Source: Klebsormidium nitens
Lineage: Eukaryota > Plantae > Klebsormidiophyceae
Direction: 5' to 3'
Assembly (NCBI GenBank): GCA_000708835.1
Contig: DF237414.1
Coordinates: 1-64,000 of the forward strand
DNA: 64,000 nt
The stretch's first letter is position 1; every line of letters starts with the position of its first letter. Positions 1 to 64,000 of this stretch are shown here, one piece after another. A program made the position numbers and the translations under genes. The notes below the pieces were generated by a model, which saw nothing but the letters and a program-made list of their open reading frames with translations, made no database searches and was not told where the DNA came from.

Positions 1-109
1 TCATTCTCCCCTCAGGCTCCAGCTAGGGAGCCCTGCTTTTAGACGCTTCTCTACTCTCCTGAACTTTTCTATATCCAAGATCTTGTGAAGTTTGCTGCAA
101 GCTTGTCCA

Positions 110-1627
110 ATGCCAATGGCGGCAAATAGTACCACTTTGGCAAGTGGAGGGGCAGCGGTTGGTGTTTTGCATGCGGCCAGCAGGGCGGCCAGCAAGGAGA
201 GACAGCTTAGGTTCGCTTTGGAGCTCAAGACAGGAGTATGGGCCACAGGACGCACTTTTGCGAGCTGCAATTGTGCTAGACTGACGAGCTGGGTTTCCCC
301 AGCGGCAGTTTTGCGATGCGTGCAGCTGAAGTGGCAAGCAAAGAACCGCGCTTTCTTGCTTGCGCCTGGCGGCTCTGCCTTGCTCCTGCAGCGTGATAAG
401 AGAAGACGCGCATCATGTCTCATGCTTTCAGAAGACACTGCACTGAGAGCAGGCTCTGAAGATTCTTCGGTGGTAGAGGAAGTAGCTAAGAGCCAAGAAA
501 CAAAGTACTTTGTCAGGATAGAGACGAGCCGCTCCACAGGGTCCAGTTTGAGCCGGCCTGAGGATGGCATTATGGTCGCGCTTCTGGGGCCAGCCGGGCA
601 ATTCGTCTTGAGAAAGTTAGATACTCAAGGAGACGGCGCTGAGAAGAATGAAGGTCCGCAGGTCTTTGGTTTGAGTGGGAGTTTTGACATTGGCGCGACG
701 GCAGAAGCTCATTTCACGGGGCCTTCTCTGGACAGCATTGAAAGGGTCTGGCTGTCCCCTGTAAGCGGAACTTGGCGACCAGCAGCAGCCGGCGTCCTTG
801 TGAAACAGGCCAGCATTGAGGCGAGTGAAACTGCTCCTGACATGCTTTGGCAAGATGCTGACATCAATCAAAGCGGGTCATCGGAGGTTTCCAAGGGCAG
901 CCAAAATAGTGACACAAGTGTGGTTGGAGACAGAGACAAAGAAGCAGAGTTGGACAAAATACCATCTGTATTATACTCGTTCAAGTGGAACGAAAGTCTC
1001 ATTGGGGAGGGCTGTGAAGAGTCTGCCGCGCAGCTAGACCCGGCGGGGGTTCACACTGAGGACGCCATGAGCCAACTGACGAGCAGATTGAGTAATTCGA
1101 TGGAGGAGTTGGCCGCTACAAGGGCGGCCGGATTGGCAGAGTACCAAGAGCTCAAGGTGTTTCTCTTAGGAACCACTGCGGCTTTGGTGGGAGTTGGCAC
1201 GCTAGGCTCAAAGCTTGCGTTTGGCGATGAAGTTGGTATTGGATTCGCAGCCGGGGGCTTGGCGGGGTTGCTCTACCTTCTCTTGCTGGAACGAACGGTA
1301 GATCAGCTAGGAAAGGGAGAGGCGGTCGAAGCCACAGGCACGGTTGGGTCATCTGGTACGCACTCGGAACAACAAGAATCAAGCAGTCGCAGCGAAGGTC
1401 CTCTTGACAGGATTTTGAATAAAGTAGCTCTCATTGCCAAAGGGCCTGCGAGTAGGCTAGTCTTAGTTGCCTTATTGGGCCTTGTTGCTGTAAAATATGT
1501 GGGCGGGAATGACACGAGGAGTCTCGAGCCTCGGCAGATTCTAGGAGGTCTAGCGGGCTTTCTTGTTTACAAACTTGCCGTCCTTTCTGCAGCTTTTCGA
1601 CCTACCAATCGAGCTATGGACAGGTGA
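110..1627 (+). CDS. Intronless plastid-targeted membrane protein: transit-peptide-like N-terminus, central PLAT/LH2-like (DUF7755-type) domain, C-terminal AtpI/CGL160-like hydrophobic domain
   Basis: The ORF is uninterrupted for about 505 codons; the first in-frame ATGs are at 110 and 116. The N-terminus is A/S/R-rich. The central motif FTGPSLDSIERVWLSPVSGTWR and the C-terminal helices (YQELKVFLLG, GGLAGLLYLLLLERTVDQLG, GFLVYKLAVL) match a conserved plant family recalled from memory. Confidence 0.75.
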   Translation: MPMAANSTTLASGGAAVGVLHAASRAASKERQLRFALELKTGVWATGRTFASCNCARLTSWVSPAAVLRCVQLKWQAKNRAFLLAPGGSALLLQRDKRRRASCLMLSEDTALRAGSEDSSVVEEVAKSQETKYFVRIETSRSTGSSLSRPEDGIMVALLGPAGQFVLRKLDTQGDGAEKNEGPQVFGLSGSFDIGATAEAHFTGPSLDSIERVWLSPVSGTWRPAAAGVLVKQASIEASETAPDMLWQDADINQSGSSEVSKGSQNSDTSVVGDRDKEAELDKIPSVLYSFKWNESLIGEGCEESAAQLDPAGVHTEDAMSQLTSRLSNSMEELAATRAAGLAEYQELKVFLLGTTAALVGVGTLGSKLAFGDEVGIGFAAGGLAGLLYLLLLERTVDQLGKGEAVEATGTVGSSGTHSEQQESSSRSEGPLDRILNKVALIAKGPASRLVLVALLGLVAVKYVGGNDTRSLEPRQILGGLAGFLVYKLAVLSAAFRPTNRAMDR

Positions 1628-2765
1628 AAGTACCTCAAGGATTGTCCCACTTGTCGCATCTCAGCCAGCTTGTTTACTTGAATGATCAAGTCACTGACAG
1701 ATGCATCCCCTCGATTAATGTTATCCGATATACACAGTCGATAATTAAGGAGCCACATTGCCCTATATATTAGGTCAGCTTGCAAGCTGCTGTACCCGAT
1801 GTTCTCTTTTCAGACGCCGTAGCCACATGAGCCATAGGCTCCCATGCAGCATACATGGGAATTAATGTTTGAGTTTTGAACGCCTACCTACCCTCGATCA
1901 ATATGCAAACATTTTGCATCCCTTCTATTTTCATAAGATTGATCGCACGAGTGCCATGCACACTATCAGATAGCACAGGACATGGCGCGCACAATGCGAA
2001 GACTCGTATACTTGGCAAATGCGAATGCTCGATCCGACTCTGGCATCAAACCTGACGACAACGTGCTGCATGGCACGGTCATGTAATTGCACTGCAGTGA
2101 AGCCGGCCCGGCCATGTGCAAATATGTGCACAGGGTGGCAATTGACGTACTAATGAGTCAGGATACCCCTGTGCATGAGTGACTGAGCTCCGTCCAAAAG
2201 TTTTATTAGGCGGTCGTGAGTCGAACGCAAATGTGTTTATCTGAATATGACTATCACACTGAGCCTATCTACACCTCCCATCCGACGGCATGACCGTCCG
2301 CACAAGGATCCTACTGTCGACGAGAATGCAGGTAAATTTAAAGAACATGAGGTTAACACGGAATGGTTGCGTGTCACATATCCGAACTTAAATGCCAGGG
2401 TAATAAAAACAAGGGGGTCACTTAAGCATAATCGCACCCCCAATGTCAAAAATCTGCAATCATTCTGAAAGCAGTCCTTATTCGAGATAGTCAGAAGGAG
2501 CATCGGGACCGCTTAGCAGGACTGCCTCTTGTCTGGTTGACAACGCGAAACTACCAAGGCAAAAAAATCAGAGCAATATCCAGGTTCTCAAACACAACCC
2601 GCTGTTGCATTCTTATTTGACTCTCCTTAGCAAGGCCCTCTCGGGCAGTGTTATCGACACACACACACGATAGTTCAAAAACATCCTGTAACGAAGGCGT
2701 GACATCCGCTGATAGTAGGGATAAGAATACATTCACAGCCTGTCTTGTAATCGGCTTTTGCCTTT

Positions 2766-5700
2766 CTACTCAGCCGCCGCTGCTGGCTCCGCCTCCTCCT
2801 CTTCAACAGACTCCAGCTTGAAGGCAGCCAGGTGCTCGTCACCTGCAAGACAAGAGACATTTTCGATTGGTAGAGGTTAAGACTGTACACGATGGCTCGT
2901 AGGCAGCAAGACTATATTCAACGGCTATTTGTTCAGTTTTTGTTGTACCACTCAAAAGTGAATCGGTTTGATTGGCTTCAGGCACTAACGTTTCTCAAGG
3001 GCCGTGCTTGCGACCCCGAAATACGGCTGCCTTGCTGCGAGAGCATTTGAACTTCGAGGACCAAACTGCTGACCGGTTGAGGATCCCAAATGAGAGCGAG
3101 TTCATTCGTCCCGATGTACCGTCTTGCTAATACTTGGCAAGGGAGACCAGAGTCACTATCAACCGGAGTGTATCGTCTGCTTGGAGCTCTTGGTATTCAA
3201 AGCCGACTGTGATAAGTCGATGCTTCTAAGCTTGACAATGAAACATCGAACTCAGCAATCGATGAGAAAGTAAGAGATGGTGTCCAAGATAAAACGGTCA
3301 GCATACGTATCCGTTTTCAAATTGGCTGTACAATTCACGATATTGTAAAGTAGAGGGCTTCAATTGGCGGCAACACGTAGAAACAAGCTGAGTACGTGTG
3401 CCACAAAACGACCGGGCTCTTCACAAAACCTTATGGCAACGGGAACAACCGTGACGGAAGTATTGTATCCAGTGATCTGCATTCCTCAATGGAGGAAGAT
3501 GATCCTAGTGATTGACCTCTCAATGACAGAAGATGATTTCCTTTCTGCTTCTCTGCGCCAAGCAGCCCAAGCAGGCGAATACACGGACAGCAAGAGTCCA
3601 TAACCCAAGCTTTGAGACAAAAGCAACAGAAAACTCTGGTAGACACTCACCGAAGACAACAGTGCTGCCCACTTTCAACTCAATGGGCGTGTTGGAGCTG
3701 ATTCTCTTCTTGTCAATGTAGGTGCCGTTTGTGCTCTCCAAGTCGGTGATGAAGATCTTGTCTCCTTTCTTCTCGACCTTGGCGTGAGCTCCTGACACTG
3801 TGAAGACATAAAACGGCAGGTCGCTTGTTAAGTCGAAGAATCGTGTCGACGGGTATCCGAGACTGCTCAAGAGTAAGTCGCGATCCGGTTTCCCACCTTC
3901 TTCAAATCCGCATTTCAGTCTTTTCGTCTGTTCTTACAATGATAGCAACGGGCCGCTACACTGACAGGAGGATCTGACTTGAAAAGGTAGATTTAAATGA
4001 GTGCAGAACTATGGTCTGTTCCAAGAGTCAGCTTGCTTTGGAGTTTCTGTTGAGTTGAAAAGTTTGGCAAATTTGGAAACCCTCCGAGGAGAATACTTGG
4101 TCACTATGCCAGCTGGGCAAGAAACTCGTGTGTCCAGGCTGCTCTAGGAAACGGGTGACAAGGGGTGCATGTTACAAGGCTTCCAAGATTCTCTGGGCGT
4201 TGAATTGACTTCCCATGGACTTAGTAATGAGTGGCACGTCATCAGGCAGTACATGGAAGTCTGTGGTTGTGAGCTGTTTCAAAAGTCCGCAGAAACATTT
4301 CAGACGACTCCAGCGGCTCTGCTTCTTATTATCCATCTTCTCCTAAACCTTGAAGAGAGCAGACTGGCAAGCCACCTCTCGTTGCTCAAGCAACATGCCT
4401 TCCTCACATTGAAGCCTTCACACAGTCTCTTCGCCTCGGAGGTCATGCTTTCCTGAGCCTTGCATTTGCTTGGTCCCAACTTACCCGTTGCTACAGGCAG
4501 CACGTAGTCAGCACGGTCGTCAGTGCGCCCCACCACAAAGTCGCTGTCCACCCGAATCTCACCAGGCGGGTCAGTCTTTTCGTCCAGGTGGTCAGTCGCT
4601 CCGTCGCCTGCAATTGGCAAGGTTACATCTGTGTTCTAGAGCACAAATCAAGCGAGCCAGTAAGATGGCAGTATTGTCTGCAGTCCTCCAACAGACACCC
4701 TTTGTCTTACATTTATCATATTAAGCCTGCAATCCAATCCTGTCTTCCTAGTATGAGCAGGAGGCCTAAGCCCTCTGCGACTCTTGTGAAAAATTACAGA
4801 AGAAAATCTTCTCCGCCACCGTGTACAAATCAAAAGAAAGTGGCCCATCAGGGGAGTCTGGCACTGAAGTGAGTCTACGCAACGTTTTGTTTCGACACCC
4901 GCTACTTGATGCTCAATGCTCAATACTCGATACTCGATACTCGATACTCCCAAAACCTGTCAGATTTGCATATGCTACTTCTGGAGGTTATCTACATACC
5001 TGCCCAGCTAGTCTGCGAATGAAGTGCAGGAGCTTTCAACAATCTCATATACCAGCCCCTAGTAGAGCAAAAGACGCTTCCTAATATCAAGCCGAAAAGG
5101 TCACCAATCTGTTCTTTTTCATTCATTCTAGAGCAATGCAGCACGAAGGGTGCACCATCTCGCCCAACATAAGAATCTGCTTGTCCTCACTATGAGAAAC
5201 TGAAGAGCTTCTAAAGCAGAGACAATAGATAAAAAAAAACTTGGAGTTCGGCCCTCAGAGCAGCTTTCACAGGACTTGATTCGTTTGTATTCACCTAGGA
5301 CGAGGCAGGTCTGAAGGCGCCAGAGCCATCCGTGCACTAGAGATGTATCTCAAACAAGAGATGGCAATTGCCAAACCAGGTGTTCTTGAAGTGTAGATTG
5401 GCAAAAGAAAAGTTCAAGCGTCCAGGATCATGAGACCTTGAATATATGAGCAACAAATGCAGGAATTCCATCTGTGACAGCTGACTACTGGAGTGCACTT
5501 GCTTCTAATCTGGTCAGAAGACCATTCTTGGTGCCCTCCCAGTACTCGAAGTTCTAAGCTTGATAGTGCTTAGGACCAACACATATGCCAGGCACTGAGG
5601 GAGGGGAATGTAAATGCAGTGCCCCATTGCTTTGAGCAACTAATTTTTTGAAATGAAAGGAGACGAAGCTCTGAAGTGGAAATGCCCCTGCATTGCACAT

Positions 5701-6073
5701 TGAATGCAAATGCGATGGCATTACAGGTTCAGAACTTCAATTTACAAAACGTTCACAAAAAAGACAACAGGAGGGTTTCAAACCCAAACATCACATTCAC
5801 TTTAACCAAGTCTTGGTACATTGACTCACCAACTGGAGCGAGGACCGTCACTGCTTTTGCCTCCACTGCCAGGGCTCCACCTCTTCCAACTCGCTTCTCA
5901 GCAAACTGCTCAGCTAGCAATTGCCTCCCGGTGAACCTTTTGGGTGCGCACACCCGCACAGAATGCAATGCAGCGGCTTGGCCAAAAGAGGCGGACGCCC
6001 GCGGCTTCCATGTGCACACAGGGGCTGCCAGGCACGCCGGCCCCGTCGCAACAGCCCTGGAAACAGCCTGCAT
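2766..6073 (-). CDS. Plastid FHA (SMAD/FHA) domain protein, At2g21530-like, 4 exons
   Basis: Exons are 6073-5830, 4607-4485, about 3798-3650 and about 2842-2766, with canonical GT/AG and consistent phase. Spliced protein: transit peptide, then LAPVGDGATDHL..FVVGRTDDRADYVLPVATVSGAHAKVE..ITDLESTNGTYID..VVFGDEHLAAFKLE*. It contains the FHA signatures GR, S..HA and STNGT. Confidence 0.92.
4903..4951. repeat. Heptamer tandem repeat, T(A/G)CTC(A/G)A x7, in FHA-gene intron 1
   Basis: Units read tacttga tgctcaa tgctcaa tactcga tactcga tactcga tactccc. Confidence 0.85.
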
Positions 6074-7090
6074 TGTCCCTGCTTGGGTCAGCTGACGGCC
6101 TCAGACGCTTCAAGGGGCCGGCTAGCAGCTCCACTGGCGCTTGCTTGACGTTGATATGGGGAAGAAGCTTCTGAGGAGAATCTGATGTTTCGCCCACATA
6201 CGGTATGTATACAGATCCCAGGATCTTGTTTCTATCCACTTTCAAATGACATCAGCTGTCGTCGAGTCGTCATAAGCGCTCCGTCTCGCATCGATCATCC
6301 ATTTCCAGCCGGAGCAAATTCTGATCTACTCCTCTTGGGGGACATTGATAAGAATTTCGAAGTGTTAAATTCCATTAGATTGACGGCATACGCAGCTGGC
6401 CCGCTCAGCGCGCGTGTGGAATCTGCAAGCGAAGCGTGACAGAGAGCAGGTGGAAGCAAGCTCAAAATGGTGATGGTGGTTCTTCTCAAGCCGACAGTTT
6501 CTGAGGGGAGCGCAGGATCTCGTTGTGTACGTGAAGGTCAGGGTCTGTTTTTGGAGGCATGTACCTATGACCAATGGGGCAATGCAGTCTTTTTCTTTGC
6601 AGGCGGACTCAGTCAATGCGAGCAGCTGGACTGGAAGTCTGGAAGTTATATTGAGATGTGATGCGTTTACTTGCAAGCTGCAGAGACCTTGAGGGGTGGA
6701 AGAAGCCCAATGTTGGTAGACGAGGTTCCATTGAGCACTTCATCGATCTTTGGAACAGCTTGCTCAGAGCGTCTGTTTTACAGCGGGCACCTGCCCTTTC
6801 TCCTTCTTGAGTCTTGACTGTAGAGTCCCTGATATATTCTACTCAACAGGCCTGTTCAACACCCTCGCTTAGCATGTCTGCTGAAAAAAACAAATGAAGG
6901 ACGCTTGTTCTCTGTTTGACAATCTCTAGAAAGCCCCACCATCATTCAAAGGCAGGTTGAAGGCATACATTGAAAGAGCACGGAGTTGAAGGATTGCATT
7001 CGCTGAATAGCAGGCTGCCGCAGAAACGAGATGAAAGCTTGTTAGGCCCCTCAACGTCGCTTGTACTGGAAGACTCACATCACCGAAGTC

Positions 7091-8270
7091 ATGGCTCAGC
7101 CTACTGGCAAAGCACAGATTGGCGCCGGGGCCCTTGGGACCAGCACTCTTCAGGCGGCCCTGCAGAAGCAGCGGAATCTGCAGCAGCGGGTGGACTCCGA
7201 CTTGAATAGTCTGGTGGAGAACTTCAGCAACATGGTGGCAGCGTGCAAAGTTAGTCTGACTCAGTTTTCGCCAGTCTTTTTCGCTTGGTTTCTGATCAGA
7301 CTTGTTCATCCCAAGATACCCACTGCCTTATTTACACCTTTCTCCGACCCCAGTGATTGCCGTTTACTTAATGATGTCTTGATGAGAGACCGTGAACGAC
7401 TTATGACGAACTCGCAACAGCTGGTGCTTCCTTCATGATTTTGATTACCCCCACGCAGAGGAGGAATCTTAGGGAAAGCCATGACAATTACTGCTGTCAT
7501 TGTTCATTCTGAAGGTTGCACCTGATTGAGAAGTTTTGGGACGAGCATCCTTAACCTGTTTGCTGCGCAAGGGCCTAATTTCAATGCTGATTGAAGCTTC
7601 AAACAATCCTTAATTGTCTGGATGCAGGTCCAGGATCAGACACGGAACACACAGGAAGCTTTTCAGATCGATGTCCACGTTGCGAAGATTGTAAGTTGGG
7701 GCACCTTGTGAAGCACTTTATATTTGCAGCAGACTTTCATTTTGCACCATCACTGTGCCCACACGATACATGTCAGACATCCCCACATGTTGTAAGCCGT
7801 GTTCTACACTGCTGTTGACAACGTTAGGTCCCTATCATTATTTTCCTGTCGACGCACATCCTTTCATTCTGGTTTTGTTGCATCGAGCCTTTCTTGCCCT
7901 TGTCGTTTGTTACTTAGTGCAGACTTTTGAGCCTGCGGATCTGAGGATCTTTGCCCGAGCATCCCAGAAAAGGTCATTGCGCCTCAAACACACTCTTCAA
8001 ATTCGTTTTCCTATGCAGACACAAGCTGCGGAGTCCCTGCTCGATGTTGTGAGTGAGCTGAAGCAGAGTGCAATTTTCAGTAACTTTGAAGCACGTAATG
8101 ATCAGGTGGCAGCGAATAATCTCAAGTACGAAGAGAAGGCTGCCTCTGACGCGAAAACAGTCGAAAGGCTTCGCATAGTTATTGAAGAAGCTCACACACT
8201 TTCGCAAAGTCGAAGACGTGAAAATCATGTGTTGAATCGTGAGTTGCAAATAGTAAGGGACGCTGGTTGA
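7091..8270 (+). CDS. MED22: Mediator subunit 22 (Surfeit-5 family), 3 exons
   Basis: Exons are 7091-7249, 7628-7690 and 8019-8270. The protein AALQKQRNLQQRVDSDLNSLVENFSNMV..TQEAFQIDVHVAKITQAAESLLDVVSELKQSAIFSNF matches plant MED22. Confidence 0.92.
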
Positions 8271-8932
8271 CACTGACAAAAGTAAAGCTGTCCTGTGCAG
8301 CAAAATCGATGCGTGCAAATTCTATGGTTTGTGGACAGCCTGCCAGCTATTTGTTAACTCCACCAAGCGAGGGAAGATTAAGTTGGCAACTAGTGCACTA
8401 CACACCATTCTATGAATCTTGAAGCTATAATCGATTGCTGCCTGGCCATATATATGACAAAATCGTGCAAAATGTGGCTGACGTATTATAATGATCTCAG
8501 AGTTACTTCATGCACAAAAGCTAGCCAATCAATGCGGGTCAATGTCACCTGTGAGCTGTAATTCAAACCCGTCGATACATGAAATGCTCGAAACATAACT
8601 GGGGTCACATGCGTTTGCAAAGCTATTGAGCCGGCATGTGTCTGGCATCTGGCTAAATTTAGAGCTGTTCCGTCTGCTATAACATACACGCTGCATCATG
8701 GCATCCACAACACACATCCGTGCATATCACACCGAAGTGACCATAGTCAAATCACAGCCAATGCACGTCTCAAAGCACATCAGCATGCAACGCGTGACGT
8801 GAGTCCTGCCACAAGATCGCGTTTTTCCCCCACATAAAGCGACAGGACAACAATTGCAGGACCCTGCTCAAAACCCATGTATTAAAAGGGGCACCGTCAG
8901 TCACCCTGCCAACTCAAGGCCTAGAAGCAGCT

Positions 8933-11900
8933 TCACTCGTCGGCCTCGTTGTGAGCCGCCAGCCTCTTCACCAAGGCTGCCTTGCGCTCCTCATAGGTCA
9001 GCTTCTTGATCTTCCATCTGCAAGAACGAAAGGCCAACAATCAGAACTCTTTCTTGATAGAACAGATTCCGCTGATAGGCCTGGTCGCTTCTTAAAGCTA
9101 CTCCGCCTCACTCATATGTTTGAGCAACGCACTTGCGACCGTGGAGGTGGTCCAGCACTATCTAGAAGATTCTAGAAAATCTTAAAAGGATCTGACCACA
9201 ATCCCTTCGTCTCAGGTGTTTCGGAACATGCCCAACAAAAAAGTAACAGAACAAAACGGTGTCAGCCCCAATGTGTACAACAATGAAGCGCCCCCGACCA
9301 ACACTGACTGCCAGAGGCTCGGTCTTCCGGCATGTGCCCCGGAAGAAATTACGAATGGTGAAGGTTTCAAACACTTCAATCTCTCCATCCCCGCTAGTGC
9401 AAGCCCGTCACCGCCTACCCTTCTAACTTCCTCGAGCCCCCTAGTACAAAAGCCCTAGAGTTCTCAATCAAGGACGGACCACCGACCTCACATGTCGGTC
9501 GGGATTGTACCTTCCGTTACAATCGAAAACGCTTGAAAGTGCTTGCAGATTCAAAAATTCAACCAACGAAGGGCATCCAAAAGAAATGCAAGGAAACTCA
9601 CTGCCTGGGCTTCTCGGGCTTCTTCTTCTCGGTGAGCTTGGCAGTGGGGTCCGCCCGGATGGCCTCATGCACCTCCTTGTACATGTCCTCCAGCTCGTCG
9701 GGCTCCAAACCCTCCGCCACGGTCTTGCTGAAGTGGGCCGCGTACTTCTCAGGGGTGTCCTCCTTCATGGCCTGCCAAGACATAAGACACCTTTTCAGAA
9801 TCGGCATTGAAAAGCCTGACACCTCTAGTGGAGATATATTGGAACGCTTAATTCAAGTGGCAGATATTTTAATTAGTTGCGTGCTCTTGAAATTGACACC
9901 TTCAAGAACTGCCGACAAAGATTATCTTCTCCAACAAGGAGACTAGGGGTTGACATCTCGGAGCATGGAGACTACGAAGGAGAGGTAAAGACGTGAGGCT
10001 TCTTTGCGTTTAGTGTGGACACATCTTGGAGGAAAGAAGGGGGGTCGTGTAATTCTTGAAAGTTTCCTCCTTCAATGGTGTGCCAACGAAAAGACAACTT
10101 CCAACATCGAACATCAGCAGCAGACACTCGAGTATGTATGAGGTGACAAACTGGGAGTCACCTTAAGTACTGCCCTCGCATGTTCAAGACGTGCCAAATT
10201 CAATCCGTCAAAATTCCACCTGCAAAGCCCCTCACCTCCATGTAGTCAGCCACGTGCTGGCCAAAGATGTAGCGCCTGTGCGTGTCCGCGTCCAGGGACT
10301 TGCTCTCCTTGTCATACCCAGGGAACCGCTTCTCGTTGTGGGGGATGTCCAGGCCACCGTCCAAGGCACCCTGGCAAAGGACAAGCAGAATGTCGTCAGC
10401 AGGTCTTTAAAAACTGTTCTCAATGTGCCAGACATTGTAAGCACATCTCGTGTCTCAAACATGACTCATGTCTACAAACGTTACACAATTCTGTAACAGA
10501 TAAGGGACCTCTTCATTAAATCCGATTATGCTTCCTCTCTGCCAAGCAGATGTCGGCGAAACCAGTTGTCTAGTTGCATGACCTCCCTGACTCCTTCCTC
10601 TTCGACCTTCCTGACTTCTTCCTCCTCAATAAACTCCCTGAATCATCGATTCCTTCCTCTTCAACAAATCCTCCTAAGAAACCAGCAACTGTGATTGTCT
10701 TCAAAAAGACACGTCACTTGCCCCCATCTTGACATGCCAAACAAGCAGAATCAAACCTTTTAAGGTACAAGGCAAGCAAGCAACCGAACTTCCCCTCACC
10801 TTCAGGGCGCCGAACACGCGATTGCCGGTGGTAGTCCTCGCAAGCCCGACGTCCAGCAGGGCCGTGAAGGGGCGCTTCTCCTCGCCGGCCTCGACGTTGT
10901 AGTCCTCGCCAGTGGCCTCCTCGTTACCCGGGTACATCTCATCGAGACCCAGCTTGTTCAACAAGCGGCGGGCCAAGAGCAACCCGGTGCAGTAGGCTGG
11001 AAATGATCACGAGCAGTATCGGATTAATGCCATGAGAGACACAATCCACTGCGAGGGGGTTGGTGAGGCGCGCGGGGGGCTTTGGGAGGAGGGAGGGGAG
11101 AGTTAGTGGGGGAGAGGCTCCTTAAGAGGCCAGAAAAAGTTGGATTTGCACAGCTTTTAGCAGTCACAGGAGCACTGGAGCGGATGATTGGCTGCGCACT
11201 AAAGCACAACTTTTGCACACCCTAGCAACAGTCATTTGAAAACACAACATTCCTAAGCTACCCGATCCCAAAGTACAAAGGTGCTAAGTAACCTGAACAA
11301 CCGACTTCTACAAGCCAAGAATATCTTTTTAAGGACTCCGCAAAGCACATGCCATCAGCAGGGCTTTTGATTCTTCTCCACGTCCAAACAAATAACTGTA
11401 CGGGAAGCTCTCTCAACCCGCGTTTTGGTGTCCACTCCGCCCGTAAAAGCAACCTGGTTGACTCACCAGCAGCGTAGTTGGTGAGGCCAATCTTGAGGCC
11501 ATACCGGGGCAGCTCGTGCGCATAGGCGGCAGTCAGGACCACATCCCCCGTGAGCTTGGCGGACACGATCTGGGCCACGATGTCGCGGTTGGTGAAGCGG
11601 ACCACAAAGCGGTACTTGGGGGTGTTGTACTTGTTCTTGTCCTGGGTAACCAAGCGGATGCGCGCGCGGTAGTCGGTCTTTCCCTCTGAAATGCGAAAGA
11701 ATGGGAGCAATATTGATATCCAGTAACACTGCAAGACTTGTTGCACGTGTGGCCATACACCAACCCATGTTGGCCCCCGCATCCAGCTTACGACCTCAAA
11801 AGGCCCCTAAAATTGGGCCACCCCAAGCCCTACGGCACTGCTGCTTCCTTGCAAGTAGCTGCACTATGGGCTCTTCATGCAGCACATACCCCTCTGAGAA

Positions 11901-12589
11901 CAACAGCGCAAGCAGGTGCCTTTGAATAATAAGTCTAGACATTTCAGTTGGACGCCATGACTTTTGCGCACAACCTGCTTAGCTAACCCATGGACAACCA
12001 TTACCACTTCCTCACGCGGCCCAGTCACCTTAAGCTCTTGCCCCAGACAACCCAATTGATCTTTCAGCGCTCACAGGACCTAACAGTAGGGCCCAGGACT
12101 GCACATCCTTGTTCCATTCCCACTCTTACCATACCAAAGTGGTAATGGTCACAGGCGATCAGCACCTAACACAGAGCGACGATTAAAAGCCAGCCTGCCT
12201 GTCCTGTTCAGCCCGCATACTCCGTCATTTTGCACCAGCTAGATTGGCAACATACCTCTGCGTCTGCGGTACTTGACCTGGAACCTCTTGAAGTAAGACC
12301 TGGTCTTGATGGTCTTGACGAACGCCTGCACATTGCGAAAACCCAGAATTACTCACACACTCAACCTGTTTCTATGTTTCCCAGAAGTTGCCACCAACTT
12401 ATACGCCTGATATCCTGGCAGCTTGAGCAGTTGCAACCCCTCCTCACAGGACTTGCAGAACGCCCCACTTTCCAACGCCTAATAATTCTGCATCAAGCTA
12501 CTAAACGTAGGCGAAAGCTTCGCTCCTGCACAGGACATTGGCAGCTAATCTGATGGCCATACGTACTGCCAGGGTCCACTCCTCACCAT
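8933..12589 (-). CDS. RPL5: 60S ribosomal protein L5 (uL18), 7 coding exons including an ATG-only first exon
   Basis: Exons are 12589-12587, 12325-12256, 11685-11467, 10996-10800, 10370-10236, 9771-9602 and 9017-8933. Protein: [82 protein letters not shown]. Confidence 0.98.
10578..10675. repeat. Degenerate purine/pyrimidine-skewed repeat in an RPL5 intron
   Basis: Recurrent ctccctga, cttcctctt and cttcctgac units; on the transcribed strand they read GAAGAGGAAGGA-like. Confidence 0.5.
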
Positions 12590-12902
12590 TGCGCCCTTCA
12601 AATGCGCCCCCCTGGCTGAGCGGACGTGAAAAGAGGGCGAGAGAAGCGGAGAGACCGCTCTTGTAAGTCAGTTTCTAAAATTCGACTGTACGACGGATCG
12701 GCCGAAAGACGTTGGTTTAGCCTCCAAACGCGGTGCGAGTTTTATACGCGTACAGCATTTTCTCATCGCCAGGCGCGACGAACAGGTTCAGAAGCCCCAC
12801 CTGGCTTTTCACTAAGTTTGCAGATCTCTCTTCGTCGACAGTGCTTCATAAGGCCATACTATGTTTAGTAAGCTCAAGGTTTAGTAAGAACGAGCTATTA
12901 AA

Positions 12903-12970
12903 CACTAAAAACCTAAACCCAAATAATCACTCGCTCCGCACCCGCACCCTAACCACCATACTAACCCTAC
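12903..12970. promoter_or_regulatory. Cluster of degenerate telomere-like (telo-box-like) motifs upstream of RPL5
   Basis: acctaaaccc, accctaacc and ctaaccctac lie within about 70 nt, some 320-380 nt upstream of the RPL5 ATG. None is a perfect AAACCCTAA. Confidence 0.35.
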
Positions 12971-12997
12971 CCGTCCCAGTACTAAACATTGAGCTTA

Positions 12998-13425
12998 GGG
13001 TACCGTCACTTTGAAGTGGCACCCCCTTAGGTATTCCGTTGGGGGGGGGGGGCTTGGGTTGCTTCAGCCAACCATAGGCGGGGAGGGGGGGGGTGCTTGT
13101 GGCCTTTCACTTGGGGCGCAGCCCCAGCTGGATCCTAGCTATAGAGATTCCGCTTTTTGGTGCTAATTTGTCCTCGTTTAGCAGGTTTTTAGCCCACGGG
13201 ACTGAGAATTAGGCCCTCGAATGCACCAAGATGCACTTCCCAACGTAAAAGAAGGGCAAAAATGTGTATACGACAGTGCTTTTCTGGCCCGGCTGGTGGC
13301 TGACCGGCCCGGGGCCTTGACCATTTTTGTGAAGACAAGGCCGGGAGGGGGGGGGGGCTTGTGACCCTTTGGCCAAAGTGCCTCTAAAATACCTAACCGG
13401 GTGCCACCTCAAAGTGACGGTACCC
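12998..13425. mobile_element. Tourist-like (PIF/Harbinger) MITE, 428 bp, non-autonomous
   Basis: Left TIR is GGGTACCGTCACTTTGAAGTGGCACCCCCTTAGGTATT (12998-13035). The right end reverse-complements to GGGTACCGTCACTTTGAGGTGGCACCCGGTTAGGTATT, a 35/38 match. TTA flanks both ends (12995-12997 and 13426-13428). There is no transposase ORF, and the interior has poly-G tracts. Confidence 0.9.
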
Positions 13426-14147
13426 TTACTAAACATATTCTAGAGAACGATCATATTAAAATGATTCATTGTCAATTCTGCTGAAGAGAGAAGTTACTGG
13501 CACTGGCAATCACTCTAAATTGTAGTTGTCAGCTTGAGTGGCGCCTTGCTGGTCCTCTTCTGGCGTACTGCGCTAGTCAAGTCTACTTCTGCCGTTGTTG
13601 CAGTCTGGAGGGCTGCTCTGTGTAAGGAAGGCTGCTCTGTGTGTCACAAACCTGTGTCTAGCGACTCTGTTCTTGCCTTCAGAGGCAGGGCACCAGATTC
13701 CAAACGCTGGGGATGTGAGAGAGGGGAGTAGGAAAGCGGAGGGTTTGCATTCAGGGGAGGGCCAAGCAGATTCCTTCTCTGGAGAACTTGATAGAGAAGG
13801 GTCTCACCATTGGCGAGGAGCAGTACACAGCAATGAAAGTTGAGAAGATGTGCAACCTGGACTAGCCAGTGGCACCTGACAGTGCTCCTTTGGCTGCATT
13901 CCCGTTCATGAATGTGCCTCTTCATGTGCAAACTTCCACAGCTAGCTGCAAGTAGGGTCCAAACACAGAACACTCTGGGACACAAATGCGCGTCACGTAA
14001 ATCCGAAAGGTCCAAGCAGAGAAACCTTACTGCACACCTGTGATCTAAAGCATAGTTAGGACTGTTGAAAACATGGTCCGGTAGAATCACACTCTGGTCG
14101 GATGATCTTTCAGAGAAGCAGCCCAATCGCGCAGCGTCCCTGTGTCG

Positions 14148-17100
14148 ATGCGCCCCTCGAAGGGAGGCCGCAAGGGGCGGCGGGCCCCTCGGGGGTGGGG
14201 CCCTTCCCACCAGCGCATCAACTGGCCTGCTGTCGTGTGCTGGCTCCTCGCAGTCCTTGCAGTCACTCTCTTCATCACTAGTGCCCCTTCAGAAACTCCC
14301 ACGCTGTCGAGCCATGAGGGGCCAATGCGGGTGGAGCACTGGCGGAACGGAAGCACGGTGATTGTGGGGAGCGTTTCGGCGCCTGTGACTGTGCAGTACG
14401 ATGAGGTGCGTGCCGCAACGGGGCGGCCAGATGGGGAGGCGGTGGACGTGTTTATGAGCAGCGACCAGCGGGACTTGCGGCCGATCGTGGTGGTCATGAA
14501 CTCGACGCTTGTGCATACGAGGTGCGTGAACAGAAATATGCAGACAATTGTCAAGTTTCAGCATCATTCACACACGTAGTTCAGCAAATCGTTAAACACG
14601 TTGCAGAACCGACCGGTGGCATTTGTTTAATGCGTTCACTTGAGCGGGACAAATGCTCCATTCCAAGGAGCGGCAAGATGGTGTCTGCCTCGTGCCGTCA
14701 GTTAAGTCAAGGCCTGCGACCAAAACGGACCTGCCCATTTCTATGTAGAAACTTTCGTCCTCCCAGCTGAGATCCACCTCCTTTTCTTGCTCTGTCTTTT
14801 CTACCTCCAAGATGCCCTGTATGTGCCCCGTTTGAGTGTATATTACTAGTTAGCTTTAGCGCCTTCCGGAATGATCTGCAGGAAACAAGGTGTCTGGCTT
14901 GAAGGCTTCCGTTCTCCCCGCAGGTACCCTGAACGCCTGTTCTTTCATCTCATCCTGCCCCCAGCATATGCAGACTACGCTTCCAAAGTCCTCAGCCTCA
15001 TCTTCCCCAACACTGCTTTTGGAATCAACGAGTAAGATTTTTGAGGCTTAACATTCTGTTTGTATATTTATATTTTTCGTCTAAAAACATGAAAGGATTG
15101 TACTTGGAACATACGAAGATAGTTACTGTCATGTCTTCGTGTAGAGGAAAAACACTTCGTACCTGGTCAGCTCTATTGAAGGCCAGAGGGGTCAGTAGAA
15201 AATAGTCCGTTCATCCGTCAACCTAGCTTTCTGTTTGTAGCTCGTTTTGTCCCTCAGGTCCGTGTTTATACATGCTCTGTGCCAACTGTTTTCGACCTGC
15301 TTTGTAGGACCTTGGCTGATGGTCATGTCTCGGTTTCTGCATCTTTGGTTCTTGAAGTCTGATGCACAACAAAGCAGCTTCACGCTCCTGTCACGGGCCT
15401 AATCTTCTTGTCATGTCACGAAAGTGGTGTCAAAGTCGCTCTGAACCGGAAGAGCAAAGTACTCAAGGTCATGATCCTTTCGATACGTCATGGAGAAAAG
15501 TAGTGCGGCTGAGGTAAAAGGATCCTGCAGTACACCACTTTACTGCAAGTAAGCGACAACTAAATTTGGGGCATGCTCACAGATCCGGTGAAAGGAGAAC
15601 GCTGACCCCCACACGGCTTGGGACTAAGCTTAAGCGCGCCCGACCGGTATGTACTTTGTCGACGACCAACGTCGATCTCACCTACAGTCTAACGTTCGGG
15701 GCTACAGGTTCAAAACGTCTATGCTAGGTCGCCAGCAACCCGGCACGTCAAACCTCGCCGGCAGTGACGTGATCAAGCCCCCTTTCGCTCGCGCATAGAG
15801 CACCAAGCAGCTTGGGGGTCTGCGACTGCAAACTGCGGTCCGCATGCTCCTTCAATTCCGTTCTCAAACCACTTGTTTTCCCCTCAGGAACGCCGCCGAC
15901 ATCCACGCCATCAAGCGGCGGCTCGTGCGCATCAACGGCACGTACGTGCAGCAGGGCCTGACCAGCCTGTACGCTTACTTCCCGTACTACCTCCCGCACA
16001 TCGCTCCCGGCCTGGAGCGGATAATTTATCTGGACACAGACGTCGTCGTCAAAGCGGACATCACCGAGCTCGCGGACATGGCGATGCACGGCTTCCCCTT
16101 GGCGGCGGTGAGCGAACGCGAAGCTAAGGCCGTTCAAAGTTAGATCCCGGTTTCCGGTCGCCAGCGGGCCCAAAGTCGAAGGATTCTGAAAAATAAGATT
16201 CATACAAAATCTCATTTTCACTCTTCCTCTCTGTCGGATAACGAGCTTGCTGGTGTTGTTCCCGTCGAGCAGACGCTCCTAAGATTCGCAGAATGCTCGT
16301 TTCGACCTTCACATCTGATACGGTACTACTCAGTCCAGAAGATGCTGAAAGTACGGCAATAGAAGGTCAGTCGAGAAATCTGGATTGAAGCTCTTCACTG
16401 ATCTACCCAAGTCCCTGATCTTTGGTGTCCCACCAAGCTAACGTTCGTTTCTTTGAACAAGTAACACACAAGCCCCTTACTGTGTATCAGTAGCGAAAAG
16501 AGTTTGAAGTTTGCTAGAAGGTTTACTACAGTTACCAGTTTCCGAAGCTCGGACGTGCCGTAGGCGGGTAAAGGACTGCTCGCAGACGTTCGGGCTGGTG
16601 CTCGAGTATTGCGCTCTACTGTACTCGTCCCTCTGGATTGAATCCCGTCTTATCGGATGACAAGCCTCCGTATGCACATGGAAATGGATGTCATTTATAT
16701 GGTCGACGAGCCCTCCTCAATTTTTTAGTATAACAATCAGCGAAACGGAATTATGCCTCGAGCACGTGGAGGACTGCTCGCGGACGTTCGGCCTCGCACT
16801 CAGAGTTCCGCATTCTTTTGCTCTTCTCAACTTCCCTGTAACTTTACCGAATCCTGTTGGAAGACGAGCCAAAGTAGATTGCTTTCGACGAGCCCTCCGC
16901 TGGTTGCAGGCGATCGCAAAGGATCTCATACTCTTACGTTTGCTGGGTATGCCGTGTGCAGGTGGAGGACTGCTCGCAGACGCTCGGCCTGGTTTTCGAT
17001 TTGCGCACTTTTGCCGGACACACACTTACACTTGATTGGACTGGACGCACTCCACTTGCCGAGACTTCACTCGCACTCCAGTCACCAAAAGTTGAACGCA

Positions 17101-18456
17101 CTTGACTTAGCCACGGACGCACGTTTCGCAGGTGGAGGACTGCTCGCAGACGTTCGGCCTGGTGCTCGACTTCCGCATGCTCGCGCACATCAAGAAGGAC
17201 GCGGTCCCCGGGGAGCCCGGCCGCGAGTCGCGCTACGACAAGGGCGCGTGCAGCGTCAACCGGGGCGTCATGGCGGTGAACGCCAACTTCTGGCTCATCA
17301 AAAACATCACCGGGCACATCGAATGGTGGATGGAGCACTCGGGGCGCGGCAAGGCGGCGCTCTACAGGTGAGGGGCTCAAACGAGATCGATCCGCGTTTT
17401 CAGTCGGCGTTTTGCGAATTGTTGAAAAGAGGTTTAAGCACGTGGTTTTTGCGGCGATTTCCTACGCACCGAATCCTGCTTTCGTGTCGCCGAGAAGTGG
17501 CACACTTCGTAGTGCGTTGAGCGAGTCCGAACGTAGCATACGGGCTGACCGCAGCCTTACGTGTCACCTTGACGTGACGGCGTTGTTTCAATTAGAGTGG
17601 GCGATCTTTATCTCTGACGGCCAATCGGAAGGAATGCTGGCGATCTTCGAAGCAGATCGTTTAGCCCCCTTCTGTTGAGTTGGCGGAGCGAAGTCGATGT
17701 CGATGAGCCGGAATTCTGATCTACTGTCTTCGATCGACGGCGAGTACCTCAGCCGCTGTTGTCTGTTCCATGCGTTGAAAGCGGTTGTATCGGTCCCGAT
17801 TGAGTGGACCGCTGAGCACCGAGCGCTTTGGCTTCGTCCCTTTGGCCGAGAAAATGAGCACGAGAGGGCTATCTGCCGGGAAACTCGGTCTTTGCCCGAG
17901 AGAGAGGAGGGCGCAGTTTCTGCGATCGCTATGGTTGATCGTGCTCCAAATTTTCTCTGTACAAACAATTTCATTTATTGTTTGTCGGACCTGCTTTACC
18001 CTGAGGTGTGCTTCTTCGTCGACGAAAACCCACTATGTTAATATTCTTTTTCCCACCGGCAGGTACGGACAGGCACAGCCCCCTTTTCTCCTCGCAGCCA
18101 ACAAAAAGTACATGAAGCTGCCGTTAGAGTGGAACGTGCGGGGCCTCGCGCGGGACGAGTTTATAGGCAAAGAAAAAGAGGGTCTCGCGAAGCTTGGGTA
18201 CGACAAGGATTACTTCGACAAGATAGGGGTCCACGGAAAGAAGCCGTTCGTCTCGCCGTTTGCAGACACGGCTCGCGTGTTGCATTTTAACGGGCGGCAT
18301 AAGCCGTGGATACGAGGCCGGGATAGGGAGCCCGGGGAGCAGCCGCCCGCGCTGTGCGGCCAGCAGTTGGTAGATTGTGCGCAGCTTTGGTGGCAGTATC
18401 TGTCTCCAAAGGCGGAAGAAATCCTACTTGACTTGGAGAGACGACTAACTTTATGA
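14148..18456 (+). CDS. Glycosyltransferase family 8, type II membrane protein (GATL/GAUT/GLT8D-related), 5 exons
   Basis: Exons are 14148-14521, about 14924-15031, 15889-16107, 17132-17367 and 18063-18456, in consistent phase. There is an N-terminal TM helix (VVCWLLAVLAVTLFIT), a DxD motif (IIYLDTDVVVKADI), and the motifs EDCS, QPPFLL, WNVRGL and LHFNGRHKPW. Confidence 0.92.
16560..17185 (+). repeat. Tandem array of the GT8 exon-4 acceptor and exon start: 3 intronic copies plus the functional one
   Basis: The core GGACTGCTCGC(A/G)GACG(T/C)TCGG starts at 16573, 16771, 16967 and 17137 (spacings 198, 196, 170). The copy at 16967 keeps tgcag|GTGGAGGAC. Confidence 0.9.
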
Positions 18457-19631
18457 TTTTATCTTGACCAGCTGACGTGGCTAGCGGCATGATTCGACCC
18501 AACACCATTACAGCCCAATTTTGAAGAGGCTAATATTATGCACATGCCAATCTTTCAAGGCGCCAACCACAACATATGCCAGCCGCATACATGATGCATT
18601 GCGGCCGGGCCAACACGTGTGGGCCAGTGACCATGTTGCGTACCAGTGATTGGGTACATGCAAATAGTGGCTCCTCAGGTTAATTGAATTTACAATGCGC
18701 CGAGGTCACGAACTCGCAAATTTTGCAATACCGGCCGGACTTCAGCCCCTAGAGCTCAAATCTTGTAAAAGGAGGGTCATCTCATATGTGCCACAGGCAC
18801 CAAGTCTTCAATATCATTGGATGTATATGATAGATGTAACAACTCATGAAGTTTGCCGGTATCGTGCCTAAGAACTGATTGTAGCGTTTGATAGATTGTG
18901 ATTGGATTGTAACAATCTCTCAGTTCCTGCATTCTCCGTTTTCGCAAGCAATGTACTTCAAAACAAGTCCCTGACTTGCACACTTTCAGTTCATGGATAT
19001 CAGCTGAGAAGGTGCTTTCGCTGTTCTTATGAGCAACTTATGATAGCATCTGTGGACCCTGCTGTAAATGGAGTCTCCTCAGTCCTACACCACCTCAGGT
19101 CCTAGGTAACGCCCGGTGTCAGTCTTACACCCATCATTGCAGCGCACTGCAACAACCTCTAGACTACCTCCGCCAGTGATGTATCCAAGTGATCTCTTGG
19201 CACCATCTGCATCCTCGCAGTTCTTGCCACTACTTTCTCAATGTACGCGCAGGAGGATGCAGTAATCTACCTGTCTACCGAACCTCAGTAAGTCTGCCCC
19301 TGAAGATAATTATGCGTGCGATTGTCGTTTTGTACCCAGTCAAAAACACAAATCAACCCTGTCTGTCCCCTGAACAACACAGCAAACACCTGTAGCTGTC
19401 CCCTCCTCCCTACTGCATCTCCACCTAGCTTGATACCTTCAGAAAGTTCCCAGCAGTGCCACTCAGATAGCAAGATCTGCAAAGATATGTGTGGGAAGCA
19501 TTGAGAAATGTAAGACATAGCCCTGCACTCTGGCCACAGAACCTGCGCACAGAGCACAATCCAGACTTCAGCTTCATTTGTGGCACCACAATGGCAACAA
19601 AGCACAAATTTGACTCAACAATGATCAGACA

Positions 19632-21122
19632 TTAGAGTCTGCAGCCTGCAAGGCAACAGCTTGCTATCCTCTTCCTGCAACTTGTCACAGACTTACCGAT
19701 GTCTGCAGCCCTAGGACCCGCACACCTGAAGCATTCCGCTCGACTGGCAAAGTTGTGCTCTCCACAGTTGGTCCTGCACAGTCCAATATGTCAGCAGAGG
19801 CGAATTAAACAAATCAACACGTTCTGAACAAACTAAAAGATTGATGGTACAGGGACGTGTTTGGCAGGTTTCAGCAAGTGGCAGCATATTCCGACTTTGT
19901 GAGTGGTGGCACAATGTTTGCAGTGGCGATTGCGCTGCAGATCTTTGAGTTGTGAGCCTCTTTGGTATGTGACTTGTTCATTTGCCATCATCAGCGCAGA
20001 TTTGAGTTCGTCACGATGTGGAGAGATTGCCTTATCATTTCTGGCCATGAAGAAGAAGCCTTGAATCTGACAGTTACATTACCACGTTGCAGAAAGTAGA
20101 GCGGCTTTGAGGACAGCACGCACCTGGAACAGATCCAATCGCCTGGCTTGAACCCCTGCTTGCTTATCTTGCTGTTCTCTACCAGCATGTCGCCACTTCC
20201 ACCGACCTTCGGAACCATGCACTTGAAGCAGCTCTGGCGACTTGCGAAGTTGTGCGCCCCACAAGCGGGGTTGGTGCAGAACCTGCGAAGAAAGTGAGGC
20301 GGCATAACCACCAGAATGCACCAATACATTCTCATGTTCAGAGTTATTTGGAAAAGATGATCTTGAGACCAAAATGATTTGACCACCTTCTTTGATCCGT
20401 GAAGGAAGCACTTGCAAAATGACATAGAAACGAACGAGCTTAGCATGCTCAGTCCACATTTGACAGGATGGTTTGGCTGTGGATAGCCTGTGATTTTGTG
20501 AATTGCATAACTCTTAGTTTCCAAGACCACTTGAGTGGTATGACTGCACTGAATGTGGCAACTCCCCAAGAACTTGCACAAGCCTGCTGCTTACCAGTCA
20601 CCAGGGCGGACATTGGAAGCCATCCCAACAGCATCTCCTACGCGTTGCTCCATAGCAAAGTTCCCCATAGGGCCTTGTTGATACTGCAGACCCCAAGTCC
20701 CCTCTCCACCACTGGCATCATCAGCCATAAAGCGGGGCGTCTGGCAAAGAAGGAGGAGGGTTTTAGTTTTTGATGTTTTTCAGGATGCCTTATAACATGG
20801 TGGTAGAACACTTCTGATAAACCTTCTAACAAGGTGGTAGAACTTTTCTGTATACCATTCAATCAGCAATGGGCAAAAAGAGACTGAAATGCAGGTAGAG
20901 TCCCATTCAGGTTACCACCATGCAATGAGAGAAATGCAGGTTGTAATCATCAATCAAATTTTTGGAAAATAGATGATTAGAATGCAAGAAGTATCATGTC
21001 ACAATGTGTGCCACTTTTCTCACCTGGCACCGCTGGCAGGCATCACGGCGCGCGAAGTTCAAGTGCGTGCACTGGGGACAATTCCAATCCCCAGCCTTCT
21101 TTATCTGAGCTGACTGAGACAT
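19632..21122 (-). CDS. RanBP2-type zinc-finger protein with three fingers (At3g15680-like)
   Basis: Spliced protein: MSQSAQIKKAGDWNCPQCTHLNFARRDACQRCQ, NVRPGDWFCTNPACGAHNFASRQSCFKC, FKPGDWICSRTNCGEHNFASRAECFRC. Exons are 21122-21024, about 20740-20594, about 20282-20124 and about 19761-19696. The last few codons and the stop position are uncertain. Confidence 0.9.
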
Positions 21123-22078
21123 GCTGAGCTGACCAAGCTATCTTTGAGAGTGGCCTCCGTGATGCTTGTGACCGCTCCCAAGCTTCTGACAGCCTGCAAA
21201 GGCTGCCAAAGACACACTAGTGGAATGCGCAGGAACCCTGCTCCAAAGCTCCTGCCTGCGCCTTCCTGCGCCTCAGACAGAGCGTCTTCAACTTCAAGTT
21301 CTGAAGGACGAAACAGTGCTCTAGCAGCTCAGAAGCAATCAAAGAACGAATGTGGTGTGAAAAGCCCACCTGTGCACCTGGTGCTAGCGACTGGCACACG
21401 CCACTGACAATGCACGGAGCAAGGCTGGCACGTGACTGGCAGCGAAGACAACTGCCGGCTAGGTAAAAAGCGAAGGAAGCAACATTGTACCCAGATCAGC
21501 TTGCCTAGGCATCGAACGGTAGCGCGAATGAAGTTGCTTGATCGAACGGCTTCAGAGCTGTTACAACTGAAAAGGGTAGTTTTCATTCGCGTTAAAGCGG
21601 CATTCAAAATCCGTTCGCGCCAAAATCCACTCAAGTTCTGGCACTGCAGTCTGGACTGCCAGCTGGCGCATTTGGGCCTGTTCTCATTCCACTTCTGATG
21701 TACTGAGCTTTCGACACTCTGCTCAGCATTCAGAATCAAATGTGGGCAAAGCAGCAGCTGAGGCTGCTGATCCAGTGATTGGAACAGGAAGCCTGAACTT
21801 GGGGGTTTGAAGTGCGGGCAGAAGACGAGGAGGAGTTGGTTGTTGAGAACAGGGGCGAGGCCCATCGTTATCAGTCGTGATCAGGTTCAGGTTTCCGGAT
21901 CATGGTGGATGAAACCAGCTCCCAACCTTTGAGAGTCCCCGTTGAGATGCAACTGCAGGTCATCTTAGAAGCAAACCACCGTTTATTTGTAAAGCAGTAA
22001 TAGTTAAGAGCTTAGTTGGCAACTTGCTCTCTCTGAGCAGAGACTGGTCCCTGGTTTTGTGTCTATGCACAGGCCAGC

Positions 22079-25000
22079 ATGCCTCTTTTGAAGAGGAAAC
22101 CGTATAGTCTCAGTAAGCGCCCGAAGGGACTGGAACCAAATGAGCAAGTGTTTAAGGTCCGCATAACCGGAGAGGTGTTCCGAGAGTATGAGTAAGCCCA
22201 CAGTCATTGGTATTCCCGCACCATGCCTTGAAGATGTGAAATGCGCCACTCACTGTTTCATGCAAATCACATTTCACGGGGTTCTGACCATCAATTGGGA
22301 TCACAGATCTTGAGCTGGTCCTGTTTAAGGTCTCCGTTGTGACTTTGTCGGCAGACTGCTTGCATTGTTCGCGCTGTCTACACCACTACTACTGGATGTA
22401 GCCGGTTTTACCACCTTTTCGGACGGTGTGTCTCAACAGGTTTTTCTATGATTGTGAATAAAGAGCAACATGTCTTTTCTGCAAAGAACTCTATGTCGTT
22501 TGTGCTGTGTTGATGGCAGGTGTGTCCCCGTGGAGTCAGTGATTAGTGACGTCTAACTGGTGCTGTAGCAGATCTTCTTGACAGCAAGTGCTGACGGCAC
22601 TTTTTTCGTGGTTGACTGGTCTGAGAGGCCCTTCAGAACCCTAATGCTTAAGAGGACCACTCTTCCACTCGCTCAACGTTAGAAGCTGCAAAAGTTCACC
22701 AAGGCCGTTTTATACATGCAGCAAAAGTCTCCTTTCAACAAGCCCATTAGCAGGGTCTTGCTGCACTTACAAGGGCGCATGTGCTGACTTGTCTAAGTCG
22801 TAATAGAAAAGATGGAGTGCATCTCAACACCCCTGAATGAGCGTCAATTGTAAGAAGCGTATTTGATTGGAACCAGACTGACTTGGTGCCCCCATGGAAC
22901 TTCACACTTGGGAATTTTGCACCAGTCAAAGTGGCTCCTCTGACATATTAAGCAGTCCTGAGACGTCTGTTCCTATATGCAGGGACTACATTGGGAGGGT
23001 CAACTTGTACAGGCAGCGAGTCTGGACCTGTAAGGCAACCGGCAAAACAAACCTGACGTATGAAGAGGCTCTGCTGTCTGAGCAGCGGGCAAACGAGAAG
23101 ATCCAACAGTTCCCCAAGGCTTACGTCAAGCCGGTGCTAGAGATGATTCAATTCAGTAAGCCCAAGTATCCCGCTCTAGTTGTAGCGTGCCTTGCACTTC
23201 GAATGATTGTTGCATTCGGAACCTCCGTCCTTTGCAATCCATTGCAACAAGTGGGCGCTGATGAATGCACTCACCTCAGTCACAATATGGGCGCGGAAGA
23301 ACCATGAGTCAGGCAAGCCGAGAGCTGATTTCGCTTCTCAAACTTCAGGTGCTCTTAGGTGCTCTCATCAGTGGAGACATTCCATATTGCTCTCAGACCT
23401 TTGTCTGTGAATACAATATCCTTCTTAACTACGGTGATGAATTGGGTCTTCTGACCTCCAGTTTTTGCAGCCGGTTAAGCTCACGTCGTCTACGAACCTT
23501 TCACGAACAACCTCGCTTCAGCCAGCTAAGATAACTGGAAGGGGCACTGACCGGTTCAACCAGGCTTCGTTACAGGTTTAGCATGTCTGGTACAAGGGTA
23601 ATCTAAGCAGTGGTTAACAGTGGCTTCTCTTTTGTTTCCAGGCCAAGCCCGACTTGACGACCTTGTGGATACAATCTTCAAGACATTCAAAGACCGTTTT
23701 GTCAAGGGCGAGGAAGTCGGGCTGAAGAAAGATGAGGGCGCCTTGTAAGTCACATGTATATCCCCGGATGCATAAGCTGTACCTGAGTTATTGACCTGCA
23801 CAAAAATGAAGAGTGTTGAGTGGAGGGTCCTCAAAGATTCCCTTTGGCTTGTCATCTCTACAAGGCACACCACTACAAACAACTGTCGCCACCATATTGT
23901 TGCTTCTTTGTCGATTTTGGAATTCCTTTTCGAATTCAAGGGCCCATAATTGTCGCAGAAGGTATGGGGTCTTCAAAGCGAAGTCGCAACCCTGACGGGT
24001 CTAGTCAGGAGCGTTTCATCCTAAAGCAGACCCAATGTTCAACAACAAGCTCATTGACTGGGATCTGTTTGCTGTGAATGTGTCGCACTTTCTATGCTTA
24101 GCGGCTGTTGTTACTGTGGGACTAACGGGATTGTCCATTCAACAAACCCGGCTTGCATTTCACACTTCTGATTAAGACAAGCAGTTGAAGAAACAGCAAC
24201 GAAGAAAAGCTCTTACCGCGGGATCGAACTTCCTGTACTGCAGGATTCGCGTCCGAGTATTGCGTGTCCTCGAAAATGACCGGTACGAGGTTGGGTGGAT
24301 TGCGAGCGACACGAGCGGGGCTGAGGAAGAGTACTGTGACACGACTGTGGAAGGAATGGACACCCTCGAGTGAGCTCCCTTGCACATCCGCATCTTATCG
24401 TCAGCCTTAGCGAGTCTCTGAGAAGATTTGCCGGATCAACAACGGACATTCCAGTCTCGTGGCCTCTTGTATCCAGTGATTTTGATATCATTGCTTGTCT
24501 TCCTTGTGTCTCTGCCAGGCGCAAGAAGTACCACTTTCAGAAGTGGCTCAGCAAGGTTCCTCAGAGATCATTTGTGATACTCTCAGGCCTTATGATGCAA
24601 CTGCGATACGCTCATTAGGCTCGGAATCAGACCTTTCAAATCTTGCCTCTGCTAGGCGCAAGAAGTACCCCCTTCAGAAGTCGCTCCTCAAGACCTTCAT
24701 CCGCGACTCCGCGACGATCGGCCTGACAAAGAACGCCCCGCTAGTTGTGCACGAGAAGCTGGCGCGCAAGTACGGGATCCCTACGGAGCCACCGGAGGAA
24801 TTGAGAGAGCTGCTGTCGCCAAAGGGCAAGGCGAAGGGAGGGGACAAGACGGCTGAAAAGGACGCCAAACTGAAACGGAAGGTAAGGATCTACGGATTGA
24901 TTTTTTACTCAATCATCAGAACCTTCTTTGCCCCCCCGGCGAAAGTAACATCAAGCTACCTCGTAGGAGCAGTAGGTGGGCTTCAAAGTCCTCACATTCG

Positions 25001-28000
25001 TTGTTTTAGGACTTTGGAAGAACGGGTTCAACTGCTAATTGACTTTGGAAGCCCTCCTGATTATGAATAGACACGATCCCGAGTGGGGAGATGCATCAAC
25101 AATCAGGGGTTTGCTGATCTGACGTTGGGGTCCTAGACTGTTACGTCTCAGAATCGTAGTTTCGTCACCCTTTGTTGATCTGCGAGATCAGTGTCAGAAG
25201 AACTTGTGTGGCCCAATGCGAGCTCCATTCCTACAAGTGACGTGATCACTGACGCAGTCAATTTCGTCGTTCACTCGCCGTTTACAGAATATTGGATTGG
25301 TCCTCTTCGTATGACAATTTGAGCAGCTTTCTCTGCCATAGCTTCATCGTTCGGGTCGGAGTTCTGCGGTTCTTTTTTCTCAGGCAGGGCAGGCCTGAGG
25401 AAAGGAACAGTGGCGAGAAACCGAGCAGTCACAAAGAAGAAAGCTGTTCCGACAAGAATTGGGTTCCATTTCGACCGACTTTCGGCCTAGGAGGACTTCA
25501 AACAGTTGACACAGGTTGAGCGGAACGTGCGTGGTTCTGCAGCGTGTGCTAGGATTGCAGGATATCGAGCCACTTGGAGTTTGATTACTCTGAATACATG
25601 TATCGTCATTATCATTATACATTTCTTTGTGCTTTCCAGTTGGAAGAGCAGGACGCCAAGGCGCTGGCCAAGGAAGCGAAGAAGGCCAAGCGGGAGGGGG
25701 ACAAGGAGCAGGCGCGCGAGGAGAAGCGCAAGCTCAAAGGTGAGGGCGACTCACTGACGCTGTCGTTGACGTTTGCTCAATGCTTCTCAAATGGTTTGGA
25801 GAGTATTTCTTATACTATAAATAGTTGATATGCACAGTTGGGATCAGCTCACCGCTCTTCCTCCGGGGAACCAGTTATTGACAGGTGAAGAGAGGCCCGT
25901 GCTTATTGTCCGTCTTGAGCTACGCTGAGCAACTTTCCAGGCTCACGTTTGCCTTCCAGCAGCGCGGTTCGAGTTGTCGTCCAGATAACGGGTGGATTTG
26001 TTAGTACTGACATGGTTCGAAGCTGACTGTGAGTACAATGTCAATCCCCTGCCAATCGGTCCGTTTCCATTCGGTCACTTGATGGCTTCAAGAGGTATTT
26101 TTTCCCTTCAAGAAGGAGTCCTTCCCTTCCTTCGCATTCCCATTTGGGCCTTATCGTTGCTTCATCGAGCGGTCTTTGTATTGAGTGTTCCTTCTGCGGC
26201 AGGTTGTCTCGGGTCGGTGCAGGCCGGACCGATTCGCCAGCTTACATTCTTGCTGAGTTCAGCGCTCAGTAGAGACCCTCCGCTTTTCAGCTTGTTCAAG
26301 CTGTCCGACTATCAGGCTTCAATACTTCTATCATTCGCATCTGAGCAGCAAGAGAAGGAGCAGAAGCGAATTGAAGTAACTTTTCCGAGTCTATTGGGTG
26401 GGGCTTGACTGTCCCGTTCCTTTGGCTTCTGCAGCGGAAGAGGAGGAGCAGAAGCGGATCGAGGACGAGCTGAAGCGCATCAAGTACCCGATCGAGGACA
26501 CCGAGGTTCTGTTGGGGCCCTCGGAGAAGCCCCCCGGGCCGCGCCCCGCGCTTACCCGCGACTTTGCGGTGCCGCACGAGCTGGTCGGGAGCTTGCTCAT
26601 GGTCTGGGATTTTTTGATGTCCTTCAGGTAAGGGGAGCCTACCGTCCTTTTTCAAATGCCAGATTGGAAACATGGGTCGTCCAAAAGCTGGTGTGCAGAA
26701 CAGCGGGGATTGGGCTGTTTGATGCTTGGGAAGCCGGAACCATGTGCTTGTCGTTGGGCTTTAAAGCCTTGGGACGGGTGTCATTGGCGCTTTCTTCAGA
26801 GCTGCCCCTTAATGTTGATCCGAACCAAGCCCTTCACGCCACTATCACAAAAGTCCACAAGCGCAGGACGCACAATGTTCCGTTTCGCGCTTCGGATGAG
26901 GGCAGAAGGGCTCGCACAAGCGCGATGAATCTCTCTGCGAAGTCCCTTATCGCATCCGACTGACAATGAAACCCAATACGCGAGTGAAAAGGAAACGTCG
27001 ATCCTAATGGAAAAGTTGCTCATCCGCAGCCCTTACCTTGTGCAGGAAAGTCTCTAGAAAACTCAAAGCTCACTGTTTCTACTCATCTTCACGCAGCAAG
27101 CAAGTGAAGCTGTCTCCGTTCGCATTGGAGGAACTAGAGGCGGCGCTTCTGTACCGCGATGGCGAGGTGGCGATGCTGGCGGAGGTGCACTACGCGCTCA
27201 TGCGCGTCTGCCTCGACGACGCGGACCACTACGACCGCCTGTCGAGAAAGTCCAAGCGCGCGACGCAGGTTGGTTCTGTGGAATTATTTTTCTGGGTTAC
27301 CAAACTTTTTAGAATCGTACTGGCTTAGGTGCTGCTGACCGAGGTGTACTATGACCTGATGCGCGTCTGCCTCGACGACGCGGACCACTACGACCGCCTG
27401 TCGAGAAAGTCCAAGCGCGCGACGCAGGTGGGTTCCGTTGTTGCGAACTTCCAAAATATTCTGCTCATTGCAATACTGCTCGCCGCGGTGCATATGCACT
27501 CGTGCGCGGCTGCCTCAGGTGTGTGATTACTATGACTGCCACCCACGAACTGAAAAAGTGTGCAGCAGCAAGAGTCCTTGTGCGGTCACCCGTTTGGGTA
27601 TGTGGAAGTCTTTGCAGAGGACGCACGTCGAGAACGTCCATCTGAATAAGACGAAAGTGCGGCTTCGTGATATGATCACTCTTCAGAAAGCTGCCGCCAA
27701 TCTGCGGAACCCAAGCTACGTGATTGCATCCGACACTTCTGACTCCCAATTGGGAAACCCCCATGTGCGAAGATCCGGATTCCAAAGCTGTGCACTTGAC
27801 CACTCGACGCCTCATCCCTCCGTTTCACCGCTGCTAATTGAGAGCTAGGTCGAGAACATGTGCATCTACTTTGGCAGAAAAGGTGGTCATGGAACCCTTT
27901 TGTTTGGGGGCCTAGGAGATGTTAAACCTTCCTTTCTTGCAGCTGTCGCTCGAAAGCTGGACCAAAGACTTGGGCATCTAGGTAGCATAGGAGCGTCCCT

Positions 28001-31000
28001 GAGAACTCTGGTCTTTCTCAGCGTGCCGAGAAACGTTGGACACTTCATTCTCGCAGCTGTTGCCCGAGGGCTGGACCAAGGACCTGCGCAGCAACATTGA
28101 CGCCCGATGAACTTCGGAACCTTCGCGGGAGCCGGACCTAAAGCTCAAAACAACCACAAGGGCAGAACAGTGAACTTAAAACTCTTTCTTTTGAGCGAGC
28201 AGAAAATCGAAAGAGCCGTTTTTGTTTGCAGCTTTCGCTCGAGAGCTGGACCGAGGACCTGTGCAACTACATCGAGGCGCGCAACGAGGCCCGCGAAGAA
28301 CACGAAGAAGAAGCGTCCGAAGACGACGAGTCCCAAGGCGAGGCGTCCGATGCCGAGCCGTCCGAAAAAGAACAAGGAACGCCCAAGCAGAAGAAAGAGA
28401 AGGCGCCGGAACCTCCGGGGCCGTCGCCGAAGAGCGACGAGAGCTTTGCGGAGTGCGTGTCGGCGCTGCAGCGGGATCACTACTGGGACGAGATCGACGT
28501 GCGGAAGAAAGTGGCGCTGTTAGCGGCGCTGGTGGATCACGCAGTGCAGACCGAGATCATCAGGTGTGGAACATAATCAACTCTTTGCCCAGATTGCTTT
28601 GGTTCTGTTTTTGGCTTTCAATTTGCCGTTTGAATTGTGGATCTTCTTCTGTGCGGAATGAATTTGATTGGAAAGTGAGCACCAATGATTGGCGGGGTGC
28701 ACTTTTGGGACGGGATCGACGTGCGGAAGAAAGTGGCGCTCTTGGCGGCGTCCGTAGACCACGCTGTGCAGACCAAGATTATCAGGTAATGGGGACAGTT
28801 GACTGTTTGCCCATGTTTCATTGGTTTTTTCGATTATCTGCTAGTTGGGTCTGCTTCTGTGGTGAATCAACCTGTTTTGAAACTGAGCCCCAAGACGCGG
28901 GGGGGGCACTATTGGGACGAGAATCGACGACTGAAGGAAGTGGCGCTCTCGGCCGCACTTGCGAACCTTGCAAAGCAGACGGAAAGTATCAAGTGCGGGC
29001 AACGCTTGACTGTTTGCACAAGTTTGGTTGGCTTTCTTCTTCCTTCAACATGTCCGTGCAATTGTGAAGGTCTGCATGCGTCGCCCTTGGGCCGTCTGGA
29101 TCTTGACCCTTCGTTACTCTCGTGAGCTCCGTCTTGTTAATACTCCTCTGGATATCTTGCACTCGAAACGGAGATGTAAGGAAATTATGGTCTAGAACGG
29201 CCCGCTTCGGTCCTTCATCTGGCAATTTACCTGGATTGGCCCCTGTTTCGGAAATTCCTGGTTAGCCACTGTCCGTTGAATCCTGCCTGATGTTTCTCTG
29301 TTTCAAATTTTCTCTTTTTCTACCACATTGGAACGGGAGCCTAAGTAGACTTCATGCAAGCGAGGTCTGGACCAAACCTGGATGCATAGGTTGCTAAAGC
29401 GCGGGGGAAAACGCAGGAGATTCTGACACTCTGATGTAACGCAAAATGAACCTCACAACCATATCTCAGATCGGATTCCGTTCTCGCAGGGGTCAGCTGG
29501 ATCAGAACTGGGACGACCTTCAGCAGCTGAAGGCGCGCAAGCGCGAGGAAGATGCGGAGTGGCGGAAGCACCAGAGGGAGGAGAAGGCGCGGGCGCGCGC
29601 AGAGGGTATCGAGCAGCAAGGGACGACCGAGGGTGACGGGGAGATTGTGCTGGAGGAAGGGGAAGAGAACGGTGAGGGGAGTGAAGTGATATACGGCCAA
29701 GTCAGAGTGTTGATTGATCGACTGCGTTTCTTGAGGCGGTCGTGTCCATCCTTTGGGTACTACGGAAAGGTCTTTGTTCGCAAATCATTTCTGTCAATTG
29801 AATGACGTGCATTGATGCATCAGATACTTCTGAACAGTTTCCTGGGAAATGCATGCTCTAGTGAGCTCGGTAAAGGTTGAGATGATCAATGCGACTGAGC
29901 TCACGGCTTAACAGATACAAGCGAAAGTAAATAGAAATGTTCCCAGTGCAGTCTACAAAACCATGACTCTGAACGAGCGACTAAGAGCTTTGCAATTACC
30001 ATCTCACCCGCTTTTCGCCCCTGCCGATGTCCCCTCCGGACGTTCACCACTGCTTTCTTCGAAGAGGCGCGTGGGAACGCTTTCTGACGTCACCGTCTGT
30101 TTTGCAGGTGCGGCGGGAAGTGACGAGGAACAAGAAGCAAACGAGGAGGAAGAAGAGGATGCCGGAGAGGGCGAGGAGGGGGCCGCGAATGGCGTCAGCA
30201 GAAATGGGAGGGGGGGATCCCCCTCATCCAGCACAAATAGGTGCGGGCTCCTCTAAGCTTTTTCTGCGGTCCTTCTGAGAAATGGTCGCTCTCTCATTAT
30301 CTCGTTACGTTGTCCTGAGCAGTATCTCACACAACCTGCTCACTGCAGAGATTGGAACGCCTAGCCGCTATAATGGACGTCAACTCAGGCGGAGGGATCG
30401 GATTTGTGTTCGCAGGGCCTGCCCGAAGTGTTTCTGAAAATCTTGATCCAGAAACTTTGGTCAGCGGACTGTTGTCATAGCCGTATGGGAAGCTCACAAA
30501 GTTGCACGACCTGTTCTGGCTGCTTCATAGGGAGCAGGTCACCTGTTTTAGCAGCATCTTTGCCTAGAACGCCCGTCACCGAAATCGGAGCGGGTTCAGG
30601 AAACTACCCATCTGCTAAACCACATTTCTGAAAATCCATATGCAGTGTGGTTTCGTCTTTAACCCATGGCCACCGGCTTTTCGCTCGCCAATGCTTGGTC
30701 AAGAAATCGACCCACTTTCAAAGCTTTGCTCAGGATGCCCCAGCTCAGGACCTCACTGTCTGGGTGCTAACCCGCCGGTTTCGATCCCCTTGTGCAGCGC
30801 CCTGGCGCACATGTCTCAGGCGCAGGCGCGGTTGTTTCTGCAGCAGCAGCACGCGGCGGTCCGCGAGCGTGCTTTAACTTACGGTCACGAACGTTGACCC
30901 TGCCTGTTAGGCTTGACCCACATTTTTCTTTGTGCAGTGCACTTGCCGAGATGTCGCAAGCGCAGGCGAGACTGTTCCTGCTTCAACGTTGTGGTTAAAA

Positions 31001-33578
31001 CCCTTTATTGAGGTTTTTTTCGGATTATCGTAACTCTGGATGACCCATGTGAAGACCTTGCTTCGTTCTATCATTTCGGGCGCAGACCCATGCTTTCGCT
31101 CCCGTTGTGCAGCGCACTGGCGGGGATGTCGCGGGCGCAGGCGCGGCTGTTTTTGCTGCAGCAACGCGCTGCGGACCGCGAGCGGGCGGAGGAGGGCCGG
31201 CGCGCACAGTACGAGGAGCAGCGGCGGGCGCAGCGGGAGAAGGCGAAAGAAGCGGCAGCGGTGACGGCGGAGCGGAAGAAGCGGGAACAAGAGGAGGCGG
31301 AGCGGCAGAAAAGGGTGAGGTTTCAGGAGCGTACCAGAGACACTTCGGAGTCAGCTTCAGAATTTCGAATGCACTTTGCAGACTTGACACGTGTGCTCTG
31401 CCCATTGGAGGAGCTGTTGAACTTCACGTCCGACGACATTTTAAAGGAAAAATTTTCTAGAGAATGGCTTGCATGTGGGTGTGGCGCCTTGAGCGTTGAA
31501 CATGTTTCCCTGTTTTGAATTCTCTGACGTAAAGACATCATGATGCGCGGGGAGAAACGTACGCGTGTGTGAAACTTTCGACGGCTACTGAATAGCGTTT
31601 TCTCTGGAAGCAGTCGGAACTCTGCAGAAAATGGTCCACGATAACCTTTCTGGTCACGCTGACGGCATCTTGCTTACGCATAGACGGAGCAGTACGAGCG
31701 GGAGCTCGACAAGGTTGTCGCCAAACGCGTTGGACTAGCCTTTGGTTTTCAGCGCTCGGATGCGCACAACAAAGTAGACGGTCAGCGACTCACCCTTCTC
31801 ACATTGGTAACATCATCCTGACGAGATCGTGACGTCTTTCCTGACGCAGGAGGAGCAGTACGAGCGGGAGTTCGATAAGTACTTTGTGCGGCGGAAACCG
31901 CTGGGCCTAGACAAGGACCACAACCGGTACTGGTACTTCCCACGGGAGCCGCGTCTTTTCGTCGAGTCGGAGGACTCGGCCACGTGGGGCTACTACCAGG
32001 CAAAAGAGGAGGTGAGTTGTGCGCGGACAATCTCCCTTCTTCCCCCTTCTTTTTCAAGGTCTCAGGGCTGTCCAGTATATTGGACGTTCCCGTGCATGTG
32101 GGGCTACCACCAAGCAAAAGAGGAGGTGGGTCGCGCGGGGACAGTATTAAAAGGTGTATATTTCTTTCCCCTTCTTTTCCGAGAATTCAGCGCGCGACAG
32201 TCGCCAAAAGTGTATATTTCTGTCCCTTCTCTTTCGAAGTCTCGGGTCGGTTCTGCGTGGTACTGTTGGCTTTCACTTGGACGTTCTTGTGTATGTGGGG
32301 CTACGACCAGGCGAAAGAGGAGGTGAGCAGCGCGGTTGCAGCGCAGCCTGGCCTTAGAAGGGTGACGTTGGCTGTTGTGTGCACGCTTTGACTCGTTGAA
32401 GAAGCCTCGTTTTGAGAGCCCTGCGCCGCTTTCTTCTAAGTTGTAACTCTGCGACCTTCAACATTCTCGTGTTCTCCGTCCCAATTCCCGCTTTTGGAGG
32501 TCCCAGGATCAGAAGCGCGATCCGTCCAGCCAAAATGGTTTCATCGTCGTAGAGCAGTTAACATTCCAGTAACTTGCGCGTGCTTAATCATCCTCTCTCA
32601 TGATTGCAACGTGTTCCGCTCCCATTTACTCTTGGTTTTGTGATTACCAAGCTCCATGAATAATAAGGTCGGACCATCGAGCAGAACAAGCTAAAACCCC
32701 TAACCCAGTGGTTCACGGCGCTCGACACTCGAACCACCGGAGCCCTCAGCTATCCCCACCCGTTCCCCGGGCTTGACGTTATGGTTCATCGGCTTTACAT
32801 AAATAGACCCGCAACTTTTTTGCTCCCAGTTGGACGCACTCTTCACGTCCCTCAATCCGAAAGGCGTTCGGGAGCGGGGGCTGCAAAGGGCGCTCGAGCG
32901 ACACTATTCCAAAATCAGGTCAGGAGTTTGCGACCTCTATTCTACTCAGCTGGCCTAGGCAATTGGCATTGGCCTAAGCATTGACTTGATGTTTGTGAAT
33001 CGGTAATGCCTCGTTGTTGTCAGTCCTGCTTGTTGACTCTTGTTCCACCTTCTTGAGTGATGAAAATCTTCGGGGATGACAAGTCTTGTCGGTAGACTGT
33101 TTCATTGTGTTTCATCGTTAGTGGCACTCATTGTTTCATCAGTTGCAGTCAGCGACGTGAACGTGCTCGCACTGGACGCAAAGTTCGATGCTAGCGAAAC
33201 GGTCTTGAGAGGCTGCTTCCTCGGCGAAAGCATCATGACTTGAACTGCATCTTCCATAGCTGCTGTTATTGATTGGCGGTGGTATGTTCATGGAGTCCAA
33301 ACATGCCGATCACTTGCCACTAGTTGTTCTCACTTCCTGCATTGAAATAGACAGCATAACCCCTCATTTTCACAACACTCTGACTCCGAAAGGTTCTCAT
33401 GCGACCGTCAAAAATATCTTCCATTTCTTGCAGCGCCGCGCTTTCAAAGCGCTCAAGGGAGCTTTCACAAAAGCTTGCTCTGGACGAGGCAGCCATCCGA
33501 CGGTCTAGCAGAGTCAAGTCCGCTCCCCGTGCGGCCCCATTCTTGTCGTACGTCAACAAGTACACATCAGGATACTAA
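22079..33578 (+). CDS. DDW1: WAC-DDT-WHIM1-WSD chromatin-remodelling protein (ISWI partner, At5g08630/DDW1-like), about 15 exons
   Basis: WAC domain: MPLLKRKPY..VFKVRITGEVFREY..YRQRVWTCKATGKTNLTYEEALLSE. DDT domain: LVGSLLMVWDFLMSF..LSPFALEELEAAL. WHIM1: YWDEIDVRKKVALLAALVDHAVQT. WSD: PLGLDKDHNRYWYF..WGYYQAKEE..LDALFTSLNPKGVRERGL. C-terminus: RRSSRVKSAP..FLSYVNKY. Some internal exon limits are approximate. Confidence 0.92.
24511..24700 (+). repeat. Intronic copy of a DDT-gene acceptor and exon start
   Basis: gccag|GCGCAAGAAGTACCACTTTCAGAAGTGGCTC starts at 24519; the functional gctag|GCGCAAGAAGTACCCCCTTCAGAAGTCGCTC starts at 24656 (spacing 137). Confidence 0.85.
27170..27570 (+). repeat. Triplicated 3' end and donor of a DDT-domain exon
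   Basis: 71 nt are identical at 27200-27270 and 27359-27429. A third, decayed copy lies at about 27478-27570. Confidence 0.95.
27740..27821 (-). pseudogene. Degenerate tRNA-like sequence (tRNA pseudogene or tRNA-derived SINE head) in a DDT-gene intron
   Basis: The minus strand reads GGAGGGATGAGGCGTCGAGTGGTCAAGTGCACAGCTTTGGAATCCGGATCTTCGCACATGGGGGTTTCC. The D-arm/A-box-like segment and CTTTGGAATCC are tRNA-like. The B-box is poor and no acceptor stem closes. Confidence 0.35.
27930..28270 (+). repeat. Two intronic copies of a DDT-gene acceptor and exon start
   Basis: GCAGCT-TCGCTCGAGAGCTGGACC-like units start at 27939, 28053 and 28228 (functional). Confidence 0.8.
28478..28995 (+). repeat. 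Triplicated WHIM1-encoding exon end and donor
   Basis: TGGGACG..AAGAAAGTGGCGCT..CAGAC..ATCAG units start at 28484, 28706 and 28913 (spacings 222, 207). The downstream intron sequence (gactgtttgc..ttgg) is also repeated. Confidence 0.9.
30785..31200 (+). repeat. Triplicated acceptor and exon start (SALAxMSxAQARLFL)
   Basis: TGTGCAG-anchored units start at 30791, 30931 and 31106 (functional); all three keep the AG. Confidence 0.92.
31980..32330 (+). repeat. Triplicated WSD exon end and donor (WGYxQAKEE|GT)
   Basis: GTGGGGCTAC(T/C/G)ACCA(G/A)GC(A/G)AAAGAGGAG|GTG starts at 31984, 32098 and 32295. Confidence 0.92.
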
Positions 33579-34457
33579 CTCGCCTGGCGCTGAAAGTGTA
33601 TCCAGTTGGTGCGAAGATACCTTCAAAGGCCTGCCTTTCCACCTATATTGCTTTGCCCTCTGGAAGCCTGCTCATTCATCGCATGCATTTGGACAATCTG
33701 TGAGTGTCAAAATGATGATACTAAATCCTTTACTTTTGGTCATGTGTTGCTACGGCTTCATGATTCCCGAGTATTTGACCGGAGCTCATGTGAGGTTCTG
33801 GTTTGTCAACAAACCGCTGACGGGACCTGGCCCCGTGGATCATTCCTTTCAATGCAACTGGAACTAGCTATGGTCACATGCAACCCTGCTCCAAAAAGGA
33901 TTGATTTGCGGATTCACACGCAGGCCGTGCAGCTTCCCTGATTGGTTGTCATGATCAGAGATCCCCTGGCAACGAATGCAATGTACGTGGACGCTACAAG
34001 GAACAGTGACTGATCTTCGAGCACTGAACGCATTGCAAGTTCACAGAAGCACTTGATTGCTCATGAGCTTTGGCTACATACGTCGAGCTTCATCGACCCA
34101 AGTATAACCATTACCTGAGTTGCATGGAAGTGCATAATCCAAGACACTGGGATTGCAGCCAGAGAAACCTTTTAGCTTCGGCCTGCACCTTATGTGGTAC
34201 CTAATGGGGGCCCATCATCAGGTGGTATCACAAAAATCGTTCGGACTCTGTACTGGCGGGTTCTGGCGCGTTATATTAACCGTATCTGACAGCTTCGGGA
34301 ATATCAATGTACTGACTGTCAGAGTGACCCCTCTACTCTAGGAGCTCTACACAGCGCTCCCAAAAGAATTGGATGGTGAACTATTGACTTCTATGATTTT
34401 ACCTAAGTATTGGCGGTCAACTGTTTCGCATAGGTCTTGTACTTTCTATCTAGGGCC

Positions 34458-36675
34458 CTAGCAAACCCCGCCAATTGGGCAAGAGGTTTCATCGTCCCGA
34501 GCATGCCAGAGAAAGTGCGCATAGCTGCCAGTGAAATATGGATTTGTAGGATCAGATGCAATTGCAGCCTTGTAAGCCACCTCCGCCCGTTCGTAGTTCC
34601 CCAAGCCGAGCCACAAGAAGGAGGCATAGCGGCTCAATGTCTCGCCATCTTCAGGGTCCGCATCCAGAGCTTGCTTGAAGTATGAATGTGCCCTGGAAAG
34701 AGGATAGCAGATTTGAGGCTCCTGTAAGTGTCCAGATGCGTGGACCTTTGTCCTGCACGTAAGCAATGCACTCTGATTCCATCGCAGAAGTGCTACCTAT
34801 CAGTCTGAGAGGATTGTGCTACAGAAATGGTTTGATGAATGCCAAGACAAACGTCCTTGCCTCAGGCCTCAACTTCGTGCTCTCAACCAGAACATCCATA
34901 TGCTTGAACACTCCAGCTGATCGTGAGTCCTGCGGATCACTCACCGTTCCTTGTCTTTCCGCACGACGTACATAAACATCGCCATGTTGCCGAGCAGCAG
35001 GGCATTGGAGGGTTCCTTTGCGATGGCGTTCAGGTACTGGAGCTCCGTCCTATCAAAACACGGGTAATTGTCCGGGTCGACCTCGACGCTGAGCGGGGCA
35101 ACTAGCTGCCGGATGACCTCCTGGTCTAGCCTGACATGGTGATAGGGAACCTCGAGTTCCATCTCTTTGGCGGCCTGCTCTAAGAGGCCTTGCATGTAGA
35201 GAGGATCCTGTTTGGGGGAGGTGGATGCTTGGCTGTTGGCACTTTGTCTTGTGCTGCTTGAAGTAGGGGTGGCCTCCTCTTCTCTAATGACTGCAGTTCG
35301 TCGCAGCTGCACTGCCTGGCCAGGACTGCCTTCCTTGCCCTTCTGTGCTATCTTCCTCAGAGGAAATTGGCCGGCACCTCCGCTCTCAGTTGCAGGCGAT
35401 TGATAGAGCTGCCTGGTTATTGTAGCCTCAGCCTGAGTTCTACCAGACTCTGAGGCTGCCTCCTGGTGTGCTAGGCCCTTTACAATTGGAGAGGCGCTGA
35501 GGAGATCGAGGACGGCAACTTCCGGAGAGGCCAGACTGCCAGCTGAATGGACCGTGAAGTTTGCCAGCAGGAGCATGACCGACACCATCAGTACTGGCGT
35601 CGCTGAGAACACGGTCTGAAAGAGCCATAGCAGAGAGCTGTGGATCTCCTGTTGCACGATCGTCATCAACTCCTGCACAAGAAGGTGCATTCTATCAGGA
35701 AGTGATAGCAATCTGTAATGGGATGCTTGTGGCTTGTACATATCATCAATATGAGGCAAATCTGTTGGAAAATGGTGTTTGCAACCATTGCACAACGCCT
35801 TCATATCGAAAAGCCTTTGTGCTCAGACTGAAAGGCCAAGCAGATTGAGCTAGAGAAATGAGGAACAATTGATGGGATGGGATTATCAAAACCATGGCCC
35901 CTTCCTTGAGCTGCGAGCCAACACGTAGTCAAATTCATTAAGCACAGTCGTTGCTCGATCTGGCAAGAATTGCATCTGATGCTGACTTAGCTTCCACAGA
36001 AGTGCTCACTGCAGACAAGTCCAGACAATCACAAGTCCGACAAAAACAAGTTCAGACAATCTTTAGTCCGACAATCACCTGAATATCGTGCTTCTGTAGG
36101 GGTGACAGGTGCTGCCTGAGATGCATCGCATAACTCTGAATGGCCCTCAGCATGAATACCATTGTCGAGAAGGCCGTCGCAATTGCCCCATATGCTCCCT
36201 CCCCGGCCCGCAAGATTTCCCTTTCCAATGCGTTACTCTGCTCCTTGAGTACCTCGCCCTGCCGAGTCACCAACTCGAAACTGTTTCCATTTCCCAATCT
36301 AGCGTGATCTGACCCCATGAAAGCTGGACTGCCGTTTCTAGCGAGCCGGTTGTGCCCAGCCAGCCCCTTAACACCATCCCTAGGCCCATCTTGGAATCCT
36401 CCAAGAGCAGCTCTCGACTGAAAGCAACGGGGAGCGCAGGAAGCCCTACTGTACTGGGTACCCTCCCCAACCCCAACTAGACTAAAGAGCTTTGAAGTCT
36501 GCCTTGTCAAGATCTGACCCGAGTACGTTAGGCCAGCGCATGCAGGCATGGGAAGCAGGCGACAAGGCCCAGACAGAGCCCTGGAAGCTCTCTGAGCTGC
36601 CGCCACGGTTTGTTGACTGCACAGACCAAGCCATGAGGAAGAGACGGGCCCGAGGGATGCTTGTGTCACATCCAT
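34458..36675 (-). CDS. TPR-repeat protein, probably plastid-targeted (At1g07280/At2g29670-like), 3 exons
   Basis: Exons are 36675-36079, 35672-34945 and 34692-34458. The family motif reads AFSTMVFMLRAIQSY..EIHSSLLWLFQTVFSATPVLMVSVMLLLANFTVHS. The C-terminal TPRs read YFDRTELQY..EPSNALLLGNMAMFMY..AHSYFKQALDADPEDGETLSRYASFLW..YFTGSYAHFLW. Confidence 0.88.
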
Positions 36676-38378
36676 CCCGCCAAATCCTCCTGCGACAAAG
36701 GGACCCCACAGCGCAACCCTACCGCCGACCCCGTTGCCAAAACTTTCTCAAAGGATCCTTCCCGCAAAAGTCCAAGAACCGCCAATGGAGCCCTTTCTGC
36801 AACTCCTACAATCAGTCTATGGAAGGCCTGGGGGCGGCAAGAAAGGCAGGGGCGATGTGTGGCCCCCTCAGAATCTGCTTTCTGGCTCTTCACCAATTCC
36901 GTTCTGACCGCCATTCCTCTCCGGTCATAGAAAGTATCAGCTTTCCCAAGGCGGTAAAGTGAAGGCTTCTCTGCGTATCCCGCAGAGGATCCGCTTCCGC
37001 TGGAAATATCTTGGGCGCAGATCTGTTGGTATCTGCGCTTCGCGCGTGGCTAGCCCGGTTCCCATTTGCCGAATGCAACCGCCATGCATTACCCCATGTA
37101 CTTCACTGGAAGGGCCAACTCCCAGCGGGCACCTCGAACCGTCGATTCCAGCAATCGACGGCTGCTGATGACGTTCATCGAATGTTGGGGCCGCATCACC
37201 CCATGGGTAATCTAGGGTTACGTACAACGGGTGCTTAGCCTGAGATTTCGAAGGCTATGCTACTGAACTAAAATTGTCATGCAAGCATCGCGGCGGCCAT
37301 GAGCAATGCTACTACCTACTACCTACTAGGGATGCCTTCTAGCCTTCAGCCTTCTAGGTAGCTAAGTTGGGTTGTACAATAACAGTAATGGGCAGCTGAT
37401 GACTTGGCGTGCACAAAGCAATAGAACGGCATGTTAGCATCCCGTTAGCATATGCTTCTCGAAGACGGTGCATATTATACAGAGCCACAAAGTGCGGTAA
37501 TCTTATATCACATAAAGTGGAGGGCGACTAGACCTAGCTTATGCATGGACGGCAAGCGAAGTCGGACATGGACCCTTCAGTGATGAGAGTCAAGAATTCG
37601 TGAGATGATTTCGAGGTGGTAGGTACTTCGTTTTCATGCTGAGTGCATATTTGACAGCTGGAGAGCATGGATCAATGCATGCATTCCCTTTTTTCGAGGT
37701 GGTTATATGTCGGAGGGCACTGAATTGAGGAGCGCATATGAGTATTTGGAGGCCCCTCGAGCTGTATCAAATCACATACCGAAATATAAGCAAAACGATC
37801 AGCATTCAATCATTAAACATGGTCGATTGAGCTACTTTAACACCCGGCGTCAGTCAAGCTAGCATCGTACGGATTGCACGATCATGCGCATATTGCACAT
37901 GCAGTGCAGGCTAGCCGGGATCGGAAAGCACAATATACTGCAGCAAGCAGAAGGATTCATGCGAAGAGTGTCTCATAGGGCACTAGTCAACCTGTAGACA
38001 CTCGGGCCACTGTATACAACCATTCTTTTCCCATTTTCGAGTTGCCTTATCTTGGGCCAAACAAGGCTAACCGCCCGGAGCATGCATGATGATATTACTT
38101 AAGTCGTTGTCCATACTGATTGTTGAAGGATCGATCTAGGTGACAAATACCCTAAGGCTTCCAACCCCCTTAATCTGTTGAATCCAAAGTACGACAAGAT
38201 ATGAATCCTGGATTGAAGCAGTGATCGAGGCCCTTACAATCGTTTGAAGCAACCAGATAGCCCTGCGCCGCCAAAGGAAGCATACACAAATCAAGATTTC
38301 GAAGAACGACTACGCAATCATCAAGGACACTGTATGCGCATAAAGCGTCCAGTTCCACCGAATCCTAGACCAACTAGA

Positions 38379-41300
38379 TTAATTAGGCTCACAGGACTCA
38401 AGCAACCGCATCCGCTTTTGCCGCCTCATATTAGCGCCGGCCTGCCTCGCAATATGCGCCACCACCAACCGAACCTGCGGAAAGGTCACGCTCTCTTCGG
38501 GCGGTATCCTCTCCATAACCGCCTTCAACCTTATCTTGTCAAAGCAATCCGCGCTTTTGTCCCCTGCTGACGTCATCCTGAGCCCATCAAAGCTCCCTCC
38601 AGCCCATCTGTCTTCGGAACAGCTTTCGGCGCCCTTAAGGAGCGGCTGGGCAATGCCAGCAAACTGGGAACTTACTCCACGACCCCTTTCGCTCGGCGCC
38701 CCAGGGTTCCCTCCTACTAAACTTCTATTTAACCCCTCCTCAACCTCGTTTGGCTGCCCGGGGTCCTCTACTAACCCGCTCTCGCCTAAACCTTGCCCAA
38801 CCCGATTTTCTACCTCAGCCCCGCCCTCAGTTACTTCTAACTCCGCCTTGACCGCGCGCTCAATCCGCTCCCTAACAGCGTCGCTAACCCCGAGCCGATG
38901 CCAGGCGTACGCGAGCCCCGCCTGGGTTGCTTCAACCAAGTAGCTCTCGACCGTGGTTACCCTTACCCCCTTCTTAACCGCAATCTCTTCGATCGTTAAC
39001 CCGTCCAAATGCAACCTGTGAACGTCCATTTTGGACGGCGCAAGGTAAGACGGCTCGGGGACTGCGGGGATCCATGCTTCCGAGGTGGGTTCTGCCCCCG
39101 GGTTAAGCTCTGAGTTAGGCCCCGGGTTAAACCCCGGGTTAACGAGAGAGTTAAGCTCAGACTGGGGAAGTGGCCGGAGGATGGGCCGGGGAGGAGGGGC
39201 TGGCAGCGACATGAGGACCTGAGCAAAGCGGGCGTTTCAATTGAGACTATGAAAAGGTCAAAGGTAGGTTAGAGGTTAGAGGTTAGGGATCCCCCGCAAC
39301 TTGAAGGGACCCCAGAAATGGGCTGCCATTGATGAGCAACTCTTTCTTCACTCTTTCATGTAAGAATGCGCGCTTTTCGTGTAATGGAAGCCTCGCAGAA
39401 AAGCGCTTGGCTGCCGCAACTGAACGTCCGCGCACCACGTTACGTTTTTACAACCAGCGTCGACTTGATCGAATCGCATCTCGGTCGAGTCTTCGCGAAA
39501 AATGTCAACACCGTCCTCCCAAGCAATCGCAGACAGATAAGAGCGAGCCCCTTACCTGGTAGAGGCGAAGTGAAGCATACGCGTCGGTGGCCGCATATTG
39601 GCGCTGGTCGGGTGAGAGCGGGAGCCTCTCCCAGTCGCTGATGCGCTGCTTGGGCGGCTTCTCGACCTGCGCCGAGAGGGATCAACCGGGTCCAGGCAAA
39701 GTCGAGCTTGAAGACTTTTACCAACTTGCGCTTTGCGCCTTGTTGGAAAAACTACTTTTCACTTCTCGACTGCTCTCGGTTGGAAGACTCGGAGCGCAGG
39801 CAAATGAGCGGCTTCTCGAGCTGCGCCAGCGGAAATGAACCAGATTCTGACTAGGTCGAGGTTGAGAGAGAGGCATTCCAAGTTGCGCTCGGTTGGGAAA
39901 GCCGGGTAAAGAGCGTGCTTAGACGTCGCGATTGCGTTCGGTGGAAGGAAACCCAAACCTGATGGACCGGCTAACCGAAGCGCTCTCGGGTGCATCAATC
40001 AGGGCGGCTATAATATTTCAAAGACTCCAAAACCAGATTCACGAAAGTTTCAAAATGTTGGTTAGGTTGCAAAGTCCCGCCCGCTGCGGCATCGCCTAGT
40101 CTGCAAGTGCCACAATAAATCTAGAAATCTAGGTTCGCAAACTTCAATCCACTCGAACGCCGAGAAACGCAGACCCGGGCTTCGGAGCTGTCGGAACCCG
40201 TTTGCTGCAGCGTCGCTTCTTGCACCAACGCCACACAAGACCCGTAGGGACTTGCAATCCGCTGAACTCCACACGTCCAAAAGCCCGGAGCTGTTGGGGA
40301 ACCCGGGTACCAAACCTTTGGTTAAATCACGAGATTCACGCAACCTTTTTCCCTGCTGCAGCATCAACTCCTGCGCAAGCGCCGTTAGGCTCCTTTTTTG
40401 AGGTGAAGGTCCCGCGAAATCGCAGAAGTCAGCAACTCCAAACCTCTAAGAAAGCGAAAACCGGGTGCGATAACACTGGTGAGGTTATTGTCACCCACCT
40501 GCTGCAGCATCGCCTCTTGCGCGAGCGCCGTAAGGCTCCACTTCCTGGGGCCGTCTTTCGGCTGCAGCCGCTCGTTGGCCAAGTCGCTCAGGTCCCGCAG
40601 GCCCCCCATCGAGACGCCAAAGTCTCGGCGCAGCTTCTGGGCGTCTCCGTAAATGCCGGCGCCAGCCTGCACGGAGTGAAGAAAAAGCGGAAACCGTCCG
40701 AATCGTCTCCCGGTGGAATAAAGAAGTACTGTACACAGAACAACAAAACGGCAGCTCCGTCAACATCAATACAAGTTGCTTCACGAGATCGATCAAAATG
40801 AATAAACTCATCATTTCAGGACTGAGTGAAGCGGAACGCAAAAGAGATTCCTTCAGGTAAGGGGCGGAGTGTTGGGAGTGTCTAATTCTGTTGTCAGGGG
40901 TGGAACTTTCGAAAAGTTTGTTTGACGACTTCTTTTTCCAAGAGGCGGGGCATCGTTAGGAAATACTAGCCGCTTGCCCGACCACTTATGCTGCCAACGG
41001 ACCATTTTCGAAGCAGAACCTGTTTCTCCAAGAAGTTCGACGATAGGGGTGCGAAGGAACAGGCAACAACCAACAGGAGAACGAGTCTGAAAGCAGACGT
41101 GAAGCTACAAATCCGAACCATCATTGCAACAGTCTGAATCCAACAAGACGACTTGAGCACGGGCGGTAGAGAGCTCCAGGAGACAGACGGAAGAAGCACG
41201 GAAACTCTGGAAGATTCAAGCGACGGACTTCTTTGGGAGTCGCGCAAAAGTTCTAAGCTTCTTTGAGGATGTTGATTGAGCAGACCTGTACGCTTTCAGA

Positions 41301-43085
41301 TCCTGCTGAAGTAGGAAAAACACTCGCCAAAACACACTCCCACAACGGATTGAAAGAGTGCAACAAGGGAACGCAGGAAAGTCTGAACGAGGGCTGCGAT
41401 CTCACCTTCCCAACGCTTTGCTCGTCAAGCAAGGCCCGCAGGGATGACGTCAGCCCAGAATGCGCGATGTGGAAGAGGTAGCAGCAGGCCCCGCTGGGGC
41501 ACAGCTGGATCAGCGCAGCCTTCTGAGGGGTCTCGCCTGGAAGAAAGACAAGATGGAACCCTGATTATAAACCACAAAACATAAAACAGTTTTATAATCA
41601 GGGTTCTGCCCTTTCAAGTTGGAATACGCAGAGGCTTTGGAGCGTTATGCTGAATTGCTACACAAAGATGACGCTGAAGAAAGACGGAACCTCTCACTTC
41701 GCTTCAGCAACTGCAGGCTCAACGGACAACCACCAATAAATAATGTCGACAAGAAGTGATCACAAGAGGAGGGGCCTGGTTTTGATCATAATTCAGGTCT
41801 CGTAACCATCTTCACTGGCCTTTCCACAATCCTGGCAGACAGCAAACCTGCTTGTTTACCGATATTCTTGTGCGGCCCAGAGGTTTAGTAAAGTTTCGTG
41901 CCCTTAGTGGAGCCATCTTGGCTGTAAGACAGACCACTTTCTGCCAAGTCTCTTGACTCAATCAAACGTCTTGTCACCCCCTTTCCAGGTGGCCAAACCC
42001 CTTTTTGTTGTAGAGCCAGTGTGCTTTGACAGCAGAAACTCCTCACCTCTCCTGAACGTCACCTTCCACTCAATGTCGAACCCCAGGCACGCATCGCCCC
42101 CCCTCAAGTCCTCCAGCAACGTCCGAGCGGAGCATTCCACTTCCTGGGGACTGACCGCATACACAATCCTTCCCCCGAACCGCATGATCGGTAGCGTGCA
42201 CTCCTGGGGGGGCCCCGCCGTCCTTGCTGATGTCAGCCAGGCGGGCAGCTGGCGGACGCTGAGACCATCGTCCTGGCCGCACTTTGGAAGGGTTTGGTCT
42301 CCGATGGTTTTCGGAAGATCTGGAAGTGAATCGGGATCTGGGCAGATTTGGGGAAGAGGCTGGGCACTTGAATTGCTCTCAGGGACTGGCGCTGCTATTC
42401 CAGAGGAATTGATTGCAGCAACAGGGCGGGGCACTGTGAATGCACTTGCCGCCAATGGCGTCGCTCCACTCTTGGGCCCGTCTCGCCGCCCAGACGAGGC
42501 AAGGCCGACCGGCTCTTGCGATGCATCACCCAGTCCACCTCCCGTCCATTTCTGTACTTGTGCCACGCCAACTGTTGCACAATCCTTGCCAGTTTTCACA
42601 TAGCCTTCCTCAGCTGTCGCACGGTTCTCGGCGGCCGTCACACAGCGCTCGCCAGCTGTCGCACCCATAGCGCCAGCTGTCGCGTGATCAGGCCAGAAGC
42701 CAGGGAAGCCCCGTTGGGAGGGCACCCACTCTGAGAGCGACATCGCTTCAGGCCACTCGTGCTGACTTGACCCCAAAGAGTGGTCCGCTACACCACCGCT
42801 GCGCGGAGCTTCGGTTGCCTGAAAGCTTGTCCCACTAGCAGTATTCCTGGAATCAGATGTCTCTCCTGTTTGCAAATCTTTCCCTTGTGCTTCAAGCTTA
42901 CTCCTCTCTGGAGTTTTGACTGGTTCCAGGCGGGACGGTTGGCAAACAGCCTTTGCGTTGTCAAAGTGAGATTTGACCACCCCATTGCGCCGATGAGCAT
43001 CACGTTGCTGGACGGCAGCAGCCATGGCCTGTTCCAGTGCCGCCCACTCCTTGTCATCGACCCACTCAATCTCAGAGAGGTCCAT
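38379..43085 (-). CDS. WEX: Werner-syndrome-like DEDDy 3'-5' exonuclease with a disordered N-terminus and a C-terminal WRN/RecQ-type helix-turn-helix (HTH_40-like), 5 exons
   Basis: Exons are 43085-42047, about 41540-41403, about 40666-40499, 39666-39556 and about 39218-38379. ExoI is LGFDIEW, followed by ALIQLC; ExoII is GIYGDAQKL, followed by WSLTAL; ExoIII is QRISDWERLPLSPDQRQYAATDAY. The C-terminal HTH reads LHLDGLTIEEIAVKKGVRVTTVESYL..IRLKAVMERIP..VTFPQVRLVVAH. Confidence 0.9.
39264..39290. repeat. Short telomere-like tandem repeat (GGTTAGA) in the last WEX intron
   Basis: Sequence ggta ggttaga ggttaga ggttagg. Confidence 0.6.
40078..40550 (-). repeat. WEX exon-3 end and donor: functional copy plus three intronic copies
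   Basis: Plus-strand CCTGCTGCAGCATCGCC-like units start at 40498, 40352, 40202 and 40080 (spacings 146, 150, 122). Confidence 0.85.
41556..41606. repeat. Perfect 16-bp inverted repeat with a 19-nt spacer, next to the WEX intron-1 acceptor
   Basis: GAACCCTGATTATAAA (41556-41571) and TTTATAATCAGGGTTC (41591-41606). Confidence 0.9.
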
Positions 43086-44789
43086 TCAAAGTCTTACAGG
43101 GGGTTCAGCGGTCACCGCTTCCTTTGCAAAGCAGGTCTTTGACTACATGATGTGACTGTGTTTCCAATTTGATGTACAGGGGGAGTGATAATCTGCAAGC
43201 GGGCCCTTACTCCTGCATAGACGGAGTTTGTATCAAGTAGCCGCCATTCGAAGTTAGCAGTAAAGCTTCTGAAAGGGTGTGCCACCTACAGCGCTGGTCG
43301 TATCCAGGTGATCGGGTTTACCTCCCCAACGCTCAATCTCTGCGAAATGCAAACCATGGAACACACAGTCTCTTCTGTGTTGCAGCAGCGTTAATCCTGC
43401 GAGCGGACCCTCAAATCAGCTTCAGCAGCTTTCAGTTTCGTAGATAGGAAAGGAACGGAGATTCTCCCCGTTGTTCATGTGCAGCAATGCAACATGTCAT
43501 CGCAGCTTCAGCCTACAGCCTAACATTAAAAGGCTACAGCTACCTACCACTGCTCGTCTTCCAATTCATGGCAAAAGTTGGACATTTGTCATGATTTGAA
43601 CCGCAGAGCGGCAAAACCCGTTTCGTGCGGCGTGCCGTTCTTCGAGTTGTGACCATACCAAGCCTTGGGCAAACCCTATTTTGAGCACCCTCACGCCTAC
43701 GGCCGGATACCGGTTCCCAAAACCGGCTAGCTCGATCACGAGAGAAACTGTTTCTGTGTGCATGCTTTGCAATTGCATGGGGATCCCCCAAATGGGACCC
43801 CAAATGGGCGTAGACGAACATCCTGGCAAAAAGAATCATGGAGAGGATGAAGGGGCGTCCATCACAAAAATTTAAAGTCCTAAGCTAGGTTACAGTTTGA
43901 GATGTTGCAATAGTCGCAACGCGCAGGTGTTGTTTCAGGCGAGGAATGGATCAGCTCCATAAGGACTTCCAGCAGGTCATATGCAGCATGCAGTACAGCT
44001 TGATATTCGGCCCTCTCAATGAAGGATCTTTTACTGCTGATTTGGTTTTTGGAAGAAGTGCTGCACAGGAACAGAGAGCGGTTGCTGCCTCGCCCTGCTT
44101 AGTAAGCAGTGGAGGGGCATCGAGTGGCAGCCGTCTTGTGTGGGCCAGCTCTGAGAGGGTGCCAGTCTGAGCACTGCAGGTGCAGAGGGTCAGCTTGCGG
44201 AAGCGGTCAGCAATGCTGACTTGTAAGCAGCATTGTCAGGGGACAACATTGGCCTTTTCCGGCAGCACTTTTCATGTTGGCCGTGAGAGGGAAACTGAGG
44301 TGCTGAGGAAGAGATCTAAAGGCTTTGGCAGCTGGCAAAGTGGGGCAAAGCATACACATATGCAAAGAACCCTGGCGTCTTCTGGAGGAGGTGAACTTCA
44401 ATCCCCTTTTGAAGCAGCACGGAGCCTGCCTCCAAACCCTTGCAGGTCAAAGAATCCATGTACCCTTGCTTTTTACGTCGGTAATGTCTGTTTTTGGGGG
44501 CGAAAGAATGTTTCGACGCCAACGGAAGCTTCGGGGCTTGAACTCTATTTCCTAAAGCTATATAAGTCTCCACGCGTCTGCCTCATGGCTTAGCGGAAGC
44601 AAACCTCTCCAAGCCCAAGCAAACAGGAAACAACGACGACTTGTCATTGCCTGCTTACCCATCCCCCACTCTTACCACATGCTGTTCGCACACCTCTTGA
44701 GCTGAAGGCCTACCTTCTCTTGTATTGATCACAAGATACTCCCTCAGATTGTCAATACTCGATTCTAAGATTCGTTGTTTTAGCGTACA

Positions 44790-47197
44790 ATGTAGGCAAC
44801 GCTGGCTCTACATATCCAGGACAAGCAAATGCTGAACAGAAGTCAGACCTCTACAAGGAACAGGCAGCCGCTTACATCAAATGGCGGCCGACGTATCCAG
44901 CGACTTTCTTGCAGTGAGTGTTCACCAGCAGTTCTTTTTCTTGCCCCCCTCGTCAAGAAAGATGTCTAACTAGAGTGCTTTGAGAAACAACTTGCCCTTG
45001 AGATTCCTTGTCTATATGTGATACAGGTTCTGGAAGTGCTCCATATGCCAATTGTTGATATGTTTGGAAGTTACTCCTCTTATTGAGATCAAAGAGTATG
45101 AAGCTCGTTTGACACTTTAGACCTGTCGTCTGAATACTGCCTGTACTGCGAATCTCATTAGAGTGCAGCAGCTCAGCTTCAGCCCAGTACTCTTCTGCAA
45201 TATGTCTGCCCATTCTTGCCTGTGTAGTTGCCAGGAAGAGTCCTTCAGTCTGAAAGAGCTTGGCAAGTTGAGACTTCATGGACAAGGCAGGCATCATGCG
45301 GCATAAAACACACGCCTAATAGTCGTGCCAGAGAAACAGCAACGTTATCCAATTCACGTGTCATCCATTCTACTATTCACCGCAATGCGTGATTCAAACT
45401 ACTGTGTGATTGGAAGAACCGAAACATTGTAGAAGTAGTGCTCCCGGTAAGCAGCAACGCTCGCTTTTGTTGAATCAGTGTGTCCATCGTTGCTTTTCAG
45501 AGTCTTGCACAGGAGAGTGGATTTGGGTTTCCTCAGAGGGTTTCTGCGTACCTCTCAATGTCAGACCCGATCGCATTCCTTCTTCTAAAGGTGACTCCAA
45601 ATCTTGCCGCTTCCTTCGCCTTTCATTCGGGGCCCCGCAGAACCTGAGCCATCCGACGTCCCCCTGGATGATTGAACTTCCATTTCTCAAACAGTGCGTC
45701 CAAAAGTGTGAGCTTTCGAAGAAGGCGATACCAAACCTTCTTTACTATCAAACGTTCGCAGAGGCTTGGCGAAATTAGCACCGGCTCGCGAGTTGCTGTG
45801 GGACGTGGGCACGGGGAGCGGCCAGGCCGCCGTCGGACTCGCGCCGCATTTCGACCGAGTGGTGGCCACTGACGTCAGCCCCTGGCAGCTGGCGCAGGCG
45901 CCACGTGTCTCCAACGTGACGTACATAGTGACATCAGCGGAGATGGGCACGGAGGAGCTGGCTGAGGTGCGCGTTGCAGACGCAATCGACTTATTGCCCG
46001 TGGTTCAGCAGTGTTATCCGGAATCTCGAAGGTGGCTTTACTTTTACTGAGCAGAGACTTAAATGACGTAGGAACAAACCTTGAAGATGATGAGAGATCA
46101 TGGCGTCGAATTTTGAAAATTCAATTTTCGCTCAAGCTCCCCTGCTGTAGGCGTTCCACGTCTCCAGAAAGCGCGGCTCTTGGGTCGCCTAGACTCGATT
46201 GATTGTGAGAAATGGTGTTCTGATCCCCTCATGTCCGGTCTGCTTCTCTATGATTCTCTTTGGACGTCCGAAGTCCGCGGCCGTTGCGAGCATTTTTCCG
46301 GGAGCGTGCTCGAACCGAGAGCTTCGGTTGCTAGCATTCTTTCATGAGAACTTTCTGAATGGCAGCGAAGCAGAGAACTCTCATTCTGAGGCACCAGTCT
46401 TCAGGACCCACCTCGAACCACGGCTGCGCATATCGTCAGGGCAACGATTGATTGTTGAGTTAGCCTCGGCGTTTACGCAAATCGATTTTCCGTTATCAAC
46501 GACCTCACTCACAATCCAGCTACCAATCACCTGCAACACGAACCACGTTCTCTCCTCCGGTTCTGAACGGATGCTTGCTTCTGACCATTCTCTCTCGACA
46601 CCTGACCGCATATTCACTTATCTGCTTAACACAGGTGCAAACACAATCATAACTCCTTGCAGATGAACCTCAGCCGTCGCTTTGCAGGTCCTCGGCGGCC
46701 TCGCCACCGTCGATCTGATCACCGTCGCCTCCGCGCTCCACTTTTTCGACGTCCACAAAATGACCCAACAGGCGCTCGCCGCACTTAAACCCCTCGGGGT
46801 TTATGCGCCCTTCACGTACAACATGCCGGCGTTTGCGACGCCCCGGCTTGACGTGGCAATGGAAGCAATCCTGGTCGCTATGGCAGGTCCTAATTACCGA
46901 TTAGAGGCTGCGAAGCGCGAGTGTAATCCGCTAGATGGGTATAAGAACATGCACTTTCCGTTCGAGCCGGTCGAGGGGCGGACGGAAACGGAACCCCGGT
47001 TGACCCACATGCGGTTCGTGTGGCGGTTTGAGAACGTTGTTGGGTTTATGGAGAGTACGAGCTATGCAAAGCGGTTAGCGGAAATGCCGACCGGAAAAGA
47101 GCTTTTAAGGGAGCTCGAAGCGGCGTGGGTAGCGGGTGGGGAGGAGCAAGAGGTTGTGTTTAAGCTGTGGTCGAGAGTGGGCAGGAAGCCGAAGTGA
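44790..47197 (+). CDS. Class I SAM-dependent methyltransferase (Methyltransf_11 type; plant embryo-abundant/At2g41380-like); start codon not resolved
   Basis: Exons are about 44790-44914 (SDLYKEQAAAYIKWRPTYP), about 45762-45967 (LLWDVGTGSGQAAVGLAPHFDRVVATDVSPWQL) and 46688-47197 (VDLITVASALHFFD..LKPLGVYAPFTY..FPFEPV). No in-frame ATG lies just upstream, so further 5' exons probably exist around 43.9-44.4 kb. Confidence 0.85.
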
Positions 47198-48231
47198 CCG
47201 CTGTACGTTAGTTGACCAGTTGACTATTGTTGGGTAACGGGGGTTGTAAGTTCGCCCGATCCGGCTTGTGACCGACAAGGACGCCGTCGGACCACCCCAA
47301 ATGAAAGCTGCTTCAAGTCAAAGCACGCGGCCATGGCTCTGAAAACAACACTTCCGTTCCCTGCTATATGCGTGGAAGGAGTTGTGAGAAAAGACAAAGC
47401 ATTTGTATGCTTACTTATACTAAGCTCAAGGTACACGTTGCAGATCCCGCTTCTTTCAACGATCTCAGTGTGCATGCTTCCAAATAGTGTTAATCACAGG
47501 AACTCACTCACTTGCGCATGATTTGGAAGGCCGGCCTTGTGTTTAAGTGAGCGGCTTGGAAGCGGCTTGTTGAAGTGTACACTGTGGAAGTGACGGTCGG
47601 CCAGCTGAAACTTAGATTCCTCGTGCTGTATATTGTACCGGCCGGCTACGTACGGTACTGTTGCATGGTCGCCCATGCAGCTGTATTGATTATAATGGAT
47701 TCGATCGAGGATTGATAACCGCCGGCCAGTGCCAGCCGCCGCGCGATGAAACGCATTGATTGATGTTTGTTGTGAAGTCTCGGACTTTTCGTCCATGCAT
47801 ATATACGGCTCAAATCCATGGCTGACTTGCAGATTGATGAAAAGCGTATATATATGTACGTATACGAATAATCCACCACAGACTTACGAACTACTGAAAC
47901 GCGCATATTACCAACTACATGACAGCGACAGGCAATTCAATGAATTGTTCTGGAAGTCAGGGATTCATCATCAGGTTCTTTCAGATTCTTACAAACCGTC
48001 TGCTTCGCGGCTTCACAGTCTGCTGCACTGCTATAGTCCAGCTTAAGTCGTCTGCCGACAAGGGTTGCTATCGATACGATCATGGAAGTGTCAACATTTG
48101 TCGAAAAAGTGGCTTCTGAAGACTGGGCAACCGCAAACAAGAATATTTCACTACATTCTGCCCACTAGGTGACGGTCTGACCCGTTCGGTAAAGGCTCCT
48201 ATCGTGACCCTATCACGTTTCTCTCCACTCT

Positions 48232-49360
48232 TCAACCTTGTGTCGCGTTCCCTCCTTGCCTTTGCCCCAGTTTCCTGTGCTGGTCTTTCTGATACTGCAC
48301 ATATCCATACATTACCCCTGTGGCTATTAAAAGAAGGATCCCAAACGCCCGCCGAACGTACTGAAACAGTTTTCCCTTGGGCCCTAAGACCGGGTGCGAA
48401 TCTGGATACACGACTCCAGTAGTACACATGAAGATTCCAGAAAGGGTCCAAATGACAGTGAGGGGAGTCAGCGGGTAGAGGAGCATCCTCATGAACCAGG
48501 AGCGGGGCGCAGCTTCCACCGGGACGCTTGGGGCAACATCGGAAGGGCTCTGTAAAGAAGTTGAGAGAAGATGCTGAGGCTGTGGATCGGAACTCGAGCA
48601 TTCAGCTGCCTTTGCATGATTGGACTGGGAGTCGATCAGCCCTTTTGGGGCGGTTCGTAGGAGCTCTTGGGGCTACAAAGCACAAAAAGTTCAGGCACTA
48701 GAGACCTTTTCATAGGCAGTAAAGAGAGATGAGTATTTGCTAGTGGGGGCCTTTGAAGTTGCTGCCGTGGAGAGTAAGGAGGGGAATGTGAGCTAGCCGG
48801 TGTCGCATGGAGCTGGCTTACAAAAGCAGGGACCATAAATGGCTTATGCTTCTGATGAAGAACAGACTAAACGACTGGCCATTTGGATATAATAGCAACA
48901 TGATTGCCAGCGTCTTTCGTAGCAAGCTGCGCATCATAGCTGCACGTTTGCTGGGGACCCAGACTGGACTGCTCGCACAGCACAAAATGCAAAAGGTAGC
49001 TTGAGGCCTAAAATCAGGTCACCTTGCTCAGTTATAACAAGTTTTACCAGTAATGACGACGTGACAAAGAGCTCATGGGCTGTGCAACAATACTCTGAGG
49101 AAATCGTAGATTGGGCTTTTGCCCATTGCAGAGGCGGGACACGTGACGAAAATCCTCCGTGGCAGATTGTACTGGTAATCTTCTTTCGTCAGCATTTCTT
49201 GAATAGCGAGATTTGGGAGACTGCAGGACCTCGAGCTCACCGTTTCGACGTTCTTGCTCTTTTTCGACGCCTTCCCCTTCTTGCTTGCCTTGGTTGCCTC
49301 AGAAGCAGAGGACGAACTGAGACGCCTCTGAACTTCCCGCCCTGATCTGGTGAGCACCAT
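48232..49360 (-). CDS. Small orphan membrane protein (about 145 aa): basic N-terminus, two predicted TM helices, 2 exons
   Basis: Exon 1 (49360-49241) reads MVLTRSGREVQRRLSSSSASEATKASKKGKASKKSKNVET and ends at ACG|GTGAGC. After the acceptor ttctttacag|AGC, in the same phase, the protein continues SPSDVAP..LLYPLTPLTVIWTLSGIFMC..RRAFGILLLIATGVMYGYVQY..QG*. I recognise no family. Confidence 0.6.
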
Positions 49361-50030
49361 GGTCACTTTTGGACGTAATGAGCTGAATCGTTAGCTCAGG
49401 AAAATATTTGGAAGCTGGGGCGAGGAAAAAGCTAAGCGAGTCTCTGACACGCCGGCAGGTGTCAGCCACAACAAAGTGGACGTCAGCTGTAAAAAGCAGA
49501 GCTGCAGTGAAGCTCCTGTGCTGCCACCCTCTTTATTTCGTTTTGCTTTGAAACCACTTGCGCCACAGGAGCCTATCCAGAATGTTGCTGTCAGTAGTTG
49601 AGCTGGTTGCTCAGCAATCAATTCAAGCTGCTTGCATTGTGTAGAAGACCCGTTAGGTGCCAGCGGAGTACGGTAGTATGTACCGTCTGGCTCCCTTGCG
49701 ACCAATCTTGCAGGAAAGAGGCGAGCTAGCTGGACATGATCTGCCATGCCCTCGTGAGCACAGAAAATTTATTGATGGATCACGGTGTGGTGCAGCAGAA
49801 TCTATCTGTTTGGTTCATGCCGGCTAACCTGCGTAAGAAACGCGCGCAACGACGTATGCCAGGAATTTGAAACCGTCGATATGACGGCAATCGACGGTAC
49901 GGATCGCTAGCTGCCAAGCATGGTCCCAGAATACGCTTAGGCTCTGCCCGCGGCATATGCGCGGGCAGCCCGCGGCCGGCCGCCCACTTTATACATACCT
50001 TGGTGCCCCGCATACGTCAACATCATTAAA

Positions 50031-50379
50031 CCACCACCCGCGGTATTTAATCGGCCGAAGTGGTCGGGAGTCTCGCCAACGGTCACCGGAATACGAATTT
50101 CGGTCGAGGGCGCACGATCTGAATTCCATCAAAATTGACCTTATGCGAGGGCAAAACAGACGCATTTCTTCATCTTTTTCGGCGATTTCACTTCGCATAG
50201 CTCAGGTACAGTCATCCAAGAATGGTCAGATCGAAACCGCCGTTCGAAACGATGCAAAATGACTCATTTTGAGGGTGTTCTGGCATTTCTCGTATACATG
50301 CGCCATCGCGAAATTTCAAGTTCCGAAACTTGACTTTGGCAATCCTGACACCCAGGAGTATTTATACCGCGGGTGGTGG
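50031..50379. mobile_element. Candidate MITE-like element, 349 bp, bounded by perfect 16-bp inverted repeats
   Basis: CCACCACCCGCGGTAT (50031-50046) and ATACCGCGGGTGGTGG (50364-50379). An internal near-palindrome CAAAATGACTCATTTTG lies at 50255-50271. No target-site duplication is evident. Confidence 0.45.
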
Positions 50380-50774
50380 ATTGTTGAACCTCAAAGCTCG
50401 TGCGTACTAGATTCAGCCCGGCGATCCGTCATGCACTGAGTTGCAAGCTAAAGTTCATAGTGAATTTCATGCCTGTAAAGCCGAATTCTGCGGGCAAAAT
50501 AAGGTTATGCAGATATGCGCCGCCATCAGACATGCACTCAGCTCGGCACGCGCAACCCATTTCGGCCAGGTCACTAGCCGCCATCAATGTACGCATTGAT
50601 TACACATCGGTACCGGTACACGTCGCAGCATCCACGTTGCATGTTGCCAACATTGTGTTGAATGTCAGAAAAGGTGTTTACCAAAAAAAGTCCTCTCTTC
50701 TATTTAACCGTTTCCTTTCTTGAATGTATGTATGGTTGATAGGCAGCACTCTCCTGCCAAAAGTTTCAGTCGAA

Positions 50775-53700
50775 TCATCTGAGGTTGCAAAGCCGGGGTC
50801 GGTCGCACAGCTGTTGGCCGTGCCTCTTGATGAAGGAGAAGGTGAAATATGCGAAACCAATGTACAAGAAGGCCCAAGCAAAGTACTGCACGTTCAAGTT
50901 TGTGATGCCTGCACCAATCAAAGCGGCAAAGTCAGGAGGATTCCCTGGTTTTCTCCGACCAAAAACACCCGGAAGCTTGTTTCGCAAAGACTTTTGCCAA
51001 CGTCCTTCCAACTTCGCTGTGTGCCAGAGGCAATCGGTGCTTGTATTTCTCATGATTGAGATCAAAGAAGACAAATATCAATGGAATGGACGAGAGTCTG
51101 GTTGAGAGTGAGCTCCAACACAAACGGAGTCTGAAACCAAATCATGAAGTGAATGCACAATGAGCGCTCGGCAGAACGTCTCGCTCACGAGAATTCACAA
51201 CGGCTCACAGGAGCTCATGACCGGTCGAAAGAGCTTAAGACGTACCTCGTGTGGCATTCCAGATGGCCAGAGTTGCGGTCGCGATGAGGCCCGTCAGCAC
51301 GAGGGGCGTCCACTGCAGGGAGGGAAAAGTTCCACAAACTGAGGTTCAAAAGTTTCTCAAAGGTTTTTAAGGAAGATATGTAGGGTGTAGTCGGCTACAA
51401 GAGGGGCCAGGAATGTATGACCAAGCATTCAACAGACATGGACAGCGTGAAGCCAATAATGGAGCTCAAGAGTTACTCCCGCGATACGTCCAGCACCGTC
51501 CAGCACCAGAGGGGCTGCCTATCAAGCTGAATTCCCATTGTCGGACATGAAGTACGACCAAAGCGACGTTCGGCGTGTGTGGGAGCGCTTACCACTGTCA
51601 AGTTTCCGCCTCTCAGAGGAGGGGAGTCGTCCGTCACGGTGTAGTGCCCAGTCACCAGGTCCAAGGCGTCCTGTTGAGACAAGAGGTCACGAACTTAAAG
51701 AGGAAGTGGGGGAAAACCAGATCGCAGAGACATTCTGCCTAAATCAACAGGAGTACAAGAACGATACCAGATTAGAGGTAGGAGAGAATTGGAACAAATC
51801 TTGACTGCCGCACGAAAGGCTCAACGAGTATTTGATTCGGACCAAGTCTTCTTCGTCTGTCATGTGTCTAGCAAAAACAGGATGATACGCAGACTTTGTT
51901 GTAAGCTTGACGCCTTTTCAGCTCTGAACGCCGCCAGCAAAGCAGTAAATTCCAGAACGCTGGTTAGAATGTGGTTCTGACGATGTGACCGTACCTGTCG
52001 GTGGCCGTCAGTGAAGTTGTTGTAGTAGTACCGCGTGAGCGCATTCACACCGTCCTGGAGCAGCCCCCGGAAGCTACGGGTTCCGTACCTGCACTCAAAA
52101 TGCGGATGCTTACGTTTCTGCCAACCCGACAGGAATGGATGGCGGCAAAATGATACGATGCATAGACCCTAAGAGGGCTTGTGAGACGAAGAACATCCGA
52201 CCTCTTTGAATCTTTGCTGCTCCGTTTCTGCGCTTCGTTCGTCTTTTGCGCGGTTCTTCAAGTGCGTCTGTTAGCATGAAGCGTTCCCCTGTTGAAATGC
52301 TAGGACTGCTACCTTCCCAGCTGATTGAACCCTAGCAACCGCTGTCACCTAATCAGCACGGAAGCAATCTTACCTCACGAAGTCGCCCTTCAAGGCGCCT
52401 GTCCCGGCGTACTGCAGGCTGATTGCATCCCCATGGTCTGCCCAAACTGCATCATAAGATAAAGAAACAGATCAGATGTACGGATGTGCGAAATCATGAG
52501 AAAGCGCATATCAAATCAGGCGATACAAGGAGACTACAGGATGATCATACCTGGGCGGTAGATGTCCGCCACACGAAATTTAGGAGCACTTAGGAGCGCA
52601 GACATTTGGGGCCGTAAAGCTCCCGAAAACAGACAACTTCGACGAGCAAACGTTCGCCGGCACATGGTAAGGGTCTCGCACTCTTGCTTATGAGAGACCT
52701 TACAAAGAAACGAGTATGTTCTGCGTCTCCCCTTCTGGTAGCCGTGAATGAGCGAGCCAAATGTAATACGGCCGGCTCTGAGCGGACGTCCGGAGTGGTT
52801 TTTCCAGAGTGACTCGAAACACCATCCGCCAGACAAGCTAAGACGTACGACACGCATGTAACTAACAGAAGCCATGACGAGAAGGCAAACAGCGACAGCA
52901 GCGACGAGATCGACAAGGGTGCTCAACAGTCATCACTCACGGATCTTGTACTGCACGTCAAACGTGGGATGAGCCGCCACGATCTCGCTCTCGCTGAAGA
53001 CGCCCAGTCGGAACAGCTGCGCTTCCAACGCCTTCCTAGCCAGGACGCTCTGTGCAACAAAATCGAATTTTTGAAAAAGAAGAAGCAAAACGGCTTTGCC
53101 CAGCTAGTGCCGGCGAATCGGATCCTGGAGTTTGAGTATTAAGAGGTGTGAGTGTTCTAAGCAATCTGAGGTGCACGTGACATGGATACCGTCAGAGGCT
53201 GGCTCGCAGCCCCGCAGCTAATGGCATTAACGGCCTTTGTGGTCATTGTTAGGACCCAGCTCGACGAAAGCTCGCCGCAAAGAGACACACAACAGAGTAT
53301 GGAATGCTATCACTTACAAGCGCGTTCCTATAAAATAACTGTATTTTAATACGGACTGGCAACAGACGAATTGATACTCCTACAATCCGAGAAGCTGACT
53401 TGTAAAGGCGAATGACAACCGTCAACTCTAGCGACGCATAACAGGCTGTCACCCACTGGTGAGAAACTCTCAGCCACTATTCGCCTCAGGCCCGGCGCAA
53501 ATCAGCAGTGGTATCAGACTTGCTTACCTGGAACACGTTGGTTCTGTCCAGGCAGTCGATGCAGTTGGTCCTGACGACGCCCTTCTGCAGCTGGAGCACC
53601 TCGCCGTTGTCGCGGGCCAGGAAGTACCTGCAATTGCAAGCCGCGCTGTCAATCTTCGTTCCGATTGAACGACTTTGCATTGAAGTACGCACTGCGCTAG

Positions 53701-56700
53701 GTAAATGGCAACTTCACCAAGAGGATAGAGGTGACGGGCACACGGATGCACGATCTGATGTTGGCTCAATAATCTGCTGCATGCAAATGTCGCAAAAAAA
53801 ACCTGGCAATCAGAACATTGAGCAACTGTTGTCCTTGGATAGGGTAAAAAGCAGTGGCTTTTGCTACAGAGGGTCGATTTCGAAGTGACGTGCTTTCGTT
53901 GTTCCACGTTGGAATAAGAGGACTCTTTCCACGTTGGACTACCGGGGATCTTACAAAACTTACAAATGACCAGGTAAGAAGCTAGGCCTTCACAGAGCAG
54001 GCCCTGTTCAGCCCTCCAGCGTCGGAATCCCCCCCACAAATCATGCAAACGTCTAACGCTGAGAAGCTGGTCTCTCGCAGAGCAGGGCCTCTTCATCCGT
54101 CCAACTCACTTGTGCTCGCCCTCGACGGCGTCCCGGATCTTGGCCCACAGAATGTTGACCTTCTCAAAGTGCATGCGGCCGCACTCCTTGTGGAAGTCAA
54201 ACGGCCAATACCTGCAAGAAGAATCCAAACTCATTGAGTTTAGAATGTAAAGTTCAGTACCTTCCCGTCGGGCTATGCCTACATTGAAAGTACTGAAGCA
54301 CACAAGAGAGCCGGCCAAGGAAAATATTGCGGACCTATATTGGACCGACTTAAGCTGCTTCGAGACTCAGGACGGCCCACAGAAGCCTCTCAAACTAAGA
54401 CGATCCGCCTCTTAAGTCTGTAAACCAATCAAAATGTCACAACTCGTGAGAATCTGCTCGTGACGAAATTTGGAAAAGCTTCAAGAACGAGACTGGAAAT
54501 TGGCTACAACCTTAACGCCAGCCGGCTAGGGTGGCCTTCGAAAAAGCTCAACAGGCCCCTTTCTTGCAATATAAGAAGCTAGGGAGCCGAGTCATCCATG
54601 AAGACAAAGAAGGGCGGGAGCCAGCTAAGAGACAAGCAGAACTTCTCAGGGGTTTCTCGCTCCAACACGGAGCTTCCAAAAATTTGCACTCACGAGACGG
54701 CAGCATTTGTTTCGCTGATGACCGCCATCTCCTTCTTGTAGGCAGAACCGAGAACCGCCTCCCCGCCTTTCTGCAAACGAAGAAGGTGGGGTTACCCAAA
54801 AGTTGACAAACGATCTGATTGCACGGCATCGCGACTTTTACGCTGATTGAAACGTATAATCGGGTAGAAAGGCGACCACTGTTCCCGACGTCCCAAGCTC
54901 CACAGGCTACTTATCAATCAACGTAAGAATTCTTTGATGTATGACGTTCAGCAACTACAAAGCCCGCTGCGCACGTTACTGGTCGCCAGTATTGAGACCA
55001 CGTAGGCAAACTTGTTGCGACAATGGGGCCAATCTGGCACCTTTTAGGCGCCGAAAAGTAAGTTCGGAGTAGGCCCCTTTGGTATCAACCATACTCACGC
55101 GAACAGGTGGCACGTTGTTCTTCGGAAACCCGTGCTTGGAGATTGGTTGAAAGCAGCGCATGTTTTAGACCAGCGGAGTCGGGTTTGGAAACTTGCCTGG
55201 TTGACCAGATCAACGGCCACGATGCCGCCGTACGCCTTGCTCAACTTCTCGAAGTGCTGCTTGGCGACAGACATCTGAAACAAGAGGTACAAAAAGTCAG
55301 CCGACTTGCCGGTATTACATATGGTAATAGGACGATATGTAAGCTGAGTGTGTGACCAGGTTCGAAAAAGGCCTGTGGTCCTCTGGAAGATACTAGACAT
55401 GAGCAGTTTCGAACTCCTGCTTCAAGTTTACGTAAGTATCTCCACTTTAGATGCGGAAACAGAGCGAAGGTAAAAGACCTCGCAAAGCAAGTTCGCCGGT
55501 GCCGACGATATGATTAAATAATAGCTTCCTTGACTTTGTTTGATCGGCCAATTGCCAGACTAAGCCGGGCTTTCATCGAATCGCGAAGTGCCCTCAGGTC
55601 TGCAATCAGAGTCAGAATCATGTCAGCGACCGAAAGTGACCGGGCCTGACTTGCAAATAGTAGGGCAACTCCTCGGCTCAGTGAGAGCTCGCAAAAGTGG
55701 AAACACAGGATCTGTATAGAAGATAGGTAACTTACGCTGGTACTGGTCTCCACCGTTCTGATCTTCGGCTTCCATTTCAGGTCCACCACCTGGTCCCAGA
55801 AGATAGGGATTGAGCCCCGGACCTGCATCAAAAAATCAGAGACGCTGGATCAGCTTCACCCTCAATGATGTCTTGGCAAACAACAAAACGTGCGGGAACC
55901 TCAGGACGTCGGAAAACCCGTTGAAGATGCAATTCCTACAACTTCGCCTAATTATATCCGTTTTGATCGATAACAACGTGCCGCAATCTCACAGCTTCTA
56001 GATGCCCTGGCTGAAGCTGCAAGCAACCCCAACTCTTTCTTACTCGCAGACCCGTCCCCTTTGAGAATTGTTGCCTGGTTCCATTGACTCACTCGTCCCT
56101 TGCCGAAGCATGTGACCCTAAGTCGAGCCAAAGGAATCAGTCGGTTCCTCTCCAAAATGGGAGGTTAACAACATACCGGCATCTTTGCTACTAAGTCGAA
56201 ACGACGGCTTTGGGAGCATCGTCTCCCTGCCTACCTGGATGTATGACGCAACGTGGTTCGCAGTCAAGACGAGCTGCTCCGTCTCCACGAAGTTGGCCAC
56301 GTTCCCGGCCTTGTCTGCCCCTCGCCTCCACATGCGAGTGCCAATCCGGTCCGAGCTCCTCCTTGCTATCAGGGTGAGATCGAGCGCCTTGTTCTTGATG
56401 CCCTGCGCTTTCAGGGTCTGCACGCTACCTTGCATGATGGGGATGATGAACGGGTCCAACTGCAGAAGGGGAGTCAGTGGAATTGTTGAAAATCCATGAT
56501 TTAAAAGACGGCAACAGGAACGTCAGGCAAACCTAGTCTTCCGGATTTACGCTCAGTGATATGTTTATGCAGACCTCGCCCAGACATGATCAATCTGCTT
56601 TCTTTATCTGGCAAGACTTGCCGGTGCCAAGTCGAAACAAATAGGACGACGTCGGCGAGAGTTAGAACACACGTGGAATGCAGAAGAAAGAAAGTCCAGT

Positions 56701-58455
56701 TAACCGCACTCACCCGTTTCTTGATGAGAGGTTCGACAAGGTAGCGGTTCCAGAAGAAGCGCGGCTCCGCCTGTACGGACGCGGAAGAAAAGTTTGCGTT
56801 TGCATTCCGGATGAATTCCGGATGTCTCCAAGGAACCCCATTGTTCAGAGGGCCTTCCAAAAGACATCCTGCACTTCAAATGTTCATGCAAAAGCAACAG
56901 GTTGTACTGACGGTGTGAAATGTTTTTTTGAAGCCTATCCAGAGCTTTCGTATTCAGGCAAGAACTCTTTCATATCAAACTCACTCGTTCGGCCAAGGAA
57001 TCGGAACTCTTCCTCAACTCCAGTGCGAATGTTCACTGACAAAGTTATTGACAAAGCATGAGCTTTCACCTTCCGATCCAATATTTGTTTTAGCAAGTAT
57101 TTGCAAGACGGTTAAGCCCGCAAAGAGGGTGAACAAACATGTTACTGGAACAGGAAACATAAAATATACTGGTAATATTGACCGTAAGGACCAGCCAAAG
57201 GATCTCACTCGCTCATACTCCGGCTTTGCGAGGTCTTCCTTGTCAAGCGTGGCAAAGCTCTGTTGGCTGCAGCAACAGCCAAAAGATCCAGGTCAGATAA
57301 GAGGACTACTCTTACACTTGCTTCAATCACCCGGCAAAATCCACAGCAGCTTCAGACCAGTAATGCGCCACAGGCCTCATGAGGGCAACATTGCATTTCG
57401 GAATGAATCAGTCAAGGAAACTGGCTGCGCATAGGCCAGCATGCAAGGCGTACTGTCTTACTTTAGTGTGATATCTCCCTGGGGCGAAAAGTACAGGCCT
57501 GGCGCCGCCAAAGCGTGTCGGAGCAGAGTCAAGTAGACTTCTTCGTCGTGTTTCTGGACACAGAGGACTTTGGCATAAGCTGCCTATCAACTCCAATACA
57601 AGAAGCTAAGCTTATAGATTGAGCTGCCTTTACTGAACATGCAAAGTTTTCCAAGCTGAAAAATGGATTGAATCAGTGACTATGCACTATTCAAACCGAG
57701 GAATGCTCTGGAATGGTCACTCACTTGTGAAGAGGACAGCTGATCGCTGGAAGAAGAGCACTGCAGGATCCGTGTGCCTGTGATTTGGTACACCGGCTGC
57801 CCGCGCAGTGTTGCAACAAGCTCCCTGTTTGTGATCACAATAACGTACGTTCCTGCAGACAAGCAACTATCCCTTGTTGACATTGCAGAGTGCGGAGGTC
57901 TACAAGTGGTGGTGAAGGCCAGCAAATCTCAAGCCGAGGTTTCCTTGGACTCTTAAGATACTACGAGTCAGAAAGACCAATAAGGGCATGCACCTTGGAT
58001 TGCACTTAAAATGAGGTTGATCAGCTTTTTATAGTTACTTGGTGTCATGAGATGCATTGGGGGACTGACCTGCAATCAACTTGATCATGCCAACGACACC
58101 ATACACCTTCTCTCCCTGCAGAGGCTCAGCAGGTACACCTGCAATCAAGCGTTACAATTGGCAGTAACACTCAGAGTGTGAATCAAAGCTAGGCTGAAGA
58201 AGGCACTCGATTGAGGCATGAGCTGAGCTGATGAGCTTCATGGTTTGATTGGGTGTCTTCAAACGTAAGCGTCCCTCATTAGATCGTCACGCTGCAGAAG
58301 GAAATTGCCCGTAGAAACTCACTCTTTGTTGACACATCTCCAGTCTTCCTATCCACAATCAGCGCCTGTGATGGGGATCCGTTTGCAGCTTTCAGGACAA
58401 AGCTGCTCGGGCTCTCCTCAAGGTAGAATTGTGCGTGCAGAGTGTCGCCGCCCAT
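50775..58455 (-). CDS. SAC1: SAC-domain phosphoinositide phosphatase of the yeast/animal Sac1 type (plant SAC6/7/8 class), about 14 exons, two C-terminal TM helices
   Basis: Motifs in order: [73 protein letters not shown], the catalytic [17 protein letters not shown] (CX5RT), [49 protein letters not shown], and C-terminal QLCDRPRL*. The ATG is at 58455. Confidence 0.95.
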
Positions 58456-59104
58456 GATGACAGCGGGGGAGCTCTATTTTCAGTGCACCCTCTGGTTGAA
58501 GGCAGCAGATTCAAATCAGCACTGCAACAAGGCAATCAACTTGAGGTCTCGAATGCAGGCGCCTGCATGCTGTTTATCGACACAGAGCCCAGCAGATGTT
58601 GCATGCTGACTCCCTGGCTTGAAGTTGGAGCAGCTTGCTTCTGAGTTTTCAGAACAAAAGGCTGTCAAAAGAATCACATAAGCGAAGTCCAAATCAGCAA
58701 ATATATAAAGAAGTTGCAAGGTTGTTAAAAGTATTACATGAAAATCCGACATGAAGGCTTATTTGGCGCGAAACTTGGTCAGGCAGCCCGCCTTCTTATT
58801 GGATGTTTGTATATCCCCAATTTTGCTTATACAAACCTACTTGGGAAAAAGCGCTGCAAGCTACCTAGGTTAAACCTGAAAAGCAGCAGAGTTGAGAGGG
58901 AATCTTGAGCAGACCTGTGCTTTGCCTAGAAACCTTAGACTTTTTGAGAGTTGAACCTGTTTGAACCTAAAGTTTGATGGAAGGCCAGTGCTCATACATT
59001 GGCTATGAACTTCCTGCTTGGGGCCATACATGGTCGGAGGCAAATGTGCCAAAGCGCTGGGCTCCATAATAAAATCGGTGTTGTCTAAGACAAGAAGCTG
59101 AAAA

Positions 59105-62100
59105 ATGCCGCCCAAGGCATCTTCTGCCGCAGAAACCAGGGTGTACAAGGGGACTACGAATGTCAATGGCAAGTCCTACTGGCGGCACCCAAGCAGGCCG
59201 TGGGTGGTGGTCAGAGGGAAAGTCCCTGGTTTGTATGCTCTGCTTAACGGTGCGTTTCCTCTTTGTTCCCCTTCTTATTTTCAGGAAACAGCTTCGTATC
59301 TCTGTCATTGTTTTGTTCTGGGAGCTCGATGGTGTCTGCTTTGTCTTGAAGTCCACATTGTAACCTACACATGGTTAAGGTCTATGCATAATAGAAGCTG
59401 GATGAGTTCAGAGTCTTGTTTAATCTAGCGTAATCCGGCCCGCTCTAAGCCTGCACCTGGCATCCATTGAGAGTGCCTGTGTTGCGATGCCCCCACTCAG
59501 GCTTTCGGTTAAGTTGATTGCTTATCTACATCTTTCAATCGCTCCGTTACTAGTATTGGCCATTTTCCTCCTTGCTCTTCCTGAAGCCTGTTGTGTCTGT
59601 AGGCCCCTATGGAGCGGAGAATCAGATCAAGGGGTATCCTTATGGCAAGTACGTCCGCCAGAGTTCCCACACGGAAGCAGTTGCCTTCCTGGATGCCAAT
59701 GGAATGGACATCAACACGCACGATTGGGCGAGGCTCCCTGGGGATGAGAGACTTCTCGCAGAGTGGAACAGGTAGGCCTTGTTCCGATTCAGCCCCACTA
59801 ACCATTTTTGTGGCTTACAATAACCAGAATAAACTACCGCTCAGACTGCTGTAAAATGCCCTTTCGTTCCCTCTTCCTTCGTTGGGGGTCAGATCGCGGA
59901 GACTTTTTGGAAATTGACTGTGCAACTCAATTGGAACCTTCGCTCTTCTGTATGCATCCATTTTGCAAGCTCAATGTTCAGGCGAACGCCTTGTTCTGAT
60001 TGCCTACAATCAGCATCTCTCTGCCGCCAACTGGAAATGAGGTTGACTTTGAATGCAATCAAGTATCACCTTGGGCGTCACAGTCACGCTTGGACTTCTT
60101 AGTAAAATCGAGATCCTGGCCTTTGCTTTGTACCCTTAGCTTCAAGTATCCCCTTAGAGGAGCTCTTTTAAGTATCCCCTTGGACTGAGCTCCTCTGAAG
60201 CACTTCCACATGGTTGAGACAGCTGTGCCCATTGACTGTACCCTGTTTCCTTGAGCAGGCAGATGGCACTCTATGAAGAGAAGGTCAACGGGGACCCAAA
60301 CTTCCTTGAACAACTCAGGGCGGAGGGGCGTGCCCTGGGCCTCACGGACGAGGCTGATCAGCCTCCAGACGAGTCTACGATGCTGCTGCGCCTGTCTGCG
60401 CGAATGCACGTCCTTGAGAAGGAAAACGAGGAGCTCAAGGTGGGGGCTGTTGTGCACACTCTCTTTGCCAAGATTTTCGATGTTGAGGAAGTGAACGAAG
60501 AGAAAGCAACAAAGGGAGAGGTATACAGGTTTGTTGAGCAACAAAGGGAATGTGCAGCTGCCTAGGTGAGACCTGTCGATCGGGGCTTCTGAATTGGAGA
60601 TTGGTCGTCTGTTGGCTGCAATGAATGAGAGACGACTTGAACTGTGGAAAGCTCCTCACCCTCCTGTGTCTGAATAGCCCTTTGAATATGATTCGCACCA
60701 TCGCATAACACAAGAAATATTTCGTTGGAAAGGATCTCAATGAATTGGACAGAGAAAAAGGGAGATTCCTGACAGGGAGAAACAATGAGGGAAGTCTCGA
60801 GGCTATTTTTAGGGGCAGAACGGAGCTCAACTCGATTGCTGCAGGCCGCAAACGTCGCGCAGCAGACCATGTATCGCAAGGCGCTCGTCGAGGCAGACAA
60901 GATGGCGCAGAAGCAGGTGATGCGCCAGTTTCGTGAGTTCCAGGCGAAGGAGGAGGCGCTCAAGAAACGGATTGCAGAGCTCGAGGCGACCCTCGCAGCG
61001 GTACCCGCCCTCGGGGAAGCTCCACCCCTGCAGATCACGGATGGCGGGACGGAGTCAGGGGGTGCGGGGCTGGCGAGTGCTCCGCGAGGGAACAATGGGG
61101 GGGTTTCGCAAGCTGCTAACTTTACAGAGGAAGGAAGGTCTGTCAGGGACGAAGGTCCGGCAAGGGGAGAAGGGGGATCGAGAGGGGCAGAGTTGGACCG
61201 ATCGATTGCGAATCGTGCGGCAGAGGCCGTGAGATTTGACAGGTCGGGTGCGCATGTGAGCGGGACGCAGGAGGCGCAGTTCGACAGGGGGGCTGATACG
61301 CAGGCGCCAAGGGGGGGCCCACCTGAGGAGCAGGATGGGGGCGTAGACGGAACGGGGGTGCTTTCTGACGACGAAGAAATGTTGGCGGAGATCCTGAACG
61401 GGGGCTTGAGCGGCGCCGAAGCCGAAGAAGCTGCGGCGTACCGAGAGGTCGGGGCCAAGCGGGACGGGCAGCACAATGTGGGGCCGCCGAGGCCCAGCAC
61501 TGAGCGGGGACAGCGAGAGAACGAAGTCGAGATGCATTCGGAGGAATTCACAGCAACCGGAAATGGTGGGAGCGACCCTGTGAGATCAGAAGATCAACTT
61601 GCAAACCCTCCTCTCGCGGATTTGAACCTTCCCCCGGGTCGGGTCTTACCGGTCATACCGTTCGGGGCCGTGGAAAACGCTCCTGCAGTCACCCCGAACA
61701 GGCCCGCCGCAGCTACGTCTTCCGTAGCGAGAAGCACCGAAGCTGCTCGGGCTTCGTCAGTGCCCTCGGTATGCGAAGCGTCCGCTTCTGTGCCTCTCTC
61801 AGGGATCAGGGCCCCTTTAGAAACGACTGCCCGCGAAACCCGGGTTGAAAGGACGGTCCCACAACTCCCCGTTGTCAGTGTGCCCCGTTTGCCGAATGTC
61901 GCCGTCGCCCCCCGTCCTGACGGTCCTTTGCCAATCGAAACGATCACTGGGCCTCGCACATTGCAAAGTCGGGTCGAAGTAGAGAGGCCTGACCAGGCTT
62001 CGAAAGGGTTGGCTGCACCAAGTAGACCGCAGGCGGGTTCCGGGCGAGAGTCGGTGCCTCACAATGTGGTCACGCCCGCTGGTCCTGCCCGGGTTTCCCC

Positions 62101-64000
62101 TAACCCTGCAGCTAACCCCGTCGACCCACATCTCAACAACCAAGCTCCGGTTACTGATAACCCTGCGGGGTTGGGTGGGGTTACTGCCGACCGGGCGGCC
62201 GCTCTGGAGGGTCTGTTGCAGAGCGGGGTGTTCAAGAGTGCGGCTCGGCATAGGCGGAAGCTGCTGATGACGTATAAGGGGGGGAAGCAGCCGGCGAAGA
62301 AGCCAACCGCACCGGCTCCCAGGAAAACGGACTACGTCAGGCAGGGCGAGGAGGGATACGTAGAAGGGGAGCAGAGCGTAGAGCTTGGACGGTCCAGTGG
62401 GGAAGCGAGAGAGAGTAACGGAAGTTTTCGGACGGCTAGCGGGGTTGAGCAACTAGATGGGAGTCCGGGAGTTCCTCCAAAAGAACGTGGAGCTTTGGTC
62501 GCGCACCGAAGTGTTGGTGTGGGTGGGCCAGAGGCGACCAGCGGTATCGCCTTCCGATCCGTTGGCAACCAAGGGGCTCGATCCCTGCTACCAACGGAAG
62601 CTGTCGGAATGCCTGGGGCAGGGGTGGCGGCGCCAAGTTCAGCTGTTGGGGCGACTGTTAGACGCGCTTACTTCCCAAGTGAACTCATTCCTGCAGTTCT
62701 GACGGATGCGGGAACCCAAGCCACGGGTCTCGGGTCTGCCAGCGCAACTGAAGCGGCCAGTACACCTGTCGGAGCGATCGCGCCAGCTGTCGAGCCGCCA
62801 TTTGTGGACCCGAGGATAGCGCCCGGGCTTGGCATTCCGGTGGGGTTGCAGGGTCTTGGCCTTGGACTGGGACAGTCAAGACAGCCTAACCGACCCAGCG
62901 AACAAACAAATATGGGCTTGGAGGAAAATGCGGTCGCGGGGCAGGCGCCCGAGCCGGCCAAGAAAAGGGCGCCACGGAAACGAAAGAGCGCTGCAGAGAC
63001 CGGCGACCCCGCTCCGAGGAAGAGGAAGAAGAAGGTCGCCGGGGAAGGGACTTCAGGCGAGCTAGGAACCGGGGTGTCTACTGAGGCGTCGGGAGAGGTG
63101 GCAACTAGAGCGACGGGGACAACGGGAGGGGATAACGTAGCAGGAACGTCAGGAGGGGGGGTGCCTGGAGGGGCGGCTGGAGGGGAGGGTACTGAAATTC
63201 GGGTGGGTGCTAGGACCGGAGTCGGAGCGGAGAAGGCCAAGAGAAAGAGGGTGCGAAAGCCAGATTCGCGGTACTTCAATCCGGACGGGACGAGAAAGCC
63301 GGCGGAGGAGCGGCCGCCGCCAAAGCCACGAAGGGCACGTGAGTACTCCATTGCCCATTTCAAAAAAGCCAGTTTTTAGGCTGTCGTCGTATGGGCTTGA
63401 TGGCAACCAGAATCTCGATCGCTCTAACAAAGTCCGAGTCTTTGCTTCAGCTATTATTGCAATTCTGGATCGAGGCAGTTGGTCATTTCTGCACAGGGAC
63501 TGAGAGCAGACGACACTGATCCCTGACTCTTTCCTTGTGATGAAAGGCCCACATAAGTGCCACATCAAACAGTGCTCGCGGTATGTCGTCGAAATTGGTC
63601 CACCTCAGTGCAGGCCGTCAGATTGTTTGACATTGAACGGACTTTTCAGAAAGCAATAAGGAATGAGTCGAACCTGCTGAAGTCTCCCGCTACTGTGACC
63701 CGATGAAAAGATGGAACTTGTTGGAACATACATCAAATATCTTGGTAAGGAAGAAAACCAGCAGGAGAACTAACGGGTTTCCATATCCGCCATGCCTAAA
63801 TGCTGCCCACTCTCGATTTGCAGCCAATCCGGAGACCGAGCGCATAAAGAACAGGTGCCGCTTCGATGGCTGCTCCAAGTACGCGACGTTCGGCTACCCG
63901 ACCGGCCCCGGGAGCATCCGGCGCGCGCGCTGCGTGGCGCACAAGCTGCCCGGGATGCTCACGGACAAGAGGTGCCACGTCGAGGGTTGCGAGGTGGGTG
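59105..64000 (+). CDS. Large protein (over 1050 aa, 3'-truncated by the window): N-terminal RNase H1 hybrid-binding/Cauli_VI-like domain, coiled coil, long A/G/P/E-rich region, then EsV-1-7-like Cys-rich repeats
   Basis: Exons are 59105-59249, about 59602-59772, about 60259-60439, about 60771 (or 60845)-63338 and 63824-about 63993, in consistent phase. The splice-joined N-domain reads WVVVRGKVPGLYALLNGPYGAENQIKGYPYGKYVRQSSHTEAVAFL. The last exon reads CRFDGCSKYATFGYPTGPGSIRRARCVAHKLPGMLTDKRCHVEGCE. Confidence 0.8.

Follow-up and report, generated by a model that had tools for sequence, protein, structure and literature searches.

Caulimovirus P6, the transactivator or viroplasmin, belongs to the Cauli_VI family and carries this domain in a non-catalytic scaffold protein. 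The cysteine-rich EsV-1-7 repeats occur in Ectocarpus virus proteins and in the brown-algal IMMEDIATE UPRIGHT protein (IMM). The latter is reported to contain five of them, the same number as the protein analyzed here (10.1101/2024.02.19.579948), and none of the Ectocarpus EsV-1-7 genes harbors another Pfam domain (10.64898/2026.04.27.720984). Among the EsV-1-7 array proteins of giant viruses (BFVD), some were deposited under the name Endonuclease or DNA primase. The protein KFL_004650110 of Klebsormidium nitens (1216 amino acids) is a new combination of these two known domain families. Its host is not a brown alga but a streptophyte green alga of freshwater and soil, and the public record annotates it as hypothetical, with PF19114 as the sole domain listed.

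Gene structure and genomic context

The gene comprises eight exons. The first five are located on the forward strand at positions 59105-63993 of the window, i.e. the 64 kb stretch of DNA that was analyzed, and encode residues 1-1053 (Table 1). All exons in the window display GT..AG borders. The public protein is identical to the spliced model of the sequence-only reading, whose quoted peptides are all found where it had placed them, and the exon 4 translation matches KFL_004650110 at 100%. Exon 5 is followed by a GT donor at 63994 and intron 5 runs to the window end; as exon 5 stops at 63993, the final "V G" of the translation given in that reading is intron 5 sequence.

Table 1. Positions of the features of the locus within the window.
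Feature	Position	Strand	Residues	Content or basis
SacI-homology (Syja_N) gene	55095-56860	-		Pfam E 5.5e-24; divergent neighbor, synteny marker only
Exon 1	59105-59249	+	1-48 and base 1 of codon 49	start codon, conserved N-terminal extension, strands 1-2 of the hybrid-binding-like core (WVVVRGKVPGLY from 59201)
Cauli_VI-like core	59201-59688	+	33-77	split by intron 1 (59250-59602) into 59201-59249 and 59603-59688
Exon 2	59603-59771	+	49-105	second half of the core and conserved stretch 66-91
Exon 3	60259-60439	+	105-165	conserved; probable coiled coil begins
Exon 4	60845-63338	+	166-996	long low-complexity linker, fast-evolving
Conserved linker island 1	60854-61039	+	169-230	probable coiled coil; three-way alignment
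Basic cluster KKRAPRKRK	62954-63004	+	869-885	conserved; three-way alignment
Basic cluster KAKRKRVRKPDSRYFNPDGTRKP	63212-63325	+	955-992	conserved; three-way alignment
Exon 5	63824-63993	+	997-1053	EsV-1-7 repeat 1 and start of repeat 2
EsV-1-7 repeat 1	63856-63957	+		regular-expression match
EsV-1-7 repeat 2, C-x4-C knuckle only	63973-63993	+		in exon 5

Exons 1-4 might form one gene and the EsV-1-7 repeats a separate one, starting at 63824 or later. Intron 4 is 485 bases long and prokaryote-style gene callers break the locus into pieces, both in line with such a split, but the unspliced exon 4 frame meets a stop within 4-14 codons. The phase-1 join (GCA C/gtgagt...ttgcag/CC AAT) is as the sequence-only reading described it, with the identical joined sequence in the public protein. 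Furthermore, two other Klebsormidium-like lineages (L001 and L002) possess the same exons, GT..AG borders, splice phases and neighboring gene, with identical exon order and strand; the GTGAGT donor of exon 4 and its matching acceptor are conserved across the three lineages despite differing flanking codons, and the GT donor of exon 1 is conserved as well. The public annotation independently describes one protein. A merger of two genes is thus very improbable, and the two modules reside in a single conserved gene, as had been proposed.

The sequence-only reading also considered a domesticated viral or mobile gene, a suggestion that finds no support in the genomic context. Giant viruses are rich in EsV-1-7 repeats, those of the alga align well with the viral ones, and the G+C content of the exon 4 region is higher (0.575-0.596) than elsewhere in the window (0.48-0.56), all of which would fit the recent integration of a gene from a giant virus or mobile element. 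Such an origin is nevertheless scarcely credible for a gene with seven spliceosomal introns, next to a SacI-domain gene that is also found upstream in L001 and L002, the synonymous divergence among the three lineages ranging from 0.35 to >1.7. The other scanned ORFs of the window exhibit plant-type or ordinary Pfam domains (e.g. CGL160/DUF7755, GT8, Syja_N) or none, without any viral Pfam match, and the scanned viral contigs yielded nothing closely related to the N- or the C-terminal end. The locus is therefore a host gene, although the EsV-1-7 repeats themselves may be of ancient viral origin.

Conservation and distribution

The domain exons 1, 2 and 5 have dN/dS values of 0.008-0.044 where computable (dS is saturated for exons 2 and 3 versus L002). 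Exon 1 shares 92-98% identity with its orthologues (dN/dS 0.02-0.04), exon 2 shares 89-98% (dN/dS 0.008 versus L001), exon 3 shares 97% and 77%, and exon 5 has a dN/dS of 0.02-0.04. Exon 4 evolves much faster (64% and 45% identity, dN/dS 0.33-0.39). The conserved N-terminal module amounts to ~165 amino acids and reaches well past the 45-residue core. A phmmer search among 1.84 billion proteins identified no relative of this module outside the Klebsormidium-like group. The claim of an unusual architecture thus stands for the exact pairing, found only in Klebsormidium, but not in a wider sense, as giant viruses commonly have EsV-1-7 arrays fused to further domains with links to nucleic acids.

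The N-terminal hybrid-binding-like core

The N-terminal core is most probably, judging from sequence comparisons, a diverged RNase H1 hybrid-binding/viroplasmin (Cauli_VI) domain. In Pfam, residues 30-85 match Cauli_VI (PF01693) over positions 4-44 of the 44 of the profile, i.e. nearly its entire length (E 0.0091, 16.7 bits); this is the only Pfam match of the module. It stays below the gathering threshold of 21 bits, residues 1-110 yield 14.6 bits, and the whole-protein scan at E <= 1 does not list the family. As intron 1 splits the domain, the match is invisible when the exons are taken one by one. The sole NCBIfam match is to the corresponding part of a bacterial RNase H (RNaseH_Halikb, positions 7-47, E 0.11), and a tblastn search of phage records (2.3 Gb) returned as its top match a sequence that is itself a verified Cauli_VI domain (29.2 bits). 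The sequence-only reading had proposed the same assignment.

Pairwise and profile comparisons point the same way. BLASTP of the core against verified domains gives E values of 3e-7 and 4e-7 per comparison, and the alignment with L007, a plasmid protein whose annotation reads "RNase H1/viroplasmin domain-containing", is gapless and full-length. Against six verified domains, each above the Pfam threshold (25-72 bits), hhalign returns a probability of 95.1% (E 3.3e-8, 46 columns, score 40.7), a figure inflated because two of the six were found via their similarity to the alga's protein. With four independently chosen canonical viral domains, gathered using a bacterial domain and not the alga's as confirming query, the probability is 73.4% and the score 27.5. 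The maxima over 200 shuffles are 21.5 and 17.5 for the six- and four-domain sets, respectively, and reversed sequences also score much lower. In the alignment, RGKVPGLY and HTEAVAFL fall on the columns that are invariant in the reference domains (V, G, P, G, Y, Q, G and A), and the signature strand pair G-x-x-PG-[ILV]-Y and E-A last helix are both present. The strict G-x-x-PG-[ILV]-Y expression occurs once in the six frames of the window. After strand 2 the core carries three additional residues, which places it in the same subtype as two bacterial examples.

An alternative would be a lineage-specific domain with a chance likeness to the hybrid-binding domain, making KFL_004650110 an EsV-1-7 protein with an orphan N-terminus. 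This is improbable, given that three independent libraries or searches converge on the same family and the same 44 residues, in addition to the shuffled controls and the gapless alignment; the sub-threshold Pfam score nonetheless fits it. So does the exhaustive phmmer search, which at E <= 0.001 retrieved no canonical hybrid-binding domain; apart from one fragment of an orthologue, its matches were artefacts due to repeat proteins. The AF2 model of the module, built from a shallow alignment, has a pLDDT of 39, too low to confirm the three-stranded sheet and two helices of the hybrid-binding fold. Finally, residues 66-91 overlap the last helix of the core and resemble a single ankyrin repeat consensus. 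An ankyrin repeat was rejected, however: only one repeat-length segment is involved, residues 1-110 match no Pfam Ank model at E <= 10, and the ankyrin scores arise because one short segment is summed over many target repeats.

No RNase_H family match was found anywhere in KFL_004650110 at E <= 1 in Pfam, and an RNase H identity is thereby rejected; the catalytic domain with its DEDD active site, reported missing by the sequence-only reading, is absent from the window and from the whole protein.

Nucleic-acid-binding residues

The diverged hybrid-binding-like core could have kept its fold and lost nucleic-acid binding, in which case the module would be a protein contact surface in a scaffold that has nothing to do with R-loops or dsRNA. 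Five of the six verified domains have tryptophan in a column where the alga has Leu47. This column presumably corresponds to W43 of the human binding triad W43/K59/K60, and the basic pair of strand 3 presumably to its two lysines. That pair is replaced by Val66-Arg67, and the basic and aromatic trio of the strand by Val-Arg-Gln. The human RNase H1 W43A/K59A/K60A mutant does not bind hybrid (PMC6868509). Besides, P32 is a protein partner of the human domain (PMC3750045), and conservation continues far past the core. Retention of the G-x-x-PG-[ILV]-Y strand, of the aromatic residues 33 and 65 and of the basic R67 argues against such a loss. The core is also under very strong purifying selection, which is compatible with either function. 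A loss of binding is possible, yet rather unlikely. Alternatively, the module might bind RNA/DNA hybrid or dsRNA, sense nucleic acids and act in antiviral or R-loop biology, as the sequence-only reading had conjectured.

The linker and the EsV-1-7 array

Exon 4 is devoid of any Pfam domain. The coiled coil predicted in exon 3 and island 1 yields weak matches to coiled-coil families only (Pfam). The linker retains a few conserved islands, among them the two basic clusters, which look like nuclear localization signals.

The second module identified by the sequence-only reading is a bona fide EsV-1-7 array. Five repeats form the C-terminus, with 137.8 bits for the whole protein against EsV_1_7_cys (PF19114) and 155.3 bits for residues 1000-1216 alone. 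Exon 5 alone scores 39.3 bits (E 5.7e-10), far beyond chance as the gathering threshold is 25 bits. The window contains one repeat and a fraction; the rest of repeat 2 through repeat 5 lies past its end and is seen in KFL_004650110. The repeats follow the pattern C-x4-C-x13-17-C-x2-H (n=5), and the C, C, C, H and M positions are invariant in 38 double repeats, including those of giant viruses. An AF2 model of a double repeat (pLDDT 74) matches EsV-1-7 (Q8QNQ2, E 1.2e-5), EsV-1-115 and other giant-virus proteins, with E values from 4e-7 to 1e-4. No solved structure resembles this model, the PDB fold matches being weak and restricted to zinc modules; zinc and DNA binding are thus assumptions. 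Each repeat would presumably hold one zinc ion.

A putative nuclear adaptor

Taken with the established gene structure, domain identities, conservation pattern and restricted distribution, the reading judged fairly probable is that of one resident, intron-bearing gene encoding a three-part non-catalytic protein (Cauli_VI-like core, linker and EsV-1-7 array) that may serve as a nuclear adaptor. The N-terminal module would bind double-stranded nucleic acid, either RNA/DNA hybrid or dsRNA, or would have become a protein-contact surface. The coiled coil may assemble the protein into multimers; it is followed by the fast-evolving, probably disordered linker (~830 amino acids), and the zinc repeats might bind DNA or another partner. 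As a whole, the protein would bring an EsV-1-7 function to nucleic-acid structures in the nucleus. Two comparisons count in favor of this adaptor: giant-virus arrays are joined to a further C-terminal domain in proteins sometimes named endonuclease or primase, and hybrid-binding domains exist elsewhere without RNase H, as in a Faecalibacterium UvrD fusion. For the EsV-1-7 repeats, which are still poorly understood, the pairing offers a modest hint of an action on nucleic acids. A stronger proposal, in which EsV-1-7 arrays are zinc-finger-like nucleic-acid modules and the alga's protein is a non-catalytic reader combining hybrid or dsRNA recognition with DNA or chromatin binding, is doubtful. 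If true, this reader model would for the first time give mechanistic access to the family, to which IMMEDIATE UPRIGHT, a brown-algal regulator of development, and hundreds of proteins of giant viruses belong.

Comparison with known systems

Eukaryotic RNase H1 resembles the alga's protein in its N-terminal core of ~45 residues followed by a flexible linker, and in the G-x-x-PG-[ILV]-Y strand, the Q-[IV]-x-G-[YF] turn and the E-A-x-x-[FYW]-[LM] last helix of this core. Unlike RNase H1, the 1216-residue protein has no catalytic domain, scores below threshold, possesses the three-residue insertion and has Leu at the Trp column. Two bacterial proteins, WOF82056.1 from a Pseudomonas plasmid (L007) and the UvrD fusion from Faecalibacterium (L006), share the Y-G-x-x-G-A-x-x-Q insertion and, like the alga's protein, join a hybrid-binding domain lacking the RNase H catalytic part to other modules. 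They display 28-36% identity with it but keep the Trp, and their partners are a UvrD helicase (L006) or an uncharacterized tail instead of zinc repeats. Caulimovirus P6 is set beside the alga's protein by the family description, their architectures being otherwise dissimilar.

At the C-terminal side, EsV-1-7, EsV-1-115 and IMMEDIATE UPRIGHT share the tandem C-x4-C-x~16-C-x2-H motif followed by P-G-M. Whereas EsV-1-7 and IMM come from an Ectocarpus virus and a brown alga, the present host is a streptophyte green alga; unlike in the Ectocarpus family, its repeats are C-terminal, behind an 830-residue linker, and paired with a recognizable second domain. Giant-virus proteins (L015-L022) also combine an EsV-1-7 array with a second module, with 22-35% identity between repeats. 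Their arrays are N-terminal, comprise 8-12 repeats and precede a different, unannotated C-terminal domain. They have no long linker, introns or hybrid-binding domain.

Gene structure

Reading of positions 58500-64000 yields five exons with GT..AG borders (Table), the exon 4/exon 5 join being in phase 1. With exon 4 as query, a word search retrieved P0001, deposited as 'hypothetical protein KFL_004650110 [Klebsormidium nitens]' (1216 aa, 100% identical), the database record of which lists PF19114 only. Residues 1-1053 lie within the window and exons 6-8 past its end. All the peptides and splice junctions of the sequence-only reading are present in P0001; the last two residues that it proposed, 'V G', are intronic and not coding.

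Two orthologous loci of other Klebsormidium-like lineages, L001 (Logan assembly, run SRR23617307) and L002 (JGI metagenome 3300060284), were reached via exon 4-derived proteins from prokaryote-style gene callers. Using tblastn with P0001, the eight exons are found in both, with order and strand unchanged. The splice donors, the acceptors and the intron phases are all kept. Exon 4, for instance, has its phase-1 GTGAGT donor in all three lineages, with flanking codons that differ among them. When read through unspliced, the exon 4 frame meets a stop within 4-14 codons in all three lineages. A SacI-homology gene is located upstream, on the opposite strand, in the window, L001 and L002. That the exons form one gene, and not two, is strongly supported by this comparison. 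Domain searches on the joined sequence concern P0001 only, L001 and L002 being compared exon by exon. In L001, the 3' part of exon 5 (residues 1025-1053) recurs inside intron 5 (13201-13286) as a frameshifted second copy that is 100% identical to K. nitens; either a small duplication or an artefact of assembly may explain it.

Table. Features of the P0001 gene, other ORFs of the window and giant-virus EsV-1-7 proteins; exons and other ORFs are in window positions, islands in P0001 residues
Feature	Position	Description	dN/dS vs L001	dN/dS vs L002	aa identity L001 / L002
Exon 1	59105-59249	GT..AG borders	0.023	0.044	98% / 92%
Exon 2	59603-59771	GT..AG borders	0.008	dS saturated	98% / 89%
Exon 3	60259-60439	GT..AG borders	0.059	dS saturated	97% / 77%
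Exon 4	60845-63338	GT..AG borders	0.386	0.329	64% / 45%
Exon 5	63824-63993	GT..AG borders	0.022	0.043	98% / 88%
Island	169-230	probable coiled coil			
Island	332-355	acidic motif			
Island	620-674	basic, helix-like			
Island	869-885	basic cluster			
Island	955-992	basic cluster			
Other ORF	92-1627 (+)	DUF7755 / CGL160 C-terminal protein			
Other ORF	17785-18456 (+)	fragment of family 8 glycosyltransferase			
Other ORF	38379-39212 (-)	ORF with HTH_40 domain			
Other ORF	41958-43085 (-)	375-residue ORF, no match in Pfam search			
Giant-virus protein	L015:2626-4635	8-12 repeats + C-terminal domain			
Giant-virus protein	L017:2269-4065	8-12 repeats + C-terminal domain			
Giant-virus protein	L021:2314-4314	8-12 repeats + C-terminal domain			
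Giant-virus protein	L022:2323-4098	8-12 repeats + C-terminal domain			

Selection along the protein

P0001 is tightly constrained at both ends, and its 830-residue middle drifts. Five conserved islands stand out in this middle, and the two basic clusters among them resemble nuclear localisation signals and may act as such. In window 60001-64000, G+C reaches 0.575-0.596 over exon 4, as compared to 0.48-0.56 in the rest of the window, with GC skew and AT skew both positive in this exon; the rise fits a disordered coding region rich in Gly, Ala, Pro and Arg.

The N-terminal core

The N-terminal core is hardly visible to standard profiles. When P0001 is scanned whole, Pfam gives no Cauli_VI match at E <= 1. 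Cauli_VI is the sole Pfam match of residues 30-85 (E 0.0091, profile positions 4-44 of 44), at 16.7 bits, under the Pfam cut-off of 21 bits. Exons 1-3 scanned singly against Pfam return nothing, because intron 1 divides the domain. A PHROGs search gave nothing. An exhaustive HMMER search of 1.84 billion proteins with residues 1-110 found no relative outside the Klebsormidium-like group; it returned an orthologue fragment together with ankyrin and SprB repeat proteins, the latter being rejected as artefacts in which the score of one short segment is summed across many target repeats. Neither the N-region nor the C-region brought up anything but P0001 in word searches; two metagenome and two viral scans with either region identified no close relative, and a further viral scan, led by the alga's own sequence, confirmed nothing. 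The AF2 model of the N-module, built on an alignment of three near-identical lineages, has a pLDDT of 39, too low for use.

PDB sequence searches with the N-region gave ankyrin/DARPin noise alone, at residues 66-91. This stretch (window 59653-59730, VRQSSHTEAVAFLDANGMDINTHDWA) resembles one ankyrin repeat and is matched by DARPins and ankyrin proteins in searches by sequence; it is a single unit with no Pfam Ank match, overlaps the last helix of the core and is kept in the orthologues.

Other comparisons support a hybrid-binding domain. The one match in NCBIfam is to the N-terminal part (positions 7-47) of a model for a bacterial RNase H (E 0.11). The best tblastn match of residues 28-82 in 2.3 Gb of phage records (E 2) is a verified Cauli_VI domain (29.2 bits), 36% identical to the alga's core (pairwise E 3e-7); the stretch is part of a Faecalibacterium protein that carries a UvrD helicase behind this domain. 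The core also aligns, without any gap, with a Pseudomonas plasmid protein (44.2 bits) named 'RNase H1/viroplasmin domain-containing'. The alga and both bacterial domains share a three-residue insertion (Y-G-x-x-G-A-x-x-Q) that canonical domains do not possess. These canonical domains (62-72 bits) were taken from viral contigs, the confirming query being a bacterial domain and not the alga's. Using hhalign, residues 20-95 match all six verified domains with 95.1% probability (E 3.3e-8, score 40.7), and the four canonical viral domains only with 73.4% (score 27.5). As controls, the highest score among 200 shuffled queries is 21.5 (six domains) and 17.5 (four), and the reversed query scores 9. 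Despite failing the Pfam threshold, the core is thus very probably a diverged member of the hybrid-binding domain superfamily, as judged from these alignments.

By its residues, it is an atypical member. In the alga, Leu47 occupies the tryptophan column (Trp in five of six references), and Val66-Arg67 stand in for the basic pair of strand 3. These columns are presumably those of W43, K59 and K60 in the human sequence. The human RNase H1 mutant W43A/K59A/K60A does not bind hybrids (PMC6868509). Nucleic-acid binding by the alga's core is therefore only possible.

The EsV-1-7 array

The EsV-1-7 assignment proposed for the C-terminal part holds: exon 5 alone matches Pfam EsV_1_7_cys (E 5.7e-10), and the whole of P0001 contains five repeats (137.8 bits; 155.3 bits for residues 1000-1216 alone). 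Each repeat follows the pattern C-x4-C-x13-17-C-x2-H, then P-G-M. In an alignment of 38 double repeats from the alga and viruses, the residues C, C, C, H and M of each repeat are invariant. With this alignment, the AF2 model of repeats 4-5 (pLDDT 74) displays short strands and a helical turn at C-x2-H. Foldseek against the PDB provides no match below E 0.7, the weak ones being all small zinc modules, and PDB sequence searches retrieve C-x4-C knuckles of C2H2 fingers only. A likeness to the SBP zinc finger (Pfam E 0.039) was dropped, as a PDB profile search gave it no support.

Residues 1000-1216 also pass the Pfam cut-off of PF24906, the land-plant 'WRKY19 zinc finger' (30.3 bits, cut-off 27, three stretches). 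The two families of repeats appear to be related, in some tension with published statements that EsV-1-7 is absent from land plants.

Genomic context

The suggestion of a domesticated viral or mobile gene finds no echo in the surroundings, which are those of a resident host gene: the scanned ORFs of the window carry CGL160/DUF7755, GT8, HTH_40 or Syja_N Pfam domains, or none, and viral Pfam domains are not found among them. The CGL160 family is linked to plastid ATP synthase assembly. The repeats themselves may have an ancient viral origin.

Giant-virus and bacterial relatives

Scanning viral contigs with the repeat alignment revealed giant-virus proteins in which a conserved C-terminal domain of ~170 residues comes after 8-12 repeats, with the motif CGRERPD..ECDEHQH..CEQTRM..FIRWNPD. 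This domain has no annotation and no match in Pfam or the PDB; its motif may resemble those of restriction-endonuclease-like folds. Foldseek of the repeat model against BFVD returned 18 viral proteins at E <= 0.001, including EsV-1-7 and EsV-1-115 of the Ectocarpus virus and marseillevirus, pithovirus, cedratvirus, Faunusvirus, Klosneuvirus and Tetraselmis virus proteins. Several bear the depositors' names 'Endonuclease' or 'DNA primase', and fusions of EsV-1-7 to nucleic-acid-related modules therefore recur in giant viruses. Among the fetched loci, the repeats and the hybrid-binding motif occur together in those of Klebsormidium only, and in none of the viral ones.

The 6.4 kb GenBank record L005 (MT837669.1) carries the label 'Bacteriophage sp.' and shares 97% identity over 60 compared residues with a Faecalibacterium sp. 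CAG:74 scaffold. L005 and its Faecalibacterium counterpart (L006:1471-2400) code for a protein that joins a Cauli_VI domain to a UvrD-type helicase, and the domain is used here outside RNase H.

Novelty and possible function

The EsV-1-7 family was reportedly defined by Macaisne et al. in 2017. Its members, which include IMM, a regulator of early sporophyte patterning, may form a new zinc-finger class; the family is reported to be missing from animals and land plants and to have expanded enormously in brown algae (10.1101/2024.02.19.579948; PMC7457493). In Ectocarpus, no member has a further Pfam domain (10.64898/2026.04.27.720984). In the literature covered, from which the founding 2017 paper was missing, no mention was found of EsV-1-7 in Klebsormidium or of KFL_004650110. 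The gene was already public as a hypothetical protein, and the observation of a two-module architecture is confirmed. The new elements are the recognition of a putative hybrid-binding-like core at the N-terminus, its conserved pairing with EsV-1-7 repeats, and the finding that the pairing is confined to Klebsormidium. The reach is limited, with a fusion known from one algal genus and a hypothetical function.

P0001 would be a nuclear, non-catalytic adaptor, one end of which would bind double-stranded nucleic acid while the other would use its zinc repeats. This proposal is tentative, and we consider it rather less probable than not to be right in its essentials. To our knowledge, EsV-1-7 proteins have no known biochemical function, and they represent the largest reported gene-family expansion of brown algae, including a developmental regulator. 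The conserved natural fusion of EsV-1-7 repeats to a family known to bind nucleic acids leads by guilt of association to the hypothesis that EsV-1-7 may act on or near nucleic acids. A streptophyte alga is also seen here to possess an EsV-1-7 gene that is well conserved and subject to purifying selection. P0001 also adds a eukaryotic case of a hybrid-binding-type domain without RNase H, and the giant-virus fusions named endonuclease or primase agree with a nucleic-acid role for EsV-1-7.
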